Shown piece by piece: positions 1 to 64,000 of a DNA stretch of 64,000 bases. The DNA is from Dehalococcoidia bacterium (lineage in GTDB: Bacteria > Chloroflexota > Dehalococcoidia > Lucifugimonadales > G963668185). Below the pieces are notes generated by a model, which worked only from the letters and a program-made list of their open reading frames with translations, had not been told where the DNA came from and did not search any database. Location: contig OZ253485.1 in assembly GCA_965261935.1 (NCBI GenBank), positions 1,139,005 to 1,203,004 of the forward strand. The letters run 5' to 3'. Within the stretch, counting starts at the first letter, position 1. Every line of letters starts with the position of its first letter. The position numbers and the translations under genes were made by a program.

Positions 1-112
1 TTGACCACGGTCGTTTCCTTCTCGCGTGAGGTAGGCGTTTCAGCCGGGCAAGAATAGCAAGAAGGCCTTGAACCTGCAAACGGAAGCGGCTGCGCTGCTG
101 GCTGGCTGACTA

Positions 113-930
113 TGGGGGAAACCCCATCCCAACCTTCCCCAGCAGACTGGGGAAGGGGCCAGGAGGGACTCAGGGCAGGCTCTCCCATCAAAGCGACCGT
201 TGCAAGACGTCAGTACGCGTGGGGGAAACCCCATCCCAGCCTTCCCCAGCAGACTGGGGAAGGGGTCAGGAGGGCGTCGGGGCAGGCTCTACCATCGAAG
301 GGACCTTTGCATATCTACTTGTGTGTGGAGGGGAACCCCATCCCAGCCTTCCCCAGCAGACTGGGGAAGGGGCCAGGAGGGACTCGGGACGGGGTCTCCC
401 ATCAAAGGGACCTTTGCAAGACGCCACTACGCGTGGGAGAAACCCCATCCCAGCCTTCCCCAGCAGACTGGGGAAGGGGTCGGAGGGACTCGGGACGGGG
501 TCTCCCATCAAAGGGACTTTTGCAAGACGTCAGTACGCGTGGGGGAAACCCCATCCCAGCCTTCCCCAGCAGACTGGGGAAGGGGTCGGAGGGACTCAGG
601 GCGGGGCAGGCTCGTCCATCAAAGGGACCGTTGCAAGACGCCAGTACGCGTGGGAGAAACCCCATCCCAACCTTCCCCAGCAGACTGGGGAAGGGGTCAG
701 GAGGGCGTCGGGGCAGGCTCTCAGCTAGAGGGAGACGTTTGCGAGACGCCAGTGCGCGTGGGAGAAACCCCATCCCAACCTTCCCCAGCAGACTGGGGAA
801 GGGGCCAGGAGGGACTGAGGACGGGGTCGGGGCCTCCCATCAAAGGGACTTTTGCAAGACGTCAGTACGCGTGGGGGAAACCCCATCCCAACCTTCCCCA
901 GCAGACTGGAGAAGGGGTCGGAGAACTCTC
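113..930. repeat. Tandem array of 7 full units plus 1 truncated unit of 106-113 nt. Each unit carries the hairpin CCTTCCCCAG-caga-CTGGGGAAGG and a second short palindrome (TCCC-atcaaa-GGGA / CAAAGG-ga-CCTTTG).
   Basis: Unit starts (TGGGrGAAACCCCATCCCArCC) read at 113, 220, 326, 434, 540, 651, 759 and 872. The whole unit is conserved, not only a core. Unit lengths are not multiples of 3, and several frames on both strands stay open. Confidence 0.85.
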
Positions 931-948
931 TCCAAAGGCCCGCACGAC

Positions 949-1035
949 GGTTGTGCAAAGGTCTCCATCGAGGGAGAGGAAGTCTCGTTGGGTGCATGAC
1001 GGGGTTGTGCAAATGTCTCCATCAAGGGGGACAGG
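949..1035. repeat. Two degenerate direct repeats (~54-nt period) of GGTTGTGCAAAkGTCTCCATCrAGGG at the edge of the main array
   Basis: Copies begin at 949 and 1003. The core CTCCATCAAGGG resembles the second palindrome of the array units. Confidence 0.6.
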
Positions 1036-1252
1036 ATACGTAGCTGCACTGCCCCTTGGCCTCACCTTCGCGTTGAAGCTGCAATGCGCAGTTACCTACC
1101 CCTATCAGCCCGTCAAGGGAGAGGAGGGCTTGTCAGGTAAGCGACCGTGTTAGCGGGGGTTTACTTTCCGGGCAGGTTGGTGAGGAATTAGGATGGGGCC
1201 TTACATCAAGAAAACAGGGTGAGCGCTCCGGGCCGTGGGCCGGGGCCTGGAA

Positions 1253-2431
1253 ATGAGGATGATAGTGAAGAGCTTTCTGACGCATCTCGAATGCACTTAC
1301 TGCGGACGCGAGCACTCGTCGGAGGAGCCGCACAGGCTGTGCGTCGACTGCGGCAAGGTTCTCTATGCCAGGTACGACCTGGAAGGCGCGGCGGCGGCGC
1401 TCAGGCGGGAGGACCTCGCTGGGCGGCCCGCCAACATGTGGCGCTACTTCGAGTTGATGCCGGTGCGGGCCGAGGGGAACGTGCTGACGCTCGGCGAGGG
1501 GTTCACGCCGATCTTCGAGGCGGACCGGTTAGCGGGCCGGCTGGGCTTCGAGAAGTTACTCATAAAGGATGAGGGCCTGAACCCCACCGGCTCGTTCAAG
1601 GCGCGAGGCATGTCGGCCGCGGTGTCGAAGGCAAAGGAGCTGGGCATTACCAAGATCACGATGCCCTCCGCAGGAAACGCCGCCGGGGCCACGGCCGCGT
1701 ACGCGGCACGAGGCGGGATGGAGGCGCACGTGTTCATGCCAAGGGACGCGCCGGAGGCCGCGCAGAAGGAGTCGCTGCAGTACGGAGCGCGCCTGACGCT
1801 GGTCGACGGCCTGATAAGCGACGCCGGGCAGCTATCGCGAGCGATGGCCGAGGAGCACGGGCTGTTCGACATGTCCACGCTACAGGAGCCGTACAGGGCT
1901 GAGGGCAAGAAGACGATGGGGTACGAGATCGCGGAGCAGATGGGCTGGTCGCTGCCGGACGCCATCGTGTACCCGACGGGCGGCGGTACGGGCATCGTGG
2001 GTATGTGGAAGGCGTTCGCGGAGATGGAGACGATGGGCTGGATTGGGCCGGAGCGCCCGAAGATGTTCTGCGTGCAGGCGGAGGGCTGCGCGCCGATCGT
2101 GCGAGCGTTCGAGGCAGGGTCGGAGTTCGCCGAACCGTGGGAGGGCGCGGAAACGATAGCGCCGGGGATTCGAGTGCCGGGCGCGATCGGCGACTACCTG
2201 ATACTCGGGGCGCTGCGCGAGAGCGGAGGCGGGGCGTTGACGGTCTCGGACCAGGAGATCCGCGAGTACATGGCGGAGGTCACGGCGCTGGAAGGGGTGT
2301 TCATGTGCCCGGAGGGCGCGGCGACGGCAGCCGCGCTGCCGAAACTGCTGGCGAGCGGCGCGCTGGACCGGAGCGATGCCGTGCTGCTGATGAATACCGG
2401 CTCCGGGCTCAAGAACCTGGAGCTTATCTAA
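1253..2431 (+). CDS. thrC: Threonine synthase (PLP-dependent, PALP fold) with an N-terminal Cys-rich zinc-ribbon-like segment
   Basis: ORF 1235..2431. Motifs LECTYCG...CVDCG and NPTGSFKARGMS (PLP lysine context), with a Gly-rich GGGTG loop. Start placed at ATG 1253; GTG 1235 and ATG 1259 are alternatives. Confidence 0.75.
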   Translation: MRMIVKSFLTHLECTYCGREHSSEEPHRLCVDCGKVLYARYDLEGAAAALRREDLAGRPANMWRYFELMPVRAEGNVLTLGEGFTPIFEADRLAGRLGFEKLLIKDEGLNPTGSFKARGMSAAVSKAKELGITKITMPSAGNAAGATAAYAARGGMEAHVFMPRDAPEAAQKESLQYGARLTLVDGLISDAGQLSRAMAEEHGLFDMSTLQEPYRAEGKKTMGYEIAEQMGWSLPDAIVYPTGGGTGIVGMWKAFAEMETMGWIGPERPKMFCVQAEGCAPIVRAFEAGSEFAEPWEGAETIAPGIRVPGAIGDYLILGALRESGGGALTVSDQEIREYMAEVTALEGVFMCPEGAATAAALPKLLASGALDRSDAVLLMNTGSGLKNLELI

Positions 2432-2490
2432 GAGCGCCGCGCGCCTCCGTGCAGCTTGGCGAACAGCTTGGCGGGCAACTGCGTAGGCCC

Positions 2491-2520
2491 TTGACACAAT
2501 TTGCGCGAAAGTGATAGTTT
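2491..2520 (+). promoter_or_regulatory. Candidate sigma70-type promoter upstream of the small membrane ORF and ACIII operon
   Basis: TTGACA (2491-2496), 18-nt spacer, TAGTTT (2515-2520), preceded by TG at 2512-2513 (extended -10). Confidence 0.35.
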
Positions 2521-2583
2521 TCACCAAGCTTTTGAAGGCCGTCGCACTGGCCTTCAGGCTAAACCGGCACAGATAGGAACTGT

Positions 2584-2895
2584 ATGGACCCTGCTCATCT
2601 AGGGGCGGCTGAATGGGCGGAAGTTGGCAAGCTCGTCACCAACCTCTGGTTCATGGTCGGCATGATCGTACTGTTCTCGACCAACATGCTGCTCGGCCAC
2701 GTGTTCGTACCTTCGCTGGTGGCGACCCGGCACCTTCCTGAATCGTGCAGCAGAACGCGCCCGGTCTTCTATGCGTTGGCGATCATCTCGTTTGCCGCCT
2801 TCGTCTACTTCCTTATACGTACGATAGATGTGGCCGTTCTTGCCAACGACGGAAACGGCATCATAGACCGAATTTTCCCGAAGTTCTGGATATAA
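2584..2895 (+). CDS. Small hydrophobic membrane protein, function unknown
   Basis: 103-aa ORF with 2-3 hydrophobic stretches (LVTNLWFMVGMIVLFSTNMLLGHVFV, VFYALAIISFAAFVYFLI). No recognisable motif and a weak RBS. Confidence 0.4.
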   Translation: MDPAHLGAAEWAEVGKLVTNLWFMVGMIVLFSTNMLLGHVFVPSLVATRHLPESCSRTRPVFYALAIISFAAFVYFLIRTIDVAVLANDGNGIIDRIFPKFWI

Positions 2896-3062
2896 GAATC
2901 TAACTCAATATGACAGGCGCCCTGGTCCCACTCAACCGCCCCGGAAGATCTTCTGTCTGGGGGACATCCCCTAGACTCCCTCTTCCAACGAGTCTTGGGA
3001 CAGCTATAAGACGCTGCGATAAGCCCATGCTAACCGTCGGCAGGCCGGAGTCCTGATCCCAG

Positions 3063-3671
3063 TTGCTACCCGGTGACTTTCAAATACGGCGGCCCTCTCG
3101 AAAGGGTTTCTTCCTGCTGGGCCTGCTGGGTTTCTCCGGCTTGGTGGGCCTGGTCGTGCTGGTCGGCGTGCTCACGTTCGTGGTCTCGGCGTGGCTGGGC
3201 AGACCGCTCTCGGTCTTCGGTCAGACGGACGCGCCGACGCAGCCCATCGACTTCCCGCACCCAGTCCACGTGCAAGAGGTAGGTCTCGACTGCACGTTCT
3301 GTCACCGGAACGTCACCAAGGGAGCGGCAGCCTCTATTCCGGCAGTAAACCTGTGCATGACGTGCCACATGACCGTCGGCGACGGCCTGGCGGAAGTGGA
3401 GAAGCTGCGGGACTATCACGCCGCGGGCCAGAGCATAGACTGGCTGCGGGTGCACCGGATTCCCGATCACGTAAATTTCGTCCACGAGGCGCACATCAGA
3501 TTCTTCTCAGAGCGCGATAACGTGGCCCCCGCCGAAGTGTGCTCCACCTGCCATGGGGATGTTGGCGCAATGATCAGGGTCGAGCAGGTGAGGTCGCTGA
3601 AGATGGGGGACTGCGTGGACTGCCACCGCGACAACGACGCTCCAACCGACTGCACGACGTGCCACTATTGA
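3063..3671 (+). CDS. actA: Alternative Complex III subunit ActA, membrane-anchored pentaheme cytochrome c
   Basis: Five CxxCH motifs (CTFCH, CMTCH, CSTCH, CVDCH, CTTCH) after an N-terminal TM helix. First gene of the act cluster. The TTG start at 3063 is uncertain. Confidence 0.8.
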   Translation: MLPGDFQIRRPSRKGFFLLGLLGFSGLVGLVVLVGVLTFVVSAWLGRPLSVFGQTDAPTQPIDFPHPVHVQEVGLDCTFCHRNVTKGAAASIPAVNLCMTCHMTVGDGLAEVEKLRDYHAAGQSIDWLRVHRIPDHVNFVHEAHIRFFSERDNVAPAEVCSTCHGDVGAMIRVEQVRSLKMGDCVDCHRDNDAPTDCTTCHY

Positions 3672-3693
3672 TGAGGGCTAAGACGGACTCCAC

Positions 3694-5967
3694 ATGGGTT
3701 TGACACGAAGACAGTTCATGACCCTCTTTGGAGGTACGGCGGTCTCCGCCGTGGCCTTCCAGGCGTGCGGAATTCCAGCGCATGAGATGCTGGTGCAGTC
3801 GCCGCTGCAGATGCCCGAAGACCTGGTTACCGGGCTGGACAACTGGTACGCGACTCTGTGCGGCCAGTGCCCATCGCAGGAAGGCATAGTGGTAAGGGTC
3901 GTCGAGGGCCGCGCCAAGAAGGTGGAAGGCAACCCGGACTACCCGATCAACCAGGGCAAGCACAGCGCCCGATGCGAAGCGGGGCTGCAGGCGCTGTACC
4001 ACCCGGACCGGATCGCCGGTCCGATGGTGCGGTACGGCGAGCGCGGCGAGAACAAGTGGGACGAGATCGGCTGGGTGGACGGCATCACGAGGATTGCGGC
4101 ACGACTGGAAGATCTGCCCCACGGCCGGCGAAAGAACGTGGTGGTGCTCACGAATCCCGAGAACGCGCACCTGGGGCATGTGATAAGCCGGTTCGTGGAA
4201 GGGTTCGGAGCCCAACACCTGAACTATGAAACGCTGGAGCGCACCAACCTAGACGCCGCGACGCGGTACGCGTTCGGCGACGAGTTCATGCCGGACTTCG
4301 ACATCGCCGAGTCGGAGATGGTCCTGTCTTTCGGCGCGGACTTCCTGAACACCTGGGTCTCTCCGGTACGGTACGCAAGGGCGTACGGCGAGTTCCGGCA
4401 GGGCAACCGATCGCGCGGCAAGCTGGTCCATGTTGACTCACGGCTGTCGCTGACCGCCGCGAACGCCGACGAGTGGGTGTACGTGGAGCCCGGTATGGAG
4501 GGCCTGCTCGCTCGAAGCATAGCGGCCGCACTCATCGAGGAGGGGAGCGCAGACCCGGCGGCGGCGGATCGAATCACCGGAGGCGATCCTGAAGGGTTCG
4601 TGTCCAGGTTCTCGCCGGAAAGCGCCGCGGCCCGGCTCAGCCAGGTGACGGCGCAGAAGATACGGGACATCGCTCACGACTTTGCAAGTCATCAGCCGGG
4701 AATCGCGTTGGGCGGCGGCTCGGCAGGCGCTCACACGAACGGCTACTCGAACCTAGCGGCCGTGTACGCGCTCAACGCGCTGGTTGGCAGCGTGGGCACT
4801 AAGGGCGGCGTACTGCGCAACCCCGCGCCATTCGTGGAGCCTCCAAAGGCAGCAGAGCGTGCCTCGTTTTCACGGATGCAGGAGCTCGTCAGCGATATGC
4901 GCGCCGGCAGGGTCGACGCCCTGCTTGTGCGAGGCGTGGACCCGATGTTCGGCCTCCCGGAGTCTCTGGGCTTCAGGGACGCCTCTTACAACGTCCCTCT
5001 GATCGTCAGCTTCTCGGAGATCCTTGACGATACGGCGGACATGGCGGACATTGTCCTGCCCCAGAACAGCCCGCTGGAGGACTGGGGCAGCAGCGTGCCG
5101 AACCCCGGCGCGGGCATGCGGCTGGTCGGATTCCAGCAGCCCGTGGTACGCCCGTACTTCGAGCCGCGAGGACTGCAACTCGGCACCAAGAACTTCGGCG
5201 AGGTGCTGATGGCGCTGGCCAAGGCGCTGGACATGGACCTTGGGCTAGAGGCCGACACGTTCAAGGACGTGTTGCAGGCCGACGCACGCGCAATGTGGGA
5301 AACCGGGCGGGGATCGGTCGGGACAACGCCAACATCGTCCTTCACGGACTTCCGCGCGTTCTGGAACGCCGCGCTTATGCACGGGTTCTGGCAGGAGGAT
5401 GGCGGCACAGCGGGCGTTGGAAGCGCCAACCTGGACCAGTTGCCCGAGCACAGGGAGCCTTCGGCGTCCGGGCCCCAGGGATCGAGTACCTTCGACCTGG
5501 TGCCGTTCGCGTCCTCCGGCCTGCTGGACGGACGCGGCGCTCACCTGCCGTGGCTCCAAGCGATGACCGATACGCTCACGACCGCCGCCTGGCAGACGTG
5601 GGCCGAAATCAATCACAACGTGGCGGAGGAGATGGGGATCAAGGAAGGCGACGTGCTCCGACTGAGTTCAGGAGCAGGAGAGATTCTTGCCCTCGCCTAT
5701 CCACATCCGGGGGTTGCGCCAAACGCGGTCTGCGTGCCGATGGGGCAGGGGCACACGGCGAATGGGCGCTACGCGGCAGGGCGCGGCAGCAACGTGATGG
5801 ACGCACTGGCGCCCGCGACCGACGAGGACACTGGGGCGCTGGCGTGGGCGGCAACGCGTGTACGCGTAGAGAAGACCGGGGATTGGGTGAGGCTGCCCAA
5901 GTTCGAAAACACGAAGCCTGATTTGGCCATTGACGAGCATAACGACGTGATCAAGATCACATCGTGA
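3694..5967 (+). CDS. actB1: ACIII subunit ActB1, molybdopterin-oxidoreductase-like domain with a Tat signal
   Basis: Twin-arginine signal MGLTRRQFMTLFGG. 757 aa with MopB-like architecture, followed by a separate Fe-S subunit gene. Confidence 0.8.
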   Translation: MGLTRRQFMTLFGGTAVSAVAFQACGIPAHEMLVQSPLQMPEDLVTGLDNWYATLCGQCPSQEGIVVRVVEGRAKKVEGNPDYPINQGKHSARCEAGLQALYHPDRIAGPMVRYGERGENKWDEIGWVDGITRIAARLEDLPHGRRKNVVVLTNPENAHLGHVISRFVEGFGAQHLNYETLERTNLDAATRYAFGDEFMPDFDIAESEMVLSFGADFLNTWVSPVRYARAYGEFRQGNRSRGKLVHVDSRLSLTAANADEWVYVEPGMEGLLARSIAAALIEEGSADPAAADRITGGDPEGFVSRFSPESAAARLSQVTAQKIRDIAHDFASHQPGIALGGGSAGAHTNGYSNLAAVYALNALVGSVGTKGGVLRNPAPFVEPPKAAERASFSRMQELVSDMRAGRVDALLVRGVDPMFGLPESLGFRDASYNVPLIVSFSEILDDTADMADIVLPQNSPLEDWGSSVPNPGAGMRLVGFQQPVVRPYFEPRGLQLGTKNFGEVLMALAKALDMDLGLEADTFKDVLQADARAMWETGRGSVGTTPTSSFTDFRAFWNAALMHGFWQEDGGTAGVGSANLDQLPEHREPSASGPQGSSTFDLVPFASSGLLDGRGAHLPWLQAMTDTLTTAAWQTWAEINHNVAEEMGIKEGDVLRLSSGAGEILALAYPHPGVAPNAVCVPMGQGHTANGRYAAGRGSNVMDALAPATDEDTGALAWAATRVRVEKTGDWVRLPKFENTKPDLAIDEHNDVIKITS

Positions 5968-6022
5968 GATCGATAGACAGGCTGGACAAGGCCGCGGCGG
6001 CCTGACCGGCAGGAGCGATTAC

Positions 6023-6757
6023 ATGGGAAACAAGTGGGGAATGGTCGTTGACATCGACCGGTGCATCGGTTGCCAGGCGTGCGTGATCGCCTGTCAATCT
6101 GAGAACAACGTTCCCATCAACACGGAGGGGCTGTACAACCAGCGCCGCGCCATCCAGTGGATACGGGTGGAACGCTACTGGGAAGGCGAATTCCCGGACG
6201 TGAAGGCAAGGTTCATTCCAATAATGTGCCAGCACTGCGCGGACGCGCCATGCGAGCCGGTGTGTCCTGTATTCGCCACCTACCACAACGAAGAAGGCAT
6301 GAACGTTCAGGTGTATAACCGCTGCATCGGTACGCGGTTCTGCGCCAACAACTGCCCGTACCACGTGAGGTTCTTCAACTTCTGGGAGCCGGAATGGCCG
6401 GATAGCCTCAAGAACCAGCTCAACCCGGACGTTACGGTGCGCAGCCGGGGAATCATGGAGAAGTGCTCTTTCTGCGTCCAACGGATCAGGAGAGCGTCGA
6501 GGGAAGCGGACCGAGATGGACGGGAGGTGGCGGACGGAGATCGAGCGCTCAATCCCGCCTGCGTTAACGCCTGCCCGACGGACGCGCTGACGTTCGGCAA
6601 TCTGAACGACGAGAACAGCAAAGCGCGAAAGATGGTGGACGAGGAGTCGTCGCACGACGGGCGCGGATACCACCTGTTCGACAAGCTGGGCACAAACCCA
6701 AACGTGCTCTATCTGAAGAAGGTCGAAGAGGGTGCCAAGGAAGGAGCACATGCGTAA
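6023..6757 (+). CDS. actB2: ACIII subunit ActB2, 4Fe-4S ferredoxin-type iron-sulfur protein
   Basis: Cys clusters CIGCQACVIAC, CQHCADAPCEPVCP, CIGTRFCANNCP and CSFCVQR...CVNACP. RBS AGGAG upstream of ATG 6023. Confidence 0.85.
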   Translation: MGNKWGMVVDIDRCIGCQACVIACQSENNVPINTEGLYNQRRAIQWIRVERYWEGEFPDVKARFIPIMCQHCADAPCEPVCPVFATYHNEEGMNVQVYNRCIGTRFCANNCPYHVRFFNFWEPEWPDSLKNQLNPDVTVRSRGIMEKCSFCVQRIRRASREADRDGREVADGDRALNPACVNACPTDALTFGNLNDENSKARKMVDEESSHDGRGYHLFDKLGTNPNVLYLKKVEEGAKEGAHA

Positions 6758-8171
6758 CGGCTCGGGCCCGGGGGAGTCAACCCACGTGGCAAGCGCTGCT
6801 TCTGCCGACATTGGCCGGGACCTCTTGGCGCGCCACGAAAGACCGCCACCGGCGTTCAAGATCGCGGTGGCGGTCTGCGGCGTGCTTCTGGTCCTCGGCA
6901 TCATCGGCTTCATCCTCAGACTGACCGACGGCGTGGGGAACAAGACGCTTTGGGGATATCACGCCGCGCTGTTCGCCTTCATACTGACAACCTGCCAGGC
7001 GGCGCCAATGGCCGCAATCGCGCCACGCCTTGCCAAGGCCCAGTGGCGGCGGCCGATCTCTCGCACGGCGGAGATGTTCACTGCCGTCGGGCTCGTCAAT
7101 CTCGTCCTGTTCATACCGCTTCTCTGGGTCTTGCCGAGCCTTGAAGACGGGCGACGTTCTCTGTGGTTCTTCGGCGCCGGCGGCCCAAATTCCGAGTATT
7201 TCAACGTTCCGACGCACTCGCCGCACATATGGACAGCGCTGGCACTGGGCTCGCTTGTCTTAGTTGGCCTGATGATGCTGTGGGTCTCGGCCCTGCCGGA
7301 CTTTGCTGCACTGCGCGACCACTCGTCGGGATGGCGGCAACGCTGGGGCCGAAGACTGGCTCGCGGATGGTACGGCACGTCCAAGCAGTGGCACATGCAG
7401 AAGCACCGCCTGGGAATCCTGGGGGCGTTCTACTTCATGATGCTCGTGTTCGTCCACTTCCTGGTGTCCGTGGACTTCGCGATGACATTGATCCCGGGCT
7501 GGATCGATGCGCTCTACCCGGCCACCCACGCGGCGAACGCGCTACAGGCAGGCGCGGCTACCGTGATAGTCACGATGTACGTGCTTCACAGGTGGTGCGG
7601 ATACAAGGACGTTATTACCCTGGACCACTTCTGGGGCCTGGGCAAGCTGATGTTCGCACTGTCGCTGCTGTGGTTCTGGTTCTGGTTTTCCAGTTTCATC
7701 ATCCTGTGGTATGGCAAGAAGCCCGGCGAGCAGGCGGCAATAGAGCTGCTGATGACAGGATCGTACTGGCCGATCTTCCTGGCTACATTCCTGCTAACGT
7801 TCGTGGTGCCTCTGTTCGTGCTGGTGTGGAACCCGGTGCGGAAGAGCGTGCTTGGACCGACCCTGATCGCGTCCGGCATCCTAATCGGCACGTTCCTCGA
7901 CCGCGTCAGGCTATACGTGGGGGCGTACTCGGTGGCAGACCAGTCGCACCTGCCTGAGCTGTCGATGGACGCGATCCCGCCTGGGCATGCTCCCGGCCTG
8001 GAGGACATATTCCTGATACTCGGCGTGCTGGGAGGGTCTGTGCTGGTGTACCTGTTGGCGACGAGGGTGATACCGATCGTCAACATCTGGGAGCAGAAGG
8101 AAGGCTCAATGTACGAGTGGCACAAGCGTTTCCACAGGACCGAAGTCAGGGTCCTGGCAAAGCCAGACTAG
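6750..8171 (+). CDS. actC: ACIII subunit ActC, NrfD/PsrC-type polytopic membrane quinol-interacting subunit
   Basis: ORF 6732..8171 with many TM helices. ATG 6750 follows GAAGGAG and overlaps the actB2 stop by 8 nt. Confidence 0.8.
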   Translation: MRNGSGPGESTHVASAASADIGRDLLARHERPPPAFKIAVAVCGVLLVLGIIGFILRLTDGVGNKTLWGYHAALFAFILTTCQAAPMAAIAPRLAKAQWRRPISRTAEMFTAVGLVNLVLFIPLLWVLPSLEDGRRSLWFFGAGGPNSEYFNVPTHSPHIWTALALGSLVLVGLMMLWVSALPDFAALRDHSSGWRQRWGRRLARGWYGTSKQWHMQKHRLGILGAFYFMMLVFVHFLVSVDFAMTLIPGWIDALYPATHAANALQAGAATVIVTMYVLHRWCGYKDVITLDHFWGLGKLMFALSLLWFWFWFSSFIILWYGKKPGEQAAIELLMTGSYWPIFLATFLLTFVVPLFVLVWNPVRKSVLGPTLIASGILIGTFLDRVRLYVGAYSVADQSHLPELSMDAIPPGHAPGLEDIFLILGVLGGSVLVYLLATRVIPIVNIWEQKEGSMYEWHKRFHRTEVRVLAKPD

Positions 8172-8197
8172 TAAGACTGTAGGTTCAAGAAAGCCAA

Positions 8198-9574
8198 ATG
8201 CAGGAACACGTACAGTTAGACCAGAGGACAATAAACCGCGAGCTGCTGAACGGCGTGCTCGGCTTCAGAAGCTGGTGGATGCCGGCGCTGGGGATATCGG
8301 CGATCGTGTTCCTGGCGGGCGCCGCGGCCTTCGGCTACATGCTGAACAAGGGTGTGGGAGTGACCGGCCTGAACCGTCCCGTGTTCTGGGGCTTCTTCAT
8401 GGTCAACTTCGTGTTCTGGATCGGCATAAGCCACGCGGGGATCATGATCTCTGCCATACTCAGGCTGAACCATGCGGAGTGGCGCCGACCGGTGACCCGG
8501 GCGGCCGAGGTTCTTACGGTGTTCTCCCTTACGGCCGCGCTCATGGCCGCCCCTCTGGTCCACGTGGGCAGGCCATGGCGCGCCGATCTGTGGGTGTTCC
8601 CATACGACTTTGCCAGGGGCGTGTGGATCAACATACGCTCGCCCTTCATTTGGGACCCATCGGCCGTGATGACGTATTTGACGGCCAGCACGCTTTTCGT
8701 GATTGTTGCGCTGCTTCCGGACTTAGCAATCATCCGAGACAGAACTACCGGCTGGGTGCACAGGGTGTACAGCGTGCTCTGCCTCGGCTGGCGCGGCACG
8801 CCAAGGCAGTGGAAGCTGCAGGCATTGGCCGGCATACTTCTCTCCGCGCTAGTTCTCCCGGTGTTCGTTTCGGTACACAGCATTGTGTCTTGGGACTTCG
8901 CGGTCCAGATCGGCGTCGAGGGATGGCACTCCACGATCTTCGCTCCGTACTTCATTATCGGCGCGATTCACTCCGGAGTGGCCGCCGTGGCAACGGTCAT
9001 GGTGTTGATGGTCTGGGGCTTCAAGTGGCAGAATTACCTCACGCCGGACCATATGGACGCCATAGGCAGGCTCCTGATCGTGGTGGGCGTCACATGGTTT
9101 TTCTTCTTCTTCCTGGAATGGGTGTTTGCCCTGTACACGCTCGAGGCGCCGGAAGTGGCGATGAGGGAACTTCAGGTATTCCAGTGGCCGTGGTCCGGGC
9201 TGTTCATACTGTTCCTGATTACGGCGTTCTTCTTTCCGGTCACGGCCTGGCTGTTCCGCAACGTGCGCCGCAGCTTCCGGCTGATGTTCATAACGACGGT
9301 GTCAGTCAACGTTGGAATGTGGCTCGAGCGCTTCCTGATCATTGTGCCCGGCCTCATGAGAAGACAGCACATGGTGTTCGACTGGGGCTCTTACCACCCG
9401 AGCATGATCGAGATACTGATGGTTTCGGCCACATTCGCCTGGGTGGTGATGGGCATGATCCTGTTCTCCAAGGTATGTCCACTGATACCGCTTTTTGACG
9501 TCAAAGAGGCTATGGTCTTCAGAGACGAGACAAAGATCGGCCGGCGAACCGTGCCAGCTACAATCAGAGAGTAA
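8198..9574 (+). CDS. actF: Second NrfD-type membrane subunit, ActF-like paralogue of ActC
   Basis: 458-aa polytopic membrane protein. The fold pattern is alignable to the preceding gene (e.g. W-R-R-P...RxAE motif in both). Confidence 0.7.
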   Translation: MQEHVQLDQRTINRELLNGVLGFRSWWMPALGISAIVFLAGAAAFGYMLNKGVGVTGLNRPVFWGFFMVNFVFWIGISHAGIMISAILRLNHAEWRRPVTRAAEVLTVFSLTAALMAAPLVHVGRPWRADLWVFPYDFARGVWINIRSPFIWDPSAVMTYLTASTLFVIVALLPDLAIIRDRTTGWVHRVYSVLCLGWRGTPRQWKLQALAGILLSALVLPVFVSVHSIVSWDFAVQIGVEGWHSTIFAPYFIIGAIHSGVAAVATVMVLMVWGFKWQNYLTPDHMDAIGRLLIVVGVTWFFFFFLEWVFALYTLEAPEVAMRELQVFQWPWSGLFILFLITAFFFPVTAWLFRNVRRSFRLMFITTVSVNVGMWLERFLIIVPGLMRRQHMVFDWGSYHPSMIEILMVSATFAWVVMGMILFSKVCPLIPLFDVKEAMVFRDETKIGRRTVPATIRE

Positions 9575-9583
9575 GGACGGGCG

Positions 9584-10096
9584 ATGTCAGAGAGAAGCGT
9601 AATCGGTCTATTTACAGAGGAAGACAAGGCGGCCGACGCTATGGACGCCCTGCGGGAGGCCTCGTTCGAGGAGAACGAGGTAGAAGTCCTGAGCGGCACG
9701 CCATACCCTGAGGGCACGTTTGGAGAAACGGAGCCGGTGCACAAGCTCTACCGGTTTCCCCTGATAGGCGCAGCCTGCGGCTTCATTGTCGCACTCCTGC
9801 TCACCGCCGGTACGCAGGTCGCCTTTCCACTTGTAGCGGGCGGTAAGCCGATATTCTCGATTCCGCCGATGGCGATAATCATGTACGAAGGAACTATGCT
9901 GGGCGCCATCCTTTTCACTGTGGTGGGCATAGTGTTCGAGTCCCGGCTGCCCAGACTGTTCATGGGGGCGTACGACACGCGTATAACCGAGGGGTACGTG
10001 GGCGTAACCGTTACTTCCAGCGAGGGCCGCATGGCACGAGCTGAGGAGACACTCAGAAACTCAGGAGCCGAAGACGTCAAGAGGGGCTGGGAGTAA
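9584..10096 (+). CDS. actD: ACIII subunit ActD (DUF3341-like, soluble N-domain plus two TM helices)
   Basis: 170 aa. N-terminal VIGLFTEEDKAADAMDALREASF followed by two hydrophobic helices. Position within the act cluster. Confidence 0.7.
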   Translation: MSERSVIGLFTEEDKAADAMDALREASFEENEVEVLSGTPYPEGTFGETEPVHKLYRFPLIGAACGFIVALLLTAGTQVAFPLVAGGKPIFSIPPMAIIMYEGTMLGAILFTVVGIVFESRLPRLFMGAYDTRITEGYVGVTVTSSEGRMARAEETLRNSGAEDVKRGWE

Positions 10097-10142
10097 TTAA
10101 ACAGTGACCGGCGGCGACCATCGAGGATCGGCTCAGAGGCGC

Positions 10143-10784
10143 ATGGGGCCATTGCGCGCCCTCGCGCACTGGCCAGCGCTGCTGCTGGCCTTGCTGGTTG
10201 TCGCGCTCGCGACCGGCTGCTACAACAAGAACACTGGCGAGACGAACATCGAGGGCTTGGTAAACATTACCCTGCCGGCCTTCCCACAGCAGGGGGCGCA
10301 CGCGGTGGTGGTCTTCAGCGAGATGCATTACTCTCCAGCGCTACGCTCGCAAGAGGGCCCGCGCCTTCTGCCACCCGCCGACTCGGTGCCAGTCACCGGC
10401 CGGGAAGTCTCGTATGCGAGCTTGGAGGAGTATTCCGCACTCTCCATGCCCCACGACTACGCCGCCAAGTACGAGAGCAGCGCCGCGAAGGAATTGTACA
10501 GGGTCAACTGCCTGGTATGTCATGGCTCGAGCATGACAGGCGACGGCACGATGAGACAGCACATGAACCGCGGTCCGCTGCCAGCAGACCTGATGTCCGA
10601 GATCTCGACCGATTCGCCAGCAGGCGAACTGTTTGCCTTCATCACGGAAGGCGGCAGACAGGGTTACGCTACCGTGCTGACCGGCAGGGACTCCACCTCG
10701 CCGATGCCACCCTTCAAGTACTTGCTAACGGAGGAGGAGCGGTGGATGCTAGTAGCGTATCTCATGGAGATGCAAGGGCGATAG
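10143..10784 (+). CDS. actE: ACIII subunit ActE, monoheme cytochrome c lipoprotein
   Basis: ORF 10104..10784. ATG 10143 gives a signal peptide with lipobox LATGC. Single CLVCH heme motif and a distal Met region. Confidence 0.75.
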   Translation: MGPLRALAHWPALLLALLVVALATGCYNKNTGETNIEGLVNITLPAFPQQGAHAVVVFSEMHYSPALRSQEGPRLLPPADSVPVTGREVSYASLEEYSALSMPHDYAAKYESSAAKELYRVNCLVCHGSSMTGDGTMRQHMNRGPLPADLMSEISTDSPAGELFAFITEGGRQGYATVLTGRDSTSPMPPFKYLLTEEERWMLVAYLMEMQGR

Positions 10785-10809
10785 GCTCGAAGGAGTCAGT
10801 CGTCATTCG

Positions 10810-11541
10810 TCAGCTGTGCGGCCCGCGTACTCTAATGCGGCTGGCGACTTCATAGCTAAGCACGACGTCCCGGTTACGACAATCGAGGATGATTACGCCA
10901 CGGTAGAGCGCAGCCTCTTTGATGGTCACAGGCTGCCCGGGTAGCACCGAGTTTCGAACGAAGTACTCGAGCAGTGTTTCATCGTCCTCCGGGACCTTGT
11001 CAACTACAATTTCCTGGCCTTCGCGGGCCTCATCGAGCATGAACATGTTCTTTGGGGCGCGGTACCCGCTTCCGGGAATTGGGGCCCCGAAGGGGCATGT
11101 CGTAGGATTGCCCAGCTTGGCCACGATCCTCTTCTCAAGCTCAGGGGAGATTGCGTGCTCCAGCAGATGCGCTTCAACGTGAGCTTTGTGCAGGTCAAGT
11201 CCGAGCAGGTCGACTACGAGCCGCTCGGCCAACCGGTGCCGCCGCACTATGCTCTCGGCCGCCTTTCGTCCTGAGCGCGTCAGGACAATCTCCTTGTTCG
11301 CGGTCACGTCTACGAGCTTCTCGCGGGTCATCCGGCGTACCATGCCACCGACCGAGGCAAGAGACGTGCCCACGCCTTCGCCCTTTGGCAGACGTTTAAT
11401 CTCCTCAGCGAGTTCGCTCGCCGTAACTCGGACTGCCTGCTCCTCAAGGTGAAAGATCGACAGAAGGTAGTTCTCCGTGGCCATGGAAAGCCTTGACCAC
11501 GGAACGACATCTTCTTCTTTGATCTGCTTGGGTTTGGACAT
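10810..11541 (-). CDS. DtxR/MntR-family metal-dependent transcriptional repressor with a C-terminal FeoA/SH3-like domain
   Basis: Winged-helix N-terminus, RRHRLAERLVVDLLGL dimerisation/metal-site helix, and a C-terminal SH3-like segment. Confidence 0.75.
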   Translation of the reverse strand: MSKPKQIKEEDVVPWSRLSMATENYLLSIFHLEEQAVRVTASELAEEIKRLPKGEGVGTSLASVGGMVRRMTREKLVDVTANKEIVLTRSGRKAAESIVRRHRLAERLVVDLLGLDLHKAHVEAHLLEHAISPELEKRIVAKLGNPTTCPFGAPIPGSGYRAPKNMFMLDEAREGQEIVVDKVPEDDETLLEYFVRNSVLPGQPVTIKEAALYRGVIILDCRNRDVVLSYEVASRIRVRGPHS

Positions 11542-11670
11542 TCACTCTCTGTTGGAGGCTAACATGGCACTATCAGGCCTTCAACCGGATGTGTACTGAA
11601 GGTACCCTGTACGCGGAGCGAAAGCATAAACTACCCTCTACGGCGAATTTGAGACTCTTGGGAGCGGGCA

Positions 11671-13962
11671 TTGGCTGAGTACGGAACGGAATCGGAGCTG
11701 CGCGTTATCGGCACGAGGCCGGTGCGTCATGACGGAGCGGACAAGGTCACCGGACGCGCGCTCTACGGGGCCGACTTGCAGTTGGCAGGCATGCTCCACG
11801 GCAAAATACTGAGGAGTCCTCATGCCCATGGGCGCATCATTTCAATAGACACATCGAAGGCCGAGGCCATGCCCTGGGTCCACGCAGTGGTCACCGCCAC
11901 GGACCTTCCACACACAGTAACGGGCCACATGTCCGATCTCTCACACTGGGGCAAAGGCCCCTATCCCACCAAATTCCTCAGAGACAACATCCTGGCGAGC
12001 GACAAGGTCCTGTACCAGGGCCATGCGGTGGCCGCCGTGGCCGCATCGAGTCCCCACGCCGCCGAGCAAGCGCTCGAACTCATCAACGTTCAGTACGAAC
12101 TTCTCCCTCCTGTGCTCGACTGCCGGGAGGCGCTGCAAGAAGACGCACCGATACTCCATGAGGACCTGCGTACAGCTACGCTTGGAGAAGCACCGACTGG
12201 CCCCACGAACCTCGCACAGCACTTCAAGATCGAGGCGGGTGACGTCGATACGGGATTCGAGGAAGCGTCGGTGATCGTGGACAGAGAGTTCCACACCGGC
12301 ACTGTCCACCAGGGGTACATCGAGCCGCACAACGCCACAGCGCTATGGAATGACGATGGCCGTTTGACCGTATGGTCTAGCACGCAGGGCTCGTTCTTCG
12401 TGCGCGACTATCTGCAGCTGATACTAGACCTCTCGGACTCGGATATCCGGTGCGTCCCGATGGAGATTGGCGGCGGCTTCGGGGGCAAGTTCGAGCTATA
12501 CGGCGAGCCGGTGGCAGCGCTGCTCTCGCGAAAGGCGTGTAGACCAGTCAAGGTGGTGATGAGTCGCGGAGAGGAGTTCGTGGGCACCGGCCCAGCCCCC
12601 GGAGGGTACGTACGGGTAAAGGTCGGCGCACGTGGAGACGGCACTATCACGGCCATCGAAGCGGACCTGGCCTACGAAGCCGGCGCATACCCCGGGTCTC
12701 CCGTAGCGGGCGGCGCCAACGCGTTAGTCTCCTGCTACGATGTCCCAAACGTGCGTGTCGAAGGGCGGGACGTGGTGGTCAACCGTCCTAAGGCGGCAGC
12801 GTACCGGGCGCCAGGCCAACCAAACGCCGCATTTGCTCTGGAGCAGGCGATCGATGAGGTGGCCCGGAAGCTGTCGATGGACCCACTAGACCTACGCCAC
12901 AGAAACGCGGCAGAAGAGGGCACGCGACGCGCTGACGGGGTTGTCTACCCTCGCGTGGGACTCAAAGAGACCATCGAAGCCATGCGCGATCACCCTCACT
13001 ATTCTGAGAGACTCGCAGGCCGGAATGCGGGCAGGGGGGTGGCGGTGGGGATGATGACGCACGGCGGTGGCCGGTCTGCGTGCACGATCAACGTAAACCC
13101 CGACGGAACCGTGAGCCTCGTGGAGGGTTCGACTGACATCGGGGGATCGCGGACTTCGATCGCAATGCAGGCGGCGGAGGTGCTGGGCATTCCTGCCGAG
13201 GCAGTTAATCCAGCCGTGGTTGACACGGACTCGATCGGGTTTACGAACGGCACAGGTGGCAGCCGTGTTACCTATGCCACGGGCCTGGCGGCGATCGCGG
13301 CGGCTGAGGATGTGCGGCAACAGATGGTGGAGCGCGCCGCGGCGCTCTGGGATGTGGACCCTGACTCGTTGACTTACGAGCACGGGGAGATCAGGTCCGA
13401 AGCCGAGCCCGAGCTTTCGATAACGTTTCAGGAATTGGCGAACAGGCTCGGAGAGACCGGAGGACCGGTTGTCGGGGCCGCGGCTGTGAATCCTTCGCGC
13501 AGTTCCCGGCACGGGTACGCCGCGGGAAACATTGTTGACGTGGAGGTGGACCCTGAGACAGGGAAGGTGCGCATTGTCAAGTACACCGTGTTTCAGGATG
13601 CAGGGAGGGCTGTTCATCCGGACTATGTCGAAGGCCAGATGCAAGGCGGGACGATCCAGGGAGCAGGCTGGGCGCTCAACGAGGTGTACTCGTACGATGA
13701 CGGTGGTCGGCTCACAAACGGCACGTTCTTGGACTACCGGCTGATGACGACTCTAGACCTTCCTATGATCTCTACAGTGGTGGTGGAGGCGCCCAGCCCC
13801 GGGCATCCCTTCGGTGTCAGGGGCGTAGGGGAGGTAAACATCATTCCGCCGCCCGCCGCCCTGGCGAACGCGATTTACGATGCGGTGGGAGTAAGGATGA
13901 CGGAGCTACCCATGAACCCGACGGCGGTAATGGAAGCGATGTCGAGGAAGGGCGGATGCTAA
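11671..13962 (+). CDS. Xanthine dehydrogenase / aldehyde oxidase family molybdopterin-binding large subunit
   Basis: 763 aa. N-terminal RPVRHDGADKVTGRALYGADL, GGGFGGK motif, AYRAPGQP segment. TTG start. Confidence 0.75.
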   Translation: MAEYGTESELRVIGTRPVRHDGADKVTGRALYGADLQLAGMLHGKILRSPHAHGRIISIDTSKAEAMPWVHAVVTATDLPHTVTGHMSDLSHWGKGPYPTKFLRDNILASDKVLYQGHAVAAVAASSPHAAEQALELINVQYELLPPVLDCREALQEDAPILHEDLRTATLGEAPTGPTNLAQHFKIEAGDVDTGFEEASVIVDREFHTGTVHQGYIEPHNATALWNDDGRLTVWSSTQGSFFVRDYLQLILDLSDSDIRCVPMEIGGGFGGKFELYGEPVAALLSRKACRPVKVVMSRGEEFVGTGPAPGGYVRVKVGARGDGTITAIEADLAYEAGAYPGSPVAGGANALVSCYDVPNVRVEGRDVVVNRPKAAAYRAPGQPNAAFALEQAIDEVARKLSMDPLDLRHRNAAEEGTRRADGVVYPRVGLKETIEAMRDHPHYSERLAGRNAGRGVAVGMMTHGGGRSACTINVNPDGTVSLVEGSTDIGGSRTSIAMQAAEVLGIPAEAVNPAVVDTDSIGFTNGTGGSRVTYATGLAAIAAAEDVRQQMVERAAALWDVDPDSLTYEHGEIRSEAEPELSITFQELANRLGETGGPVVGAAAVNPSRSSRHGYAAGNIVDVEVDPETGKVRIVKYTVFQDAGRAVHPDYVEGQMQGGTIQGAGWALNEVYSYDDGGRLTNGTFLDYRLMTTLDLPMISTVVVEAPSPGHPFGVRGVGEVNIIPPPAALANAIYDAVGVRMTELPMNPTAVMEAMSRKGGC

Positions 13963-14029
13963 CAAGGGCGCAGGCAAGTCGAACAGTGGGCACTTCCCTA
14001 AAGAGCATTTCGACCCTCCGAACGATTTC

Positions 14030-14665
14030 TCAAACCTTTCTTATCAGCATAACGCCGTCGCGGACGGTCAGGATGACCTGATCGACCCTATCGTCGTTGG
14101 CGACGTGGGCATTGAATGCGGCCATCGTCCTAGCGGACTCATCTTGCGGATCGGCTATGGAACCACCCCACAACACGTTGTCCACGACTATGAATCTCCG
14201 GTCCGATATCAACTCCATCGCACGTTCGTAGTAATCGGCGTAGGGTTCTTTGTCGGCGTCTATGAAGACCAAGTCATATGGGTCCTCGAGCGAGTTCATC
14301 GTAACTATCGCCGGGCCGACTCGAAGTTCGATCTTGTGGCCATTCGGCCCTCGGTCAAAGTGTTCCTGAGCAATGGCTGCCGTGTCCGGGTCGATCTCGC
14401 AGGCGGTAATCCCGCCATCGTCCGGCAGCGCCGCAGCCATCATTTGTACGCTGAAGCCGGTGAAGTATCCAACCTCGAGGATACGGCGTGCGCCGGATGC
14501 CCAGACAAGGAAGCGCAGCAGCGCTCCTTCCATGGGTCCACACAGCATCCCTGACATCTCAACGTTCTCTCGAGTGAACTGTGCAAGCTCAGCCAGGTGG
14601 AGTTCCAATGGAGTGGTGTGATTCACTGCGTACTCTTCGATCTCATCAGGCACGAGCGTTAACAT
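14030..14665 (-). CDS. Class I SAM-dependent O-methyltransferase (caffeoyl-CoA OMT-like, family 3)
   Basis: ILEVGYFTGFS SAM-binding loop and FIDADKEPY motif; 211 aa. Confidence 0.75.
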   Translation of the reverse strand: MLTLVPDEIEEYAVNHTTPLELHLAELAQFTRENVEMSGMLCGPMEGALLRFLVWASGARRILEVGYFTGFSVQMMAAALPDDGGITACEIDPDTAAIAQEHFDRGPNGHKIELRVGPAIVTMNSLEDPYDLVFIDADKEPYADYYERAMELISDRRFIVVDNVLWGGSIADPQDESARTMAAFNAHVANDDRVDQVILTVRDGVMLIRKV

Positions 14666-14916
14666 TAGTTCTCCTTGGGAAACATCGGATGCATGATTGG
14701 CGCATCGCGGGCTTGTTCGTCGCGCAAGGGTACAACGGACAAGGTGCTAGGACCTGCATACAAGCAACGACGAAAGTATCGTTAGAAGCTGAGGGAAGCG
14801 CTACAAGCATTTTGAAGCATTGGGACGCCAGAGCACGTAGCTCTCGTCCGAACAAGGGAATCAAGGGACAGGTACCCTGCGGATCGATCCGATCCCAGAA
14901 CGGAAGGAGACCGGAG

Positions 14917-16179
14917 ATGCCTAGAAGCGACAGGCTCGCAATTGACGGGGGACAGCCGGTAATCGACACGCCGCTGCCGAAGGGCGTGTCCGGACCAAGC
15001 GTCTTCGGCGACGAGGAGGCCGCGGCAGCGGAGCGCGTCATCCGAGGCGACATACACTTCCGCTATCACGGGCCGAACGACGTGTCGCTGTTTGAGCGGG
15101 AGGCGAGCCAACGGCTCGGAGTGTCGCACGCGCTGATGGTGAACTCAGGCACGAGCGCGCTAGTTTCAGGGCTGGCCGGACTCGGCATCGGCCCCGGCGA
15201 TGAGGTCCTCGTGCCAGGCTACACGTACATTGCCACGCCAGCGGCTGTGGTCGCAGTGGGCGCGGTCCCAGTCATCGCGGAGATAGACAATTCACTAGGT
15301 CTGGACCCAGAGGACCTCGAACGCAAAATCACACCGCACACCAAGGCGGTGATTCCGGTACACATGAACGGAACACCCGCAAAGCTGAATCGGATCATGG
15401 AGGTCGCACGCAGGCACAACTTAGTCGTGCTCGAGGACTGCTGCCAGTGTGTGGGCGGCGAGTACATGGGCCGGCCAGTGGGAACTTACGGGGATGCCGG
15501 AGCGTGGAGCCTGAATTACGCGAAGACCATAAGCTCCGGTGAGGGAGGGTTGGTCTTCACCGACGACAGGGACGTGTACGAGCGGGCGTCGTTCAGGGCG
15601 GACCCGGGAATGCGGCTGTGGCAGAAGGAAGGATGGCAGAACGATGTGTTCCCGGGCGAGACCTATAGGCCGAGTGTGGTGCTAGACGCAATCGCGCGGG
15701 TCCAGCTCGCCAAGCTGGACATGATTCTGGGGCAACAGCGAGCAATGCAGAAGGCGTTCTTGGACACTCTCGAAGAGGCGAAGGGGTATGTGATGCGGCA
15801 CATGGACGACCCGGCAGGCGACACGGGCGTGTCGGCGACGCTGATCTTCCACGACGCTGCCCTGGCACGTGGGTACGCACTTGCCCTGGAGGCCGAGGGG
15901 CTGCCGGTCGGTACCGTGTACAACGAGGGAATACCGGACAGGCACATCTACAGCAACTGGGACAGCATCCTGCAGAAACGATCCCATCATCCTTCCGGGT
16001 ACCCATGGAGAGACTCGGCGTACAAGGGAAACGTGGTGTACTCCAAGGACATGTGCCCGCAGACGCTGGACATACTGGGCCGCAGTGTGCGGTTCGACTT
16101 CAACATGAACATGTCAGTGGAACACGCGAAGCTCATGGGCACGGCCGTGAACAAAGTTGACCGCGCGGTAGCAGGCTAG
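14917..16179 (+). CDS. DegT/DnrJ/EryC1/StrS-family PLP-dependent aminotransferase
   Basis: ORF 14581..16179. ATG 14917 is preceded by GGAAGGAGA. Motifs LAIDGGQPV, NSGTSAL and SLNYAKTISSGEGG (PLP lysine context). Confidence 0.7.
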   Translation: MPRSDRLAIDGGQPVIDTPLPKGVSGPSVFGDEEAAAAERVIRGDIHFRYHGPNDVSLFEREASQRLGVSHALMVNSGTSALVSGLAGLGIGPGDEVLVPGYTYIATPAAVVAVGAVPVIAEIDNSLGLDPEDLERKITPHTKAVIPVHMNGTPAKLNRIMEVARRHNLVVLEDCCQCVGGEYMGRPVGTYGDAGAWSLNYAKTISSGEGGLVFTDDRDVYERASFRADPGMRLWQKEGWQNDVFPGETYRPSVVLDAIARVQLAKLDMILGQQRAMQKAFLDTLEEAKGYVMRHMDDPAGDTGVSATLIFHDAALARGYALALEAEGLPVGTVYNEGIPDRHIYSNWDSILQKRSHHPSGYPWRDSAYKGNVVYSKDMCPQTLDILGRSVRFDFNMNMSVEHAKLMGTAVNKVDRAVAG

Positions 16180-17057
16180 CCCGAAGCGGATACTGGTCGC
16201 GCCACACAGGGCCACTGCCGGCGGAATGCTGCCTGCCTGGCCGGGACAGACAGCGCAAGGAGCGAAAATAGGTAGGCACCGACGGTGAATGCGAAGATGT
16301 GCCGCCATGGAGTGTCGAACTAGATGTTTGCCTCTTCTTCACGAATGTCGTTTGCGATGGTTACGGACATTCGGAACCCCGGGACTACGCTGAGGGCAAT
16401 TGCCGACGAGGCTATAAGCGAAGTTTCCGAGAGGGAGGCCGTCTGGATCATCCGGCACGAAGCCAACTAAACGGAGGAAGACTATCTCGCGTCGGCGCTC
16501 CACGGCCGCACGTGCGCCAATTGCGCCAAGGGCCGGAATGCAGTTAACGAGGCCCCGTCATCGAGTCCTACGAGATCAAAAGATTCCGTTGCTCTGCGCC
16601 TTGCGTCATTGGTCGGCGTGCCGATCCGAGCAATAGAATCTCCACGTTCTCGACGGCGGTAAGTACGGGGAGGTGGTTGAACGCCTAACCCACTCAAGTG
16701 GCCCGACAACTAGTGCCTTCGCGTCGGACATGGAGGACAAGTCTACACCCCAAATGAGGACTTGACCCTAATCAACGTCCTCCAGCCCGGACAGGCAGTT
16801 TAGGAGGGTAGTCTCTCTGACCTGCTGGATTCCATGATCGCCGCCAATTCTTCCCTGGTCACGGTCAGATCACACCTCGCAGCGCGTGCATGACTGCCTC
16901 GCCCCTGTAGTAAGACCTGTGATGTTGCGTGCGACAATGATCGTGTCCCGCACAGCCATTATCCCTGGTTCTTCACGCGGAAATGCAACCTGGCCTAGAG
17001 CAGGTCACTGTTGGACCCCACAGGGGACCTACATCGGGAATCTCAGACTAGCCGAAT

Positions 17058-17094
17058 CGCATGATTGGGAACTCAATGAGTTCCCAATCATGCG
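17058..17094 (-). terminator. Perfect 17-bp inverted repeat with a 3-nt loop, 31 nt downstream of rpoC; terminator-like hairpin without a U tract
   Basis: CGCATGATTGGGAACTC-aat-GAGTTCCCAATCATGCG. The downstream minus-strand sequence is not T-rich. Confidence 0.35.
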
Positions 17095-17124
17095 GGGAAT
17101 GTCCGCGCTACCGACTGGGCTTGC

Positions 17125-20100
17125 CTATAGGGCGGGTAGTTCCTCCATAGTCTCGCTCGATTCAAAAGAACTCATAGCATCCCTTATGAAATCGCCAATA
17201 GGCTTAGGCTGCTCAATGGCGGCCAACTCGTCGACTCCCAGGCGCTTCCTTCCCTCTTCGGTAAGGTCAAACCTTGCAGGAATCAATCGGCCAATAATCA
17301 CATTTTCCTTCAGGCCGCGCAGGTAGTCCACATCGCCGTTTACAGCCGATTCAGTGAGCACCCTTGTGGTTTCCTGGAACGAAGCCGCTGCCAAGAAGCT
17401 CTCCATGCTGAGAGATGCCCTGGTTACTCCAAGGAGCACGGGACTGGCGGTGGCGGGCTCGCCCCCCTCTGCCAGTATCGCCGCGTTGATGTCCTCGTAC
17501 TGCTGCCTGTCCACGAGCTCACCCGGCAACAGGTTCGTGTCTCCAGGGGAGTCTATGCGAACCTTGCGCAACATCTGGGAGATAATAACCTCTATGTGCT
17601 TGTCATGAATCGTCACGCCCTGGGACCGATAGACTTTTTGTACTTCCTCAATTAGATAGTTCTGAACGGCTTCTCGACCCTGGATCTGGAGAATCTGTTG
17701 AGGATTCTTTGGGCCTTCCGTCAGAGCATCCCCCGCCTTGACGGTGTCATTGGCGGTCACGACTATGTGGGACGCAGCCGGGATCCCATACTCGCGGTGC
17801 TCTTCGTCCGACCAAGAAATCGTCACCATGCCGTCGTCGACCTGCACTACTCCAGACACCCGAGCATGAACATCGGAGACCGGCTGCAGATCTGTAGAGT
17901 CCTCAGCGCCTACCTCCGGCCCCGACAGCTTGGTCCCAATGATGACTTCTTCGCCGTCTTCTACTTCAAGGCTGTGTCCAGGCGGCAAGACGTACTCATC
18001 CGAGTATTCCTCGTGGCTCATTACGGTTATAGTGCGCCCCTCTGCCGACTCATTTACCTCCACAGCACCATCGATCTCCGTGAGCACCGCCTCCCCCTTG
18101 GGCGATCGGGCCTCGAAGAGTTCCTCCACCCTTGGCAGACCGCTAGTTATGTCCGATCCAGCGATTCCACCTGTGTGGAAGGTACGCATTGTCAACTGTG
18201 TTCCGGGCTCTCCAATGCTCTGGGCGGCTATTATCCCCACTGCCTCGCCGTGAATCACAGGCTCTAGCGTGGCCAAAGAAATACCGTAGCACAAGCAACA
18301 GACTCCGCGTCGCGCCTCGCACGTCAGCGGCGACCGTACCGAGACTCCGACGACTCCAGACTCCCGAACCTTCCTAATGGTCTCTTCCGAAAGCGTTTTC
18401 CCGCCTTCGGCAAGTATCTCGCCGGTTTCGGGGTCAACAACCGTTGCCGTCAAGTGGCGCGTCTTCACGCGCTGGTCGAAGGACGACAGCAACGAATCTT
18501 CCGAATCGACAGGGATCCATTGGCCATTGAGGGTGCCGCAGTCGTCTGCAACTACCGTGATCTCCTGAGACACATCTATCAGGCGTCTCGTAAGGTATCC
18601 GCTGTCCGCCGTACGGAGCGCAGTGTCTGCCAATCCCTTTCGAGCCCCGTGCGTAGACAGGAAGTACTCCAGCACGCTCAACCCTTCTCTGAAGCTAGAC
18701 TTGATAGGCCGGTCGATGATCCTACCTTTCGGATTGGACATCAGCCCGCGCATTCCGGCCATCTGTTTGATCTGGGCTACGTTGCCCTTAGCGCCTGAGG
18801 TTGCCATCAGGTAAATGCCGCCGTAGTTGCGCAGGTTGTCCTCAATCTTCTTCGTCAGGCTGTCGTTGGCCTCTGTCCAAGCGGCCACCGATGCACGGTA
18901 CTTCTCGTCTTCTGTGATGAGGCCGTCCAGGAATTGCTGCTGGAACTGGTTAACTTTGGACTCGGCCTCTGCAAGGATTGCCTTCTTTTCCTGGGCAACT
19001 TCGATGTCATTGATGGCAATGGTGATTCCGGACTTGCAAGCGTAATGGAACCCCAAGTCCTTTATGGCATCCAGAATCTCGGCGGTCCGTTCATGACCGA
19101 ACGTCCTGAAGCACTCGCTGGTAATCGCCTTCAGGACGTTCTTTTCTATTTCCTCGTTGCGGAATCCCATTTCTGAAGGCAGTACGTCATTGAAGATTAT
19201 GCGGCCAACGGAAGACTCTACGAACTCGGTCGCGTCTCCATTCGTGCCCATGCCGTTGACCGATGCCAGATTGCGTACTTTGATTGCCGTACGAAGGCCG
19301 ATCTGTCCCAGTTCGTAGGCGAGGCGGGCATCCTCCGGGCTTGCGAACACGCGTGTGACGCCGTCCGTAGCCGGGTCGATAATCGTCAGGTAGTAGCAAC
19401 CTAGCGCCATATCCAACGTGGGCGTCACGCTCGGCTCTCCAGAGCTTGGAAGCAGCATGTTGTAGACGCTGAGCATCAGCCGCTTCGCCTCAAGCACCGC
19501 TTCCCTGGAAAGAGGCACGTGAACGGCCATCTGGTCACCATCGAAGTCGGCGTTAAACGCAGAGCAGACAAGAGGATGCACCTGGATGGCGCTACCTTCG
19601 ATGAGCACAGGCTGGAATGCCTGGATGCCAAGTCTGTGTAACGTAGGCGCCCGGTTCAGCAGTACCGGACGGTCTTTTATGACATCTTCCAGGATGTCCC
19701 ATACTTCCGGTCTGACCCGTTCAGCCATCCTCTTGGCGCTCTTGATATTGTGAGCGTATCCCTTGATGACCAGCCGATTCATGACAAATGGTTTGAACAG
19801 TTCCAGTGCCATACGTCTTGGCAGGCCACACTCGTGCAGCTTCAAATCGGGTCCGACTATGATGACCGACCGACCACTGTAATCTACACGCTTGCCCAGA
19901 AGATTCTGGCGGAAACGGCCCTGCTTCCCGCGCAAAAGGTCTGAAAGTGACTTGAGGGTGTGGTTATGGCTTCCGGCCACAGCGCGGCCCCGTCGCCCAT
20001 TGTCTATAAGCGCATCCACCGCCTCTTGCAGCATGCGCTTCTCGTTTCGAACGATGATTTCCGGGGCCTGCAGTTCTATCAGCCTCTTGAGCCGGTTGTT

Positions 20101-21129
20101 GCGGTTGATCACCCGACGGTACAGGTCATTCAGGTCGCTAGTCGCGAACCGGCCCCCGTCCAACTGAACCATGGGCCTGAGCTCCGGAGGCAGCACGGGT
20201 AGGATAGTCAGTACCATCCACTCAGGCTTGTTGCCGCTCTTGCGGAAGGCTTCCACAACACGCAGCGTCTTGATGGCCTTCTTGCGACGCTGTCCTGTGG
20301 TTGTCCTGATCTCCTCCTGAAGGCCGTCGCGGAACTTGTCCAAGTCTTTAGTCTTGAGGATGTCGATGACGGCTTCCGCGCCCATGCCAGCAGTGAACAC
20401 CTCTCCATGCCTCTCATTGAGTTCCCTAAAGCGGTTCTCAGTCAGCAGCTGACCCACCCGCAGGCTCTCCAGATCGGAGATTTCGTCCAAGACATCCTTT
20501 TCGAACCCGACACTGTCCTCCTCATAGCTGGACCTGACACTGGCGATCTTTCGCCGCGTCTCCTTCGAAAGTTCCGAGTCTATCTCTTCCTTTTCGAAGT
20601 CACCGCCCAACTCAGAGATTTTGGAACGCGCTTCTTCTTCAAGCTTCTTAAGTATCTTCTCCAGTTCTTCCTGCAGTTCCTCAACGGCCGCCAGTCTGAG
20701 CTCATCGTCTACGAAGGTGACAAGGTACTGCGCAAAATACAGCACACGTTCCAGGTTTCTGGGAGAGAGGTCAAGAAGGAGACCGAGCCTGCTAGGCATG
20801 CCTTTAGAGAACCAGATATGGGCCACCGGCGCGGCCAGTTGGATATGTCCCATTCGCTCGCGCCGAACCTTGGCACGAGCCACTTCAACGCCGCAACGGT
20901 CGCATATGACGCCCTTGTAACGGATCTTCTTGTACTTGCCACAGTAGCATTCCCAGTCCTTGGTGGGCCCAAAAATGCGCTCGCAGAAGAGGCCATCCTT
21001 CTCGGGCCTTAAGGTTCGGTAATTTATGGTCTCCGGCTTGGAGACTTCGCCGTAAGACCACATCTTGATCTGATCTGGAGATGCCAATCCGATCCGAACC
21101 GCGTTGAAGTCGTAGCCTTCTTGGACCAT
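17125..21129 (-). CDS. rpoC: DNA-directed RNA polymerase subunit beta-prime
   Basis: 1334 aa. Zn-finger [23 protein letters not shown], catalytic [12 protein letters not shown], and bridge-helix/trigger-loop regions. Confidence 0.97.
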
Positions 21130-21192
21130 CTATTGCGTCTCCTGTAACTTCACAAATGGATGGAATGCATTCGCCGCCATTTGCGGAGGCAC

Positions 21193-24100
21193 TTATCCTT
21201 CGTCGCTCGAACCATCTTCTGAGTCTGCCGACTCCGGGTTCACGGTACCGTTAGGTCCTAGAACCGGGGTGCCGTTCACAGCTGGCGTAGTGCTTTCTTG
21301 CACCTGGCCGTCGCTGTCAACTAGCTCCAGGGCCGGTAGGGCCCCAATCAACGATCCATCCTGGGCGAGATCATCTACGGGAGCTGCAGGCAGCATGTCG
21401 GGCTTCAACTCCTGGTGGAGCAACTCCACAGAGAGACCCAAGCTTTGCAACTCTTTCAAGAGTACGTGGAATGACTCAGGTACGCCCGGTTGGATGACGT
21501 CCTCTCCCTTAACTATCGATTCATAAGTCTTGACTCTACCGACGACGTCGTCCGATTTGACCGTAAGCATCTCCTGTAGATTGTGTGCGGCGCTGTAGGC
21601 TTCCAGTGCCCAAACCTCCATTTCACCGAAACGCTGGCCACCGAACTGAGCCTTGCCCCCAAGTGGCTGTTGAGTGATGAGTGAGTAAGGACCGGTAGAA
21701 CGGGCGTGAATCTTGTCCTCTACAAGGTGAATCAACTTCATCATGTAGATGTAACCCACGGCAATCGGCTGGTCGAAAGGCTCTCCTGTTCGACCGTCGT
21801 ACAGGATCGACTTGCCCATGATTGGCGCTGCGATCTGCTCCTCGCGATTGAGGCGGAGTATCTCCTGAAACATGTCGTCAGGGGACATGTTGGAGGTGTC
21901 TTTGCCCATGTCTTCCCCGAGCCAGATCTCCATGCATGCTTCACGTGCCGGTTCAGGGCTGGCGTGTGAGAAGACTTTGTCAAAGTCGTAGCCGCGTTCG
22001 GACAACCACTGCCGCGCTACCGAAAAGTCTATCCGGGAGGCAAGATCATCGTCCAATGGCCTGGGGTCTACGGCGCCGGACCTGCTGATGATCCATGATT
22101 GAGCGAGCGAACCTTCAATCGCATTGTCAGGCGCACCGTCGAAGACGGGCGTAATGGCCCGGAACCCCATGGTATGCGCAGCCCAACCAAGATGCGTTTC
22201 CAACACTTGCCCGAGGTTCATACGGGATGGCACGCCAATCGGGTTGAGGATAATATCAACCGGGGTGCCGTCGGGGAGGAAGGGCATGTCTTCCTCAGGC
22301 AGTATTCTTGCAATCACACCCTTGTTGCCGTGGCGTCCGGCCATCTTATCGCCCTCGGCAATTTTGCGGGTCTGGGCTACCCAAACGCGGACCAGCCTGT
22401 TCACGCCGGGCGGCAATTCGTCATTGTTGGCGCGGCTAAGAGCCTTTACCTCAATGATCTTGCCGCGCTGTCCGTGAGGAACTCTTAGAGACGTATCTTT
22501 AACATCCCGGGCCTTTTCTCCGAATATCGCTCTGAGCAGTTTCTCTTCGGCGCTCAGCTCGGTTTCGCCCTTAGGGGTGATCTTCCCAACCAGGATGTCG
22601 GCCGGTCCGATCTCCGCGCCCACTCGTATGATCCCTTCCTCATCGAGATTGCGAAGGCTCTCTTCGCCGACGTTTGGGATATCTCGCGTAATTTCTTCGG
22701 GGCCTAGCTTCGTGTCCCGCGCTTCTACCTCGTGCCTCTCGATGTGAATCGAGGTGAACTTATCGTCTTTGACCATCCTGCGGCTCATGATGATCGCGTC
22801 TTCGAAGTTATAGCCCCCCCAACTCATGAACGCGACGAGCGTGTTCTGCCCAAGCGCGAGTTCGCCTTGTCCGGTGGACGAACTGTCGGCCATGATCTGG
22901 CCGACAGAAACGGCATCTCCCTTAGCAACTATGGGCCTCTGGTTGACGCACGTACCCTGGTTGCTGCGAAGGAACTTGCGTAGCGGGTATTCATCACGCT
23001 TGCCATCTGCATCCGTAACAACAATCATGTCTCCCGTGACGTTGGTCACGACGCCTTCGGTACGGGACATAATCACTTGTCCGCTGTCTCTGGCCACTCG
23101 GCCTTCCATGCCCGTGCCAACAAGAGGGGGCTCCGGACGCAATAGTGGAACCGCCTGCCGCTGCATGTTGGATCCCATGAGCGCCCGGTTCGCATCGTCG
23201 TTTTCAAGGAACGGTATGAGGGAAGTTGAAACGCTCACAAGCTGCATCGGAGACACGTCCATGAACCCCACTGCATCTGGAGCCTCCATGAACACAGACT
23301 CGCCCATACGGGTCTCAACCAAGTCCTGCGTGAACTGGCCAGCCTCATCCAGAGGGGCGTTGGCCTGCGCAATGTGATCGTGCTCCTCTTCGTCGGCGGA
23401 TAAGTAAACGATGTCTTCAGGATCACTTGATACAAACGGAATGACGTCGATCTTCCTCTCCGGCAAAGCGTTAATCTTTCTGAGAGTCCTACGCGTAATC
23501 CTGCTGCCGGGTCTGAGGACCGTCTTGTCGTTCTCGTCTGCTATCCGTTCGGCGACGACGTGTCCTTCGATGCTTGGACTGGAGCTGTTCATCTCAGTCG
23601 AAACCGGGCGGTAAGGCGTCTCGATAAAGCCAAACTCGTTGGTTCGTGCGTAGGTAGCCAAAGAGCCAAGCAGACCGATGTTAGGCCCTTCCGGCGTCTC
23701 AATGGGACAGATACGACCGTAGTGGGAGTGGTGGACGTCCCTTACGTCGAATCCGGCACGCTCCCTCGAAAGTCCGCCTGGGCCCAGAGCAGAGAGGCGA
23801 CGCTTGTGGGTAAGCTCAGCCAGCGGATTAGTCTGATCCATGAACTGCGAAAGCTGCGATCCACCAAAGAATTCTTTTACCGCGGCGACCACCGGCCTGA
23901 TGTTCACTAGGGCCGCAGGTGTTGTCGTGGCAGGATCAAGCTGGGTGGTCATGCGCTCCTTGATGACCCTTTCCATGCGCAGTAACCCAACTCGCACTTG
24001 GTTCTGTATCAGCTCGCCCACGGCACGGACACGCCGGTTGCCAAGATGGTCAATGTCATCCGGGCTTGCCTCGCGATTATTGATCCGGATCAACATGCGC

Positions 24101-25083
24101 AGCAAAGCGACGATATCGTCACTCTCCAACGTACGCTGCTCCGTCTTGCGTCCATTGAAGAGGCGCCGGTTCAGCTTGTATCTTCCAACTCGACCTAGAT
24201 CGTAGCGCCTGGGATTGAAGAAAAGGTTGTCCAGGAGATTCCTGGCGTTTTCTGGACTCGGCGGTTCGCCTGGGCGTAGCCGCCTGTAAAACTCGAGAAG
24301 TGCTTCATCCTGATCGGCCACCGTAGTGTCTTTCTCAATGGTGGTCCTCATGAACAGGTGCTCTGGGTTGGTGTCTACGTCTTCAAAGAGTTCATGTATC
24401 TCCATGTCCGTCGAGTACCCCAAGGCCCGGAGCAGCATGGTCACAGGAGTCTTGCGCTTGCGGTCCACTTTGACTGAGACCACATCGCGGTTGCTCGTCT
24501 CGAATTCCATCCACGCACCGCGGTACGGGATGAGCTTTGCAGATGTGAGCGGACGGCCGGTGGCCGGATCGGTATTGGTGGTGAAATACACGCCAGGGGA
24601 CCTTACCAACTGGCTAACCACGACCCGTTCCGCACCGTTGATGACGAAAGTTCCAGTGGACGTCATCATTGGAACGTCCCCAATAAACAACTCCTGTTCT
24701 TTGACTTCCCCTTGTCCCGGTCCCGGTGTCTTGAGTTTGAGTTGCACCGTTACGTACATGGGAGCGGAGAACGTTATCTCTCTGATCCGACACTCCTCTT
24801 CCGTGTGCTTGGGTTCGTCGAACCGGTGATCCAAGAAGCTGAGCTCAAAGCGCCCGCCCGGAAAGTCTTCAATAGGGGATATTTCACTGAACAACTCTCC
24901 AAGGCCTTTTGTCTTGAACCAGTTGAACGAGTCCAATTGAACCTGGATCAGGTTCGGGACATCCAGCACGGAGGTTATGGAAGCGTACGAGCGTGTACTT
25001 AGAGCACGACTTCCATTCGCAAAACTTGAGTTGCCGTTAGATACGTTGGTAGAGGTCATGCGTTGACTATTACTCCAAAGCAT
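21193..25083 (-). CDS. rpoB: DNA-directed RNA polymerase subunit beta
   Basis: 1296 aa. Conserved blocks ([48 protein letters not shown]). Acidic C-terminal tail. ATG 25059 is an alternative start. Confidence 0.97.
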
Positions 25084-25202
25084 AGAGAGAGTTGAAACCG
25101 TAACGAGGCGGCGTCTGGGGTGCCAGCGGGCGCACTACGGGTGGGACTGCTGCAGGTCAAGAAAGAGGTGCTTGTCCTAAGGACATAAATCGACGAATAA
25201 AC

Positions 25203-25231
25203 AAGCTAGCAAACTAGACAATGGATGTCAA
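25203..25231 (-). promoter_or_regulatory. Candidate sigma70-type promoter for rpoBC
   Basis: On the minus strand: TTGACA (25231-25226), 17-nt spacer, TAGCTT (25208-25203), about 120 nt upstream of the rpoB start. Confidence 0.4.
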
Positions 25232-25362
25232 GCGCTTTCAGGGACCAGCCCACCTGAGGAAGGGCCCACGAACTCTCGCTCAACCCATCAAGGCCGCATA
25301 CCGAGCCACGCATCTCAACAAGGCAAGCTACCTGTGAGCGAGCGGCCTCACTTGACTGATCT

Positions 25363-25788
25363 TCAAGGCCCGGAGGATGGCAGCACTCGGTACAGTAGGG
25401 TGACTGACTTACGCATCAAGCGTGAGTAAGAGTTGTCAAACTGCAAAATGTGCTCTCCGTCAGACTCCGCCTCGATTGATTGCATATCTATGTGTTTGAC
25501 ACGTTCCCAATTGCCCAGTTCTCGTCCCTCAGGATCCAGCAGGAGAATGCTGACGTCCCGGCTGGCTTCAACTCTGAATTCAAGTGTGGCGCCAGATTCA
25601 ACTTCTATGCCATGTCTGTACATCTCTCCCGCTCGTACTTCAATAGATTCGCGTCCGTACGGGGGCGAGCCGGGCTCTGGCTGGGTCGGGGACAAATCAT
25701 CGCAGCCAGCAATCGATAGGAGAAACAGAGCCATCACCATCACAAGGAACGTAACTTGACGGGTGGGTCTCGCAGGACTCCTCGTCAT
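25363..25788 (-). CDS. Small lipoprotein with a GOLD/emp24-like beta-sandwich signature, function unknown
   Basis: ORF 25363..25854. ATG 25788 lies 4 nt after the upstream stop and gives lipobox LSIAGC. C-terminal pattern GEHILQFDNSYSRLMRKSVTLLYRV. Confidence 0.55.
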   Translation of the reverse strand: MTRSPARPTRQVTFLVMVMALFLLSIAGCDDLSPTQPEPGSPPYGRESIEVRAGEMYRHGIEVESGATLEFRVEASRDVSILLLDPEGRELGNWERVKHIDMQSIEAESDGEHILQFDNSYSRLMRKSVTLLYRVLPSSGP

Positions 25789-25792
25789 TCCG

Positions 25793-27004
25793 TCAATCCA
25801 CGATGGCTTGGTTGACAAGTACTCTAAACTCGTTTCGGATCGGGTAAAAGTCATTCGGCATGAACTGCGTCATAAGGATCCCGATCAACTCCTCCTGGGG
25901 ATCGATCCAGAACATCGTGCTAGCCGCGCCTCCCCAGGCGTACTCACCAACCGAACCCAACACACCGGCAGCCCTCAGGTCGGTCAGTACTCTGAATCCG
26001 AGCCCGAACCCATACCCGTCCATTGTGAAAGTGCCCATCCGCATTGGGATCAAACTCTCGTGTAAATGATCGATAGTCATCATATCGATCGTCCTTGGGC
26101 TGAGAAGCCTGGCTCCGTCCAGTTCGCCGCCCCTCTGTAACATCCGGCAGAACCTCATGTAATCGCCCGCAGTCGACACTAACCCTCCCCCACCGGAGAA
26201 CAGTGTGCATGGCCGAGTCAACCTGCCAAGCACGGGCGATACCATCGGCTCGATCGACCCGTCCTTCCCAGGACCATACAGTTGAGCAAACCGGTCGATC
26301 TGATCTTCGCGAACGTGGAATCCAGAGTCGCCCATGCCCAAGGGCTCGAACACACGGCGAGCCAGGAATCGGTCAATGCCCTCGCCCGAAACAACCTCGA
26401 CCAAGTAGCCCAGCACATCCGTAGCGACGCTGTATCTCCACACACTCCCAGGCTCATGAGCCAATGGCAACTCTGACAACTTGCCAACCATTTCTTTGAG
26501 CGTGCTCGCTGAATCCAAGACATTAGCGCTCTGGTACATTCTGTCTACAGAGGACGCTGGATCAAATCCGTACGACAGGCCCGCAGTGTGCGTAAGCAAC
26601 TGCCGTACCGTAATCGGATTGGACTGACCCACTACAGTCGGCCCGTGCGCGTTCTCTCCTGTGCACACCTTCAGGCCGTCCAATTCCGGGATGAAGGCGG
26701 AAACGGGATCGTCTAACTGGAAGCATCCCTCCTCGTAGAGCATCATTACCGCCACGCTAGTTATGGGCTTGGTCATCGAGTAGATGCGAAGCAGCGTGTC
26801 ATGCTCCATCGGCAGGCCGTTCTCACGGTCCCGGCGCCCAAACACCTGCGAGTAGCAAACCTTGTCTTTGCGGGCAATCATCGCTTGAACGCCCGATAGC
26901 TTCCCTTCGTCTACGTATGTTTGGGCCCACTTGCTCACCCTCTGCAAGCGCTCGGTAGACATTCCCACGTTCTCAGGACTTGCCATGCCTTCCCCCAAGT
27001 TCAT
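25793..27004 (-). CDS. Serine hydrolase of the beta-lactamase / class C esterase family
   Basis: S-x-x-K motif SMTKPITS and a downstream Tyr motif region; 403 aa. Confidence 0.8.
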
Positions 27005-27095
27005 ATTTGTGAGACGATTCTAGTGCGTTCGCTGTTCCTGAGAAACCGTTTCAATCCGCTGCGCTCCGACAAAACCAGACTCTTCTCGCAACCAT

Positions 27096-27809
27096 GTGAT
27101 GACCAATCTACCCAAGGCTCGAATCGCCGTCACGGATGGCGATGAGGATAGTGACTGGATCAAGCCCTACATGGCCGCCGTTCTCCGTTACGGTGGAGAA
27201 CCGATACTTGTGCGGCCAGACGGCTTGGCTTCGCACGCTGGTCGGATAAAGGACGTGACCGGACTGATGCTCACCGGCGGCGAGGACGTGGCTCCTTCCC
27301 GCTACGGTGATGACGTAGACCCGAGCGCAGGCGTTCACGTAAACCTCGAACGGGACGCGATGGAGCTCGAGCTCTTGCGGGAAGCCTTGGATCGAGACAT
27401 GCCCGTGCTGGCCATATGCCGCGGAATGCAGCTTCTCAATGTCTGCATGGGAGGCAAGCTGATCCAGCATCTTGACGGTCATAGAGGTCCGGACCTTAAG
27501 ACTCAGCCATCCTCTTTCCACCGCATATACATTGCCCCAGGCAGCAAGCTAGCAGCCGTAGTGGGATCCGGGGGAACCGTTCGAGTGAACAGCATCCACC
27601 ACCAGGGCGCCCGCGATTCTCAGCGTGCTCCAGGCCTCCTGGCGTCTGCTTACGCCTTGGACGACGGCATCATCGAGGGCATGGAAAGTCCGGACCATCG
27701 ATGGACGATTGGAGTCCAGTTTCATCCCGAGCGGCGGGAAGAGACGCCGCCCCATTTCGACCGACTGTTCGAAGCACTGGTTGACCGCGCGTCAGAGCAC
27801 ACCGAATAG
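27096..27809 (+). CDS. Class I glutamine amidotransferase-like gamma-glutamyl hydrolase (peptidase C26, PuuD-like)
   Basis: Nucleophile elbow LAICRGMQLLN, then SIHHQG and GVQFHPER motifs. Confidence 0.75.
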   Translation: MMTNLPKARIAVTDGDEDSDWIKPYMAAVLRYGGEPILVRPDGLASHAGRIKDVTGLMLTGGEDVAPSRYGDDVDPSAGVHVNLERDAMELELLREALDRDMPVLAICRGMQLLNVCMGGKLIQHLDGHRGPDLKTQPSSFHRIYIAPGSKLAAVVGSGGTVRVNSIHHQGARDSQRAPGLLASAYALDDGIIEGMESPDHRWTIGVQFHPERREETPPHFDRLFEALVDRASEHTE

Positions 27810-27832
27810 CCATTGCACCGGTTCTGTATCTT

Positions 27833-27859
27833 GGCAGGTGAGATACGAATTCACCTGCC
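27833..27859 (+). terminator. 9-bp perfect hairpin 24 nt after the C26 hydrolase stop; candidate terminator
   Basis: GGCAGGTGA-gatacgaat-TCACCTGCC. The following sequence is only moderately T-rich. Confidence 0.35.
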
Positions 27860-28042
27860 GTGAACTTATCTAAGAAAGCTCCAACTTCAGCTTTGGTACA
27901 GGTATGAGCGTGGTACAATAGGGAGCGTGTTCCGGCTGGGGAGAGCGGGTAGTGAGAAGGTTCCCGAGCCGAACGGCCCGCGTGTTAGATCACCTCTGCG
28001 GCAACCCAAGCTCGACGGGGGTTCGCCTCCAAGGAGTCGTCG

Positions 28043-30568
28043 ATGGTTTCGTCACCGCCAGAACGTACGGAGCATGGCTTCATAAGACCTCTGCTCATCG
28101 AAGACGAAATGCGTACGTCCTACATGGACTACGCGATGAGCGTGATCGTTTCACGTGCGCTGCCGGACGTCCGCGATGGTCTGAAGCCGGTGCAGCGCCG
28201 GATCCTGTACGCGATGAACGACCTTGGCATGCGCTCGAACACGGCTCACAAGAAAAGCGCCAGGCTCGTTGGGGAAGTGCTGGGCAAGTACCACCCTCAC
28301 GGTGACAGCCCGGTGTACGAGGCGATGGTGCGTATGGCGCAGCCGTTCTCGATGCGCCTTCCACTAGTAGACGGCCAAGGTAACTTCGGCAGCGTAGATA
28401 ACGACCCGCCGGCCGCAATGCGATACACGGAGGCCCGCCTCAGCCGCGTGGCCCATGAGATGCTCGCCAACCTCGAACAGGAAACGGTTGACTTCAAGGA
28501 CAACTTCGACGGTTCCATACAAGAGCCAACGGTACTTCCGGCCAGACTTCCCAACCTGCTGGTCAATGGAGGATCCGGAATCGCCGTGGGAATGGCCACC
28601 AACATCCCGCCCCACAACCCCGGCGAGATCTGTAACGCAATCATCCGGCTAGTCGACGATCCAGACCTCACCACGCAGGCCCTGATGCGTTCGGTTAAGG
28701 CCCCTGACTTTCCCACTGGCGGCACAATAATGGGCCTCGACTCGGTGAGGGAAGCGTTCGAAACAGGGCAGGGGCACATCACATTACGGGGAAAGACGCA
28801 CGTTGAAGATGCCTCACGTGGAAATCGCTCGCGAATCATCATTGACGAACTCCCCTACCAGGTAAACAAGGCCGCGCTCGTAGAAAAGATCGCCGGCCTT
28901 GCCAAGACACGCAGACTGGAGGGCATTTCAGACATCCGCGATGAGTCTGACCGAGACGGAATGCGGGTTGTCATAGAGCTACGTTCCGGCGCGCAACCTC
29001 GCGTGGTGCTGAACAACCTTCACAAGTTGACGCCAATGCAGACGACGTTCGCAGTGAACATGGTGGCGCTTGTGAATGGCATGCCGCAGGTGCTCGATCT
29101 CAGGAGTGCAATCAACCACTTCATAGACTTTCGTAAGGATGTCATTACGCGCCGCTCCGAGTTCGAGCTGCGCAAGGCCAGGGAGAGGGCGCATATCCTT
29201 GAAGGCCTCAGGATCGCCCTAGAGTTTCTAGACGAAGTCATCCAGTTGATCCGCAATTCGGAGAACGTCGACTCTGCAAGGCAGGGCCTAATCGCGAACT
29301 TCGACCTAGACGCCCTGCAGGCGCAGGCGATCCTCGATATGCAGCTTCGCCGCATTTCGGCCCTGGAAAGAGAGAAGTTAGAGGACGAGTACCAAGAGCT
29401 CCAGAAGACCATAGGGCAGTTGGAGGAGCTGCTCGCCAGCCCGCAACTTGTACTGGCGGAAATCAAGAGTGAAACGGAAGAACTCAAGAAGAAAGTCAGG
29501 GATAAGCGCCGCACGGACATCAGCTTTGAGGACCGCGACCTCAGCCGCGAGGACTATGAACCTCACGAGCAGATCGTAGTGACGCTGAGCCGTGGAGGTT
29601 ACGTAAAGCGCATTCTTGCCAACACGTATCGGAACCAGCACCGTGGGGGCAAGGGCGTTCTCAGCATGGTTACTCGAGAGGACGACCCAGTCGACCATAT
29701 CCTTGTCCTGGATACGCACGACACGCTCCTGTTCTTCACCAACAAAGGGAGGGTCTTACCCCTCAAGGGATACGAACTGCGGCCAGACGCATCGCGGAAC
29801 ACGAGAGGCGTTCCCGTAGTTAATGTGATCCCGCTGCAGGCGGGCGAGCAAGTCAAAGCGCTCATATCTGTCGAGACTCTCGAACAGGAAGACAGATTCC
29901 TGTTGATGGCTACCAGGAAAGGGCAAATCAAGCGCCTGCCCCTCAAGGCTATAGCCAGCGTGAGGCGCGCTGGCATTATCGTGATGAAGCTGGGAGAAGG
30001 AGACGACCTGGTGTCCGCCAACGTGGGCAACGCAGATGACGACGTAGTTATGGTCTCCCGGGCCGGCAAGTCCATCATCTTCGCGGCAAACGAGGTAACA
30101 CCTCATCAGCGTGGCGCAGGTGGTGTCAAGGGGATGACGCTTCCGGACAAGAACGACAGGGTCGTAGCCATGGACATTGTTGTTCCCGAAGGTCGTCTCC
30201 TGGTAGTTAGCCGGAACGGCTACGGGAAAATGACGCAGCTCAAGTTCTACCCACGACACCGAAGGGGCGGGATGGGAGTCAAGACATTTGAAGTTACACG
30301 CAAAACTGGTCCCATTGCGGCCGCCCAGATAGTGGACGCCGCGAGAGAGGTCTACGTCATTTCCCGCAAAGCCCAGGTGCTCCGCACAAACATGTCGGAG
30401 ATTTCCAACATCGGCAGGGCAACGCAAGGCGTCCGCGTGTTTAAGTTGGAACAGGGAGACAGCGTATCGTCCATCACGGCCGTTAACCTCGGGATCCAAG
30501 AGAGTATTAAGGAGGCGGCAACGCCGGACGCGACTGGCGACCGCAACGGCCGTTCACCTAACCGGTAA
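28043..30568 (+). CDS. gyrA: DNA gyrase subunit A
   Basis: [55 protein letters not shown], and C-terminal beta-pinwheel repeats. Confidence 0.95.
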
Positions 30569-30692
30569 GGCGCTCAGGCCCAACGCGCACATATCTAGCC
30601 CGGAATGGCCAGTCTAGCGCCGCTTCATCAAAGATGCGCGCGCGCGCCTCGGATCCTGATTTAGAACGTAGTATGAGCCATCTGAGGTTGCG

Positions 30693-32120
30693 GTGAGTTT
30701 AGACGGGTCGGCGGGGACTCGTTCGTCCTCAAACTCCTTGATACCCAAGCTCCTTCTTGTAGCGCTTGCGCTACTATTCTCGTTCTCAGCCATGACAGCG
30801 GCCTGCAGCGACGGTATTTCCGACCCGTCGGCCTCACCGCAGGCCACCACCACAACTGCTGACGGCGAAATCGCTTTAGCGCCGAATTACACGGCCACAG
30901 CGGTTCCCATCTCGACTTCGGCGCCAACCGTATCGCCGACCGCTTCGGTCACTCCCATAAAGGTAGAGTCGGCTTCCGAGGTCGAACGGCTGTCGGACGC
31001 CGCATGGGACTGGCTCGTGGACCTGACCGAGAACCTAAGTCCGCGAGCCAGCGGGACGGAGGAGGAGGCCTTAGCGGCAGATCACCTAGAGGGCATCTTC
31101 CAATCGATGGGATACCAAACTACTGTTCAGCCGTTCACATTCCACACCGTCAGGTCGACCGCCGGCTCTTTGGGTAAAGACGCGAAGCAGTTTCGGGCGT
31201 TACCAATGGAGTTCAGCGCCCGAGGCGAGGTCGAGGGAGAGTTGGTGTACGTGGGCCTGGCTCAGGAAGGAGACATTCCTGAACTGGGACTTGCCGGAAA
31301 GGTCGCCCTGATAGAGCGCGGCATCACTACATTCAAGGAGAAGGTCAACGGAGTTGCGGCTGCCGGCGCCGTCGGGGCCGTCGTCTACAACAATTCGGCT
31401 GGCTTCTTCCGAGGCTCGCTTGGCACCGACAGCGCGATTCCCGTTGTTTCGGTATCGGGGGATGATTCCCACGAACTTCTCATGCTGGCCGCAGATCCGA
31501 GCATCACTTTCTCGCTCTCAATCTTGGACCTTGACTCACCGTCCCAGAACATCATTGCCGAGAAACCAGGTAGCGGCAACGGCGTCGTTGTGCTGGGGGC
31601 CCACTACGACACTGTTCCGAATTCGCCCGGCGCCAACGACAATGGCTCCGGCGTGGCAACGCTGCTCACAATTGCAGACGAGCTGGCCGACAAGACGCTT
31701 CCATACACGATGAGATTCCTACTGTTCGGGGCTGAAGAAGAAGGGCTCCACGGCAGCATCCATTATGTTCAGAACACCCCTGAGGAAGAGTTGGACCGGT
31801 TAATTGCCATGTTGAACTTCGACGCACTGGGTTCAGGTCCGGAAGCCGCGGTATTCGGAAGTGCCGAACTTGCTCAGACCATTAGTGCATACGGAGATGC
31901 GCATGGGATCAATGTCGGTCGCAGACTTAGCCTGGGGCCCTTCTCCAGCGACCATGCTCCGTTTGCCGACGCCGGTGTACCAGCGTTGTTCTTCATGGCT
32001 GACGACTTCTCACGAATCAACTCACCTGACGACCACATCGAGTTCGTCGAACCGATTCGAATGGGGGAAGCAGCCGCGCTGGCCTTGGGCGCCCTGAATG
32101 ACTTGGCCACCGGACGATGA
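30693..32120 (+). CDS. M28-family aminopeptidase lipoprotein with a PA domain
   Basis: Lipobox MTAAC. Metal-site motifs GAHYDTV, GANDNGSGVATLL and FGAEEEGLHGS. GTG start. Confidence 0.75.
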   Translation: MSLDGSAGTRSSSNSLIPKLLLVALALLFSFSAMTAACSDGISDPSASPQATTTTADGEIALAPNYTATAVPISTSAPTVSPTASVTPIKVESASEVERLSDAAWDWLVDLTENLSPRASGTEEEALAADHLEGIFQSMGYQTTVQPFTFHTVRSTAGSLGKDAKQFRALPMEFSARGEVEGELVYVGLAQEGDIPELGLAGKVALIERGITTFKEKVNGVAAAGAVGAVVYNNSAGFFRGSLGTDSAIPVVSVSGDDSHELLMLAADPSITFSLSILDLDSPSQNIIAEKPGSGNGVVVLGAHYDTVPNSPGANDNGSGVATLLTIADELADKTLPYTMRFLLFGAEEEGLHGSIHYVQNTPEEELDRLIAMLNFDALGSGPEAAVFGSAELAQTISAYGDAHGINVGRRLSLGPFSSDHAPFADAGVPALFFMADDFSRINSPDDHIEFVEPIRMGEAAALALGALNDLATGR

Positions 32121-32176
32121 GCGCCGCCCGGCCATCCCAGTGGACGAGGCGAAGACCAAGCCTGTAGGCTGAGTGC

Positions 32177-33511
32177 ATGTTCGAATCGCTCACAGAAAAG
32201 CTCACCGGAATTTTCAATAGGCTCGGAGAAAAGGGGATACTCTCCGAGAAGGACGTCGAGTCAGCCTTAAGAGAAGTGCGCCTCGCTCTGCTGGAAGCGG
32301 ACGTTAACTTTAAGGTCGTCAGGTCACTTGTTAGCCGGATCAAGGATCGAGCCCTAAACGAGGATGTGCTCAAGAGCCTTAGCCCCGGTCAGCAGGTCGT
32401 CAAGATCGCCAACGAAGAGCTGACTGAAGTATTGGGCGGAGCCGTCCGACAATTGGAGCCGGCACCGCAAGCTCCCTCCGTGATACTGATGACCGGGCTT
32501 AACGGCTCCGGCAAGACGACAACTTCGGCCAAGATCGCTGCCCATCTCAAACAGAACGGACAGTCCTCAACTCTCGTAGCGGCCGATCTACAGAGACCGG
32601 CTGCCATACTGCAACTAGAAACTTTGGGAAGCCAGATCGGCGTGCCCGTGTACTCCGAAAGCCCTTCCACCTCCTCACCCGAGGCCGTTGCTGCGGCCGG
32701 CGTCAGTCATGGAGCGGAGACCGACGCGTCCTGGGTGATCGTGGACACAGCCGGCCGATTCCAGCTGGACGACGAACTGATGTCGGAGCTCCAGCGCGTC
32801 AAGGATGCCGCGTCCCCGGCAGAGACCTTGCTAGTGGTCGATGCCATGACCGGTCAGGATGCCGTTCGCGTCGCCGAGGAGTTCCACCGACGCGTAGGTC
32901 TCACAGGGCTCGTTCTTACGAAGATGGACGGCGACGCGAGAGGAGGAGCCGCCCTATCGATAACTTCCGTAACCGGCGTCCCAATCAAGTTTATTGGCAC
33001 CGGTGAACGGACCGACGCCCTTGAACAGTTCAACCCGGACCGTCTCGCCTCACGAATCCTCGGAATGGGCGACGTGTTAACGCTCATCGAGAAGGCCCAG
33101 ACCACGTTCGATATGGAGGAAGCGGCCGACACCGTAAAGCGCATCCGGAAGGCTGACTTCAACCTGGAGGACTTCCTGAAGCAACTGCAACAACTGAAGC
33201 AGATGGGACCGCTCAGTAACCTTCTGGACATGGTCCCCGGAATGTCCGGCCTAAAGGGGAAGCTCGGGGCGAACGAGATCGACGACGATAACTTCAGGAA
33301 GATGGAGGCAATCATACAGTCCATGACGCCTGAAGAGCGGTGGCGGCCTGCGATCATTGGGGGCAGCCGCCGGCGGCGAATTGCTAAAGGCAGCGGCACG
33401 TCTGCGCAAGATGTAAACCAACTGCTGAACCAGTTCCGCGAGGCTCAGAAGATGATGAGGGCCATAACCACAGGCAAAGGGCCGAGGAACTTGATGCGAA
33501 TGTTCAGCTAG
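32177..33511 (+). CDS. ffh: Signal recognition particle protein Ffh
   Basis: GLNGSGKTTT P-loop, DTAGR, and a Met-rich M domain with the GSGxxxxDVNQLL tail. Confidence 0.95.
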   Translation: MFESLTEKLTGIFNRLGEKGILSEKDVESALREVRLALLEADVNFKVVRSLVSRIKDRALNEDVLKSLSPGQQVVKIANEELTEVLGGAVRQLEPAPQAPSVILMTGLNGSGKTTTSAKIAAHLKQNGQSSTLVAADLQRPAAILQLETLGSQIGVPVYSESPSTSSPEAVAAAGVSHGAETDASWVIVDTAGRFQLDDELMSELQRVKDAASPAETLLVVDAMTGQDAVRVAEEFHRRVGLTGLVLTKMDGDARGGAALSITSVTGVPIKFIGTGERTDALEQFNPDRLASRILGMGDVLTLIEKAQTTFDMEEAADTVKRIRKADFNLEDFLKQLQQLKQMGPLSNLLDMVPGMSGLKGKLGANEIDDDNFRKMEAIIQSMTPEERWRPAIIGGSRRRRIAKGSGTSAQDVNQLLNQFREAQKMMRAITTGKGPRNLMRMFS

Positions 33512-33519
33512 GACTGCCC

Positions 33520-34461
33520 CTACCCGCTTTTGCGCGCCAGGACTCGCTTAACTGCGGCAACAACATCTCGCTTTGCCAAGCGGTACTTGTCCAGCAACTC
33601 TTGCGGCTGCCCCGACTCCGTGTATTCCCTCAGCCCGACCATCTCCAAGGGAGTGGGATGTCCGGCGCCAAGGGACTGAGCTACGAGGCTACCGAGGCCG
33701 CCGGCCAGATAGTGCTCCTCGGCGGTAACCACGGCTCCCGTCTCGCGAGCCGCCTTCAGCAGCGAGGACTCGTCCAGCGGCTTAATGGTGTGCATGTTGA
33801 TGACGCGACAATCTACGCCTTCGCCCGACAAGTCTGAGGCTGCATCGAGAGCGGTCTTGACCATGATTCCGCAGGCGACGATGGCAACGTCGTTACCCTC
33901 GCGCACAGTCTCAGCCTCTCCGAAGGTATATGTGTATCCGTCATCATGGATTAAGGGAGTAGCGGGCCGGGACAGGCGTATGTAGTACGGACCTGGGTCA
34001 TTGACCGCGTGCTTTACTGCTTCCACGGCCTCGACGGCATCAGAGGGCACGACTATCTTGAACGCCGAGAGAGCAGACATGATTGCTATGTCCTCCACAG
34101 CGTGGGCGGACACCCCGTCTTCTCCGGTTATGATTCCCGCGTGAGTGGCAATGACCTTTACGTTGAGGTTTGCCTGGGATACTCCGACTCTTAGCTGGTC
34201 ATGAGGCCTGCTGGTGGCAAAAACCGCGAAGGTGCTCACCACGGCAGTCTTCCCGGAGGCGGCCATGCCGGCTGCCGCGCTCACGATGTTCTGCTCTGCA
34301 GGGCCGAAGTCAAAGAATCTCTCCGGGAACTCCGCGCCGAATAGGTTGGTGAACGTGGACTTGTTCAGGTCTCCCCCCAAGACCACAAGATCCGGAGTTT
34401 GTCGCCCTATCTCGACCAGGGCCCGACCGACGGACTCTCTTGTTGACTTGTTGGTTTCCAT
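33520..34461 (-). CDS. Transketolase, C-terminal (pyrimidine-binding) subunit of a split enzyme
   Basis: 313 aa, collinear with the transketolase Pyr and C-terminal domains. Directly downstream of the N-terminal subunit gene. Confidence 0.85.
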   Translation of the reverse strand: METNKSTRESVGRALVEIGRQTPDLVVLGGDLNKSTFTNLFGAEFPERFFDFGPAEQNIVSAAAGMAASGKTAVVSTFAVFATSRPHDQLRVGVSQANLNVKVIATHAGIITGEDGVSAHAVEDIAIMSALSAFKIVVPSDAVEAVEAVKHAVNDPGPYYIRLSRPATPLIHDDGYTYTFGEAETVREGNDVAIVACGIMVKTALDAASDLSGEGVDCRVINMHTIKPLDESSLLKAARETGAVVTAEEHYLAGGLGSLVAQSLGAGHPTPLEMVGLREYTESGQPQELLDKYRLAKRDVVAAVKRVLARKSG

Positions 34462-34487
34462 TGGTACGTCTCAGCTTGGGTACGTGT

Positions 34488-35330
34488 TCAGGCCAACGCC
34501 GCCAGGGCGGCTTCTAGCTGTTCTGGCGTGGGGGCCTTCCCATGGAAATCAGGGTTGTTCTCCATGAAGTCCACGCCTTTCCCTTTCACTGTCTTCGCGA
34601 TTATCGCGGTTGGCCGATTCCTGGTACGGGCTGCCTCCTCCGCAGCGTCCAGTACCTCAGCAACATTGTGGCCGTCTATCTCCAGTGTATGCCAGCCGAA
34701 AGCGCGCCACTTATCGGCCAGCGGTTCCAGGTTCATTACCTGCCATGTGAACCGGTCGTTCTGGATGCCGTTGCGGTCCACTATCGCCACGATGTTGTTC
34801 AGCTTGTAGTGCGTTGCGGACATGGCAGCCTCCCAGATCTGGCCCTCGTCGCACTCGCCGTCACCCAGCAACACGAAGGTCCTCGAGGGCCTTCCTTCCA
34901 ACCGCATTACAAGCGACACACCGACGCCGAACGATAGTCCCTGGCCAAGGGAGCCGCCCGACATCTCCACGCCGGGCGTCTTCACGTGTGCGTGGCCCTG
35001 GAGCCGGCTGTCGATCTTACGGAAGGTCACAAGTTCCGATTCAGGGATGTAGCCCGACTCTGCCAGGGCCGCGTAAAGCACGGGGCACGCGTGGGCCTTG
35101 CTCAAGACAAACCTGTCGCGGTCCGGCCATTTCGGATTGGCTGCGTCGTGGCGCATCACGCTGAAGTAGAGCGCGGTCACGATCTCTACGGCGGAAAGCG
35201 ACCCGCCAGGATGCCCGCTCCCGGCCGCGGCGGTCATGTTCAGGATATGTCGCCGGATACTGCGAGCGGTAGAAGTCAGATCGTCGATGGATGCAGGCTG
35301 AAGTTGGCTGTCGGTTTCCGGTGCGGACAC
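34488..35330 (-). CDS. Transketolase, N-terminal (TPP-binding) subunit of a split enzyme
   Basis: GSGHPGGSLS and GDGECDEGQIWEA motifs. The ORF extends to 35390, but GTG 35330 has a GGGGGA RBS, gives a typical ~280 aa product, and lies downstream of the predicted promoter. Confidence 0.8.
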   Translation of the reverse strand: MSAPETDSQLQPASIDDLTSTARSIRRHILNMTAAAGSGHPGGSLSAVEIVTALYFSVMRHDAANPKWPDRDRFVLSKAHACPVLYAALAESGYIPESELVTFRKIDSRLQGHAHVKTPGVEMSGGSLGQGLSFGVGVSLVMRLEGRPSRTFVLLGDGECDEGQIWEAAMSATHYKLNNIVAIVDRNGIQNDRFTWQVMNLEPLADKWRAFGWHTLEIDGHNVAEVLDAAEEAARTRNRPTAIIAKTVKGKGVDFMENNPDFHGKAPTPEQLEAALAALA

Positions 35331-35404
35331 TTTCGGGAGTCCCCCAATCGCTTTCAAAGGCCAATCAGCGGTGAGCCAAGGCCGCCCCACCTGGAAGCCG
35401 ACCC

Positions 35405-35413
35405 ATTATATCA
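35405..35413 (-). promoter_or_regulatory. Extended -10 promoter element (TGaTATAAT) upstream of the split transketolase genes
   Basis: The minus strand reads TGATATAAT over 35413-35405. No good -35 hexamer. Confidence 0.4.
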
Positions 35414-35940
35414 GCACATTCCACGCGGTGACTCGAATGCGCCCGGCAGGGGCAAGGTAGCGTAGATTGGGCGAAAGGGGATGGCGGCTGCATATCGCTC
35501 TTCGGATGTGAAGCTCTGCGGTCCTGCGGAGGCGGTCTGAACGGAAGAAGGGTCGCAAATCTGTCACATTCCGTAACATTTCGTCATTCTCCGTAGCTGG
35601 GAGCGTTGGAGTTTGTTACAGAATTTGGAGAGAATTGACACCTGAACGTTCCGAAAACGAACCAAACCGGTACAAAACCGTGACAGTTTCGATACAGCTG
35701 AGAAGCTTCTTCAGGCAGGAAACCGCGACGAGAGACATAGGCTGCCGGGGCACCGTCGAGGTGTTGAGCACTGTTCATAGGTAGATAATAGCACACTAGT
35801 TCGCAGAAGGCAATGGGCCGCATGGCCGGTCGCGGGGCAGAGGCAGGACCTCTCGATTTTCCCGAAGTATCGTCAAGTCCGTTCGTGGTGAGCCGTTCGG
35901 CAAGCTCAGGAGAGGCTCGGGGCGAACGGAAAACGAAAAG

Positions 35941-35964
35941 ACCCTGGGGCCATACAGGGGTTTT
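35941..35964 (-). terminator. Weak intrinsic-terminator candidate after the HExxH lipoprotein gene
   Basis: The minus strand reads CCCTG-tatggccc-CAGGG followed by TCTTTTCGTTTTCC. The stem is only 5 bp. Confidence 0.3.
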
Positions 35965-35995
35965 CGATGGAGTTCTGTGATTACCCTCTAAAGCA

Positions 35996-37456
35996 TTATG
36001 GGGCGTCGGCCGTCTCCGCGAGCACGCCGGTCAAGGTGTCTGAAACGGCCTCATCGGGAGCAAAGGTCAGGGCCACGTTCATGTCAACGCGAGCGACAGT
36101 AATCGTCTGCGAGCCTGTAATCGTCCGAAAACTATCGCCCGACTCGTCCAGCGGCTCCCAGTCCTGACCTGCCTTCTGCGTGACGTAACTGATGAATGCC
36201 TCAAAGAATTCATCAGCGTCCACCTGCGTATCCCAGGCGGTCGACGCGACAAGAGCTAGAGACCCATCCGGACCCTCGTAGAGAGAGTATGTGTCGCCTC
36301 CCCAACCGGCAGAAGCCGCGGCGGCCTGTTGCGGCGAGAGGCCTGTTTCCAGGTATGTACGCAGCATGAACTGGCCCAACGTGTCGCTGCGCAGTTCCTC
36401 CCAGCTCTCGCCTAGTTCCTCAGCGAGGGCAGGCAAAGACACTCCCACTGGCATATCACGAGCCAAGTAACGATCGACGTGAAGAATGTGCTCTGTTGAC
36501 TTCGGCGGATCGGCAAAGGCGTCGTTTACAGACTCCCATCCTCCGACGCCGAGCAGATCACGGACAAATGCGAAGCCCTCCAGGTATGGGAAGACGAACG
36601 ATCTCCTCACAACGTAAGGGGCGTTGCGGAGCCCGTCTCCCGTAGACGCCTGACCCTCTTCCTGAGCCTGCCGCTGCTCCTCCTCGTTGAGGTGCTCGAT
36701 CATATAGATGGCCTCAACGATGCTCGCGTCGCCCTCGACCAAAGCGGTGAAGGCAGAGTAGGCGTCGCTATTTCCTTCAAGCTCCAGGCGGGTGGTGTGG
36801 ATATCGTAGTTCTGCTGCTGCAGGGCATGCGTGGTCTCGTGCGCGTGAGTTACCAAATTGATCGGCGAGAATTCCGGGCTGTCCGTGATTACGAAGAGCC
36901 TTTCCTTCTCCAAGTGGTAGTAGCCGGCAACGTTCTCGGAGAGAAGGTCTATCCAAATTTCGAACAGAGCGTCTTCCGGCCCAATCAGCCTGAGCGCCTG
37001 AAAGAGCTTCTGGTCAATCAAAATCTCATCGCGGTCCTCTTCCAGCAAGTCCAACAGGTTCGAACGGAGTTGATCGCGAGTAATGAATTCCCGCTCAATG
37101 GGACGCTTGGGAATCAGTCTCCTAATCTCGATTGCACGCTCCTGAGCGAGATCAAGCCGGCCTTCCTGGGGATGTTGCGCCGTCCTGAACGGCGTAGGAG
37201 AAGGCACAGGCACCGCGGGGACTATAACGTTGGACAGGTCGAAAGACTCGACAGTCTGCGAGGACGTCGGCTCCGCCATTGCTGAGACTATAGGAGTTGT
37301 AGTCGCCTTTACCTCAGTCACCGACTCTGCAGTAACGAGGGGCGTAGGCGTTAAGGCGACAGGCGCAGGTGTCGCAGGGATGACCTCGCCTGAGCCACTG
37401 CACGCGACAACCCACAGCACCAGCGCGACGAGAATTGTCAGGAGTCTCATATGCAT
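35996..37456 (-). CDS. Secreted lipoprotein with an HExxH zinc-metallopeptidase motif, family unassigned
   Basis: Lipobox VVACSG, a Thr/Pro/Val-rich linker, and HAHETTHALQ in the middle of a 486-aa protein. Confidence 0.6.
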   Translation of the reverse strand: MHMRLLTILVALVLWVVACSGSGEVIPATPAPVALTPTPLVTAESVTEVKATTTPIVSAMAEPTSSQTVESFDLSNVIVPAVPVPSPTPFRTAQHPQEGRLDLAQERAIEIRRLIPKRPIEREFITRDQLRSNLLDLLEEDRDEILIDQKLFQALRLIGPEDALFEIWIDLLSENVAGYYHLEKERLFVITDSPEFSPINLVTHAHETTHALQQQNYDIHTTRLELEGNSDAYSAFTALVEGDASIVEAIYMIEHLNEEEQRQAQEEGQASTGDGLRNAPYVVRRSFVFPYLEGFAFVRDLLGVGGWESVNDAFADPPKSTEHILHVDRYLARDMPVGVSLPALAEELGESWEELRSDTLGQFMLRTYLETGLSPQQAAAASAGWGGDTYSLYEGPDGSLALVASTAWDTQVDADEFFEAFISYVTQKAGQDWEPLDESGDSFRTITGSQTITVARVDMNVALTFAPDEAVSDTLTGVLAETADAP

Positions 37457-37649
37457 GCTATCGGTCGTGCATTTTCAATCACGCAAAGCGTCCTCATTCA
37501 ACTCAATCCATGGTGGCGGGGGAGGAAAATGTGTTCAGCCCTCGTTATGGTATCAAGGCGAGATCATCGGAGCGCGTCACGATGGAAGATGAGGCTTCGT
37601 GGCGCAATGACCCAACGCAACGCTGGTACAATAAATCAACCGGCCGTGA

Positions 37650-37724
37650 GCGGGAGTAGCTCAGTGGTAGAGCCCCTGCCTTCCAAGCAGGCTGTCGCCG
37701 GTTCAAATCCGGTCTCCCGCTCCA
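37650..37724 (+). tRNA. tRNA-Gly, anticodon UCC, with encoded CCA
   Basis: Cloverleaf folded by hand: acceptor GCGGGAG/CTCCCGC, D arm GCTC-AGTGGTA-GAGC, anticodon arm CCTGC-CTTCCAA-GCAGG, T arm GCCGG-TTCAAAT-CCGGT, then T-CCA. Confidence 0.9.
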
Positions 37725-37733
37725 CCATTTGAA

Positions 37734-38549
37734 TCAACCCGTTGCCGGCTCGCTGGAAGCGTGTGACTTTAGCCAGCCTCCAAGCGCGACGAAGAACTCC
37801 TCCCGAACTGTCGTTTCCCGCCATGGCTCGTGCCCGCACTTGAGCAACTCCCTGTACTCCATTTCTGGTACGTAATCCCTGAGGTTAGCGAAAATCATCC
37901 GGTCTGGATGAGGATCATAGTCGCCATGCAGCATGACCACCGGCGATCGGATTGCAGAGAAGGCGGCAGGATACACGCCTTCTGCCTGGAGGCGAATCAT
38001 GTCGCTCCACGTTTCGTCGTGCGCCCTGGCATCGAACGTGCCATGCTCTTCTTTCGGGACCAAGGGATCGTAAGCGTACAACCGGGAATACAGCGAGCCC
38101 ATCCGCTTGACGCGCTCAGCCGGGTCCTCTACGTCCATTTCAACGTGTTGCAACCGCTTGCGAAGATCGCCGTCCATGCGAGCTTCACAGGTAGCCCGGA
38201 ATACACCCCTGGAAGCAGTATCGAACGTGCCACATCCGATCAGCGCGACTTGGCCCGGCGAGGGCCGGATGCGAGGCAGCGAAGGCGAGAGCAAGCATCA
38301 CCCCCAAGAGTCTCCGACGAGTGCGGGGCAGCCGCTCGGCATCGCCTCGATAACATCGCGCAGGTCTTCTATGTGGCGGCCCACCGTCAACGGCCGTTCT
38401 CCGCTGCCACGCTGGATTGGCTCGAAAACTCGGAATGAATCCGCGAGCCCTCTGGCTACCGGGGCTATGGTACCCCTCGCCCCTGGTCCGCCGTGGATGA
38501 CAACGACCTCAGGGCCGTGCGTGCCGTATGTCCGCACCTCGATTGTCAT
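37734..38549 (-). pseudogene. Alpha/beta-fold hydrolase (proline-iminopeptidase-like) interrupted by an in-frame TGA directly after the GDSWG nucleophile elbow
   Basis: ORFs 38298..38549 and 37734..38294 are in the same frame, separated by TGA (38298-38300). The -1 frame reads VMLALAFAASHPALAG across the break. Confidence 0.6.
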
Positions 38550-38640
38550 GCCTGCGCTTCGCCTATGCCGGGCGGAGCTTTGAGGTCAAGCACAGACTGC
38601 GCCTTCTCCACGGAGACTCTCTCGTAATCGTATTGCGTCG

Positions 38641-38715
38641 GTTGGGCAACCCCATCCCAGCCCTTCGGCTTCGTTCAGGACAGGCCCTTCCCCAGCAGAC
38701 TGGGGAAGGGGTCAA
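38641..38715. repeat. Solo copy of the left-edge array unit core, carrying a 23-nt insertion
   Basis: AACCCCATCCCAGCC-[cttcggcttcgttcaggacaggc]-CTTCCCCAGCAGACTGGGGAAGGGGTCA. The hairpin spans 38686-38709. Confidence 0.8.
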
Positions 38716-39027
38716 AGGCACGAATCGACTGGGCCTTGGCGATCGTTATGCAATGGTGCCGCAGGAAGTGGGGCGGATGACGCGGCTGATTGCAAGGTTT
38801 GGGAGCGGCTGATTGAAAATGAACCACTGCCCTCTGCCAAGCAAATGGAGCCTGAGAGCAGCGCGGCTTGAATGGCGACGTGCTCAATGCTTAGGAGATG
38901 TGGGTAGGTAATCGGGCGCGCCAAGTAGAGATAGTAGGGGCAGTACTATGTGCCCTGCCTTTCCCCAAGATACAAAGGAGAGCTTTGCATCACCAATTCT
39001 GCACCCCCTCTGCACACCACGAGCTTC

Positions 39028-39066
39028 ACCCTCACCTCAATCCTCTCCCATCAAGGGAGGGGAGGG
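39028..39066. repeat. Second type of REP-like palindromic element
   Basis: CACCCTCACCTCAATCCTCTCCC-atcaa-GGGAGGGGAGGG, with an 8-bp stem (39042-39062) including one G-U pair. Confidence 0.6.
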
Positions 39067-39157
39067 CTTGTTGTACCGCCCCATAGCTTCATCCATCAGT
39101 TGATGTTGCGAAGCCTAGCTGTCAACCACTGACAGGTGCGAAGGAGTGAGGTCACAG

Positions 39158-40798
39158 CTAATCGAAAGTGGACCTTCGGCCTTCCAGGTTTGTGTGAACG
39201 TCAATAAGTGCCGTTCTCCCTTCCGCGTTCAGTCTCTGGGCCTGCTCAATGGCGGACGCCAGCTCCGAGGGCTGCGTGACCGTTATGCCGACTGCGCCGA
39301 GACCTTCCGCGATCTTCGCGTAGTCGCCAGTCATGCGAGTGGTACCAAAGAGCTCATTGGCAGTCGGATAGCCACCCGGGTAGGTGGCCATGCCGCCATT
39401 GTTGAGTACGACGGTGGTAATGGGCGCGCCCCCTCTCACAGAGGTCTCAATGTCAAGGCCGGACATCCCGAAGGCGCCATCGCCCATGAAGTTCAGACAG
39501 AACCGCTCCGGCTTTGCCAGTTTCGCTCCGATCATCAACGGAATACCGTAGCCGAGGTGTGTTGTCTTGCCCCATCCGATATAGCTGTGGGGCACAGTTG
39601 CCGTGTAGAAGGGCATGATCGTGTCTCTTGGCGCGCCGGCGTCGTGCGTGACCACGCTTGAGTCATGGTCAAGGTTCCGCTCGAGCTCACCGATAACGCG
39701 GTACGTGTTTATCGGCACTTCGTCCGAATTGAGCAGAGGTGACCATTGCGCCAGCCATTCCTGTTTGAGGGAAGCGATCTCGGCGGCCACTCCGGACTGT
39801 CCCCTCCGGCCGTTTTCTCCGAGCCTAGATTTCACCTCAGCGAGCATTGCTCGCAACGTGACAGCCGCGTCGCCCGGCAGACCGACGTCCACAGTGAAGT
39901 CCTTGTTGATATCTTCGATGCTGTCTACGTTGTGGATGATGACCTTGCCGTCGGGAATGGGCTGACCGTAACCTGTGCGAGTCATGCTCGACCCGACGGC
40001 GAAGAGGACATCCGACTCCTGAAGCCAGCGTCTCGCGGGCAGGGAGGTGGCGCCGCTCCCCGAGCCCAGCGCGAGGGGATGCCGCTCGTTAAAGGACGAC
40101 TTGCCAGGCATGGTGCAATAGACGGGAATCGCAGTGAGTTCTGCCAACTCCTCGAGTTCTTGGGTTGCACCTGATAGCAGGACGCCCATGCCGGACCAAA
40201 TGACGGGCTTACGCGCGTTCAGAAGCAAGTCTACCGCCGCGCTCACATCGTCATGTGATGGGCATTGGATCGCGCGCTTGGGGGGCTGGTAGTCAAGGGC
40301 GTGCTCGGGGACCTCCTGACTTCCAACACCTGCCGGGATCTCGATAACGACAGGGCCCGGCCGACCGTTTCTCAGGGCGTGAAACGCCCGGCGCATCGTG
40401 GCGGAGACCTGAGCGGGCTCGTTGATCACTTCGGCATGTCTCGAAACAGTCTGGTAGGTCCGAGCGGGTGAGAAGTTGGGCCTGACGGCATACTGGTCCA
40501 GCGAGGGGCCCCCTGCCAAGTACAGGATCGGGATGTTGTCGCCGAAAGCCTGGGCGATCCCGCCCATAGAGTTTTCAGCACCGGGCCCTCCCTGGGTAAT
40601 GACGACGCCGAACTTCTTTCTCTCGTTCAGCCTGCTGTAGCCGTCGGCCGCCATAACGGCGCCGCGCTCCTGCCTGAACATAAGGGTGCGTATACCCTCT
40701 TTCGCAGCCGACTCGATCAACTCATTAGATGGAAAGCACGAAACCCACTCCACCTGTTCCGTTTTCAGAATGCGGGCAACCGCGGCGTTTACGTCCAT
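39158..40798 (-). CDS. Thiamine-pyrophosphate-dependent enzyme of the acetolactate synthase / sulfoacetaldehyde acetyltransferase superfamily
   Basis: ORF 39158..41071. Start placed at ATG 40798 (MDVNAAVARIL...). Motifs GGPGAENS and the TPP motif GDGAF...NNGG. Confidence 0.75.
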   Translation of the reverse strand: MDVNAAVARILKTEQVEWVSCFPSNELIESAAKEGIRTLMFRQERGAVMAADGYSRLNERKKFGVVITQGGPGAENSMGGIAQAFGDNIPILYLAGGPSLDQYAVRPNFSPARTYQTVSRHAEVINEPAQVSATMRRAFHALRNGRPGPVVIEIPAGVGSQEVPEHALDYQPPKRAIQCPSHDDVSAAVDLLLNARKPVIWSGMGVLLSGATQELEELAELTAIPVYCTMPGKSSFNERHPLALGSGSGATSLPARRWLQESDVLFAVGSSMTRTGYGQPIPDGKVIIHNVDSIEDINKDFTVDVGLPGDAAVTLRAMLAEVKSRLGENGRRGQSGVAAEIASLKQEWLAQWSPLLNSDEVPINTYRVIGELERNLDHDSSVVTHDAGAPRDTIMPFYTATVPHSYIGWGKTTHLGYGIPLMIGAKLAKPERFCLNFMGDGAFGMSGLDIETSVRGGAPITTVVLNNGGMATYPGGYPTANELFGTTRMTGDYAKIAEGLGAVGITVTQPSELASAIEQAQRLNAEGRTALIDVHTNLEGRRSTFD

Positions 40799-40948
40799 GT
40801 CTGATCGCTCCGATGAAGTATTGACGCCCTCGGTTCGGGCGTGCTCGCTATTATATGCATACATCCTTACAGGTTCCGCAGCGATTCCGATTGGTATAAT
40901 CGAACCACGGAGCTCCCAGCGCTCCATTCTCTCCGCCGAAAGCTTCGA

Positions 40949-42181
40949 ATGCCCTCGACGAGCCATAACCACGTCTCTTTCGCACCAACCGGCCCAGCAA
41001 CTGGGAAGCAGGGTTCCAGAGCCGTTTACAAGAAGGTCGTCGTGAAACTCGGGACCGGCTTGCTGACCCATGGGGGCAACAGCCTGAACGACGAGGTCAT
41101 GGAAGACCTAGTGGGCCAGATTTCCAATCTGCACGATGCGGGGCTCGACGTGGTGGTCGTAACATCGGGCGCCGTTGCCGCCGGGCGTCATATCCTGGGA
41201 GAGGCACCGGGCCTGGAGGGTCTTGTACATAGGCAGGCGCTAGCAGCGGTGGGGCAGGTGGAACTGATGAGGCGCTACGCAAGTCTGTTCGCACGGCAAG
41301 ACTCCCCAATCCATGTGGCGCAAGCTATGCTCACTCGAAGGGACATCGTCAGCGACCGGCTAAGCTACCTCAACGCCCGAAACACACTCCTGGCGCTCCT
41401 TCGACAACGCGTGGTGCCGATTATCAACGAGAACGACGTTGTAGCAGTGGACGAGCTAGTGGGCCAGGTGTTTGGCGACAACGACAGTCTTTCGGCAATG
41501 GCTGCGAACCTTGTTGACGCTGACCTGCTGGTTATGCTGGGAGAACTAGAAGGCCTGTACACTCGGGACCCACGTCTAAATCCCACTGAGGCAGAATTTG
41601 TTCCCAGGGTAGAGAATGTGGAAGCCGCAATCAGGGACATGGCCGGGCCGTCCGCCGACAGCAAGGGCCGAGGCGGCATGATCACCAAGCTCGAAGCGGC
41701 ACGCCTATCCTCCCAAGTAGGAACCGACGTGGTGATCTGCAGCGGCCTGACGGACCGCGTGCTGTCAAGAGTGGTCATGGGTCAGGCCTGGGACAACGCC
41801 GAACGGAACTGCACTTTGATTCCCGCCTCCGGCACGAAGACCGAGAGCCGCAGGCGCTGGATGGTTGCAGGCAAATGTCTGACTGGCAGCATCGTAGTGG
41901 ACGAAGGTGCTTCTAACGCCCTGGTAAGGCGCAATCGAAGCCTGCTCCCAGCGGGAGTTACTTCGGTCAGCGGCGATTTCGAACGCGGAGACATCGTGCC
42001 GATCTGGGACACTGCACGGGAGATCGCCGCAGGGTTTTGCAACTATAGCGCCCAAGAACTGGAGCGAATCAAGGGAAGTCAGTCCACAGACATTCAGTCC
42101 ATCCTGGGCTATGAGTATGGGGCGGAGGTTGTCCACCGTAACAACATGATGGTGTACCCCCAACCAACGTCGCGGAGGTGA
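40949..42181 (+). CDS. proB: Glutamate 5-kinase with a C-terminal PUA domain
   Basis: VVVKLGTGLLT, VTSGAVAAG and a PUA-like C-terminus. ATG 40949 is the first usable in-frame start before the conserved N-terminus. Confidence 0.85.
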   Translation: MPSTSHNHVSFAPTGPATGKQGSRAVYKKVVVKLGTGLLTHGGNSLNDEVMEDLVGQISNLHDAGLDVVVVTSGAVAAGRHILGEAPGLEGLVHRQALAAVGQVELMRRYASLFARQDSPIHVAQAMLTRRDIVSDRLSYLNARNTLLALLRQRVVPIINENDVVAVDELVGQVFGDNDSLSAMAANLVDADLLVMLGELEGLYTRDPRLNPTEAEFVPRVENVEAAIRDMAGPSADSKGRGGMITKLEAARLSSQVGTDVVICSGLTDRVLSRVVMGQAWDNAERNCTLIPASGTKTESRRRWMVAGKCLTGSIVVDEGASNALVRRNRSLLPAGVTSVSGDFERGDIVPIWDTAREIAAGFCNYSAQELERIKGSQSTDIQSILGYEYGAEVVHRNNMMVYPQPTSRR

Positions 42182-42183
42182 AA

Positions 42184-43458
42184 ATGCAAAGCGTCGTGGA
42201 CAGCTTGACTTCAAAGGCGAAGGCAGCCCGAACGGCAGCCCGCGAGATGGCCCGCCTGCCGACATCGGTAAAGAACCAGAGTCTGTGGAACATCGCAGAG
42301 AGTCTGGAAGAACGCAACGCCGTGATACTGCAGGCCAACGAGGCTGACTACGAAGAGTCGCGGAGGCAAGGGCTCTCGGAGGCGATGCTGGACCGTCTGA
42401 GGCTGGATGAACAGAGGCTGGCATCCATAGCGGCCGACGTGCGGAGCATTGCCGATTTGCCTGACCCGGTGGGGGAAACACTTGAAGAGCGCACATTACC
42501 CAACGGCCTCAAGGTACGCCGGCGAAGAGTCCCACTTGGAGTCATCGGGGCAATCTATGAGAGCCGGCCCAACATCACGATCGATATCTCGTCGCTCTGC
42601 TTCAAATCGGGCAATGCCGTGGTACTGAGAGGCGGTAAGGAGTCCATTCATTCGAACGCGTCACTCGCCGGAATCGTCAGAGATGCCGTCGAGAAGGCAG
42701 GCGGTCCGAAGGAGGCCATTCAGTTCGTGGAGTCAACGGACCGTCAACTTGTGAGCGAGCTGCTCCGCATGAGGGACTACATTGACCTGATGATTCCCAG
42801 GGGCGGCTCTGATCTGGTCAAGCGTGTGGCTGAGGAGGCAGCGATGCCGGCGGTCACCGGGGGAATCGGCGTCTGCCACATGTACGTAGACTCCGCAGCC
42901 GACGTCGATATGGCAGTGGAAGTCTCGCACAACGCCAAGGTGCAGCGCCCTACGGTCTGCAACGCATTGGACACACTGCTCGTACACTCAGCCGTTGGTC
43001 CAGCGTTCTTACACAAGATAGGCAGACGCTGGGCAGACTCAGGCGTGGAGATGCGATGCGATCGGAGGAGCTACAGCCTGCTCGATCCCCTGGATGGGCC
43101 AACCGTCAAAATGGCCTCCGAAAGCGATTGGGGGCGGGAACATCTCTCTCTCGTTGCCTCCGTGAAGGTGGTTGACTCGATGGAAGAGGCAATCGAGCAC
43201 ATAGACACTTACGGATCCGGCCATTCCGAGGCGATAGTAACCGAGGACTCCGCCGCCGCAGAGCGATTCCTGGATGAGGTCGATGCCTCAATGGTGCTGG
43301 TGAACGCCAGCACGCGGTTCAACGACGGCGGCCAGCTTGGGCTTGGGGCGGAAGTGGCCATAAGCACCAACAAGCTCCACGCGCGGGGGCCGATGGGACT
43401 GCAGGAGCTGACATCATACAAGTGGACTGTGGTTGGCGAGGGTCAGATCAGGACGTAG
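42184..43458 (+). CDS. proA: Gamma-glutamyl phosphate reductase
   Basis: ORF 42178..43458. ATG 42184 lies 5 nt after GGAGG. Aldehyde dehydrogenase fold with the catalytic Cys context VCNALDTLLVH. Confidence 0.9.
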   Translation: MQSVVDSLTSKAKAARTAAREMARLPTSVKNQSLWNIAESLEERNAVILQANEADYEESRRQGLSEAMLDRLRLDEQRLASIAADVRSIADLPDPVGETLEERTLPNGLKVRRRRVPLGVIGAIYESRPNITIDISSLCFKSGNAVVLRGGKESIHSNASLAGIVRDAVEKAGGPKEAIQFVESTDRQLVSELLRMRDYIDLMIPRGGSDLVKRVAEEAAMPAVTGGIGVCHMYVDSAADVDMAVEVSHNAKVQRPTVCNALDTLLVHSAVGPAFLHKIGRRWADSGVEMRCDRRSYSLLDPLDGPTVKMASESDWGREHLSLVASVKVVDSMEEAIEHIDTYGSGHSEAIVTEDSAAAERFLDEVDASMVLVNASTRFNDGGQLGLGAEVAISTNKLHARGPMGLQELTSYKWTVVGEGQIRT

Positions 43459-43494
43459 ATCAACAGCCGGCTTGGCCGGATGGAGCAGGAGAAA

Positions 43495-43809
43495 ATGTCC
43501 AAATATCAGTTCGAGCGTGAGTGCCGTACGGAGTACTCCGAATGCTACACCGTGGTAGAGGACGAGCAGTTTGTGGGCAGACTCGACCTGCACTTCGCCG
43601 ACAACGTCGTACACTCATCCCTGAGCGTAGCCGAGAGACTGACCACCGAAGACATCCAAGAAGTGCTGGACGCCATGGAGGGGCAACTGCTGAACTCCGT
43701 TGGCATACCGCGCCAGGAAATGATCATCCACGTTCACCAAGGCAGGGACATCGGAGCGTGGACCAGCCACGACTTCGAAGGCAACGGCGGGTACCAGCGG
43801 ATGAGCTAG
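43495..43809 (+). CDS. Small acidic hypothetical protein
   Basis: ORF 43480..43809. ATG 43495 follows GGAGCAGGAG. No recognisable motif. Confidence 0.45.
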   Translation: MSKYQFERECRTEYSECYTVVEDEQFVGRLDLHFADNVVHSSLSVAERLTTEDIQEVLDAMEGQLLNSVGIPRQEMIIHVHQGRDIGAWTSHDFEGNGGYQRMS

Positions 43810-43828
43810 CGCCGCGCCTGCTAGCCGC

Positions 43829-44995
43829 TTACGTGTTGTAGGCGCCCTTCTCCCGGTTGTATTCCTGACGCCAGTTCCTGGGCAGGTCCTTGAATCTACT
43901 CAGGCGAATGCCGTCTATGTCTATCGATGACTCCCCGTGCATGACGAGATCCGCTGCTACCTTGCCGGTGGCAGGCGACGGCGCGAATCCGAAGCTAGCG
44001 AGCGTAACGACAACGTAGTTGTTGGGATTGTCCAGCGTGTCAATGATCGGCGAGTAGTCGGGCGTAGTCTCCACAATGCAGGCCCAACTGCGGATTAGCG
44101 GCACGTCTCCGGCACCCTCCCACAACTCATAAATGCGGCGAGCTATGTTGCGTATTATGTGAGTGTTCGGCTTGCTAGGGGAGTCCATATCATCGATGTC
44201 GGTCCACTCGTGCGGGCCGCCGCCGTATGCCAAATTCCCGCGCTTGGTCTGGCGGCCATATAGGCCGTTTCCGCTTACGGCACCCGACCACATTGGCTCC
44301 AGAGGCGCGGTTACCGCGATCTCGGGCCGGAACGGCGACGTCGGCACAAAGGCTCCCACCATCTCTGCCAGCGCAGTCGTCTGTGCGCCCGCGGCCGACA
44401 CCACGAAGTTTGTCTCTATGTCGCCTTCGGACGTCTCGACTGCCGTAACGCTTTCTCCCTGGACCTTGAAACCGGTCACCGTCACGTGCTGCAGGATCCT
44501 GGCGCCGTGGTCCTGGGCGGCCCATGCGTATGCCTGAACCGAACGCTGTGGGTTCGCGTGGCCTCCCAGCGGATTGAACAGCCCACCCAAGACGCGCGGC
44601 GAGATAAGCGGGGCCATATCCTTGATGGTATCCGCGTCAAGCAACTTCGCGTCTACTCCCATCTCCTGAAACTCGGGGATCATTTCCTTCTGGAAGTTAA
44701 GGGAGTCTTCATGCAGAGCAACGTTGATGGTCCCCGGCTCGTACTCAGTCGGATATCCCAACTCGTCATCCATCGTTGGCCAGAGCCGTGCTGCCTCCAT
44801 GCGCAGAGCACGATCCTTCAGTTCGGACACGCCACCCGCCCCGACCATGCCGCCATTGCGGCTCGAAGACTCGTACCCGATCACTCCCTTTTCGATGACC
44901 AGCACATCGACTCCGGCTTTGGCAAGCCACCATGCGGTGCTCAACCCGCTGACTCCGGCTCCTATGACTACTACTTCAGCCTTGTCGAATGCCAT
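43829..44995 (-). CDS. FAD-dependent oxidoreductase, opine oxidase subunit B / sarcosine oxidase beta / HcnC-like
   Basis: N-terminal VVVIGAGVSGLSTAWWLAKAG...VIEKG dinucleotide fold. 388 aa, paired with the upstream OoxA-like gene. Confidence 0.7.
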   Translation of the reverse strand: MAFDKAEVVVIGAGVSGLSTAWWLAKAGVDVLVIEKGVIGYESSSRNGGMVGAGGVSELKDRALRMEAARLWPTMDDELGYPTEYEPGTINVALHEDSLNFQKEMIPEFQEMGVDAKLLDADTIKDMAPLISPRVLGGLFNPLGGHANPQRSVQAYAWAAQDHGARILQHVTVTGFKVQGESVTAVETSEGDIETNFVVSAAGAQTTALAEMVGAFVPTSPFRPEIAVTAPLEPMWSGAVSGNGLYGRQTKRGNLAYGGGPHEWTDIDDMDSPSKPNTHIIRNIARRIYELWEGAGDVPLIRSWACIVETTPDYSPIIDTLDNPNNYVVVTLASFGFAPSPATGKVAADLVMHGESSIDIDGIRLSRFKDLPRNWRQEYNREKGAYNT

Positions 44996-45056
44996 TGGGA
45001 CTCTCCTAAAGCGACTACTCGGTCTTGACGGCCGATCTATGGACCCGGGAGGCTCG

Positions 45057-46613
45057 TTACTGCCCCGGCGCGTGAGGTCCTACAGGACCCCTTCTGAAGT
45101 TGCGCGGCATATGCAACCAGCCGGACCACCTGTCACGCAACTCCTGTGCTTCATCATGCGCGTAAATGATCTTCAGCGGCAACGGGCGTACGGGCGCGCG
45201 GTAAGAGGCCAATGGCACTTCGGCCAGCGGCGTCCCCGTACTGTGGGCTAACAGCATCGACACTTGGTCTCGGCAACGGCGGCCCTGGCAATAGCCCATG
45301 CCAGCCCTGGTCAGACGCTTGACCTGGTCCTGGTCCACAGGCCCGTCCTTCAGGAGCGTATCTATGTTCCGGCGGGTCATTTCTTCGGAATTCCACCCCA
45401 AGTAACGAGGGGGAGCAACGTTCAGCAACTCTCCTTGCGTCACCTCTTCGCACCGGCAGACAAGTACGTCGCTTCCTCCGGTCTCACGCAGGGAGTCGAA
45501 CCAGCGCTGACGATAATCAAACGCCTCGGTGCCATCCAAGCCACCGGACGGAGTTAGCTCCACTACACGCCTGTCAGCAGCCGCTCTGTCCAGAGCGGCG
45601 AGGCTCTGAGCCGCCGCCGTGCCTGCAATGCGACCCTGTGCTACGGCGGTCGAGGCATCGGAGCAAACGCCGGCGCCAACCCCTGCGGCGTCGCCCGCAA
45701 CGTATACGCCCGGAACGCTGGTCTCCATGTTGTGGTCAACATCCGGAGCCCAGCCTCCAAGCTCAGGTCTGAAAGCCATCTGGCATCCGGTTATGAATGC
45801 GATGTCGGACATCGGAGTTTGGCCGATAGCGAAGACAACAGAATCGCAGTCCAAGGTACTTGCTTCGCCGACCGGAGTCATTGAACCGTCAACGCCCGAG
45901 ACGACAATGCCGGTGACCTCGTCACCATCCGTTCGTACCTCCACAACAGTGGTGGAGAGGAAGATCGGGATGCCACGCGCCTCCAACTTTGTTCTAGTCG
46001 CGACATTCCCGCTCGGGTCCGAGGACACGTCGACTATGCCAGCGACCTCAAGGCCCATGTCAGCCGCCGTTTGAGCGACCTCCATGCCGAGATCATTGGC
46101 ACCGAGCACAACCAGCCGCCGGGACGACAGCGCCTGATACCGCCTGGCGAGGCTCAAAAAGCCACCCGCTCCCATCACCCCAGCTGCGTCCCAGCCCTTG
46201 ACCGCAAGAGCGAAGTCTCGTGCGCCCGGGGCCAGAATCAGGCGTTCATACTCGATCATCCAAGAATGCTCTGTATCGGCGAGGCCTAGCACTGGGAACT
46301 CGTGCTGGTAGCTGTGGTCTTCGTTCTTGAAGCTGCCCCAGACACTGATGCCCAACCGCACGTCCACTCCAGCCTCTTCGGCCTGCTGGAGTAGTTCGCC
46401 GGAGGTAACGTATCGTTCCAGCATCAAAGCTCGGTTTCGTACTGTGTTCACATACCGCTCACCGAACATGAGCGGCACGTCCATGGCCAACATCGTGGGC
46501 TCAATAGGGTTCTCGTCGAACAGCACGACGCTCAACCCCGCCTCTGCGGCCTCAATCGCCGCCGACGCTCCAGCCGCTCCAGCTCCAACGACCGCAACCT
46601 GTACGCGTTCCAT
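45057..46613 (-). CDS. FAD/NAD(P)-binding oxidoreductase with a BFD-like [2Fe-2S] domain, opine oxidase subunit A / HcnB-like
   Basis: ORF 45057..46634. ATG 46613 lies 8 nt after GGAG. Motifs VAVVGAGAAGASAA, a second Rossmann motif, CRCEEV and GYCQGRRC Cys pairs. Confidence 0.7.
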   Translation of the reverse strand: MERVQVAVVGAGAAGASAAIEAAEAGLSVVLFDENPIEPTMLAMDVPLMFGERYVNTVRNRALMLERYVTSGELLQQAEEAGVDVRLGISVWGSFKNEDHSYQHEFPVLGLADTEHSWMIEYERLILAPGARDFALAVKGWDAAGVMGAGGFLSLARRYQALSSRRLVVLGANDLGMEVAQTAADMGLEVAGIVDVSSDPSGNVATRTKLEARGIPIFLSTTVVEVRTDGDEVTGIVVSGVDGSMTPVGEASTLDCDSVVFAIGQTPMSDIAFITGCQMAFRPELGGWAPDVDHNMETSVPGVYVAGDAAGVGAGVCSDASTAVAQGRIAGTAAAQSLAALDRAAADRRVVELTPSGGLDGTEAFDYRQRWFDSLRETGGSDVLVCRCEEVTQGELLNVAPPRYLGWNSEEMTRRNIDTLLKDGPVDQDQVKRLTRAGMGYCQGRRCRDQVSMLLAHSTGTPLAEVPLASYRAPVRPLPLKIIYAHDEAQELRDRWSGWLHMPRNFRRGPVGPHAPGQ

Positions 46614-46789
46614 TTGGCCACTCCTGAACATCACTACCGTCCTCTATCGCCGCCTGTAGGACGCTCCCGCATGTCAGCCAATGGTACATGAAGGCACCGC
46701 ATGTTCAAGGGGCGTCCGTTCCTTCAAATCGCGGCATGCGCAGCAGGTCAATACGCTAACAGTGGGGGACATGACACGGGCGAATGCGG

Positions 46790-47491
46790 CTAGAAGTCCG
46801 TGACCTCCTGGTCCGAAAACTCGCTCGCCATCCTCAAGCGGTGCGGGCAGACCTTCTCGTACCCTGCCGAGGGAACGAATTCGACGCGTTGACCACCGTC
46901 AGCGGTATCGACTGTGACCAGCGTGAAAGTCGCGTCCTGGAGCGCGGCGTCAGGGGTGCCGGACCCAGGCTGTGCGATAGCGACACTCTCGGTCACGCTG
47001 TCCGATTCCACTTCCGGTTCAGCTTGTGTTACTAAATCTGCGTCTCCTTCAACGAACTCTTCAACTTCCACATAGGTCGATGTTCGTGCCAACTTGGGAG
47101 CGTAGCGCCCATCCATATCCGCGGAACCTAATCTCCCGGCAGTCGACAGTGCCGCCGTCCTGGCAAATTGAACGAGCCTGTCGTGATCAACCCGATCATC
47201 CGGGCCAGAGTCGCTGTTATAGACAGGAGCCGCCGCTTTTGCGCCAATCAAGACCGTGGATGCGCTGTCATCACGTGCAGCTTCAGTCTTGGAAGCCTCG
47301 TCTTGTAAAACCAACCCCGTGACAGCGATCGCGTCAGAGTGTTGTGGCTCGGCGGCAGCGTCGAACTGGAGCGTAGGCGCGGCGGAGGCCCCGCAACCGA
47401 CGAGTAGCGTCAAGAGCACAATGGCCAACGGCGGCGCCATCAGTAGTCTACGCTTCCGCAACACCGTCCACCTCACCTGACTGACTGCCAT
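46790..47491 (-). CDS. Acidic lipoprotein of unknown function, last gene of the transporter unit
   Basis: ORF 46790..47551. ATG 47491 lies 7 nt after the permease stop. Lipobox LLVGCG. Confidence 0.5.
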   Translation of the reverse strand: MAVSQVRWTVLRKRRLLMAPPLAIVLLTLLVGCGASAAPTLQFDAAAEPQHSDAIAVTGLVLQDEASKTEAARDDSASTVLIGAKAAAPVYNSDSGPDDRVDHDRLVQFARTAALSTAGRLGSADMDGRYAPKLARTSTYVEVEEFVEGDADLVTQAEPEVESDSVTESVAIAQPGSGTPDAALQDATFTLVTVDTADGGQRVEFVPSAGYEKVCPHRLRMASEFSDQEVTDF

Positions 47492-47498
47492 GTCCTGG

Positions 47499-48503
47499 TT
47501 ACTGTTGACCCCGCAGACGCGGGTCAAGCAAATCGCGTAGGCCGTCTCCAAGGAGGTTTATTCCAAGCACAACGAAGCTGATGGCTATCCCTGGGAATAT
47601 CGCCAGCCACGGCGCGTTAAACACGTGCGTGACCTGCGACATGGTCAGCATCCCGCCCCACGTGGGGTTGGGGGGAGGCACGCCATAGCCCAGGAAGCTA
47701 AGTGACGCTTCGTACAGAATGGCCCCGCCCAAGCTTAACGTTGCCAAGGTGATAATCGGCGCGGCCACGTTCGGCATAATGTGGCCGAACACAATTCTAG
47801 CGTCGTTGGCACCCAACGCCCTGGCGGCAGTAACGTACTCGCTTTCCTTCACAACCAAGGCCGCGGACCGAATGATCCTGGAGTTCCAAGGCGTCCAGAG
47901 TATACCTAGCGCCAGAATGATCTTGGTCATGGCCCAGGGCGCCAGCGGCATGAACCCCACTCTGGTGGGCAGAATCGTCACCAAAGTTATCAGCACGGGA
48001 AGAGCCGGAAACGTGAGCCATGCGTCAACGAGCCGCTGTATGAACAGGTCGAATTTACCACCGAACCACGCCGAGCCCACACCAAGCACCGCTCCGAAGA
48101 AAATTCCGAACGCGACCGTGCCGATGCCCACCAGCACCGACGTGCGTCCTCCGTGAATTACCAAGCTCATGAAGTCTCTGCCGTTAATGTCAAGGCCCAT
48201 GGGATGTCGCCAGCTTGGCCCTGGAACCTCCCAAACGCCGTAGTCAGGCTGGCTCTCGCTCGCATCGCCTTCTTCCGCCAGATGCGTACGAATCCTGTCG
48301 AGGTTAGGTTCGTTGATCCCCTCCGGCGCGATCCACGTGGCAAAGATCCCGATGATCAGGAAGAAAAGCATGATCACGAGGCCGACAGTGGCCAGCGGCT
48401 TGGTCCTGACCAACTGGATCCAGAGGTCAACGTACCAAGCCCTGGACTTGGCCCGAGAGAGTACTTCTTCAGCTCTATGAGTTGGAGTGATCTCCGTAGT
48501 CAT
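47499..48503 (-). CDS. ABC transporter permease, DppC/OppC type
   Basis: Six TM segments and the EAA loop YVTAARALGANDARIVFGHIMPNVAAPIIT. Confidence 0.85.
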   Translation of the reverse strand: MTTEITPTHRAEEVLSRAKSRAWYVDLWIQLVRTKPLATVGLVIMLFFLIIGIFATWIAPEGINEPNLDRIRTHLAEEGDASESQPDYGVWEVPGPSWRHPMGLDINGRDFMSLVIHGGRTSVLVGIGTVAFGIFFGAVLGVGSAWFGGKFDLFIQRLVDAWLTFPALPVLITLVTILPTRVGFMPLAPWAMTKIILALGILWTPWNSRIIRSAALVVKESEYVTAARALGANDARIVFGHIMPNVAAPIITLATLSLGGAILYEASLSFLGYGVPPPNPTWGGMLTMSQVTHVFNAPWLAIFPGIAISFVVLGINLLGDGLRDLLDPRLRGQQ

Positions 48504-48559
48504 GCGTTTACTCCTTGCTCGTGCGACTCCGAAAGCCGTAGGCGACCTTTAGCCATGAA

Positions 48560-50512
48560 TCAACCGTAATGAATTCTGGGATCCAGCCAGCCGTAGGTCA
48601 TGTCCACCATCAGGTTTGAGAGTAGTACTCCTGCCGCGAAGACCAGGTTTATGCCCTGTATCACCGGGTAGTCTCGGAGCCTTACCGCGTCCAGCAGCAG
48701 GCGGCCAATCCCCGGCACACTGAACAGGCGCTCGATTATCACCAGCCCGCCTACAATCAGCGGGACCTGCATGCCGATGATCGTGACCACCGGTATCAGG
48801 GCGTTCTTCAGCGCGTGCCGGTATATCACCACGCGTTCCCTCAACCCCTTCGACCACGCCGTTCGCACATAGTCCTGCCTTAGCACCTCCAGCATCATGG
48901 AACGCGTCATGCGCATGACGCTGGCAGAACCGAACAGCCCACCCACCAGAACCGGAATTGCAAAGAACTTGAGATTTGCCAATGGGTTGTCGAAGAAGAA
49001 GATGTACTGCAAAGGCGGGGTCCAGTCTAACAGTACAGCCGGAAGCAGGATCACCATTGTTCCGAGCCAGAAGCTGGGTACGGCCAGTCCCGTGATGGCG
49101 ATGGTCCTGCCGGTATAGTCCATCCACGTGTCCTGCCGGACGGCGGACAAGATGCCCAGCGGGACCGCCACCGCCGTGGCCAGAAGAATGGTCATCACGC
49201 CAAGCTGCAGCGTAGGCGCCAGTGTTCGGGACAAGTCCTCGGTAACGGTACGCGTTCCCACGAGCGACTTCCCGAGATTGCCCCCGATGGCGCCCCATTG
49301 CCAGAAGCTCTTCGAGGAGGCCACGAAATAGCGGAACTCTCCGGTGCGTTCACTCTGGATCGGCCACGCGGACAAGAGATCCTTGGCAGGAATCGGCTCG
49401 TCGTCCGGATCGATTAGCAGCAAGCGCTTCCACGACTCTCCACCGTCTAGAGTCTCCAGCATCAGGCCGTTGTTGCCGTAGGCAAATCCTCGCTGCTCGT
49501 CAACCAACCCGACGCCCCGCAGAGTTTCACGCAAGGCCACTGGCTCGCCGGGTGCATCGCCCTCGAGCACATAGGCCACATCCAACGTGCGCCAGGATAT
49601 CCCGGCGTCGTCACTTCGGGTGACCGTGCCGTCTTCACCCACGGCCACGGCCTTGGTGCCGACGAAGGCTACCGACAGCAGGCGCTCCGACGTGCCGCTC
49701 CCCACTGTGCTCCACGTTCCTCCCCCGTCGGTCGTGCGTAGGATCACGCCGCCGCCGCCGACGGCAAGGCCGTTGTCGACGTCCGCAAAGGCCGCTGCGT
49801 GCAGGCTTTCAGACGTGCCGCTGTTCTGCGAACGCCACGTCGAGCCGCCGTCTGAGGTTGTTATGATCGTACCGTCGTTGCCCACGGCCCAGACGTTCTC
49901 GGTGTCCAGGGCTACTATGTCCGCCAGGTCCTGAGTGACGCCTGACGATTGCTCGAACCAGGTGCTCTCTCGTCTGCCGCCGCCGGTCGTGGGTCGTCCG
50001 CCCTCCTCGCTGTATAGGATGGCGCCTTTATTGCCCACAGCCCAGACATCGTCCACGTCGAACGCGGCTATGGCGGTCATGTCCTCATCAGTCTTGTGCT
50101 GGGGTGTCCAGGTGCGGCCAGAGTCGCCGCTTCCCCAGAGTATCTGCTTGCCTACCGACCAGCCGACTCGGTTCGTGACAAACGTCAGGTCCGTAACCGG
50201 GTCCGCCGAAAACTCTCCAAGTTCGCGCCAGATCCCGTCGCCGAATCCACTGCGCAGAACACGGCCTTCCTGGTCGGTCCAGCCCAAGATGAACCGAATG
50301 TACTGGACCGCGAACGGGTCATCGAGACCGAGCCTGGCCTTCAGAATCGCAAGTTCCCGCTCTCCAAGCGTAGTTGAGACATCCCGGCCGGCCCCCAAAT
50401 ACGCTTGTAAGGCGTCGCCGGGCATCACGCGCGCAATTCCCGCCACGAAGAACGAGGCGATCAACAGCGTTGGAACTAAGAGCAGGACGCGTCTGAGCAG
50501 ATAGATGCGCAT
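48560..50512 (-). CDS. ABC transporter permease, DppB/OppB type, with a ~330-aa Asp-box (BNR) repeat insertion in the first external loop
   Basis: The N-terminus MRIYLLRRVLLLVPTLL..MPGD..QYIRFILGW and the core from GGNLGKSL to the EAA loop RTAWSKGLRERVVIYRHALKNALIPVVT are family-typical. Residues ~79-409 carry SGDSGRTW, TSDGGSTW, TTDGGGTW, RSDDAGISW, TLDGGESW and one degenerate copy. Confidence 0.8.
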   Translation of the reverse strand: MRIYLLRRVLLLVPTLLIASFFVAGIARVMPGDALQAYLGAGRDVSTTLGERELAILKARLGLDDPFAVQYIRFILGWTDQEGRVLRSGFGDGIWRELGEFSADPVTDLTFVTNRVGWSVGKQILWGSGDSGRTWTPQHKTDEDMTAIAAFDVDDVWAVGNKGAILYSEEGGRPTTGGGRRESTWFEQSSGVTQDLADIVALDTENVWAVGNDGTIITTSDGGSTWRSQNSGTSESLHAAAFADVDNGLAVGGGGVILRTTDGGGTWSTVGSGTSERLLSVAFVGTKAVAVGEDGTVTRSDDAGISWRTLDVAYVLEGDAPGEPVALRETLRGVGLVDEQRGFAYGNNGLMLETLDGGESWKRLLLIDPDDEPIPAKDLLSAWPIQSERTGEFRYFVASSKSFWQWGAIGGNLGKSLVGTRTVTEDLSRTLAPTLQLGVMTILLATAVAVPLGILSAVRQDTWMDYTGRTIAITGLAVPSFWLGTMVILLPAVLLDWTPPLQYIFFFDNPLANLKFFAIPVLVGGLFGSASVMRMTRSMMLEVLRQDYVRTAWSKGLRERVVIYRHALKNALIPVVTIIGMQVPLIVGGLVIIERLFSVPGIGRLLLDAVRLRDYPVIQGINLVFAAGVLLSNLMVDMTYGWLDPRIHYG

Positions 50513-50634
50513 CAGCCTTCTCCTTCAATCGTCAAACAGCACGGGCCGTACCCTTTGGCGATAATGTATCCGGAGGGGCAAGCCCGGGCTTGCCCCTCCA
50601 GCATTTTCTTACCCAGATCCGGGAGTTTTGGAGG

Positions 50635-52608
50635 TTACTTTTCCCAGTCCCACTCGGTGCGGGATGGGTGGGTGTGGTCCGCCCACGCGCTCAGGTACAT
50701 GTCCTGAATCCAGATGCCGGCAGTGAACGCGCCCGGATTCTTCACCCACTCGGGGAACACGTTCTCATTAGTCCAGTTGGGCACTGCCCAGTCGTATTGC
50801 ATTTCGGCAATGTGTCTCTGGATGTCTTCGTACACTACCCGGCGCTTAGTCGGGTCAAGCTCTCTGCGCCCCTTGAGGATCAACTCATCGAGGTAGGGGT
50901 CGTTGGCGCCCCCGGCGTTAAACTCTGAGTCGCTGTAGTATCGGTTGTAGAACAACGTGTCCGGCTCCCTGGAGCCGGTCGAGTCGTACCTTACAGCCAA
51001 GCCGGTGTAGTCGCCGGATAGGACGGACTGGAACTCGGCTTGATCCACGCCCAGTATCTCAGCCTCGATGCCGATCTTGGCTAAGTCGGCCACTATTCGG
51101 GTGGCGATGTCCAAGATTGCCGTATCCGGCTGTTGGATAGACATCGTGGTCTTGATCGGCTCGTCCGGGTCCAGACCCAACTCTATCTTGCCCTCGCGGA
51201 TGTATTGTTGGGCCAGTTCCAAGTTCAAGGTGTTATCAGGGAAATTCGTGTAGAACTGCTGGCCGTCAGGCGTAAGTTCTTCTGTGGGAACGTACCAAGG
51301 ATTGTCCAGGGCGGCCCAGCGCGCGGGCTGAACACCGCCGCAGCACGGTGCCCAGGCTTCGAAGCTGATGTCGTTGTACATCGCGACGCCCCAGCGGATC
51401 TTCTTGTTCAGCCAAGGGCCTTCCAGCTTGGGACCGTAGAAGTACGTGGTCCAAGCACCTCCGCCGGCCGGATGGTAGTTGTACAGCAGTTCAGGCTTGT
51501 CCAACCACGTAATCATGTTGTCTTTGAGCGCGCCCCACGCGCCCCAGATCTGCCACGCGGGCCCTGCGTCCAGCAGGCCGGCCCTATACGCGGCAATAGC
51601 GGCCGGCTCGTCCGGTATAACTATGCCGTGGATCTGCTCAACGTACGGGTAGTCCTCGCCGGTTACTCCATTGGGGCCTCGCCAGTAGTCCTCGTGCCGC
51701 AACTGGGTGATCTGGGTCCCGACATCGTAGGACTCCATGTACCACGGGCCCGTCCTGATGGTCGCCTCCCAATCGTCAAGGCCGCCGAACTCCTCTTCCG
51801 CCTCGGGCGGCTGGATCGCGTAAAACGTTACGCCGATTACGGTCATGAACGGAGCAAAAGGTTCCTCGAACTTGAACTCGACTGTGTAGTCGTCCAGCGC
51901 GGTGATACTGGTCAGAGGACCCAACGGGCCTCCGTAGCGCCCTCCGGGGCGGAGCCGCCGCTCGAAGCTGTATACCACATCGTCGGCCACCATTTCACGT
52001 CCGTTGACAGGCGGTTTGTCGGAGAACTTCACACCCTGCCGCAAAGCAAATCTTATTGTCGTGTCGTCCACGAACTCCCAGGACTCCGCGAGACTGGGGA
52101 GGGATCTGAGGTCCCAAGGCTCCATCGGGTTGTCGGCACGATAGCGGACCAGCGTGTCTGCCATTAACCTTTCGGGAGCAGTGGGGTACCGCTTGTCAGT
52201 GTCCCATGTAGTGTAGTCATTTCCACGCAGCCTGAGCACGCTGTTCTTGTTGGGCGGGTCGTCCGTCCAAACGGATATCCCTCGGGCCTTGAAGATGTTG
52301 TCTTCGTTGATCTCAGATGCGGACTGTATGGAAATCTCTCCAACGACCGGCGCAGCTACGTACTCACCTTCTTCGATTACGTCTTCAGGCTCCACAGCAA
52401 CCATGGACTCGTCGGTCTCCTCCATGGTTTCTTCAGCCATCGTGTCTTCGGCCGCCATGGAGTCGTCGTCCTCTTCCATCGACTCATCCGTACTCGTGAC
52501 CTCGTCAGGCTCCTCCTCTTCGGCGGCTCCGCAGGCCACGGCACCCATGAGGAGCAGGACAACGGCCAAGGACCCGGCTAGGTGCCAAAACGCTCGCCAC
52601 TTCTTCAT
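50635..52608 (-). CDS. ABC transporter substrate-binding lipoprotein, family 5 (peptide/opine/nickel type), with an acidic Met-rich tether
   Basis: Lipobox AVACG, then EEEEPDEVTSTDESMEEDDDSMAAEDTMAEETMEETDESM, then a family-5 SBP core (PPVNGREMVADDVVYSFERRL). Confidence 0.8.
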   Translation of the reverse strand: MKKWRAFWHLAGSLAVVLLLMGAVACGAAEEEEPDEVTSTDESMEEDDDSMAAEDTMAEETMEETDESMVAVEPEDVIEEGEYVAAPVVGEISIQSASEINEDNIFKARGISVWTDDPPNKNSVLRLRGNDYTTWDTDKRYPTAPERLMADTLVRYRADNPMEPWDLRSLPSLAESWEFVDDTTIRFALRQGVKFSDKPPVNGREMVADDVVYSFERRLRPGGRYGGPLGPLTSITALDDYTVEFKFEEPFAPFMTVIGVTFYAIQPPEAEEEFGGLDDWEATIRTGPWYMESYDVGTQITQLRHEDYWRGPNGVTGEDYPYVEQIHGIVIPDEPAAIAAYRAGLLDAGPAWQIWGAWGALKDNMITWLDKPELLYNYHPAGGGAWTTYFYGPKLEGPWLNKKIRWGVAMYNDISFEAWAPCCGGVQPARWAALDNPWYVPTEELTPDGQQFYTNFPDNTLNLELAQQYIREGKIELGLDPDEPIKTTMSIQQPDTAILDIATRIVADLAKIGIEAEILGVDQAEFQSVLSGDYTGLAVRYDSTGSREPDTLFYNRYYSDSEFNAGGANDPYLDELILKGRRELDPTKRRVVYEDIQRHIAEMQYDWAVPNWTNENVFPEWVKNPGAFTAGIWIQDMYLSAWADHTHPSRTEWDWEK

Positions 52609-52674
52609 AAGACCCTCCTTGCCGTTCTTGATTCGCTGTCCTGGATTCCCCCTACGTCTTGTGAGTGAAACCCT

Positions 52675-54684
52675 TTACTCCTCCCACTCCCACTTGGACC
52701 TGGACGCGTGGCTATCATCCACCCACGCCGTCAGGTACATGTCCTGTATCCAGCGGCCGGTTGTGAACGGGCCGGGGTTCTTGACCCACTCAGGGAACAC
52801 GTTCTCGTTGGTCCAGTTCGGGACCGCCCAGTCGTACTGCATTTCGGCCAAATACATCTGTATTTCCCTGTAGACCTGTTCTCTTTGTGCCGGGTCCAGT
52901 GTTGACTGGCCCTGAATGATCAAATCATCCAGGTGTGGGTCGTTGGTGCCAGGCTGATTCAGTTCGGACTCGCTGTGAAAGCGATTGTAGAACAGGGTGT
53001 TGGGGTCTTTGGCCGGAGTGACATACTGAACGACAAGTCCTGTGAAGTCGCCTGCAACGACGGACTGGAACTCATTCTGGTCGTTGGCAACAATCTCCGC
53101 TTCGATGCCGATTTTAGCCAGGTCCGCCACTATGCGGGTTGCGATGTCGAGTATCGCCGTATCAGGCTGCGCGATGGTCATCGTGGTCTTGATCGGCTCG
53201 TCCGGGTCCAGCCCCAGCTCCATCTTGCCCTCCCGGACATACTGCTGCGCTTTCTCCAAGTCCAGGGTGTTTTCCGGGAAGTTCGTGTAGAACTGGGCGC
53301 CGTCCGGCGTCAGGTCCTCGGTGGAAACGAACCACGGGTTGTCCAAGGCGGCCCAGCGAGTGGGCTGAGCGCCACCGCAGCAGGGCGCCCACGCCTCAAA
53401 GCTGATGTCGTTGTACATCCCCACGCCCCACCGGATCTTCTTGTTGACGAACGGACCCTCCAGCTTGGCGCCGTAGTAGTAGGTGGTCCAGGCGCCACCG
53501 CCAGCCGGATGGTAGTTGTAGACCAGTTCAGGCTTGTCCAGGAACGTGATCATCTGGTCTTTCAGAGCGCCCCACGCGCCCCAGATCTGCCAGGCCGGCC
53601 CAGCGTCGAGCAGGCCGGACCTGTAGGCAGCTACTGCTGAGGCCTCTTCCGGGATCACCACGCCGAATATCTTGGAGGCGTACGGAAGGTCCTCGCCGGT
53701 TACACCGTTCGGCCCCCTCCAGTAGTTATCGTTCCTGACCTGTGTTGTCAGCGTGCCAACCTCATAGGCCTCCATTTCCCATGGGCCGGTCCTGATGGCG
53801 GCCTCCCAGTCGTCCAGCCCACCGAACTCCTCCTCCGCCTCCGGCGGCTCTATTGCATAGGGAGTGATCCCGATCACGGTCATGAACGGAGCAAAGGGCC
53901 TCGAAAACTTGAACTCCACCGTGTAGTTGTCCAGCGCCGTGATGCTCTCGACAGGACCCAGCACCGCGCCGTGGCGGCCACCGGGCCGCAGACGCCGCTC
54001 GAAGCTGTACACGACGTCTTCGGCCACCAATTCACGTCCGTTCACGGGGGGCAGGTCCGCCCAGAGCACGCCCTGCCGCAGCGAGAACCTGATGGTCGTG
54101 TCGTTCACGAACTCCCAGGACTCAGCCAGACCGGGCAGCGGCCTCAGGTCCCAGGGCTCCATCGGGTTGTCCGCCCGGAAGCGAACCAGTGTGTCATCCA
54201 TCAGGCGCTGGGGAGCCGTAGGCGTGCCTCTCTTGTCACTGTCCCAGGACGGATAGTCTGTGCCCCGCAGCCTGAGAATGCTGTCCTTGTTGGGGGGCGC
54301 GTCCGTCCAAACGGAGAGGCCGCGAGCCTTGAAGATGTTGTCCTCGTTGATCTCGGAAGCGGACGTAATGTAGATCTCACCGACAACCGGCTTGGCTATG
54401 TAAACGCCGGATTCGTCTTCAACCGCTTCGAACTCGGTGTCCTCCGCGGCCATGGAATCGTCAGTCTCTTCCATGGTGTCTTCAGCGGCCATGGAATCGT
54501 CCGCTTCATCCATGGTGTCCTCGGCGGCCATGGAATCGTCTGCCTCTTCCATGGTGTCTTCCGTGGTTGTGACCTCGTCCGGCTCATCCTCTTCGGCGGC
54601 CCCGCACGCGGCTACCGCGAAGATAAGTGCGAATAAAGCCAGCAACCCGGCAAGCTTAAGAGTTATCTGCTTCGTGAAGTGCAT
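52675..54684 (-). CDS. ABC transporter substrate-binding lipoprotein, family 5; tandem paralogue of the downstream gene
   Basis: ORF 52675..54810. ATG 54684 follows GGGAGGG. Lipobox VAACG. Three 13-aa acidic repeats, and a core alignable to the neighbour along its full length. Confidence 0.8.
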   Translation of the reverse strand: MHFTKQITLKLAGLLALFALIFAVAACGAAEEDEPDEVTTTEDTMEEADDSMAAEDTMDEADDSMAAEDTMEETDDSMAAEDTEFEAVEDESGVYIAKPVVGEIYITSASEINEDNIFKARGLSVWTDAPPNKDSILRLRGTDYPSWDSDKRGTPTAPQRLMDDTLVRFRADNPMEPWDLRPLPGLAESWEFVNDTTIRFSLRQGVLWADLPPVNGRELVAEDVVYSFERRLRPGGRHGAVLGPVESITALDNYTVEFKFSRPFAPFMTVIGITPYAIEPPEAEEEFGGLDDWEAAIRTGPWEMEAYEVGTLTTQVRNDNYWRGPNGVTGEDLPYASKIFGVVIPEEASAVAAYRSGLLDAGPAWQIWGAWGALKDQMITFLDKPELVYNYHPAGGGAWTTYYYGAKLEGPFVNKKIRWGVGMYNDISFEAWAPCCGGAQPTRWAALDNPWFVSTEDLTPDGAQFYTNFPENTLDLEKAQQYVREGKMELGLDPDEPIKTTMTIAQPDTAILDIATRIVADLAKIGIEAEIVANDQNEFQSVVAGDFTGLVVQYVTPAKDPNTLFYNRFHSESELNQPGTNDPHLDDLIIQGQSTLDPAQREQVYREIQMYLAEMQYDWAVPNWTNENVFPEWVKNPGPFTTGRWIQDMYLTAWVDDSHASRSKWEWEE
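54448..54564 (-). repeat. Three perfect-period 39-bp tandem repeats inside the SBP gene, encoding the DDSMAAEDTMxEx tether
   Basis: Plus-strand units start with GGCCATGGAATCGTC at 54448, 54487 and 54526. Confidence 0.85.
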
Positions 54685-54808
54685 GTGACCCTCCCAGGTT
54701 GATGTCAGGTACCTACAATCACGCCTAATCCTCCACGGCCTCGCAGTGCCGTTGAAGGATTCTCGCCGCCGCGCCTTGTGGTCCCTTCTTCTATTATGCG
54801 TTGGGCAC

Positions 54809-54836
54809 ACTATACGAACAAGAATCGCAGTGTCAA
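54809..54836 (-). promoter_or_regulatory. Candidate sigma70-type promoter for the SBP/permease transporter unit
   Basis: On the minus strand: TTGACA (54836-54831), 16-nt spacer, TATAGT (54814-54809), about 120 nt upstream of ATG 54684. Confidence 0.5.
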
Positions 54837-54850
54837 ATTAGTTAAACTAT

Positions 54851-56329
54851 TCACAAAGCGACGGGAGGCAACTTGCCTCGAGCGGGCGACTCCTGTTCAT
54901 ATCGGCTCGCGATGCCGTAAAGCAGCGGCTCTTCGAATGGCCGGCCAATGAGCTGCAGGCCGGCCGGCAACCCATTCTCCGCAAACCCGGCGGGGACCGT
55001 TATGGAGGGCAGGCCGGTGGTGTTGGAAAGTCGCGTGTTTCGCGAGGCTATGTTCTGGAACCGGGCCGCGTGGACCGGCGGGACGCCGCCCTCCGGGCCG
55101 CGTGCGCCGAGGTCCATCGCGGGCACTGTAACTCCCCCCACGTCCATGGAGTGAGCGTCCTTGCGGAACGCGGTGATGGGCACGGTGGGCGTTGCGAGCA
55201 CGTCGACGTCCTGGAGGATACGGTAGAAGTCCTGCATGATAAGCCGCTGCGCCTTCATGGACTTCACATAGTCGCGGGCGAGTACGAACTGACCGGCCAA
55301 AAGGCGGTGCAGCATCTCTGGCCGATATAGATGCCTCCTGCTCTCCAGGTAAGGTTCGTGCGTGACGAAGCCCTCGGCGGCCATCCCGATGTACATGAGG
55401 TTAATAAACTCCACGCACTCGATGTCCACGGGCCGAACGTCCGCGCCCATGTCTTCAAGCTTGGTGATGGCGGCGCGCACAAGGGCCTCCACACAAGGGT
55501 CGAGCGGAGTGGCGAAGTAATGCGCGGCTGGAACGCCAACTTTGATCCCGGACAGGTCGCGCCCAAGCTCTGCGCAGAAGTCAGGCACGGGAACCGGCAC
55601 CGAGCTCGGGTCCAGCGGGTCGCTGCCCGCAATCGCCTGCAAGACCAGTGCATTGTCCCGAACGCTCCGGGTCATGGGTGCGATATGGTCACCATTGAAG
55701 CTGGTTGCCAGCAACCCCCTCTGGCTTACACGGCCGAACGTCTGCTTCATGCCCACGATTCCCGACATCGCGCATGGAATCCGGACCGAGCCGCCCAGGT
55801 CCGTGCCCAAGGACGCAAACGTCACGCAGGCCGCCACGTTGGCGCCGCTGCCTCCACTCGATCCACCCGCGACGTAGTCCGGGTCCCAGGGATTCGAAAC
55901 CGAGCCGTAGTAAGGATTGTCGCAGGGCACGCCCCCTGCAAACTCGTGGAGGTTCTCCTTGCCCAGGATGATTGCCCCGGCGCTCTTGAGCCGCTCCACG
56001 GCGTACGCGTCTGAGTCAGGTACGTGATCTTCGAACACTCTTGACCCGATCGTGGTCAGGACGCCTTCCGTGGCGATGTTGTCTTTCAGGCCAACGGGGA
56101 TGCCGTCCAAGGGCCCGCGATAGCCGCCGTTCGAGATCGAGCGCTCTCGCTCTGCCGCCTCTTCGAGGGCAGCCTCGGCCCGAAGGGTTATGAATCCCTT
56201 TAGCAGGGGCTGGAGTCGCTCGGCCTGCTCGATGGCGGCCCTGGCGACCTCTACGGGCGAGACGGCACCCGACTCAATCATGGGCGCGACCTCGGAGATG
56301 GTCATCGTCAGCAGTTCATTAGCGGCCAT
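54851..56329 (-). CDS. Amidase-signature enzyme (GatA/AtzE-like)
   Basis: GGSSGGSGANVAA amidase signature and a Ser-cisSer-Lys context; 492 aa. Confidence 0.85.
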   Translation of the reverse strand: MAANELLTMTISEVAPMIESGAVSPVEVARAAIEQAERLQPLLKGFITLRAEAALEEAAERERSISNGGYRGPLDGIPVGLKDNIATEGVLTTIGSRVFEDHVPDSDAYAVERLKSAGAIILGKENLHEFAGGVPCDNPYYGSVSNPWDPDYVAGGSSGGSGANVAACVTFASLGTDLGGSVRIPCAMSGIVGMKQTFGRVSQRGLLATSFNGDHIAPMTRSVRDNALVLQAIAGSDPLDPSSVPVPVPDFCAELGRDLSGIKVGVPAAHYFATPLDPCVEALVRAAITKLEDMGADVRPVDIECVEFINLMYIGMAAEGFVTHEPYLESRRHLYRPEMLHRLLAGQFVLARDYVKSMKAQRLIMQDFYRILQDVDVLATPTVPITAFRKDAHSMDVGGVTVPAMDLGARGPEGGVPPVHAARFQNIASRNTRLSNTTGLPSITVPAGFAENGLPAGLQLIGRPFEEPLLYGIASRYEQESPARGKLPPVAL

Positions 56330-56540
56330 TATCTTTGACCTCCGGATACAGGGCGATTATGCGTCCGGAGACCACGCCGGACAGGTCCATACCATCGAAT
56401 CGCCTGGCGGCACGTGCGTAGGCTTGCACGATCGGAACTGCGGCGTCCAGTTCACTTTCGGTCAACGGCATGATGTCGAAGTCTTGCATCATTCGTCGGA
56501 GCGTTTCTCTTCCCACGGTTGGTTCGGTTGGTTCCTGCAT
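56319..56540 (-). CDS. Small protein translationally coupled to the amidase, possible AtzG/GatC-like partner
   Basis: ORF 56319..56603. ATG 56540 follows GGAG and lies after the upstream stop. 73 aa. Its stop overlaps the amidase start by 11 nt (gatATGgccgcTAA). Confidence 0.5.
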   Translation of the reverse strand: MQEPTEPTVGRETLRRMMQDFDIMPLTESELDAAVPIVQAYARAARRFDGMDLSGVVSGRIIALYPEVKDNGR

Positions 56541-56580
56541 TTGCGCTCCATTCCAGCCGGTGCCGCTTGCCAGCGTCCGG

Positions 56581-57537
56581 CTAATAGCCTTTGCTCTTGT
56601 CAATCACACTCGAGAGGGCGTCTCCGTCCAAGAGTCTCCTCAGGTTCTCGCAGAACAGGTCCACGATGCGGTCGCCCCTGACCGGAGAGCCGCCGGCCGT
56701 GTGTGGCGTGACCACGACGTTGCTCATTCGCCAAAGCGGGTTGTCTTCCGGCAGAGGTTCCTGCGGCGTAACATCCAACCCGGCTCCGCCGATGACGCCG
56801 TTGGAGAGAGCGTTCAACAGCGCCGCTTCGTCCACGATCTTACCTCGCGTTACGTTAATCAACAGCGCGTGGCTTCTCATCCGCGCGAAAGCGCTTTCGT
56901 CGAACATGCCCTCGGTCTCGGGAGTGAGCGGCGCGCAGACCGCCACCACATCGGATTCCTCAAGGAGGTTGTCAAACGCCTCCATTCCCTTACACGCCTC
57001 TACCTGCGGGGGCACTTCGACGGATTGAGGGTCCACGGCGACGATCCGCATACCAAAGGCGTGGGCTCGAACGGCCAGATCTCGGCCGGTGCCGCCGAGG
57101 CCGACGATGCCCATGGTCAGACCCTCGAGCTCCCATGAGACGTCTCTAATGGGCATGCGCTGGTCCCAACGCGGGTTGCGAATCGCGGTGGCGATGCCGC
57201 GAGTCAAGGCGAGCAACAACGCCATGGCGTGATCGGCCAGGTGGACTCCCACGATACCCTTGGCGCTGGTAAGTACCACATCGCTCTCAACGAACTGCGG
57301 GAACAGGACCGAGTCCACACCGGCACTAGTCGCCTGTACCCATCGCAGCCTGCGGGCGCGTTCGAGCATCGCAGGCGTGAGCGTGCCGAACACTACGTCT
57401 ACGTCGGGCATCGCCTCCAAGACCTCTCCTTCGGATGGCAGGTCAAGCAAGTCGATATCGGAAGACACGGCCTTGATTTGCTCAATATGCCGAGCTTCAA
57501 CTCCGTCTTCGGACCTCAAGTTTAGCAGGATGTTCAA
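56581..57537 (-). CDS. D-isomer-specific 2-hydroxyacid dehydrogenase family protein (NAD-binding)
   Basis: GIVGLGGTGRDLA Rossmann motif, NVTRGKIVDE, LDVTPQEPLP and TPHTAG. TTG 57537 lies 7 nt after GGAGG; the ORF track extends to 57717. Confidence 0.75.
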   Translation of the reverse strand: MNILLNLRSEDGVEARHIEQIKAVSSDIDLLDLPSEGEVLEAMPDVDVVFGTLTPAMLERARRLRWVQATSAGVDSVLFPQFVESDVVLTSAKGIVGVHLADHAMALLLALTRGIATAIRNPRWDQRMPIRDVSWELEGLTMGIVGLGGTGRDLAVRAHAFGMRIVAVDPQSVEVPPQVEACKGMEAFDNLLEESDVVAVCAPLTPETEGMFDESAFARMRSHALLINVTRGKIVDEAALLNALSNGVIGGAGLDVTPQEPLPEDNPLWRMSNVVVTPHTAGGSPVRGDRIVDLFCENLRRLLDGDALSSVIDKSKGY

Positions 57538-57553
57538 ATGCAAACCTCCCCTG

Positions 57554-58375
57554 TTAGCCGGGCGGACTGTCCTCGCCTGCGGGCGGCGCGTTGAGTTCGC
57601 CTCTTTTGGAAGCCTGCCACAGCGCTTCCTTCTCGTCCATGGAAACGTCACCCAGTGAAAGGCCGCGTCCGTTAACAGTCTGCTCCATTTCACTGAAGCG
57701 GTGCCGGAACCGGGCATTGGCGCCCCTGAGCGCGGACTCGGCGTCGATGCTCATCCAACGGGCGGCGTTCACCAAGGAGAAGAGGACATCGCCCAGCTCG
57801 GCCTCCCTCTCGGCGTCAGTCTCCGCCGTCCTCAGTTCGGCAACCTCTTCTGTCAACTTGTCGAAGACGCCTTCCACACCGTTCCAATCGAATCCCTGCC
57901 GGGCGGCTCGCTCCTGTACCGAAAGGGCGTAAGCCAGAGCTGGCATGCTTCTGGGCACGCCATCCAGCGAGGAAGCGCTGACCTCCGATCTCTCGGAGCG
58001 CTTGATGACTTCCCACTGACGCTTCACTTCGTCCGGCGTGTACGCTTCGGCGTCGCCAAACACGTGTGGGTGACGGCGGACTATCTTGTCGATCAGCCCG
58101 CCGAACACGTCTGCGGGGCCGAAGACTTCGGACTCGGCAGCTAACTCGATCTGGAAGGACAGGTTAATCGCTACGTCTCCCAGCTCCTCAGCCAGCGCAT
58201 TGGCGTCGCCAGACTCGATGGCCTCCAGGAGTTCGTAGCACTCCTCCAAGAGTCCGGCCTTGAGCGAATCGTGGGTCTGCTCACGGTCCCACGAGCAGCC
58301 TTCGGGGCTGCGCATGAACGCCGTTAGCTTCAGTACGCCCTCGAAAGTGTCAGGGAAGTCGCTCCGGTTTGTCAT
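57554..58375 (-). CDS. mazG: MazG-family nucleoside triphosphate pyrophosphohydrolase (tandem MazG domains)
   Basis: EECYELLEAIE and ELGDVLFSLVNAARW motifs in two repeats. Start at ATG 58375. Confidence 0.8.
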   Translation of the reverse strand: MTNRSDFPDTFEGVLKLTAFMRSPEGCSWDREQTHDSLKAGLLEECYELLEAIESGDANALAEELGDVAINLSFQIELAAESEVFGPADVFGGLIDKIVRRHPHVFGDAEAYTPDEVKRQWEVIKRSERSEVSASSLDGVPRSMPALAYALSVQERAARQGFDWNGVEGVFDKLTEEVAELRTAETDAEREAELGDVLFSLVNAARWMSIDAESALRGANARFRHRFSEMEQTVNGRGLSLGDVSMDEKEALWQASKRGELNAPPAGEDSPPG

Positions 58376-58458
58376 GTGGCCTCTCACTCAGCTTGTTACG
58401 ATGTGCCGGCGGTGCGGCGAACCACACGAGCCGCCCAGCAGGCCCGGTCGAATACTTT

Positions 58459-59214
58459 ATGCCCAGACCAAACTTTGCTTCGATCTTGAGCGGATCCATA
58501 GCCGCTCTGTTTGTGGTCGCCGTGCCCTTATTCCTCATCGCGGTCAGCGCGAGGTGGGTTATCAACGCCCCCATACTTTACAGTTTTGGGTTCGACAGAC
58601 ACCAGGTGGCGGCGTACACCGGCATCGAGCGGGACCAGTTGCTATCGGCCGGGCGGCAGATAAGAGACTACTTCAACGGGAACGAAGAGTACCTGGACGT
58701 CCGGATACGGGTCCGCGGAGTCAGATGGAGCATCTACAACGAACGGGAAGTGCTGCACATGAAGGACGTTCGGGTCCTCGTGAGGGGCGTGTACCGCGTC
58801 TCGGAAGCCGCCGGTGCGTTCATGCTTGTGTACGCGCTGGCGAGCTTGGCGTTGGCGGGCCGCCAAGGTTTGCCAAGGCTGCTCAGGCTGCTGCGGCTTG
58901 GCGGAGTGCTGACCCTGGCGATCGTAGTCGGTCTCGGCTTAGCCTCGCTGATTGGGTTCGAGAGGCTGTTCCTAGCGTTCCACTTCGTGTCGTTCTCAAA
59001 CGACCTCTGGCAGCTAGACCCCCGGACCGACTACCTAGTCAAGATGTTCCCGGAGGGATTCTTCCTCGACGCCACGCTCTGGATAGCGGGCTCGGCAATC
59101 CTGGGGGCGCTGGCCTTCATGGTGGGGCCAACTATCGCACTGTGGCGGCTCTCAGGCGGTCAAGCCACGCAGATTGCCCGACCGGTGCGTCCCACGAGGG
59201 AGACGGGAGACTAG
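58459..59214 (+). CDS. TIGR01906/DUF1461-type integral membrane protein (Lit-like lipoprotein intramolecular transacylase family)
   Basis: ORF 58369..59214. Start at ATG 58459. TM-loop-3TM layout with a loop motif EREVLHMKDVRVL. Confidence 0.6.
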   Translation: MPRPNFASILSGSIAALFVVAVPLFLIAVSARWVINAPILYSFGFDRHQVAAYTGIERDQLLSAGRQIRDYFNGNEEYLDVRIRVRGVRWSIYNEREVLHMKDVRVLVRGVYRVSEAAGAFMLVYALASLALAGRQGLPRLLRLLRLGGVLTLAIVVGLGLASLIGFERLFLAFHFVSFSNDLWQLDPRTDYLVKMFPEGFFLDATLWIAGSAILGALAFMVGPTIALWRLSGGQATQIARPVRPTRETGD

Positions 59215-59447
59215 GTGCGGGCCGCGCAGGCGCAGCCACCACCACCACCGCCGCAGCATCCGCCGCCACCGGCGATAGCCCTGGTCTCGCCGTTCGAGCC
59301 TGTCGAATACGACGAGAAGACGGATAGTTTGCGGTCAGATTCGCCCTGGCATTCCGGGCAAGGCGCCGGATCGTCCATGCGGGTTATCGGGCGTAGCTTC
59401 TCAAAGGTGTGTGTGCAGGCAACGCATGTGTATTCGTATAGGGGCAT
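59211..59447 (-). CDS. FmdB-family zinc-ribbon protein (CxxC_CxxC_SSSS) with a Gly/Cys-rich C-terminal tail
   Basis: MPLYEYTCVACTHTFE...CPECQG, then a tail GGGGCCGGGGGGCACA. RBS GGAG. Confidence 0.75.
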   Translation of the reverse strand: MPLYEYTCVACTHTFEKLRPITRMDDPAPCPECQGESDRKLSVFSSYSTGSNGETRAIAGGGGCCGGGGGGCACAART

Positions 59448-59481
59448 GGGGTTACTCCGGTTTCATACTTGCAGAAATCTC

Positions 59482-59510
59482 ATTGTATTGGCGGGTTGGC
59501 CGCATGGCAA
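59482..59510 (-). promoter_or_regulatory. Candidate sigma70-type promoter for the FmdB-family gene
   Basis: On the minus strand: TTGCCA (59510-59505), 17-nt spacer, TACAAT (59487-59482), about 35 nt upstream of the ATG. Confidence 0.5.
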
Positions 59511-59694
59511 CGGATGTCGTGAGGGCTCCCATTGGCCGATTTCAGCCTCGGCGCAAGAGTGATTGATTGGGAAGTCGGGAAACTGTCACATTCCGTGACG
59601 AACTGAAACTGGGAAGCATCGGAGCGAGTTACCAAGTACGGGTTGTCTTGGTAGCCCGCGAATACAGATACAGACAGATACAGAAGGAGGCATC

Positions 59695-60261
59695 ATGGTG
59701 ACTCGTGTGGCTATGTTTCTGCTGGTAGTGTCTTTTGCTACTGGGGTTCTGGCGGGTTGTGGTGGCGAGGACCGCGCGGTTGTCGCAGGCGAGGTAGCAG
59801 AGCAGTGGGCTATTGAACAGGTTGAAGAGGCCGTTGAACTCGTTGTGGAGTTGGTCATGGAGACCCCTGCCGTCTCGGAGGCCCTAGACTCCGTTCCCTC
59901 TCTACTGGTGGGCACGGCGGAGAGCACCCTGCGCGACATCATAGTCGAGCAGGTAGGGAAGCGTCTCGCCTGGACGACCAAGACGGTCAGTCAGACGCAA
60001 GGCGACATCTATCGAGTGACCTCTGAGGCCAGCGTCGACATCGAGGCTGAACTGCCTGTCGTGGGAACCTATTCGTTCATCGTCACCTTGCCGTTCCGCA
60101 TCAACATCAACGTCAAGGAGCGGGAAGTCGTGAACTGGACGGCAGACCTGAGCAGTGCGGATGTGGCCGTTACTGGCGGCTCTTTCATAGAGAGTTATGC
60201 ACAACTCTCTATGAAAGAGCCGCCGCGAGACACAGACTGCGTTTTCTTGGAAGCGTCCTGA
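59695..60261 (+). CDS. Lipoprotein of unknown function
   Basis: Strong RBS GAAGGAGG, lipobox VLAGCG, 188 aa. Confidence 0.55.
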   Translation: MVTRVAMFLLVVSFATGVLAGCGGEDRAVVAGEVAEQWAIEQVEEAVELVVELVMETPAVSEALDSVPSLLVGTAESTLRDIIVEQVGKRLAWTTKTVSQTQGDIYRVTSEASVDIEAELPVVGTYSFIVTLPFRININVKEREVVNWTADLSSADVAVTGGSFIESYAQLSMKEPPRDTDCVFLEAS

Positions 60262-60546
60262 AGTTCGTGAGGTCTCAAATGTTTCGTCGCTACACTCCTC
60301 AGCATGACAGAGGGAGCGCTGGGGAGGCGAGGTCCATGGTTCCCTTCGGCTGTGCTCCTTCGACAATCTTAGGGCAGAGCCAACGGAGGCTCCCGGCTGC
60401 ACCTGCACCGACAGCCTGGGGACGACGATTCGATCCGACCCATCGAGGCTAGTCGGCTACATTCATGCAATGGTGCAATGGAGAGATTCTGTCCTTCGCA
60501 CCCCGTCTATAATGAGCGCATATTCGCGCGAGAGCCGGTGACTAAC

Positions 60547-61740
<1,194 letters not shown>

Positions 61741-61805
61741 GCCCTGCACCCACAAAGGGGAAATCCCACAGGCGTCCCTGCATACTACGGGCAGGCTAAC
61801 TACAG
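61741..61805 (+). repeat. Copy A of a ~60-nt intergenic element (GCCCTGCACCCAyAAGGGG ... GGCAGGCTrACT)
   Basis: Begins immediately after the trpB stop. Matches copy B at both ends. Confidence 0.55.
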
Positions 61806-61999
61806 GATACTTCTCCTCCCTAGTATTTCTATGTGAACCTGTTCAGCCCGTTCGTCATAGCATGGCTTCAAAGCACAACCCCTCGGGCCTTACTTTCGTA
61901 TAATCAGGTATTGACGTTGGTCAAGCCGCAGGGACGTACGTTCCTGGGATTCGCAGGAACCGGCAGAGGCGACAACTTGACCACCCCGGAGGAGGGTCG

Positions 62000-62929
62000 A
62001 TGAGACAGCGGACGTACGGGAGAGACAGAGAACTCACACTCAGGATGTCGTTCACCATCCTGATGCTGGTCTTCGTGTACATCACGTTCATGGGCCTGCT
62101 GTTCTGGGCGGGTGTGCCGTGGTTCTTCATCCTGATCCTGGCCGTCGGCATGTCGATTTTCCAATACTACATGTCTGACAAGCTGGTCCTGATGACGACG
62201 GGCGCGAAGGAGGTGACGCCGGAGCAGGAGCCCAGACTGCACGCGACGATAGAGCGGCTGGCGGCGATGGCGGACCTGCCGAAGCCCAAGAAGATCGCGA
62301 TCATGGACACGCACGTGCCGAACGCGTTCGCGACCGGACGCAACCCGAAAAACGCGGTGATAGCGGTGACACGGGGGCTAATGTCCCGACTGAACGCGAA
62401 AGAGGTGGAGGCAGTGCTTGCCCACGAGCTGACGCACGTGAAGAACCGCGACGTGATGGTGCTGACTTGGGCAAGCATCATCGTGATCATGGCCGGCTTC
62501 CTTATGCAGATGATGTTCTGGATGAGCCTGTTCGGCGGGTTCGGGATGGGCAGAGGCCGTAGCAACAACGGGGGGCAGGCGATGATGATCATGCTGGCGG
62601 TATACGTGGGCACGATTGTCGTATACTTCGTGAGCCAGCTTCTGATCATGGCGCTGTCGCGCTACCGCGAGTTCGCGGCCGACCGGGGCGCGGCGGTCAT
62701 CACTGGCGCGCCGATGCAGCTCGCCTCCGCGCTACAGAAGATCAGCAACGAAATGTACCGCATCCCTGAGAAGGACCTGAGGCAAGTGGAGCATGCAAAC
62801 GCGTTCTTCATTGTCAACGCGCTCAAGGGCGACAACGTGGCGAGGCTCATGTCCAGCCACCCGCCCGTAGAGAAGAGGGTGGAGCATCTGATGCGGATGC
62901 AGCGCGAAATGGAGCGCGTGGTCTTCTAG
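62000..62929 (+). CDS. htpX: Membrane zinc metalloprotease HtpX (M48 family)
   Basis: HELTHVKNRD motif, four TM segments, C-terminal SSHPPVEKR. Confidence 0.9.
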   Translation: MRQRTYGRDRELTLRMSFTILMLVFVYITFMGLLFWAGVPWFFILILAVGMSIFQYYMSDKLVLMTTGAKEVTPEQEPRLHATIERLAAMADLPKPKKIAIMDTHVPNAFATGRNPKNAVIAVTRGLMSRLNAKEVEAVLAHELTHVKNRDVMVLTWASIIVIMAGFLMQMMFWMSLFGGFGMGRGRSNNGGQAMMIMLAVYVGTIVVYFVSQLLIMALSRYREFAADRGAAVITGAPMQLASALQKISNEMYRIPEKDLRQVEHANAFFIVNALKGDNVARLMSSHPPVEKRVEHLMRMQREMERVVF

Positions 62930-62932
62930 CCG

Positions 62933-63502
62933 GTGGGAATACTGAGCGCGCTCTTCGGCCGGCCGAAGCTGAGGACGCCGAACCGGGAGCAGTTCTTCGC
63001 GATCGCAACGGCCGCCGTGGGCCTGAGCGCGAGGGCGGACCTCAACGTCACGAACTCCGCGGGCGTGGTCTTCAATCCGGTCGAGTCCAGCTTCTTCGCG
63101 GAGCTGGAAAGCGAGATGAACGCACTGCTTGCCGCCGGAGAGACGTCGGCCGGCACCAAGTTCGAGGTGAAGGACGATGGCTTCGGCACCCGGTGGGTGA
63201 TCCTGGACGACCCCGACTTCGAGGACCTGGTCACGACGATCCACATCGTAGGGGAGATCGTCACGGAGCACGGCTTCGGAGACCGTCTCATCGCGGCGGT
63301 GCTGCGGTTCGACTTCGAGGATAAGCCAGCGTACTGGATCTACAACATCAAGCGCGGCAAGTTCTACCCGCTGGTGCTTTCAGGGCGGAGCCAACGCGAC
63401 AACGCTGCGGAGATGCGGCTTGGCGCGCTGATGGAAGAAGAGAAGGTGCCGGTTGAGCCTAACCTAGAGAACTGGTACGCGCTCTGGGGGATTCCGTTTT
63501 AG
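62933..63502 (+). CDS. Conserved hypothetical soluble protein coupled to htpX (possibly PspA-associated PspAB-like)
   Basis: Starts 3 nt after the htpX stop; 189 aa. The family name is recalled from memory only and was not verified. Confidence 0.5.
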   Translation: MGILSALFGRPKLRTPNREQFFAIATAAVGLSARADLNVTNSAGVVFNPVESSFFAELESEMNALLAAGETSAGTKFEVKDDGFGTRWVILDDPDFEDLVTTIHIVGEIVTEHGFGDRLIAAVLRFDFEDKPAYWIYNIKRGKFYPLVLSGRSQRDNAAEMRLGALMEEEKVPVEPNLENWYALWGIPF

Positions 63503-63517
63503 GGGCGGGCAGGCCAG

Positions 63518-63577
63518 GCCCTGCACCCATAAGGGGCACCATTTTGGCTACACCTAGCCTGGCAGGCTGACTGTTCA
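63518..63577 (+). repeat. Copy B of the ~60-nt intergenic element
   Basis: GCCCTGCACCCATAAGGGG...GGCAGGCTGACT, located 16 nt after the stop of the 189-aa gene. Confidence 0.55.
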
Positions 63578-63579
63578 GC

Positions 63580-64000
63580 CTAATCTGTAGCCCAGCCCAA
63601 GATGGTGTAACGAGGGCGACTGCTTCCGACCTGTCTGAACCGTGTTCTTATCGTAATGTCTTGGCCCAAAATATCGTTGATGGATTCGGCGTCGTCCACT
63701 GCGCTCTCAACACTGCACGAGATAACGTCTCCGGAACTGCTTACCACGAGTTCGGCCCGGCGGCTCTTCGGCAGGTATCCTTGAAAGTGCCCATGCAATT
63801 CCTCTCTTCCTTCGCGGATGTTGTCCTTCGCAAGGCTGGCCAAGCCGCGCCTGACCTGCCCAACATCTCGAAATCTAAAGACATCGTTTCTAAAGGAAAG
63901 GGAACACACGGCCTCGCTACTGGCCATCACCTCTAAGAAGTCTCTTATGTCGTCCAAGGCCCGCTCGTCCGTGTCGGCTATGGCCTCGACTATCGTCTCT
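63580..64000 (-). CDS. Hypothetical protein, probably 5'-truncated by the window edge
   Basis: ORF 63580..63957 begins at TTG, but the frame stays open to position 64000. No recognisable motif. Confidence 0.4.
   Translation of the reverse strand, partial: ETIVEAIADTDERALDDIRDFLEVMASSEAVCSLSFRNDVFRFRDVGQVRRGLASLAKDNIREGREELHGHFQGYLPKSRRAELVVSSSGDVISCSVESAVDDAESINDILGQDITIRTRFRQVGSSRPRYTILGWATD

Follow-up and report, generated by a model that had tools for sequence, protein, structure and literature searches.

The membrane subunits of type I importers have been thought of as minimal, and the P2 loop of MalF has been treated as a singular exception. This permease-borne periplasmic domain binds the substrate-binding protein (SBP) throughout the transport cycle, and in Bdellovibrio (B. 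bacteriovorus) a MalE-MalF fusion joins a receptor domain to the translocator (PMC6906923 and work cited therein). Within the Dpp family, residues 32–62 of DppB form a scoop motif that enters the cleft of DppA; the alpha2 helix of the scoop touches the N-lobe of DppA and is directly followed by helix alpha3 (PMC12136057). An extracytoplasmic propeller of a different kind is known from Ycf48, which wraps the C-terminal tail of D1 and binds it with a patch of arginines (R180, R196, R215, R219, R220, and R237; PMC10403576).

The stretch of DNA analyzed here (64 kb, hereafter the window) contains a gene in which two such elements are combined. Its product belongs to the Dpp/Opp (peptide/nickel/opine) family of type I ABC importers that depend on binding proteins, in which it is a B-type membrane subunit, and a complete seven-bladed Ycf48-like Asp-box propeller of ~328 aa is located inside its first extracytoplasmic (TM1-TM2) loop (table 1).

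Architecture of the Propeller Permease

The open reading frame is intact, encodes 650 aa, ends with the stop codon at 48560–48562, and begins with an ATG that is preceded by a strong Shine–Dalgarno sequence (AAGGAG). A first-pass annotation had described it as a DppB/OppB-type permease of 650 aa; the ORF and the quoted translation were reproduced, and the protein has the PGD motif, an RTA coupling helix, and six transmembrane (TM) helices. The Pfam domain BPD_transp_1 matches aa 449–648 with 115.1 bits (cutoff 26.4). The match of BPD_transp_1_N to aa 3–77 is weak (22.3 bits, just under the cutoff of 23.8), and the same domain is above the cutoff in four out of five other members of the family that were scanned (P0124, which passes barely with 23.9 bits, P0134, P0143, and P0181). 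The matches of the NCBIfam permease models are split in two, one part on either side of the insert, and none of the models reaches its equivalog cutoff (the best is Opp2B with 264.5 bits against 350), so that the gene is not assigned as an ortholog of a characterized transporter (DppB, OppB, NikB, or GsiC).

When aa 79–403 are removed, the 325 aa that are left align over their full length with residues 4–337 of E. coli DppB (8z1v_A, E = 6.5e-60), and the earlier statement that the N-terminal part and the TM core are collinear with the family therefore holds exactly. The TM core aligns with DppB residues 70–337, and a Foldseek comparison with 8z1v_A gives a TM-score of 0.70 and an rmsd of 3.2. 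Helices are predicted in the AlphaFold2 (AF2) model at aa 2–29, 423–458, 463–495, 510–555, 560–596, and 615–643. The sequence RTAWSKG at aa 550–556 is aligned to the RTA motif of DppB, and the EAA loop covers aa 550–577 (nt 48782–48865). The scoop region is kept just upstream of the insert and includes the PGD motif and R43, which hardly varies within the propeller-permease family and is aligned to R42 in the scoop loop of DppB; alpha3 corresponds to QYIRFILGW. The pLDDT of the scoop region is low, as expected of a flexible element.

The insert follows helix alpha3 and precedes the GDxGxS motif of periplasmic loop 1; in DppB, this site corresponds to the interval between QQYLHYI (alpha3) and WGVMHGDLGIS. 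The range assigned to the insert in the first-pass annotation (nt 49286–50278) is right for the minus strand, and its placement of the loop outside the cytoplasm agrees with the solved DppBCDF and OppBCDF complexes, in which the TM1-TM2 loop is periplasmic (PMC12136057).

Table 1. Coordinates of the propeller permease, its parts, and the neighboring genes within the window.
Feature	Position (nt)	Strand	Evidence
Whole gene, DppB-type permease with inserted propeller	48560–50512	-	ORF, Pfam/NCBIfam matches, Shine–Dalgarno sequence, gap-free contigs of runs X4, X10, and X12
N-terminal module, aa 1–77: TM1 (aa ~2–29), scoop-motif region (aa ~30–62), alpha3 (aa 67–76)	50282–50512	-	Aligns with DppB 4–69
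Inserted seven-bladed propeller, aa 78–405	49298–50281	-	Pfam PSII_BNR, AF2, Foldseek
Transmembrane core, aa 406–650: WQWG-GGNLGKS motif, TM2 to TM6, RTA coupling helix	48563–49297	-	BPD_transp_1, DppB alignment, model helices
Partner C-type permease, 334 aa, OppC_N + BPD_transp_1	47499–48503	-	Pfam/NCBIfam
Family-5 substrate-binding lipoprotein 2 (SBP 2), 657 aa, 53-aa poly-acidic tether after the lipobox Cys	50635–52608	-	SBP_bac_5, 149 bits
Family-5 substrate-binding lipoprotein 1 (SBP 1), tandem paralog of SBP 2	52675–54810	-	Pfam SBP_bac_5
Amidase-signature enzyme, head of the gene string	54851–56329	-	Pfam Amidase, 371 bits
Two downstream flavoprotein genes: SoxA/HcnB-like (45057–46634) and SoxB/DAO-like (43829–44995)	43829–46634	-	Domain matches
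Small acidic putative lipoprotein, right after the C permease	46790–47551	-	ORF; likely start Met 47491 or 47440

Fold and Conserved Residues of the Insert

The Pfam family PSII_BNR/Ycf48 matches the insert in four stretches with a score above the cutoff (80 bits). In the AF2 model, aa ~78–405 form a closed propeller of seven four-stranded blades with pLDDT values that are mostly between 85 and 97. A first alignment that consisted of 16 family sequences only gave a confident propeller and a poor TM domain (pLDDT 69.5); after the alignment was rebuilt with 86 ordinary permeases, the model reached a pLDDT of 84.3 and a pTM of 0.70 and contained six TM helices. The best Foldseek matches of the propeller are structures of Ycf48 (5ojr/2xbg/8am5_S) with TM-scores of 0.65–0.71 (~0.69 over ~313 columns), and no single PDB chain in this search spans both the propeller and the permease half. 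Pfam, the AF2 fold, and Foldseek agree on an Asp-box/BNR propeller of the Ycf48 type, as had been proposed from the repeats, and the insert is thus indeed predicted to fold as a propeller.

The count of six repeats in the first-pass annotation was one too low. Seven blades are present and seven Asp-boxes are found at aa 88–95, 128–135, 168–185, 219–226, 260–267, 299–307, and 354–361. The overlooked box at aa 88–95 (SGFGDGIW) is degenerate in this protein and has the canonical form T-x-DGG-x-TW in the paralogs. It is part of the closing blade, which is built from the first (aa 78–101) and the last (aa 378–405) strands of the insert, so that the two ends of the propeller meet. The adjacency in sequence and the short linkers suggest that the propeller would sit on the outer face of the permease, by the docking site, held by very short connections.

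The insert has a net charge of -24. Its invariant residues are structural (Gly, Trp, and the Asp of the Asp-boxes) and therefore no catalytic constellation is apparent; the family retains one invariant Arg, and no acidic residue, His, or Tyr beyond the structural motifs qualifies as an invariant candidate. Among 16 family members, conserved basic positions within the insert are limited to 87, 96, 140, 377, and 394, none of which is in blades 3–5. The most conserved basic residues (R/K87, R/K96, K/R377, and R394) belong to the closing blade, and their role may be limited to attachment to the permease. Weak matches of the insert to Sortilin-Vps10 were also identified.

Authenticity and Evolutionary Origin

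Contigs from the independent sequencing runs X4, X10 (RNA), and X12 (RNA) cross both junctions of the insert without gaps or indels, and the gene sequence is present in metatranscriptome assemblies. A frame break that splits the ORF into separate genes, which had been considered at first, is seen in none of the contigs. Apparent rearrangement joints in the run contigs (“goes back 2023” and “skips 247”) were explained by contigs running into the paralogous SBP gene.

A neighbor-joining tree of the TM core (100 bootstraps) recovers the propeller-permease family as monophyletic (100/100), and the insertion point is the same to the residue across relatives that are 35–88% identical. The insertion happened once, and the whole SBP-B-C unit was then duplicated within a lineage of Dehalococcoidia metagenome-assembled genomes (MAGs), in which one genome can contain as many as three paralogous SBP-B-C operons. 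Purifying selection acts on the insert (dN/dS = 0.12, compared with 0.04 for the core). Sequence identities are 73%, 36–40%, and 36% for the insert, 85%, 32%, and 42% for the SBP, and 93% and 62–67% for the core; the propeller and the SBPs diverge at similar rates, and the TM core changes far more slowly than the propeller.

Operon Organization and Neighboring Genes

The C-type permease adjoins the propeller permease in the window and also in the loci L001, L002, L003, and L080. A family-5 SBP gene is found directly upstream at every locus with a readable upstream flank (the window, L001, L002, and L003), and L001 contains one SBP at the position where the window contains two. The ORF of SBP 1 is listed from an upstream GTG, and the Met at nt 54684 (MHFTKQ...) is the likely start. 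The SBPs beside propeller permeases form a clade (75/100 bootstrap) and carry poly-acidic tethers of 53–100 aa with 25–39 Asp/Glu and 0–1 Lys/Arg residues, and no family-specific insertion was identified in the folded part of these proteins. A long tether was rejected as a hallmark of the propeller operons because ordinary operons contain equally long tethers of different composition. A comparison with solved structures for a guess at the ligand returned weak N-lobe matches to DppA, HbpA, NikA, and AccA and was uninformative.

An amidase gene likewise lies upstream in L001 and in the paralogous locus L002. The two flavoproteins look like a heterodimeric secondary-amine/opine-type oxidase; the SoxB/DAO-like gene has a counterpart in L001 that is 95% identical, and no SoxA/HcnB-like ORF was recovered there by the ORF picker, which took a 533-aa ORF on the opposite strand. 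A 2-hydroxyacid dehydrogenase is also among the neighboring enzymes. The amidase and the SoxAB-like oxidase hint at amides, N-alkylated amino acids, opine-like compounds, and small peptides as candidate substrate classes. The small acidic lipoprotein has a 40% identical counterpart in L001 and nothing similar in L002 or L003, and it was rejected as a partner of the propeller because it is missing from these paralogous operons. A search for ORFs with a Walker A and an LSGGQ motif found none across the window, none in the regions flanking L001, L003, and L080, and none beside ordinary Dpp operons of the same class. The ATPase subunits are presumably encoded elsewhere in the genome.

Distribution

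The full-length architecture was identified in about 27 protein clusters among 5.8 billion proteins, and the best 150 matches in a 1.84-billion library included five full-length representatives and two fragments. Wherever the host can be named, the architecture is known only from Dehalococcoidia MAGs, and the sequencing runs with a source shown are sponge metagenomes. The hosts are uncultivated and the window derives from a sponge-associated Dehalococcoidia bacterium. The propeller permease is a real, conserved, and very rare arrangement. No name for it was found in public sources and no paper was found in the literature on a propeller, BNR, or Ycf48 domain within an ABC permease, which agrees with the initial remark that no described importer is known to have a translocator with its own propeller and shows that the arrangement is not a common, catalogued domain combination. 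The P2 loop of MalF is a precedent for a folded periplasmic domain borne by the translocator, and in no precedent is this domain a propeller.

Four loci with unusually long tblastn matches were checked as possible further carriers, and only one of them (L047) carries an insert, which is a different domain. The other three (L013, L055, and L077) were rejected as further carriers: they encode ordinary permeases of 314–333 aa and the match spills into the neighboring C permease. L047 (10001–11293) and P0208 are Dpp-type permeases from Dehalococcoidia with a beta-sandwich-like (Ig-like) insert of ~110 aa. They share the bacterial class, the transporter family, and the insertion point (after QY.RW.G.W and before G.LG.S) with the propeller permeases, whereas the insert is unrelated, much smaller, and without a Pfam match. 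It is an independent insertion event, and the TM1-TM2 loop of Dehalococcoidia Dpp-type permeases is thereby flagged as an insertion hotspot.

Possible Roles of the Propeller

[quoted passage not shown] It would hold, orient, or select membrane-tethered SBPs at the translocator in the manner of the Ig-like P2 loop. This is tentatively preferred as the best explanation. In its favor are also the conserved scoop region with R43, the family-5 SBP gene upstream at each locus with a readable flank, the similar pace at which propeller and SBPs diverge, the precedent of MalF P2, and the structural nature of the invariant residues of the insert. Several observations count against it. The propeller and the SBP tethers are both strongly acidic, which argues against binding between these two parts. 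A similar rate of divergence of the SBP and the insert is expected of any surface-exposed domain, and ordinary Dpp-type transporters of the same lineage function without the insert.

The main rival to docking is the capture of a ligand or of host matrix, which appears possible but somewhat unlikely. Here, the propeller would bind the substrate, or else a macromolecule that carries it (for instance a peptide tail, a glycan, or a component of the sponge matrix), and feed the transporter or the SBPs as a second receptor. Asp-box propellers of this type do bind ligands, as Ycf48 binds the D1 tail (PMC10403576), the structural neighbor DAIP binds proteases, and the weak Sortilin-Vps10 matches point in the same direction; however, the insert has no recognizable conserved binding patch and the Arg patch of Ycf48 is missing. 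The faster evolution of the propeller relative to the core and its differences between paralogous operons are what a specificity element would display, and several independently diverging copies are present per genome, but a dedicated SBP is encoded upstream wherever the upstream flank is readable. Where the source of a run is shown, the habitat is sponge tissue with its abundant polymeric matrix, whereas the neighboring enzymes (amidase, SoxAB-like oxidase, and 2-hydroxyacid dehydrogenase) suggest that the substrate is small and nitrogenous and should require no receptor for macromolecules. That the propeller is a second receptor borne by the translocator, with capture coupled to SBP loading or to importer gating, is considered unlikely.

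A role outside the transport cycle, in which the propeller anchors or spaces the transporter in the envelope or S-layer, or serves as a sponge-facing adhesion or recognition domain, is improbable. A loop of a permease beside the docking site is an odd location for an adhesin, and the insertion has survived three or more rounds of operon duplication and is invariably found at the same residue of the B subunit, which suggests a tie to the function of the transporter. In favor of such a scaffold, the SBPs are lipoproteins, indicating an apparently single membrane and a loop that would be exposed at the surface, the Ig-like insert of other Dehalococcoidia permeases suggests that the site tolerates decorative surface domains, and the family has so far been found in sponge-derived data wherever a source is shown.

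It is highly improbable that the propeller acts as a catalytic domain of the sialidase or glycosidase kind and trims a precursor at the cell exterior ahead of its import. The BNR/Asp-box signature is common to sialidases and GH74 enzymes, GH74 structures are among the distant fold matches, and the NCBIfam model “F510_1955 family glycosylhydrolase” gives a weak match of 34.5 bits, for which the cutoff is 175. Yet the best matches are the noncatalytic Ycf48 proteins, sialidases have six blades and not seven, neither a FRIP motif nor a BNR_2 match was found in the insert, and GH74 enzymes require two propellers that form a cleft where a single one is present here. Together with the single invariant Arg and the lack of further catalytic candidates, this disfavors the substrate processing that the first-pass annotation had listed among the possible roles. 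Finally, a chimeric assembly, mis-joined genes, or a decaying pseudogene (the window is from a MAG, and short-read assemblies break at a high-copy 31-mer within the gene at 48869–48899) is effectively refuted by the 27 clusters with the uninterrupted architecture, which come from many assemblies and in several cases from complete long-read chromosomes, by the junction-spanning contigs of other runs, by the purifying selection on the insert, and by the residue-precise insertion point among divergent relatives.

The propeller permease represents a second, independent, and much larger case of a membrane subunit that bears a domain, and the propeller is grafted beside the very motif that recent DppABCDF structures have shown to enter the binding protein. 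Contact between the propeller and the SBP would make this a natural system for studying how single-membrane bacteria recruit, select, or retain tethered SBPs at a translocator; binding to something else would give the translocator itself a part in recognition. The second-receptor reading, if true, would define a new functional class (“receptor-permease”) that is possibly an adaptation to life in sponge tissue. In addition, the protein should offer a concrete, expressible handle on the abundant and functionally obscure “YCF48-related” propellers of nonphotosynthetic bacteria.

Comparison with Known Systems

The insert shares the seven-bladed Asp-box fold and the PSII_BNR match with Ycf48/HCF136. 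These are stand-alone proteins, lipoproteins or secreted, whereas the propeller described here is an insert within a permease, and the six-Arg patch is absent from the insert in 16 family members. The match to the NCBIfam Ycf48 equivalog PRK13684 reaches 82.6 bits, below the cutoff of 326, and no photosystem genes were identified in the window. Dehalococcoidia are not oxygenic phototrophs.

Importers such as GlnPQ and OpuA have receptor domains fused to the translocator. Receptor–translocator fusions and the propeller permease have in common a covalent link between the membrane subunit of a type I importer and an extracytoplasmic domain. In the fusions, this domain has the SBP fold, is located at a terminus, and replaces the free SBP; in the propeller permease, a domain with a non-SBP fold is located within a loop and the separate SBP genes are kept.

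The closest relatives of the permease itself are DppB and OppB, as represented by E. coli DppBCDF (8z1v) and OppBCDF (8z21) and by M. tuberculosis DppABCD (8wd9) and OppABCD (8j5q). TM1, the scoop, alpha3, the GDxGxS motif, TM2 to TM6, and the RTA helix are collinear once the insert is left out, and the operon likewise contains a C-type permease and family-5 SBPs. The differences are the length, ~310–340 aa in DppB/OppB and 650 aa here through the propeller of 328 aa between alpha3 and GDxGxS, and the lack of adjacent ATPase genes at this locus.

Like MalF P2, the propeller is a large periplasmic domain with a fold of its own that belongs to the membrane subunit of a type I importer, and it would likewise be positioned next to the site where the SBP docks. 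P2 is Ig-like, comprises residues 91–276, and separates TM3 from TM4 in a permease of the CUT1 family, whereas the propeller comprises ~328 aa and separates TM1 from TM2 in a permease of the Dpp family. The two domains display no kinship in sequence or fold, and the propeller permease has no match to Pfam MalF_P2. As an analogy of position and proposed task, MalF P2 would be the closest functional analog of the docking mechanism.

Gene and Domain Organization

The propeller permease is encoded by an intact ORF (table), the translation of which is exactly the one quoted in the first-pass annotation, and a strong ribosome-binding site (AAGGAG) lies a few bases 5' of its ATG. Pfam identified BPD_transp_1 at aa 449-648 (115 bits), PSII_BNR (the Ycf48 family, 80 bits) in four stretches over the middle part and a borderline BPD_transp_1_N at aa 3-77. 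Opp2B, NikB, GsiC, DppB, and other NCBIfam permease models matched in two pieces that flank the middle region, and none of them reached its equivalog cutoff. Every structural test places the protein in the Dpp/Opp permease family; it is not orthologous to any characterized transporter.

Features of the transporter locus and its flanks
Feature	Position	Strand	Remarks
SoxA/SoxB-like flavoprotein pair	43829-46634	minus	flanks the transporter genes
Small acidic putative lipoprotein	46790-47551	minus	LLVGC lipobox; directly past the C permease gene, overlaps its end
C permease (partner membrane subunit)	47499-48503	minus	
Propeller permease	48560-50512	minus	intact, 650 aa
Two tandem paralogous family-5 substrate-binding protein (SBP) lipoproteins	50635-54810	minus	one SBP at the orthologous locus L001
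Amidase and D-2-hydroxyacid dehydrogenase	54851-57717	minus	flank the transporter genes

The genuineness of the gene was assessed by comparing Logan contigs of independent sequencing runs with window positions 47400-52700. A chimeric assembly at 49.2-50.3 kb had been a concern of the first-pass annotation, and the contigs from run X4 (4385 nt, spanning 47400-50570) and metatranscriptomes X10 (3014 nt, 47445-50458) and X12 (2108 nt, 47911-50018) differ from the window by substitutions only, with zero indels. The contigs of run X1 show no differences and a sole break at the 31-mer 48869-48899, the k-mer depth of which exceeds that of the adjacent sequence ~100-fold in each of the four runs. This 31-mer encodes the ultra-conserved SMMLEVLRQDY and recurs in numerous paralogous permease genes of these metagenomes. 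It is thus vanishingly unlikely that the propeller permease is an artefact. The metatranscriptome contigs indicate that the gene is transcribed, bearing in mind that such libraries can carry DNA. Comparison with the L001 orthologue, which is 83% identical, gave dN/dS values of 0.12 in the insert and 0.04 in each flank; as dS is above 1, these are approximate.

In all four runs a short contig of higher depth leads from 47612, in the C permease gene, to 48800, in the B permease gene, leaving out 1187 nt, with only 20 nt on one side. The joint probably reflects a k-mer-level connection between similar permease sequences and not a true deletion.

The Insert Is a Seven-Bladed Propeller

AlphaFold2 was run twice. 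An alignment of 16 family sequences already gave a confident middle region, together with a poor membrane part; once 86 ordinary permeases had been included, the model reached a mean pLDDT of 84.3 and a pTM of 0.70. In this model seven blades, each of four strands, are built from residues 78-405, and the last blade combines the first two (78-88, 94-101) and the last two (378-386, 393-405) strands of the insert, so that the ends of the domain meet in a geometry that permits insertion into a loop. Very short links connect the propeller to helix alpha3 and to the GGNLGKS motif, the six TM helices follow a DppB-like pattern, and confidence is low at the scoop region, as expected of a flexible element. 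A Foldseek search against the PDB retrieved Ycf48 structures for the propeller part (TM-score 0.65-0.71 over ~313 columns) and matched the membrane part to DppB and OppB (TM-score 0.70, rmsd ~3 Å); no PDB chain spans both halves. The proposed Asp-box propeller-like domain in the first external loop is thereby borne out as a modelled closed Ycf48-like fold, with the number of repeats corrected from six to seven. The overlooked Asp-box (aa 88-95, SGFGDGIW) is degenerate in the window protein and has the canonical form T-x-DGG-x-TW in paralogues.

The Insertion Site Adjoins the Scoop Motif

After deletion of aa 79-403 the remaining 325 aa were searched against PDB sequences. They align with residues 4-337 of E. 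coli DppB (8z1v_A) in one unbroken stretch (E=6.5e-60), as they do with OppB and two mycobacterial homologues, with the joint located between 'QQYLHYI' and 'WGVMHGDLGIS' of DppB. According to the cryo-EM analysis of E. coli DppABCDF, the periplasmic scoop motif (alpha1-loop-alpha2) comprises DppB residues 32-62, located after TM1 and before the short helix alpha3; the motif fills the cleft of docked DppA and contacts its N-lobe through alpha2, and deletion of the motif impairs transport (PMC12136057). The insert therefore starts one residue past alpha3, directly after the SBP-engaging element. The scoop region is kept in the propeller permease and its arginine R43 (aligned with DppB R42) is almost invariant among propeller permeases.

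A different insert of ~110 aa is present in the 430-aa Dpp-type B permease of another Dehalococcoidia MAG (L047:10001-11293, DUFD01000050.1) and in P0208 (423 aa). It interrupts the TM1-TM2 loop precisely where the propeller does, is an unrelated domain, has no Pfam match, and appears beta-sandwich-like in sequence (VSVTPKQVEGGINIVVSALVSNTGETDSDYEV...). Since unrelated domains occupy the same site, the TM1-TM2 loop of Dehalococcoidia permeases seems to be an insertion hotspot.

Distribution and Evolution

Among 5.8 billion clustered proteins, a word-indexed search yielded 27 full-length clusters that combine the permease with PSII_BNR (639-682 aa, 46-100% identical) and two fragments; the remaining matches were ordinary permeases or stand-alone or multi-domain 'YCF48-related' propellers at ~30-35% identity. 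A profile search built on divergent members added no fusion clusters. In an exhaustive phmmer scan against 1.84 billion representatives clustered at 50% identity, the best 150 matches, which extend to 277 bits, contain at least five full-length fusion representatives of 650, 648, 682, 699, and 626 aa, the most distant of them 35% identical, as well as two fragments; very divergent members may score below this level. Pfam verified the architecture of the four new full-length representatives. Within one-genome-per-species GTDB contigs the insert occurs in only 3 out of 79 related loci, all on complete 2.8-3.0 Mb chromosomes titled 'MAG: Dehalococcoidia bacterium'. Sponge metagenomes and metatranscriptomes are among the sequencing runs in which the gene occurs, the host being evident for only part of these runs. 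Public sources hold no name for these proteins, and full-text literature searches turned up no account of an ABC permease that contains a propeller. The propeller permease is real, rare, and undescribed, and its putative propeller function is of interest.

When the TM core was analysed by neighbour joining without the insert columns, the 16 insert-bearing proteins separated from 86 ordinary relatives in 100/100 bootstraps, and TM core identity is 56-98% inside the family versus 43-56% to ordinary permeases. As judged from these sequences, both results indicate a single insertion event. The OZ250142.1 chromosome carries three paralogues (P0010 and those of loci L002 and L003), and P0020 and P0026 share one 3,218,282-bp contig. 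Beside each copy lie a family-5 SBP and a C permease of its own, and the five SBPs adjoining propeller permeases form a clade (75/100, among 50 SBPs from related loci); the SBP-B-C unit was therefore duplicated as a whole. Insert and SBPs diverge at a similar pace, far faster than the TM core.

Gene Neighborhood and Possible Substrate

The minus-strand gene string runs from a 2-hydroxyacid dehydrogenase and an amidase through the two SBPs, the propeller permease, the C permease, and the small lipoprotein to SoxA/HcnB-like and SoxB/DAO-like flavoproteins. These enzymes suggest that an amide or an N-alkylated amino compound is catabolized and point to a small amide or secondary amine as the substrate; no equivalog-level substrate assignment is possible and the SBPs are weakly similar to solved structures. 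An amidase also lies upstream at the paralogous locus L002.

The tandem SBPs are ~72% identical (judged through L001); the first SBP ORF probably extends too far 5', with its likely start at 54684. All SBPs of propeller operons carry a poly-acidic tether past the lipobox Cys (53-100 aa, 25-39 D/E, 0-1 K/R). The small acidic lipoprotein has no Pfam or NCBIfam match, a 40%-identical counterpart at L001, and none in paralogous operons. No ABC ATPase gene (Walker A and LSGGQ) was found in window positions 1-64000, in the flanks of L001, L003, and L080, or beside the ordinary Dpp-type loci L034, L047, L055, L077, L006, and L010. The ATPases are presumably encoded elsewhere in the genome, and are perhaps common to many transporters.

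Role of the Propeller and Comparison with Known Systems

The analysis shows a Dpp-type SBP-dependent translocator with a rigidly attached external propeller adjoining the scoop motif. Tentatively, transport itself would follow the ordinary cycle and the propeller might serve as an accessory protein-binding platform that touches the docked or waiting SBP, a reading held with reserve partly because propeller (net charge -24) and SBP tethers are both acidic. A module for the capture of substrate or host matrix is a less probable role, and a scaffold for envelope or host interactions is unlikelier still. An enzyme is very improbable: a sialidase/GH74-type activity is unlikely because the insert has no FRIP motif and no Arg triad and forms a single propeller of seven blades. 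Invariant positions in the insert are the Gly, Trp, and Asp residues of its repeat scaffold.

The propeller can be set against two known proteins. Ycf48 shares the fold and binds D1 through a six-Arg patch (PMC10403576); this patch has no counterpart in the propeller, where conserved basic residues are found only at 87, 96, 140, 377, and 394, mostly in the closing blade, and the propeller is not a functional member of the Ycf48 family. Among permeases with a periplasmic domain of their own, MalF is the sole well-studied precedent: its P2 loop (residues 91-276) is Ig-like, has micromolar affinity for MalE, and stays bound to it all through the cycle (PMC6906923). The propeller permease resembles MalF P2 in principle and has no homology to it.
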